A DNA stretch of 64,000 nucleotides from Amoebidium appalachense (taxonomy: Eukaryota; Protista; Ichthyosporea). A program made the translations under genes and the position numbers. The stretch lies in NCBI GenBank assembly GCA_963693365.1, contig CAVNZM010000012.1, positions 5,136,409 to 5,200,408 of the forward strand, in the 5' to 3' direction. The notes under the pieces are model-generated. The model was not told the origin of the DNA. It did no database searches and was given only the letters and a program-made list of their open reading frames with translations. Shown in pieces: positions 1-64,000 of this stretch (position 1 is its first letter; every line of letters starts with the position of its first letter).

Positions 1-44
1 CGCAGCCCCCTCTCCTTCCTCTCTCCCTCCCTCTCTCTCTCTCT

Positions 45-76
<32 letters not shown>

Positions 77-92
77 CTTCCACCCCCATCAG

Positions 93-15323
<15,231 letters not shown>

Positions 15324-15511
15324 TAGTGTGTGTATCATCTGGACCAGGCTCCGAATAGTGAAGGTGAATGCTTTTGAATGGCACGTCACATTTCGAAAGG
15401 CCGCCTTGTCTCCCAACCGTTAATTATATCCCCTGGGTGATATGGGTGCAGAGTGTGGGTGGGTGGTTGAGGGAAGGGAGGGAGCGGGGTGGAGGGTTTT
15501 TTTTTTTTTTT

Positions 15512-15557
<46 letters not shown>

Positions 15558-16312
15558 AGGGTTATGAAATATATTGTCGAAAGGTCACACGAGACAGTGT
15601 AATTAGACTGAGAACAAGATGGAGGGGTTCCTTTAATATATGTGCGAATGTCGAGGGGCTTGAGTAGGTTCTATTCCAAACGTTGCTTGGTGGGAGATTT
15701 TTTCTCTTGCTACAAAATGTTAAATGTTTTACTCGTGAATGCAAACCTTTGCCTCATTCCGTTTGGTAATATAAACCGGTGAAGCATTTCAACAGGTTTC
15801 ACAAGCGATGTATCACATAACCGGGAACGCCAAATGCATGTATGGTGATTCTATAATGAGCAAGTTGGTATGCGAATGATCATTGACGATTAGCTGATGA
15901 TTTTTGTTTTGTTTTTCTACGACGAATGCATATTCATTCCCCGACACTGTATATTTGTAGCTAATAAAATAGGGGGTCTGACGGAGCCGTTGCATCTCTT
16001 ACCACATTACAGTTATCTCTTGTACAGGATGTTGTATTTTGCACGTATGCATACAAGACGAGGAATGACGTGTGGTGGCCATGAATGATTTTCGTGTAAA
16101 ATTTTAACTGCTAGACTTGCATCACCTTGGGCAGCTGGCTGCCCTATTTAAAAAAGGACACATGTAATGTGCTGTAACCCTCCGGATGTGCAATTTCAAT
16201 GCAGCTACAGTACCATGCACCCAGGCAGACATCCATGTACTAGTCTGAGAGTTCGAAAGCTGACGTACGCGTATAGGCCGTCACAAAGTCCACACACACA
16301 CACACACACACG

Positions 16313-16353
<41 letters not shown>

Positions 16354-16592
16354 ATTCTCTCTCTATTCATCTCTCTTATTCCCACACACGTACACATTGT
16401 CGATGTCATGCACACACACAAACACAGTGACTGTCACACACACACGCGCGCGCACTGAGGCGTGCACACACATACTGACGTGACGCACACACACATACAT
16501 ACGTACATGGACACACTACAGGTTGCAATTGGACACACACGTCCACAAACACATATGTATGCATACCCACACTTACATGCGCAGTGTACATG

Positions 16593-16666
<74 letters not shown>

Positions 16667-17786
16667 ACAAACAAACATTGTACGTCATGCACTTACTTGA
16701 CACCAGCCCATGGCCGTGGTACATTGTTAAACGGTACATCACTGCCTGGTCGCTTCACGGTGTTGGAACCCCCCCCCCCCCCCCCCATTCCCCTCCCCAA
16801 TCACACACACACACCACCACCACCACCTCCTCCACCATTCCTGTGACAACTCCTCCCCGCCCTTTGCAATTGGTGGGATCCCTCCGAATCCCTCGCTCCC
16901 TTCCGGGGTAAGTGGGCCCTCGTCACCATGTACATGTATGGTTGGGGTTTCACATTACACATTGAATCCAACACATGGGCCTTCCGGTTTCGTTTCACAT
17001 AGCCGAGGTACTATACGTAGCTGCCTGTACATGTGTAGAGGCTGGCCTAGTATACAAGAGCACGTGTGGCTTCTACATGTACATACATGGCTATGATTAT
17101 TTCCTAACACGTACTGACGTGTTGCCGCACGTGCGACGTTATACATCTACTCAGGCGGCTTTTAAGTATAAAAAAAAAAAAAAAAGAAAAAAAAGAAAGG
17201 AGACACCGCCTCAGTAGGTGGTAGGATTATTTCTTGCCGCACGTGAAGATATTGTTTACATTCCATTCGGTTTGCGCAATCATGGATTACGTAACCACTT
17301 TTGCCCAACGTTACGGTTCGCACCAACAACCAAAACAAACAAAAACTTCGCGGTCCGGTTCTTTGTATGTACATATGTTTGTACCTGCAAAAAAAAGGGC
17401 ACTCCATGTGTGCAAAAAGGCAGAAAAGAAGAAAAAATCGCGTTTTGATTTTTTCCCCCCCCCTCTCTTCCCTTGTATACTCCTACAGCCCAGTAGCCGC
17501 TTCATGGTAATTCTTGACCCGCCCCACTGTTGGGGGTCCACCAGCATTTCCCTTAATAATGTCCCGTTCACTTGCTCCCCCTTCCCCCCTCCCCCACCCC
17601 CCCCCTCCCTCTTCTCTTCCGGTCGCCCTAACCCTTCCTCCTCCTTACTTCCCCCTACTCTTTTTTTATAAAGCTTCTGTTAAGAGTGACTACGAAGGAT
17701 CTACAACCCGATTACTAATATAACCTTTGCCATCTAACATGCCTTGTTTCCTTACTTCCAGGTCACCTCCCTGCCCACACTTCACC

Positions 17787-18458
17787 ATGGATCTACCACC
17801 CACCCTTCACTCCTTCCCCACCATCTGTGGCTACGAGAAGGAAGTCGCCGCCACCACCCTCCGCCCCCGCCCGCCCACCAGCAACCTCACGCTTGACAAC
17901 TTGACTGCATCCTTCGCCTGTGCCCTTCACATGCACCAACCCATCATCCCTGCCGGGCGGAACGGGGAGCTCATCTCCAACCTTCAACACATGTTCGATT
18001 ATCCGGAGGGAAAAGACAACCACAACGCATCCGTCTTCGCGTGGTGCTATGAGCGCATGGGAACCATCATCCCCCAACTTGTGGACGAAGGTTGCAACCC
18101 ACGCATCATGCTCGACTATTCGGGAAACCTCCTCTGGGGCCTGCAGCAGATGGGACGGGAGGACATCCTGTCGAAGCTTCGAGAAGTCACGTGCAACCCT
18201 AAATATAATAATCACGTGGAGTGGCTGGGGACCATGTGGAGCCATGCCGTTGTGCCATCCACACCCATTCCCGATCTCATGCTGCACATGAGGGCCTGGC
18301 AGACACACTTTGCCTCCATGTTCGGCCTTGAGGCGCTCTCCCGTGTCAAAGGTAGACCCAGGTCCTCCCTCCCCCCTTGCCCCCCCCCACCCACCCACCC
18401 TCCCCCCCCACCCCTCTCCCCCTCCACCTCTCTCCTCTCCTCTCTCTCTCTCTCTCTC

Positions 18459-18507
<49 letters not shown>

Positions 18508-19347
18508 CAGCTACCTCCCGGCCCGGCCCCATCTCAGGCACATAGGCACACACACACCTCACCCGGCCGTCTTTCCTGTGCGCAATCCACCTGCCAAATC
18601 CCCCTCCCCCCTCATTTTTCTTCCCGTTTTGCGCTACTACTTCTCGCTAATCACACCTACCCCCCCTCCCCCCTCCCTCCCCCTTCTCCGCTCCATGTAT
18701 AGCTTTGCTAGTGTTGAGCAATGCGTGTCCTTTCCCTTCCACCCCCTGGCCAGTCTATTTGTGCACATACATATTGTGCCGTGTCTTGTTCTGAATTTGC
18801 GTGCCACGTGTTTTATCCTACCTCCCTACCTCAACACCCCCACGCGTCCTCCACCCAACAACAAACCAACACAGACGTATAAACACCACCTTCCAAGCCA
18901 CACCCAACTCACCTTAACGAAAAAAAAAAAAAACTAACCTTCAACTCGCTCAAACCCCATTCCTTCCCCGCTCCTCCCCCCATTTCCTCCCCCCCTCCCC
19001 CCGCATCCCCTGCTTAAAAAAAAAAATTAAAAACAATGCAGGCTTCTCCCCGCCCGAGATGCACTTCCCCAACCACCCCGACACCCTGTACCAGTACATC
19101 GAGGCACTCAAGCACTGTGGCTATGAGTGGCTGCTAGTCCAAGAGCACTCCGTCACAACCCTTCAGGGCCAACCCCTCCCCGACAGCCAAAAATACGTCC
19201 CTAACGTGCTCACTGCTACAGACTCCAAGGTATTTCCTGTTTCCCTTCTTCTTCTCCTTCTTCATCTACTTCTTTTTTTTTTCTTTCCCGGAATGCAACA
19301 AACAAGAGGTCAAAGGCCGTATCATGGCTATTCTTTGTGCTGTCAGA

Positions 19348-19386
<39 letters not shown>

Positions 19387-19597
19387 CCTTCCCTGCCCTT
19401 TGGGCCTCTGCGGCTGGGGATAGGAGTGAGAGGTACATTAGAGGAGACTAGTGTTGTACTCTTGAGGAAGACTTGGAGAAGGTTGGGGGAATGGGGAGGG
19501 AAGTAGGTGATGTTCCATAAACACCGCCTCCTTATGTTTGCTCAGGGAGAGGGGGGATCTAGCGTTTTCTTTATCCACTGTACAGTTATGTATACAG

Positions 19598-19632
<35 letters not shown>

Positions 19633-20972
19633 TTTCCCGGGGAAAGCTGTTATTACGATGATGATGATACGAAACAGAAACAATAAGATTGACATTAATG
19701 GGGAAATAACAATAGCATAACACTTGAAATATCAAAGAATAATAACAACAACAACAGCAACAGCAGCATTTATATAAACATCAATGACAACCATTGGAAA
19801 TCAAACATAGAAATAATAACTATCCACTCACACCCTGCTCGCACCCAACAACAGGGACGCACCACAACCATCCTTGCCATCATCAAGACTCAGGGCTCAG
19901 ACACAAAACTCGTCGCACAGATGCAGCCCTACCACCAGGCAAAATCCATGCAAAGACCTATGAGAATTGGAAATTTCGAAGTTCCCCCCCTCGTCACCCA
20001 GATCGCAGACGGCGAGAACGGGGGTGTCATGATGAACGAATTTCCGAGAGACTTTCCCCCCATGTGGCAGAGAATGAGGGACGAGGGAAATATGGGGACC
20101 AAGGGGGGCTCAAAGGGGGTGGTGGGGGTCAATGTGTCTGAATATCTCGAGTTGATATTCGGGGCCGGGATAGTCAGAGAGGACCTGCCTGTGTGCATGG
20201 CTGTGGGCCAACACCGCATCTGGGATAAGTCCGTGACCCCCCCCCCCCCCCCCCCCCCCACCCAACCTCCTAACCCCTCCCCCCTCCCTCCCCCTCCCCC
20301 GCCTTTGCCTGAGGATGGGCTCTGGTTTTGGTGCTTACATTCTGTTGTTTCCATGCCATTCTTATTCAGAAACACGTTTTCGTTCTTTATTTCTCACGAC
20401 TTCAGCTTCGTACAGTATAGTAGCTTCCCCCCTCCCCCCCCCCCTTTCTCACCAATCCGATGATATCCTTAATCAGGAACATGTTTTTGTTCTTTGTTTC
20501 TCACGACTTTCACTCCCTACAGTATAGTAGCTTCCCCCCGTCCCCCCCCCCCCCCCCCCCCCCCTCTTCTCAGCAATCCGATGATATCCCGTCACTAAAT
20601 CCCCTCCCACCCACCAGGCTGCAAGGACAGACCATCACCCCCGATAGTGTCGAGAAAGCCATTACCGAGGTGAAGCTGGCCGACCCGAATTTCCACATGG
20701 AGGGGGCTTCATGGACAAACAACATGAGCTGGGTGAAGGGGTACGAGCACGTGCTGGGGCCTATGGCCAAGCTGAGTGCGAAATTTCACGAAAAATGGGA
20801 CGCAAAAATACGGGAAAATGACCGGGATATTACGCGCACTCGGGAGTATGTGGAGTCGTTGGTGTATGTTTTGCTTATGGAGACGAGCTGCTTTAGGTAT
20901 TGGGGGAGTGGGGAGTGGACGGATTACGCTATCGAAATTGCAAGGAGGGGGGAGCTGGTGCTCGAAAAATAG
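17787..20972 (+). CDS. Glycoside hydrolase family 57 protein of bacterial (cyanobacterial/actinobacterial-like) type, ~493 aa, 4 exons
   Basis: Exons 17787-18351, 19042-19229, 19855-20228 and 20618-20972 join in frame (1482 nt) with GT-AG introns. GH57 conserved regions are present: ALHMHQP, VEWLGTMWSHAV, GFSPPEM (nucleophile Glu), IADGENGG (acid/base Asp) and METSCFRYWG. Confidence 0.9.
20307..20428 (+). repeat. Short dispersed repeat (CTGAGGATGGGC family), GH57 intron 3
   Basis: CCTGAGGATGGGCTCTG...CTTCGTAC...Cn. Confidence 0.55.
20365..20590. repeat. Two-copy ~120 bp tandem duplication in GH57 intron 3
   Basis: TTTCTCACGACTT..TACAGTATAGTAGCTTCCCCCC..CAATCCGATGATATCC occurs twice. Confidence 0.8.
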
Positions 20973-22527
20973 GGGTGAAGAGGGGGGGGGGGGGGGGGGG
21001 GGGGGGAGACCGATGTGGTTTATTGGGCTGAAAAGGGAATGGGGTACGGGTCCGTATATCCTTTTTTGCAACATGTCTTTTTTAAAAAAATTGTTTTAAT
21101 ATAGGTGGCCTAAATTGTCCATTCAAACATTTGTCCTTTGTTTTTTTCCCTATTGTCAACGGCCCGAAGCCACGGAGACCGACCCATTAGCAAGGACGAG
21201 AGAAATAAAAAGAGAAGAAAACGCACATTTGATGGTGACGATGCGCGTCTCACGTTGCATTGGACACTATTCTGCTATGTACACGTGTGTGCCTGTGTGT
21301 TTGTGCACGTGTCTGCAGTGTGTGCACAGGTGCAAGCTGTGTTTATAACTGCACGTTACGTAGAGTGTACGGTAAGTGTTCGAGCTCATTCACGCTTGTG
21401 TATCTTTGTGGATATATACATTCCTGTATGGACATTTGTGTGATGTGTTTAAGTTGTTGGTACGCATATGCATTGGTACGTATGCATCCACGCGCGTGCT
21501 TGCAGCATAAACAACCAATAAATAATATAACTATTATGTAGTGCATGCAAGTTTTTCCTAGCAGCTCGCATGTGGATCGAGCTAAGTTTTAAGCTTGTAC
21601 AGTCATACATCCATGTATCATCATGCCACACTCGTATCGGATCTGATATATACGTGTCGTGTCGCTCGTCGTACATGTATATATGTTGTACTTCCAGGAC
21701 CTACACTGAAGCATCAGAACATCGACAATATTCACAACTTTTACACTAGGCCACACGCACAAACACGCACACACACACACACACACACATGAACACCATG
21801 CACGTGACACACAGATCTAGAGATCTGGAGACACACACTCAATATGGCTTAGGTTTTAATGGGAGGCAAGTGAATTCACGGGCAGTGCTGACTCCGTCTA
21901 CAGTACACAAACCTCGTCGCCGCGTACGGCGCCGGCTAACAAATTTCAACAGTGGTTCCAGTGGTGTTGAATATATCCTCTCCCCCCCCCCCCCCCCCCC
22001 CCCCCCCCCCTTCTCCCCCCACTTCCTTCCTGCACCCTATCATACCACCCCCACGACCATTTCCGCTCCTTAAGCCTATACTCGATGACATGCATGCTCC
22101 AATGTGACATCAGGGCCTGGCCATGGCTGTGCTGCCCTGATCTGATCATACACCAAACATAAACGTATTGGGTTTCCCCGGAGATTTATACACATATTGG
22201 GATCCACCAAGGCAATATAACTTCTCCCGCAATAGAATTTAGCTTACAGGCAAACTGAGAACCACATATTCTTTATTCAATTATTTCTATGAGCTCGTCA
22301 CCCAGCCAAAGGTCAGACCCGATAGCGCATATGCGTGATTCAGGCCTTGGATAATGTATACTTGTAGACTATGGATAGAATTCAAGATGCAGAGTAACCA
22401 AATACCAACACACACAACTTTCTACCTTCTCTGTCATTCATAAGGAAATCTGCAACCCGCACCGGAAAGAAAAAATCAATGCTCTTAATTCAACAAAATT
22501 CAAAGGAACACAGACACAAACATTTAA

Positions 22528-22613
<86 letters not shown>

Positions 22614-22943
22614 ATCCCCCCACCTCCCCCTCCTCCGGAGCTCTTAGACTAGATACGTATACTATCCGTCCATCTGAATGCTTACATAAAACCATACATC
22701 ATATATGGGGAGCCCCATCATAATGAAATATAACAGTTGCACTTCCAAAACACGCCAAATCCTACCAATATCAACCACAACCGTACACCCACGAGGCCAC
22801 TAATTAGATCAAATTCATATTCCTGTCAAAATCCTGCTACATTTTTCTAGCATCATTGACCCACCTTTATGCCTACTAGTATAATGACTTGAAATCCTGC
22901 ACTATCCCGTCGAATCATGCCAAAATCCCGCCATTTCCTGCCA

Positions 22944-43179
<20,236 letters not shown>

Positions 43180-43346
43180 CCTCCTGCTAATACCTCACGG
43201 TTTTAGTTTTGTGATTATAAATGGGCCACACAGCTATTATCATACAGCTAAATTGTTGGTGCATGTGGTGAAAAAATGTAAACGATATGCCATCGTATCA
43301 ATGGGTTGAAGTAGGATCGGTTGTGTATATGTGTCCACCTCCCCCC

Positions 43347-43424
<78 letters not shown>

Positions 43425-43749
43425 GGACCTAACGCAGGTATCACCATTATTTACACACACACACACACACACTGCACCACACCCCACACCCGCATGCATG
43501 CACACAACACAGAAGCATGGGTTTGCCTGAGTAAGCCCGAACCTTTTTTTGTTGTTGTTGTTGCAGACACAAACACAAAAGCAAAAACAAAACTGTACCG
43601 AGAACATGATTCAAGACAGTGTAAGCAAACACGAAAATGAGTGAATAGAAGAACATAATTGCGCACATCTGTAGTTAACCTGCACAAAACCACCACACCA
43701 CGCACGTACAACAGACACGAACACACACCCATGTGTCACTATTACGCGT

Positions 43750-43953
<204 letters not shown>

Positions 43954-44685
43954 GCACCCATGCAACCAACCATCCCCACCCTCCACACACACACGGACAG
44001 AAAGGCAAACACACAAATATAAAAAAAACCACACACGTTTGCACACAGGCCGCCCCCCCAGGGGGTGGGGGGAGGGGGGGGGGGGGGGAAGAGAAGGAGA
44101 GAAGGAACGAGAGAGAGGGAGAGAGGGAGACGCACAGAGGGGGACAAAAGAAGAAGAGGGGGAGGGAAGGGAGGGGCGGGCTGTATAAACGAAGTATTCA
44201 TACCTTGTAAATGGCAACCCGGGGCACGTCCCAGCCACCAGTCCTGTTGGGTGTGTGCTTGTCGCTACACAGGTGTATCTGTGTGTACAAAAAAGCGCCA
44301 AGCAAATACAATTTCTAGCCTTGCGGTCGAATCCCTTTCTGGCGAGTTTAAAAAAAAAAACACTGCCAGAGCAAAAATAGATTTGTTGCGAAATAGATAG
44401 CCAAATCTGGACTAGCAACTCGGCACGCGACCGGGCCCTTATGGGAGTCTAGGCTGTGTGCGTGTGACAAATGATGGTGCGAAGTGGCACGAGACAAAAG
44501 GAGAAGGGTTTATAGCAAGTTGTCCTACGTTGGTGGCTCTAAAGAACTGAACGGTCAATGCTATAGTTAATCTGTGCACGTATGCATGGTTTGCATCGCC
44601 GTACATCTCCAACGTTGGCACAAACGAGACTCAAGTCAGTGTACCTCAGCTGCAGGGGAGGCCGCTGTGTTTGCGCCATCAAAAG

Positions 44686-44800
44686 TTTTGGCGCGAAATC
44701 AAGACGGACCGGACTAAAAATAGACACCGAATCAGAACACCTTTAAATGCGACTAATATGTTTATATTTACATCACTGTGATTGGTTCAGCTTTGGCGCA
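44686..44800. promoter_or_regulatory. Putative SMARCC promoter elements
   Basis: E2F-like TTTTGGCGCGAAA at 44686-44698 and ATTGG at 44781, in a repeat-free stretch upstream of the SMARCC ATG. Confidence 0.4.
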
Positions 44801-45808
44801 ATCGCATACATATGATTTCGATACAGTCTGACTCTGATAGCTCTAGATCTTGGCCACTGTCATGAAGTGAAGATCTTCGGGAGGGGTCTCCAACTCCCCC
44901 CCCCCCCTCCCCCTCCCCGAGCCTCCTCGGCGCCCCTCCCCTCCCTCCCTCCCCCCACCCCCCAATAATCCCCAACCCCCCCAGTGGCCACCCCTCTTTT
45001 TTCTTTTCTTTTTTCTTTTTTTGTTGCTGTGCACGTGCGTGTTTGTGTGCGTTTGGGGGGGGGGAACACCGTTGTGTGATTGCCCCATACATAGTTCGAT
45101 TGACTCATGATGCGCTTTGAATGCATATGAAAACCTTGTCTCCGTCTTCATATTCTTCTGTGCAAATTGGAAACAAAGTCACAGATTGTTGTCTCGCGGC
45201 CACTATGATGATTATGCATGATGCTGCAGGCACACGCAGCTAAACATTCCCACATATGAACGAGAGACTCATTGTCACTGAGAGAGGGCACGTGCCAAAT
45301 CAATAATTTACTCTGCAAAGAGCCAGAACGGATACATATATTCGAATCTAAGTTTTAAATCTTAGTATACATGCATATTTCGACCTTATCTAATTAGTTG
45401 ATTTTCCTGGTGCAATGTCGTAAACAAAAAACCCCGAAAAACTCACAAATGAAGAAAACGACATAGCGCAACAAAGTACTGATATAGTCTCATAGAAGCA
45501 CATCCGCCACAAAAGGTTTCACCCATGAACTTGTTGTCAATGATATGCCGATACAACAACATACGCACATGTGATATTCGAACTAGTTATGCATACTGCA
45601 TATCACAGCAATACATGATGCTTAACAGTCGCAACCAACAACTTATACATTCAAACTATAATACCAATACATTCTCTCATATGTAGCCAACTTCTTGTTA
45701 GTAACCCATATTCAAATTTACAGACAACAAGAAAATTATACAGGCATGATAACCGGTCATATGTGGCCAACACTGGCACCACAACTCATCACCACCCGCC
45801 ACAACCAC

Positions 45809-48579
45809 CTAATCAAACACCTTCAGATACGGCGCCCAGCTTTCATTCGACGGTGGCACGGGTTCGAGCATCTCCACAAGATCAATCGAATCAGTGAGCA
45901 CTGGTGTCTGGCCGTCGGGCACTCGGTATGGTGCCCATGAAGACCTGGTTTAACAAAAAAAAAAAAAAAAAAAAAGGAGAAGAAGAAGAAGAAGAAAGAG
46001 AATGTGAGAGGGCAGAACTTGTTCGATGACTCAGAGCATGAATGGGCGTTGTCCTATATAGGTACAGTCAAGAAAAGAAAAAAAGGATTGGGTGGGGGGG
46101 TTCCCCGGGGAGGGGGGAGGGGGGGGGGGGGGGGGGGGGGGGGGATTATGCAGTTTTGTCCGGAGGATATTATTGAACGGTACACAAGCTAATAGTTCAA
46201 TCGTTTGGCACAGACATAGCTTCATTTCGCTGCATTCTTGCTGCTCACTAAGGAAATAAATGAAGAGAGAGTCCATCCTGTACAGGAAGTACCCCAGGCA
46301 GCAAGGCAGCAAGGGGGAGGTGATGTGTGTGCTTGTGTGTGCGTGTGGGTGTGCATGCACGTGTGCGTGTGTGTGTGCATGTGCGTGTGTCTCAACCTGT
46401 GAATATGTGTGTGTGGCACTACGGGTGTGCGTGTGTGTGTCTGTGTGGCACTACGGGGGGGGTGTGTGTGTGTCTGTGTAGCACTACGGGTGTGTGTGTG
46501 CCAGTGTGTGTGCGTGTGCCTGTGCGTGTGTGGAGGGGGGAGGGGGGAACCCACCTGACATTTTCCAACCCTTCAGCCGACAACTCTGCCTGTCTCCAAT
46601 ACAGCTGATACTCATCCATGGTGTCCGCATCCATCACTGCTTGCCCGTTGTCCTTGGTGCCACCTACACTAACTGCTCCATTCATTCTATCATCACCTCC
46701 AGTGGTTTGAACACCATCCGCATGTCCTGTTCCTTTTTCTCCTCTTTTTCCACCAACGCCATTTGAAGCCTCTCCCTCGCCCTCGCTTGACACAGTCTCT
46801 TCTCTTTCCGACGAACAGCCAAAATTATCATTATCATATCTTGTGTGTTCTTTTCCCTCTTGCATCTCATTCATTTCCTTGATCTTTTTATCCTGTTGGT
46901 CCCGTTCGGCATTAAGTCTCTCCAATTCTGCACCTGTGATGGTCTGTGCCTGTGCAAGTATATTTTGTGCATGTTGAAAGCCACGGTGGAAGGCTGAATC
47001 CTCCTCGGCAGAGCTGGGCACATAGCCTGTGTGCAGGTGGTGGGTAAATAGGTGGGTGAGTGAAAACGTGGGTAGGAGCGCCCGAGGGAGACGGGAGGGA
47101 CGGAGAGAAAGAGTGAGTAAGGGATGGGGGGTGAAAGGCCACGGGCGGGGTGCTGAAGGGGCCTGAAGGAGTAGGAATAAGGCATTTTTTTTTCCTCCAT
47201 AAGTGAAGAACGAGCAGTAGTGAATAAGGGTGTATGTTTGAGTGTTCTCGTCCAATCTCGGGGAAGGAGACCGGGAGCGGGGGGGGGGGGGGGGGGGGGG
47301 GGTTGAAGAGCATCAGCTAACAGTAAGCTAATCACGTAACTTATGACCCATAACCCTTAACCCCGTTTCCACGTCGTGTTACCTTGCCTGAGGGCGTCCG
47401 TGTGTCGTGCCTGTCTAAGCTGCAGTAGTAAATCCAACATCTGTGCCCATGCCCCCAATTCGTCCCCAATGCGCCCTACGTGTTTGCTGCGCACCCGTGC
47501 AAGCTGACGTTCCTCCTCTGCCTGTGTACAGCAATAGAGAGTGAGGTTACATTACATTGTGAGTTAAGGAATAAATCAAAGCTACAACGGGAGTTGAGAT
47601 GGCATAGAAAATATTGAAGAGCAAAAAAGGAATCTGATTGAGGGTTGGTTGCAAGGGGGGGAAATGGGGAAGGGGGGGAAGGGGGGGGGGGAGGGGGGGG
47701 GGGGTATCAATGCAAGTTGATTTGAAAGCTGTGTTGGCAGGCATGGTGAGTGAGCTCTTTTGGAGACAAGGGTTATTTTTAGTCTTCCCTTTTTCCTTCT
47801 TCTTCTTCTTCTTTTCTTTTTTTTGTGGGGGGGGGGGGGGGGGGGGGGGGGGGGGAGAAGGGGGGGGGGGGGGATGTATGCGTTAGAGGGTTGGAAATAT
47901 GGAGGAGACAACAAAGAGCGTCAACAAAACGTCACAAACGTGGGAAATCCAAAATCAAAACAATTAAGCATGTAGGCAGAAGACACTTGAACAGAGCCCA
48001 TCATCAGGGGGGTTCCGGGGGAAAGGGGGTTGCACAATACAGAGTTCAAACCACACACGATGAAAAAACGGTGCAGAACACCACATCATATTCTGCTCAG
48101 CAACAACATTCAGAGCAGGAAACACAGGTGGAGCGCCATCTCTCCAGGTGTGGAACGCAAGCGGGTGGGCGGGCGGGCGGGTGGGCGGGCGGGTGGGCGG
48201 GCGGGTGGGCGGGCGGGGGGGGAGGGGGGGGGGGGGGGGGGGGGAGGGGTTGGCAACCTTTGCCGTTTCCGCCATCAAATGTCTGCGGGTGGCCAGCCAC
48301 TCATCAGCCCTTGCATGTGCCCTCTGGAGTCTTGCTTCCTCACCCTCTCTTTCCTCTGCACGCTTCAACCTTGCACGCCTTCTGTAGGCCTATATTTCCA
48401 CCTTAGTGTGGCCAAAAGAAAACGTGTGCACAGCTACAACACAACACACAAAACTTAAGTGAGGAATGCAGAACGCAAGGGTGGTTGCCCCTTAATTTTT
48501 TTTCTTTTTTTTCTTTTTGCAAGAAAGGATCCAAATGGAAAGGCAAGGGGCGGCAGGGGGATGGCGAGGGCGGGGAGGG

Positions 48580-48610
<31 letters not shown>

Positions 48611-50168
48611 TCAATCTAGGCCTCTGAGATCGTCTGCGGGAGGCACCACCGATAGAGTGTGCGTCACCCATCCCACATCTCTGCCCCCTCCTCCCCCCCC
48701 CCCCCCCCCCCATCCCCCCCCCCCCCCCCCCCTCCCCCTTCCCTCCCCTCCTTCTCCCCGTTTAGGCTTTCACATACATACATACTCCCTTCCTCCCTCC
48801 CACTCCCCACCTTCCCTATCAACACACAGCAGGTACACCGACCTACCTTTTTGAGCTGTTTCCTGCTCTTGTAGCTGGCTAGCTGTATCCGAAGCTGTGC
48901 CATTGCTTCATCAAGACGAACCTGGATACAACCATTCCGTTATACTCCATGACTCAGACATAATCACAGACATCGTCACACTTGCCATTCACAAGCACAT
49001 GCACAAGAACATGCACATGCACATGCACATGCACACGCACAAGCGCACACGCACACGCACACGCACACGCACACGCACACACGCACGCACGCACGCACGC
49101 CCGCCCGCCCGCCCGCCCGCCCGCCCGCACACACGCACGCACGCACGCACGCACGCACACACACACGCACACACGCACACACGCACACACACACACACAC
49201 ACACACGAACCTATGTACACACCCACTTCATCGCAGCCGCCAGCACCAAAACAGATGCACGAGCAAATCCCAAGCCACCATCGTAGCTTTATCATGCACA
49301 CACTACCCGTTGGTGCCGCAACCTACCATGCTCTAAAAACTATTGTACAGCCTAGCGGTGTTTTGTGCACCAAAAAAGAAGGACGAGTGTATGTCTCTCG
49401 GATACATTCTTCAACATCACCGACACTTTTCTTTCAGCATTGTGTGTCTATGGGACAGGGAAGCAGAATGATGTGATGGGCAATCCCGGTTTTTTGTTAG
49501 CACACATATACTGTCATCAATTTGGAGAGCGAGGTTGGGGGAGGGGGGGGGGGGGGGGGTTTGGTTGAGTGGGATTGAGGGGAGGGGGGGGGGGGGGGGA
49601 GGGGGGGAGAGGGGGGAGGTGTGTCGGGGGAAGGGGGGGGGGGGGGGTGTGGGGGGGGGAGGGAGGGGGAGTGTTACCTGAAGAAGTCGTATCTGCTCCA
49701 GACGTGGTGGCTCTATCTGGCGATCTGGGCCCTGCCACATAGTTCCCATCAGCGAATACACATGACGCTAAGAAGCAATAACAAATATCTCTCATTAGCA
49801 TGCATCATGCTGCCATTCCCACACACACACAAAAAAAAAAATATAAAAAAAATAGAAACCGAACTGACCATTTTACTTGTAAGATAGAGCAATGTGTGCA
49901 GGTTCCGCCATCAGCCCAGCTGTGGTGGGTGCATATGTGATGGGCTATGTTGGGTATGTTATACTTGCTCGAACCTCTTCATTACCACAAAGAGCCTAAG
50001 GCAGGCTGCAAACCCAGCCGTGTGCAGGATGGGGGGTGTTCCCACAATTCCTCTGACCCCGTGCCCAACCCCAAAAGTCCACAACACACACTCACATACA
50101 CACTCATTCTCCCTCTCTCCCTCCCCCCAGCTTCTCCTCTAACTCCCCCCCCCTCACTCTCTTTCTCC

Positions 50169-50213
<45 letters not shown>

Positions 50214-50801
50214 TTGGGGCGCACATTGACAGACATGCACAGAGAAACACACTCCTTTCCCTCCTCCTCTTACTCACTCTCCTCCCTTCTTTGCATCTCG
50301 CACTGTATTCTTCTTACTATTCTCATTATATGATGGTGATGGCAATCGTGGTATTGATGCTGAGTTTGTGTGTGTGTGTGCGCGTGTGCGCATATGTTCG
50401 TGAATGTGTGTATTGAAGGGGGGGAGGGGGGGGAGGGGCAGGCATGAGATACCATGGCAGCCAGTTGTTCTTTCTGTGCCCTCATGTCTCTGTACAGAGC
50501 CAGCACCGTGTGGCCTGCAGGCACGGGGCATTGCAGCAGTTGCTCCTCAGTCATATTCCCACCACTGTGAAAAATGGAGAGCACAGGGAAATGAGGTGGG
50601 ATATGCAGCAAACTTTTCTCTTTCTTTTTCTACTGTATTTTCCCTGGATTTTCGGTCGGGCGTGACGTGAGGGTGGATGTGCAGACACTTCTTCTCCCTC
50701 TCTACCACATTTATTTCCTCTGTGTTTTCCTTCTCTTTCTTCTCTTTTCTATTGATGGAAGCAGTTGATGTGTTACGGGATATATACATAGAGAGAGAGG
50801 G

Positions 50802-50856
<55 letters not shown>

Positions 50857-51015
50857 GGAGGCCGCAAGTGGATGCCGCAGAAATTAGACAGGGAGAGACA
50901 GAGAGGGTCAGAGGGAGAGATACTCCTGGTGGGGAGGGGGGGGAGGGGAGAGTGACCGAGGCAGTGAGAGAGGGACAGAGCGAGAGAGAGCAAGAGAATG
51001 TGGGGGGAGGTTTTT

Positions 51016-51046
<31 letters not shown>

Positions 51047-51903
51047 GGGGGGACTGACGGACAGAAGGAAGGGGGAAGGGAGATGGGGGAGTGAAGAGAG
51101 GGAGCGAGAGACACATTCTTTTTCCAGCGCCTGGCCCCTGACCACCACGAAACTACGAAACTTGTTTGCTCCTCACCCTTCCCCCTCCTTCTGCCTCCCC
51201 TCCTACCTTCCCTCCTGCTCTTTCGATCATTTCTCTCGTGTCCGCATCGTGCATCAACCTCCCAAACTCCATTTTTCCTTTCACGACTTTCTCATTTTGC
51301 GTAAAAACCAGAGCTTACCTCTCAGTTTGGTCGGCCCTTGCCATGCCTGCTGGGCACCATCTTTCCCTCCACTCCACCAACCACCTCTGAAGCTCTCCTT
51401 CCTGCTCTCCAGGATCTCGTTTTGTGCCTGCACCACTTTCGCTTGAAAACGTTTGCACGCTTGACGCGCTTGGCCGCCTGTCGCTATGAAACATCGGGGG
51501 ATTGAGTAGTGGTGGGTGTATGGGGGGGAGCAATCGGGTGGTTGGGCACTTGGAACTGGAACTGTGAGCCAGAAACCCTCATCGGCATGGGTGTATTAAA
51601 CCCTCCTCCGTGCATGGGTAGAAAGGGAGGACGCATCTGTGCATGATTCGTCTGATTCGACTGCGGGGGCGGATTCCATGCAGCTTGCATCCCTGGGATG
51701 TTGAGTGGTTGGGGGTTGTAGTTCACAGATCCTTGATGCATACCTGCATGCTCCGGCTGAAAGAACTGTGGTGGCTGAGCCATGTATGGTGGTGCGGCCT
51801 GGCCCAGGGGGGCACTCGGTGGTCTCCCAGCTGGGGGCACTGGCGGTCCTAACGTGTGTGGGAACGGTGGTGGCCCACCTGCTGCAGTTTGGTAATTCCA
51901 CAT
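45809..51903 (-). CDS. PDCD7: U11/U12 snRNP 59 kDa protein (PDCD7) homolog, ~567 aa, 8 exons; one apparent +1 homopolymer frameshift in exon 1
   Basis: Exons (minus): 51903-51319, 50564-50453, 49731-49678, 48921-48847, 48389-48258, 47521-47383, 47026-46555, 45944-45809. The protein has a Pro-rich N-terminus, an Arg/Glu coiled coil ([18 protein letters not shown]), [16 protein letters not shown], and a C-terminus [38 protein letters not shown]. This resembles PDCD7 (QYYLQAEHSL..LIQIRHDWDQYL..PPLPSNDIWA, recalled). Confidence 0.8.
47888..48012 (-). repeat. Short dispersed repeat (CTGAGGATGGGC family), PDCD7 intron, diverged
   Basis: Minus strand CCCCCCTGATGATGGGCTCTG...ATTTCCAACCC, with similar spacing to the other copies. 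Confidence 0.5.
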
Positions 51904-52166
51904 CTCGTCGTGCTGGTAGGAGTGATTTTTCCAATGGAAGAGGGGGCATTCGAAGAGTGGGTTGGTAAGCAGCAGGGCAAACAGGGGGGGTGGGGAGGGT
52001 GTGTGTGTGTGTGTGTGTGTGCACATATGTGGGGGGGGGGGGGGGGGGGGGGGGGGGGTATCTTAGGTGGTGGTGGTAGCGGCGGGTGGGGAGGGGGGAG
52101 GGGGAAAGGAGGGGGTGGGGGAGAGGGGGGGGAGGTGGAGAGGGAGGGGAGAGGGAGGGAGGGATG

Positions 52167-52208
<42 letters not shown>

Positions 52209-52630
52209 GGGGGGGGGAGGGGCGGGGGGGGGGGAGAGAGAGAGAGAGAGAGCGAGAGAGAGAATGAAGGTGGGGGGGTTAGGAGAGGAGGGAGAGAGAG
52301 GGGGGTGGAGGGGTTGGGAGGGAGGGGGGAGGGGGGGGGGGGGGAGGGAAGAGGAGAGTGAGAAACGAGAGAGAAAGAGAGAGAAACGGGGTGTGTTGCA
52401 TGTATGTGACTATCAGTGGCTGATACTATCTAATTATGCAATGTGCAGTTTCCTACTTATCATTTCTTTATTCGTAGCCGTGAGGCTGACCCTTGTGTAA
52501 CTGTACAAAGCCTCACAAAGACGACACATCGCCGTGCCGCCGTGACAACGCAGCGCTGCGCATGCAGTCACACTCAGACCCAAATGTTTTTGTTTGCGCA
52601 AACCGAATCTTGCGCCAGATCTGCAGTTGA

Positions 52631-52850
52631 CCAATCAGCACGAACAACTATCAGTGCTCATTAAAGCAGCCAATCATCTCACAGGAGCTTTCAGGGTTGT
52701 GATTGGCTGAAAGTTTCGCGCCAACATGATTCAAAAACTGTCGCCGCGTTTGCGTTGCCGCCGTTGCCCACACACCCGCTGTGTGCCGTGCCTGTGTGCT
52801 CTTGCGCGAAAAAACTTACACAGCAGCGCACTGATGTGCGAGTATATAAA
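52631..52850. promoter_or_regulatory. Putative bidirectional cell-cycle promoter between PDCD7 and CDC45
   Basis: CCAAT at 52631 and 52670, ATTGG at 52702, E2F-like TTTCGCGCC at 52714-52722 and GCGCGAAA at 52804-52811, CHR-like TTCAAA at 52730-52735, and TATA-like TATATAAA near 52843. All lie in a repeat-free island. Confidence 0.6.
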
Positions 52851-53372
52851 CCAGAATCTACAGTAGATAACGGATGTTAAGTTAGATAGGGTAAAAGGGG
52901 AACTTCTAGTACCGTTGTTAATAGTTCAGTATAGAGCAGGGCTAGTGAGCTAGTAGCGAAGTCGACAGTGGCATCATACAACCAGAAAGGAAATCGTTAG
53001 CACTAGGAAGCTGTTCCCGTCGAAACTACGTTCGTACACTGTTCACCAATAGCTTTGTTACATGCATATGTTTTCCCTTGGATTTTCGCCTTCTGTTTGA
53101 TGTTCTACTAGTACACAATCACTTCGCACCCAGAAACAGTCACGTTGAACCGTCGAGCCCTTCGGACTCTGTTTTCACGCGAGCGAACCACTACATACCC
53201 TAATCGTACATATAAGTAGCGTTTACTTCAAACCCTCTTCTTCATAACTAGTCTATTGTTTTCGGCCTTTCAAAGGCGATGTCCTGCTACACGAACCTGC
53301 CAAGGTAGTACACACTTTCACAGAACAACCAATCCTGGTTGTAAGCCCTACCGCTGTGTAGGCGACGGTCCG

Positions 53373-63593
<10,221 letters not shown>

Positions 63594-63827
63594 GTACGTG
63601 TGTCCTCCAGACAGGCCGGAGGGAAGGGGAGAGAGGGGGGGGGGAGGGGGGGCGGATGCTGAAATCGATGTGGTTATGAGCATTAGGAAGGGTGTAAAGG
63701 GGAGGGAGCTCGCAGGTTGTTGTGACTGAATTCGAATGTGCCTTGAGAGGCTGAAGCGGTAAAAAGGAATCAAATATGTGTCGTGTGTGTGCGTGCGTGT
63801 GTGTTTGTCTGTGCATGTGTGTGTGTG

Positions 63828-63897
<70 letters not shown>

Positions 63898-64000
63898 CGC
63901 GCGTGCGCGTGCTTGTGTGTGTGTGTGTGCTTGTGTGTGCATATGAGCGTGAGTGTCTTTGTGTCTGCATGTGAGTGTGTGTGTCTTGGTGTGTGTATGT

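Follow-up and report, generated by a model that had tools for sequence, protein, structure and literature searches.

Members of glycosyl hydrolase family 57 (GH57) have been reported mainly as prokaryotic enzymes: the accessible part of one study describes GH57 alpha-amylases as solely prokaryotic (PMC3499471), and the available text of a survey of 1,602 GH57 sequences divides the family into bacterial and archaeal members only (PMC6037648). GH57 is defined by an Asp acid/base at strand beta7, within conserved sequence region 4 (CSR-4), and a conserved Glu after it (PMC9291813, PMC6037648). Prokaryote-to-ichthyosporean lateral gene transfer (LGT) accounts for 163 genes in Creolimax, 102 of which are intronless (PMC4739763, consulted sections), and transferred GH57 transcripts are recorded in anaerobic gut fungi (bioRxiv 10.1101/487215, partial text). 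Our literature search, with most subscription papers outside its coverage, found no paper on GH57 in ichthyosporeans and none on horizontal transfer of glycoside hydrolases in Ichthyosporea. Two "GH57" matches in a Zygnema paper were GH5_7, not GH57.

We analysed a 64,000-nucleotide stretch of the Amoebidium appalachense genome (the window), which contains an intact GH57-type gene of 493 codons, with its ATG at 17787, its stop codon ending at 20972, and no internal stop. The three coding introns are all GT-AG, measure 690, 625, and 389 nt, and lie in phases 1, 0, and 2, after codons 188, 251, and 375. The features of the locus and its neighbours, in window coordinates, are:

9407..10584, plus strand: 3' exons of VPS8, the left neighbour (Pfam TPR_VPS8_2, zf_RING_Vps8)
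17389..17506, plus strand: 5' untranslated exon (provisional start; spliced contigs begin at 17389, 17421, and 17434)
17507..17761, plus strand: 5'-UTR intron, GT-AG, 255 nt, joined in contigs of runs X13, X14, and X8 and unspliced in X1
17504..17896, plus strand: out-of-frame upstream ORF of 45 codons, created by UTR splicing and overlapping the main ATG, with a weaker start context; use putative
17787..18351, plus strand: coding exon 1, residues 1-188, with CSR-1 (HMHQP) and CSR-2
18352..19041, plus strand: intron 1, phase 1, 690 nt, with a C-run of 46
19042..19229, plus strand: coding exon 2, with CSR-3, the predicted nucleophile Glu194 (codon 19056-19058), and a two-residue insertion
19230..19854, plus strand: intron 2, phase 0, 625 nt
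19855..20228, plus strand: coding exon 3, with CSR-4, the predicted acid/base Asp303 (codon 20008-20010), and Glu305
20229..20617, plus strand: intron 3, phase 2, 389 nt, with a 17-nt dispersed motif at 20308 and a tandem duplication of ~115 nt at 20358-20589
20618..20972, plus strand: coding exon 4, with the helical domain, CSR-5, and stop codon TAG
25800..42283, minus strand: SMARCC/SWI3-type exons, the right neighbour (Pfam Myb, SWIRM, SWIRM-assoc_2; span of the matched exons)
53373..63592, plus strand: CDC45, 11 exons (single-exon Pfam matches at 54.7-60.5 kb)

All four coding exons are joined in single public contigs of runs X13 and X14, from one sample, and of X8, from another study. From the 5' UTR the same contigs lack one more GT-AG intron, the fourth (17507-17761); X1 contigs read through the intron borders unspliced. 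These are assembled contigs from two samples, with the run type (DNA or RNA) guessed from the record and none recorded as RNA. X8 is recorded as DNA, yet its contig is fully spliced; we infer that it represents a cDNA library, and an intronless DNA copy is possible. That Amoebidium carries a real, spliced gene here is virtually beyond doubt. A sequence-only reading of this DNA had proposed the three coding introns and had named a lack of splicing as evidence against itself; the contigs of both samples have the introns removed and add the UTR intron that it had not listed. It had also described host-style C-runs, which we found in every coding intron (23-46 nt), and a host repeat, which is real but short: the 17-nt motif of intron 3 has three further exact copies in the window (1804, 39137 on the reverse strand, and 63202). 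An in-frame upstream ATG at 17406, which would add 42 residues, was set aside because two of the three spliced contigs start downstream of it and X8 has a one-base insertion in between, with the caveat that contigs cannot define starts. The N-terminus of the product is non-hydrophobic and aligns with bacterial N-termini, in agreement with the earlier view that there is no signal peptide. GC3 is 0.71 in the gene, compared with 0.66 in host CDC45 and a median of 0.44 in 80 bacterial loci, and the codon-usage correlation with the host (0.59) is barely above the best bacterial value (0.56).

The position between VPS8 and SMARCC, as first read from the sequence, is supported by Pfam on both flanks within the window assembly; the flanking genes were assigned on single exons, and most matches are below the Pfam whole-protein cut-off. 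Residues 1-423 of the window CDC45 correspond to Amoebidium parasiticum P010126 (EukProt EP00123) in 11 exact stretches, with residue 303 between two of them, which identifies the host as the ichthyosporean Amoebidium. No Rfam family reached its gathering score in the window. The GH57 gene has 3 introns in 1.48 kb of coding sequence and CDC45 has 10 in 1.27 kb (Poisson P 0.003), so the lower intron density that had been taken as a sign of later acquisition holds against CDC45; the argument is weaker than it was put, since this gene has five exons and the average gene of the genome no more than 7.2 (PMC11244446, available part).

The product was assigned to GH57 by motifs and by the fold of a close relative. 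Every peptide motif quoted in the initial reading is present, and the five GH57 CSRs were located by position and pattern. Pfam PF03065 matched none of the four exons scanned singly, and NCBIfam likewise gave no GH57 match; in full-length homologues the PF03065 gathering cut-off was reached by 7 of 13 (two of five and five of eight), and the window was scanned exon by exon. The structural model is that of a proxy, P0001, which is 66% identical to the window protein (pLDDT 92.4). It has the GH57 fold, a (beta/alpha)7 barrel followed by a helical bundle. Its best Foldseek match is the GH57 4-alpha-glucanotransferase 1k1x (E 1.8e-11), and the top 18 rows of its VIA comparison are all GH57 (Z 20.9-26.4), whereas the best GH38 reached 19.9. 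The highest-scoring of these, the Aquifex aeolicus amylopullulanase (PDB 9kyq, 9ihu; Z 26.4, rmsd 3.0, 325 aligned), is similar in length, and the Thermococcus litoralis enzyme 1k1x (Z 23.2) has an extra C-terminal part (residues 386-636) without a match in P0001. Both differ from this protein in having ~16% identity, no sequence-level match, and other described CSR-3/CSR-5 fingerprints.

Among the 338 rows of the full alignment, Glu194 in CSR-3 is conserved in 331, Asp303 in 335, and Glu305 in 336 (both in CSR-4). According to the DSSP string, the P0001 equivalent of Glu194, E205, comes after barrel strand four, which matches a GH57 nucleophile at beta4, and D313 lies at the end of strand 302-313, which fits an acid/base Asp at beta7. 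Sequence searches of solved structures detected no GH57 relative, so these residues were placed without a residue-by-residue structural alignment. Glu194 is the predicted nucleophile and Asp303 the predicted acid/base of a double-displacement reaction; the earlier statement that the catalytic motifs are intact is borne out by the retention of both. At near-invariant columns the window protein retains the common state in 157 of 165 cases, and at variable columns in 18 of 94.

The best matches are cyanobacterial proteins. Full-length identity to cyanobacterial-type proteins is 57-65%, and among the 120 matches listed of 3365, all that carry an organism name are cyanobacteria and none is an Amoebidium GH57 record. 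Identity, motifs, and proxy fold thus uphold the proposal of a bacterial-type GH57 of the cyanobacterial subgroup. The gene shares its length, five motifs, and the two-residue insertion with an uncharacterised cyanobacterial subfamily of ~495 aa annotated as glycosyl hydrolase family 57 (for example, P0009 from Alkalinema FACHB-956 and L003 from Microcystis), and differs from it in its four introns, host-like GC3, and a branch ~3 times the median.

Bacterial sequences were sampled in order of their similarity to cyanobacterial queries; trees were built from subsets of 52, 31, and 32 rows and excluded proteins shorter than 440 or longer than 620 aa and those without the CSR-1 pattern (including P0242). 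Nineteen columns separate two bacterial subclades, with the majority of the clade-2 states shared by the outgroup. The window protein is nested within cyanobacterial clade 1 with support of 100/100 (32 rows, LG+G4) and SH-aLRT of 98-99 (31- and 52-row trees, C20). On a fixed 52-row backbone, 25 of 100 placements of it were accepted, all in clade 1, where the named members around them are cyanobacteria. It has the clade-1 state at 16 of the 19 columns, and the two-residue insertion in the CSR-3 exon is common to the 5 clade-1 rows shown and missing in the 11 other bacterial rows shown. The two subclades are probably not paralogues within one donor, since all five cyanobacterial genomes tested have a single copy. 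The bacterial origin of the gene is nearly certain, and a donor within cyanobacterial clade 1 is very probable.

We found homologues with intact catalytic motifs in two other ichthyosporeans, Sphaeroforma arctica (SARC_10123, already auto-labelled GH57 in UniRef) and Creolimax fragrantissima (CFRG1092). They belong to the same subfamily and have ichthyosporean hosts, but are only 50-52% identical to the Amoebidium protein and carry insertions of ~50-110 residues. These are the only two other eukaryotic sequences identified among the listed 120 of 3365 and 120 of 7945 matches and 150 of 313 representatives. The broad eukaryotic orthologue clade that had been named as grounds for rejecting a transfer is thus not seen among the matches listed, nor is an Ichthyophonus or further ichthyosporean homologue, which is not evidence of absence. 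The pair groups together (support 100) in a bacterial subclade other than clade 1, and each member has the clade-2 state at 13 of the 19 columns. Monophyly of the three eukaryotic proteins was rejected in two of three constrained tests (-48.7 lnL, p-AU 0.011; -43.6 lnL, p-AU 0.017). On the fixed backbone, placing the window protein beside the pair was rejected (p 0.006), as was placing the pair beside the window protein (p 0.0002), and the 11 of 98 accepted placements of the pair are all in the other subclade. The AU and placement rejections make two transfers likely, and on these sequence comparisons the Amoebidium transfer was probably separate from that in Sphaeroforma and Creolimax.

Three other histories would have to account for these observations. 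A bacterial gene, or one from another eukaryote, joined to the contig by contamination or misassembly is hardly credible: the public contigs end at C-runs, so that none connects the gene with VPS8 or SMARCC at read level and the linkage is that of the window assembly, but contigs of two samples have all four spliceosomal introns spliced out, those of X1 still contain them, and these introns share the C-runs and the dispersed 17-nt motif of the window. A clade-1 gene brought in by an unsampled bacterium, another eukaryote, or a giant virus is quite improbable. The subfamily occurs also in Planctomycetota and Anaerolineae, the best identity is only 65%, and Amoebidium often takes up giant-virus DNA (PMC11244446, available part). 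The tests of an exclusively cyanobacterial group were non-significant, both without the window protein (p 0.25) and without Sphaeroforma and Creolimax (p 0.59; constrained tree scored higher), which leaves the donor phylum short of proof, particularly for the latter pair. Against such a donor, 78 of the best 80 GTDB loci are Cyanobacteriota (in a ranking biased by the query), none of three viral contigs with pattern matches encodes a P0001 relative, and the accepted placements all fall among clade-1 rows, the named ones cyanobacterial. The best 80 of 272 metagenome contigs, which are 62-74% identical on exon 1 and have open frames of at least 486 aa in 72 and shorter ones in 8, include no closer donor. 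A single ancient transfer into an ichthyophonid ancestor, with fast evolution shifting the apparent subclade of the Amoebidium copy, is rather improbable. It would explain why each of the three eukaryotes found to carry the gene is an ichthyosporean, and it draws on the long eukaryotic branches (0.6-0.9 versus medians of 0.25-0.29), on a third constrained test that failed to reject a eukaryotic clade (52 rows, LG, quick search; -36.9 lnL, p-AU 0.18), and on the 71 of 163 Creolimax LGT genes common to other ichthyosporeans (PMC4739763, consulted sections). It is contradicted by the two constrained and two placement tests and by the clade-1 states and insertion of the window protein, and long-branch attraction is expected to join the eukaryotic rows, not to split them.

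The fingerprints of the protein correspond to no characterised GH57 specificity in the available text of PMC6037648: CSR-3 position 12 is Ser, where most described GH57 have an aromatic residue, and CSR-5 ends in Tyr-Trp. It lacks the signature of GH57 glycogen branching enzymes, CSR-1 HxHLP and a CSR-4 sextet ELF(Y)GHW (PMC9291813), with HMHQP and ENGGVM in their place. The amylopullulanase signature, an aromatic CSR-3 position 12 and a terminal Trp-Trp in CSR-5, is stated in the same survey text to be not unambiguous (PMC6037648); the window protein has Ser and Tyr-Trp, while the best fold match of P0001 is an amylopullulanase, and the enzyme may work like one without being classed as one. 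By far the commonest neighbour of the bacterial gene is a divergently oriented GT5 glycogen synthase (glgA), no more than 5 kb away at 12 of 80 loci, which are related to each other; glgA is missing beside the other 68, some of which are cut short. From sequence and model, an alpha-glucan substrate is reasonably likely, and the protein is predicted to be a cytosolic retaining hydrolase acting on glycogen or maltodextrins; the fold and the bacterial gene neighbours suggest a storage-glucan role. The transfer could be real and the enzyme act on another small glycoside, or bind glucan without cutting it, which we consider unlikely. No member of the subfamily is characterised, its CSR-3 and CSR-5 depart from described fingerprints, alpha-galactosidases also belong to GH57, and most sampled bacterial copies have no glycogen gene beside them, but the two catalytic residues are retained, as is the Glu in CSR-4 that is typical of functional GH57 enzymes, glgA leads the neighbours, and the top structural matches of P0001 are all alpha-glucan enzymes.

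Opisthokonts normally use the phosphorylase route for stored alpha-glucan. The observed gene structure, splicing, and host genus, the similarity to cyanobacterial proteins, and the conserved motif residues fit a history in which a cyanobacterial gene passed to the Amoebidium lineage, would then have acquired its four spliceosomal introns and a codon usage like that of the host, and presumably had its active site maintained by selection; more tentatively, the enzyme might trim or debranch stored alpha-glucan beside the phosphorylase route. The full reading, a spliced gene from a cyanobacterial donor, acquired separately from the Sphaeroforma and Creolimax copies and encoding a cytosolic retaining hydrolase of glycogen or maltodextrins, has slightly better than even chances. 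That two non-photosynthetic lineages of animal relatives each took the same uncharacterised, glycogen-linked enzyme, with different cyanobacteria as donors, and have preserved its activity is a tentative idea. If the two captures are true, they would represent convergent recruitment of a bacterial step in storage-glucan turnover, and the repeat, if the copies are independent, would suggest a specific selective gain in stored-carbon handling by coenocytic cells.

No principle is overturned, as bacterial gene gain is common in ichthyosporeans and transferred GH57 is already listed in gut fungi. The Creolimax gene CFRG1092 may already figure among the LGT genes of PMC4739763. If the two captures are true, they would also provide the first eukaryotic, intron-bearing representatives of a GH57 subfamily whose specificity is undescribed; an intron-bearing, spliced GH57 in a culturable animal relative is a clean eukaryotic case and opens a way to study a widespread, still uncharacterised cyanobacterial enzyme. 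Like the Creolimax LGT genes and the gut-fungal GH57, as far as the accessible text of those reports describes them, the Amoebidium gene is a metabolic gene of bacteria that became fixed, and is expressed, in an opisthokont; it differs from them in bearing introns, in lacking a signal peptide, in its cyanobacterial affinity, and in having apparently been gained twice within the class.

The GH57-type gene, read on the forward strand from its ATG at 17787 to its stop at 20972, has four coding exons that splice into a protein of 493 residues (the window protein) with zero internal stops. Exon 1 as query found 3365 relatives; the 120 matches listed share 64-71% identity on that exon, and the organism-named ones are all cyanobacteria. 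Among the compared homologues, the best full-length identity to the window protein is 65%. Pfam gave no match on single exons and recognised PF03065 in 7 of 13 full-length homologues, and the Atlas too indicates PF03065 clusters. The closest homologue, P0001, was folded as a proxy (pLDDT 92.4): its first ten Foldseek matches are all GH57 enzymes, with 1k1x on top, and in VIA-align the top match is Aquifex amylopullulanase (Z 26.4, rmsd 3.0, 325 aligned), with GH38 beginning at Z 19.9. Passages of PMC6037648 and PMC9291813 place a Glu on strand beta4 and an Asp on strand beta7 among the family hallmarks, together with five conserved sequence regions (CSRs). Glu194, Asp303, and Glu305 of the window protein fall in the corresponding motifs and are conserved in 331, 335, and 336 of 338 alignment rows. 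Proxy fold and motifs bear out the GH57 identity proposed by the sequence-only reading. The window protein retains 157/165 near-invariant and 18/94 variable columns, a pattern that would be expected under purifying selection.

The three coding introns (690, 625, and 389 nt) are all GT-AG. Fourteen public sequencing runs in four studies hold the gene, none with RNA on record, and we examined the contigs of four, which inform on splice junctions and not on expression level or transcript ends. In X13 and X14, which share one sample, and in X8, from another study, single contigs connect the four coding exons at the predicted junctions; the same contigs lack a 255-nt GT-AG intron of the 5' UTR. This shows that the gene is spliced and has five exons or more, and that the three spliceosomal introns originally read from sequence are real. 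Contigs from X1 cross the intron borders unspliced, and among the contigs of the four runs none bridges the gene to a neighbour. Removal of the UTR intron creates a 45-codon upstream ORF (17504-17896), out of frame with the coding sequence and overlapping the main start; its ATG has a weaker context than the main one, and it could damp translation.

Pfam searches of 26 chosen window ORFs placed VPS8 to the left of the gene, a SMARCC-type gene to the right, as previously described, and CDC45 farther along. A 41-residue CDC45 exon matched two proteins, EukProt Amoebidium parasiticum P010126 (100%) and Ichthyophonus hoferi P003482 (83%), and residues 1-423 of P010126 map exactly onto 11 CDC45 exons of the window. 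This assigns the host, at genus level, to the ichthyosporean Amoebidium. The GH57-type introns contain the long C-runs typical of the window, and a 17-nt motif in intron 3 recurs exactly at three other places (occurrences at 1804, 20308, 39137 on the minus strand, and 63202), so the host-style C-runs and host repeat noted earlier are both present. The motif is common to intron 3, a decayed copy near 1.8 kb, and a 1.46-kb element with two inverted copies (97.8% identical):

39016-40472, plus strand, copy 1 of the 1.46-kb element, within the SMARCC region
61855-63332, minus strand, copy 2 of the 1.46-kb element, in CDC45 intron 10

This is probably a young mobile element; Pfam gave no match on four of its ORFs. 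The 17-nt motif resembles part of a hammerhead core of Penelope-type elements, and Rfam at gathering score had no match in the window. The SMARCC region also carries a tandem array (32220-33310; about 4.7 units of about 230 nt, 92-96% alike) and a direct duplication (27382-27958; about 290 nt, 98% identical) that is either recent or an assembly artefact.

We compared codon use with 80 bacterial GTDB loci, the best 80 of 600 confirmed from 13 of 64 parts scanned. GC3 is 0.71 in the GH57-type gene, 0.66 in CDC45, and 0.44 at the bacterial median (range 0.27-0.73), and codon-use correlation with CDC45 is 0.59 for the gene against a bacterial median of -0.12 (best 0.56), which weakly supports amelioration. 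The suggested lower intron density holds against CDC45 (P 0.003), yet this real deficit is modest when set against the whole genome, whose genes average 7.2 exons according to a section of PMC11244446.

Whether the eukaryotic copies are monophyletic was posed as a question ahead of tree building. The representative search yielded P0135, Sphaeroforma arctica SARC_10123, which as query retrieved Creolimax fragrantissima CFRG1092 and then cyanobacteria; the pair are 68% alike, and each is 50-52% like the window protein. Amoebidium is a freshwater organism, and Sphaeroforma and Creolimax are marine. All trees (FastTree, 338 rows; quick C20, 52 and 31 rows; careful LG, a largely different 32 rows) place the window protein within one well-supported cyanobacterial clade and the pair elsewhere, upholding transfer of a bacterial-type GH57 into a eukaryote. 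A single transfer, with one eukaryotic clade, has constrained AU values of p 0.011, 0.017, and 0.18, the last from the quick 52-row search, where that clade is 36.9 lnL worse. Placement tests, conditioned on a fixed 52-row backbone, are sharper: the window protein was accepted at 25 of 100 positions, all in its own subclade (clade 1), and the pair at 11 of 98, all in the other subclade, with adjacent placement rejected (p 0.006 and 0.0002, respectively). The affinity of the window protein to clade 1 also shows in 16 of 19 diagnostic columns and in a two-residue insertion; the gene is single-copy in 5/5 cyanobacterial genomes tested. We put the odds of two transfers over one at roughly four to one. 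Two tests that kept the eukaryotic rows outside the cyanobacterial group did not reach significance (p 0.25 and 0.59), so a cyanobacterial donor is likely, not proven.

The N-terminus of the window protein has no hydrophobic stretch, in line with the lack of an obvious signal peptide remarked on before, and from this we infer a cytosolic location. Branching enzyme was ruled out by fingerprint (HMHQP present, ELFGHW absent). With Ser at CSR-3 position 12 and a CSR-5 ending in Tyr-Trp, the protein is an exact fit to none of the GH57 specificities described in PMC6037648. Six bacterial relatives (P0126, P0132, P0134, P0138, P0139, and P0142) have eroded CSR-3, CSR-4, or CSR-5 motifs, which suggests inactive "like" paralogues. 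The most frequent neighbour among the best 80 loci is a divergently oriented GT5 glycogen synthase gene (12/80, at least four orders). Fold and neighbour make glycogen or maltodextrin turnover our best guess, a reasonably probable one; a storage-glucan role stays putative because the loci are related and 68 are without GT5. One locus labelled Rhizobium sp. (L009), whose gene is 77% like the cyanobacterial query P0001, is possibly a mis-binned contig.

The sequence-only reading of a domesticated bacterial carbohydrate enzyme is supported. No paper in the literature searched links GH57 to ichthyosporeans, and SARC_10123 already bears an automatic GH57 label. The available text of the Ichthyosporea review PMC11286789 has nothing on glycogen or lateral transfer, and the three supplements of PMC4739763 searched gave no match. 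What is added is a probable double capture and a subfamily without a characterised member. In excerpts of older texts, amylases of family GH57 are said to occur solely or mainly in prokaryotes (PMC3499471, PMC4706583, PMC11046441); an excerpt of PMC4739763 counts 163 Creolimax genes from bacterial LGT, 71 of them common to other ichthyosporeans, and a portion of bioRxiv 10.1101/487215 lists transferred GH57 transcripts in Orpinomyces gut fungi.
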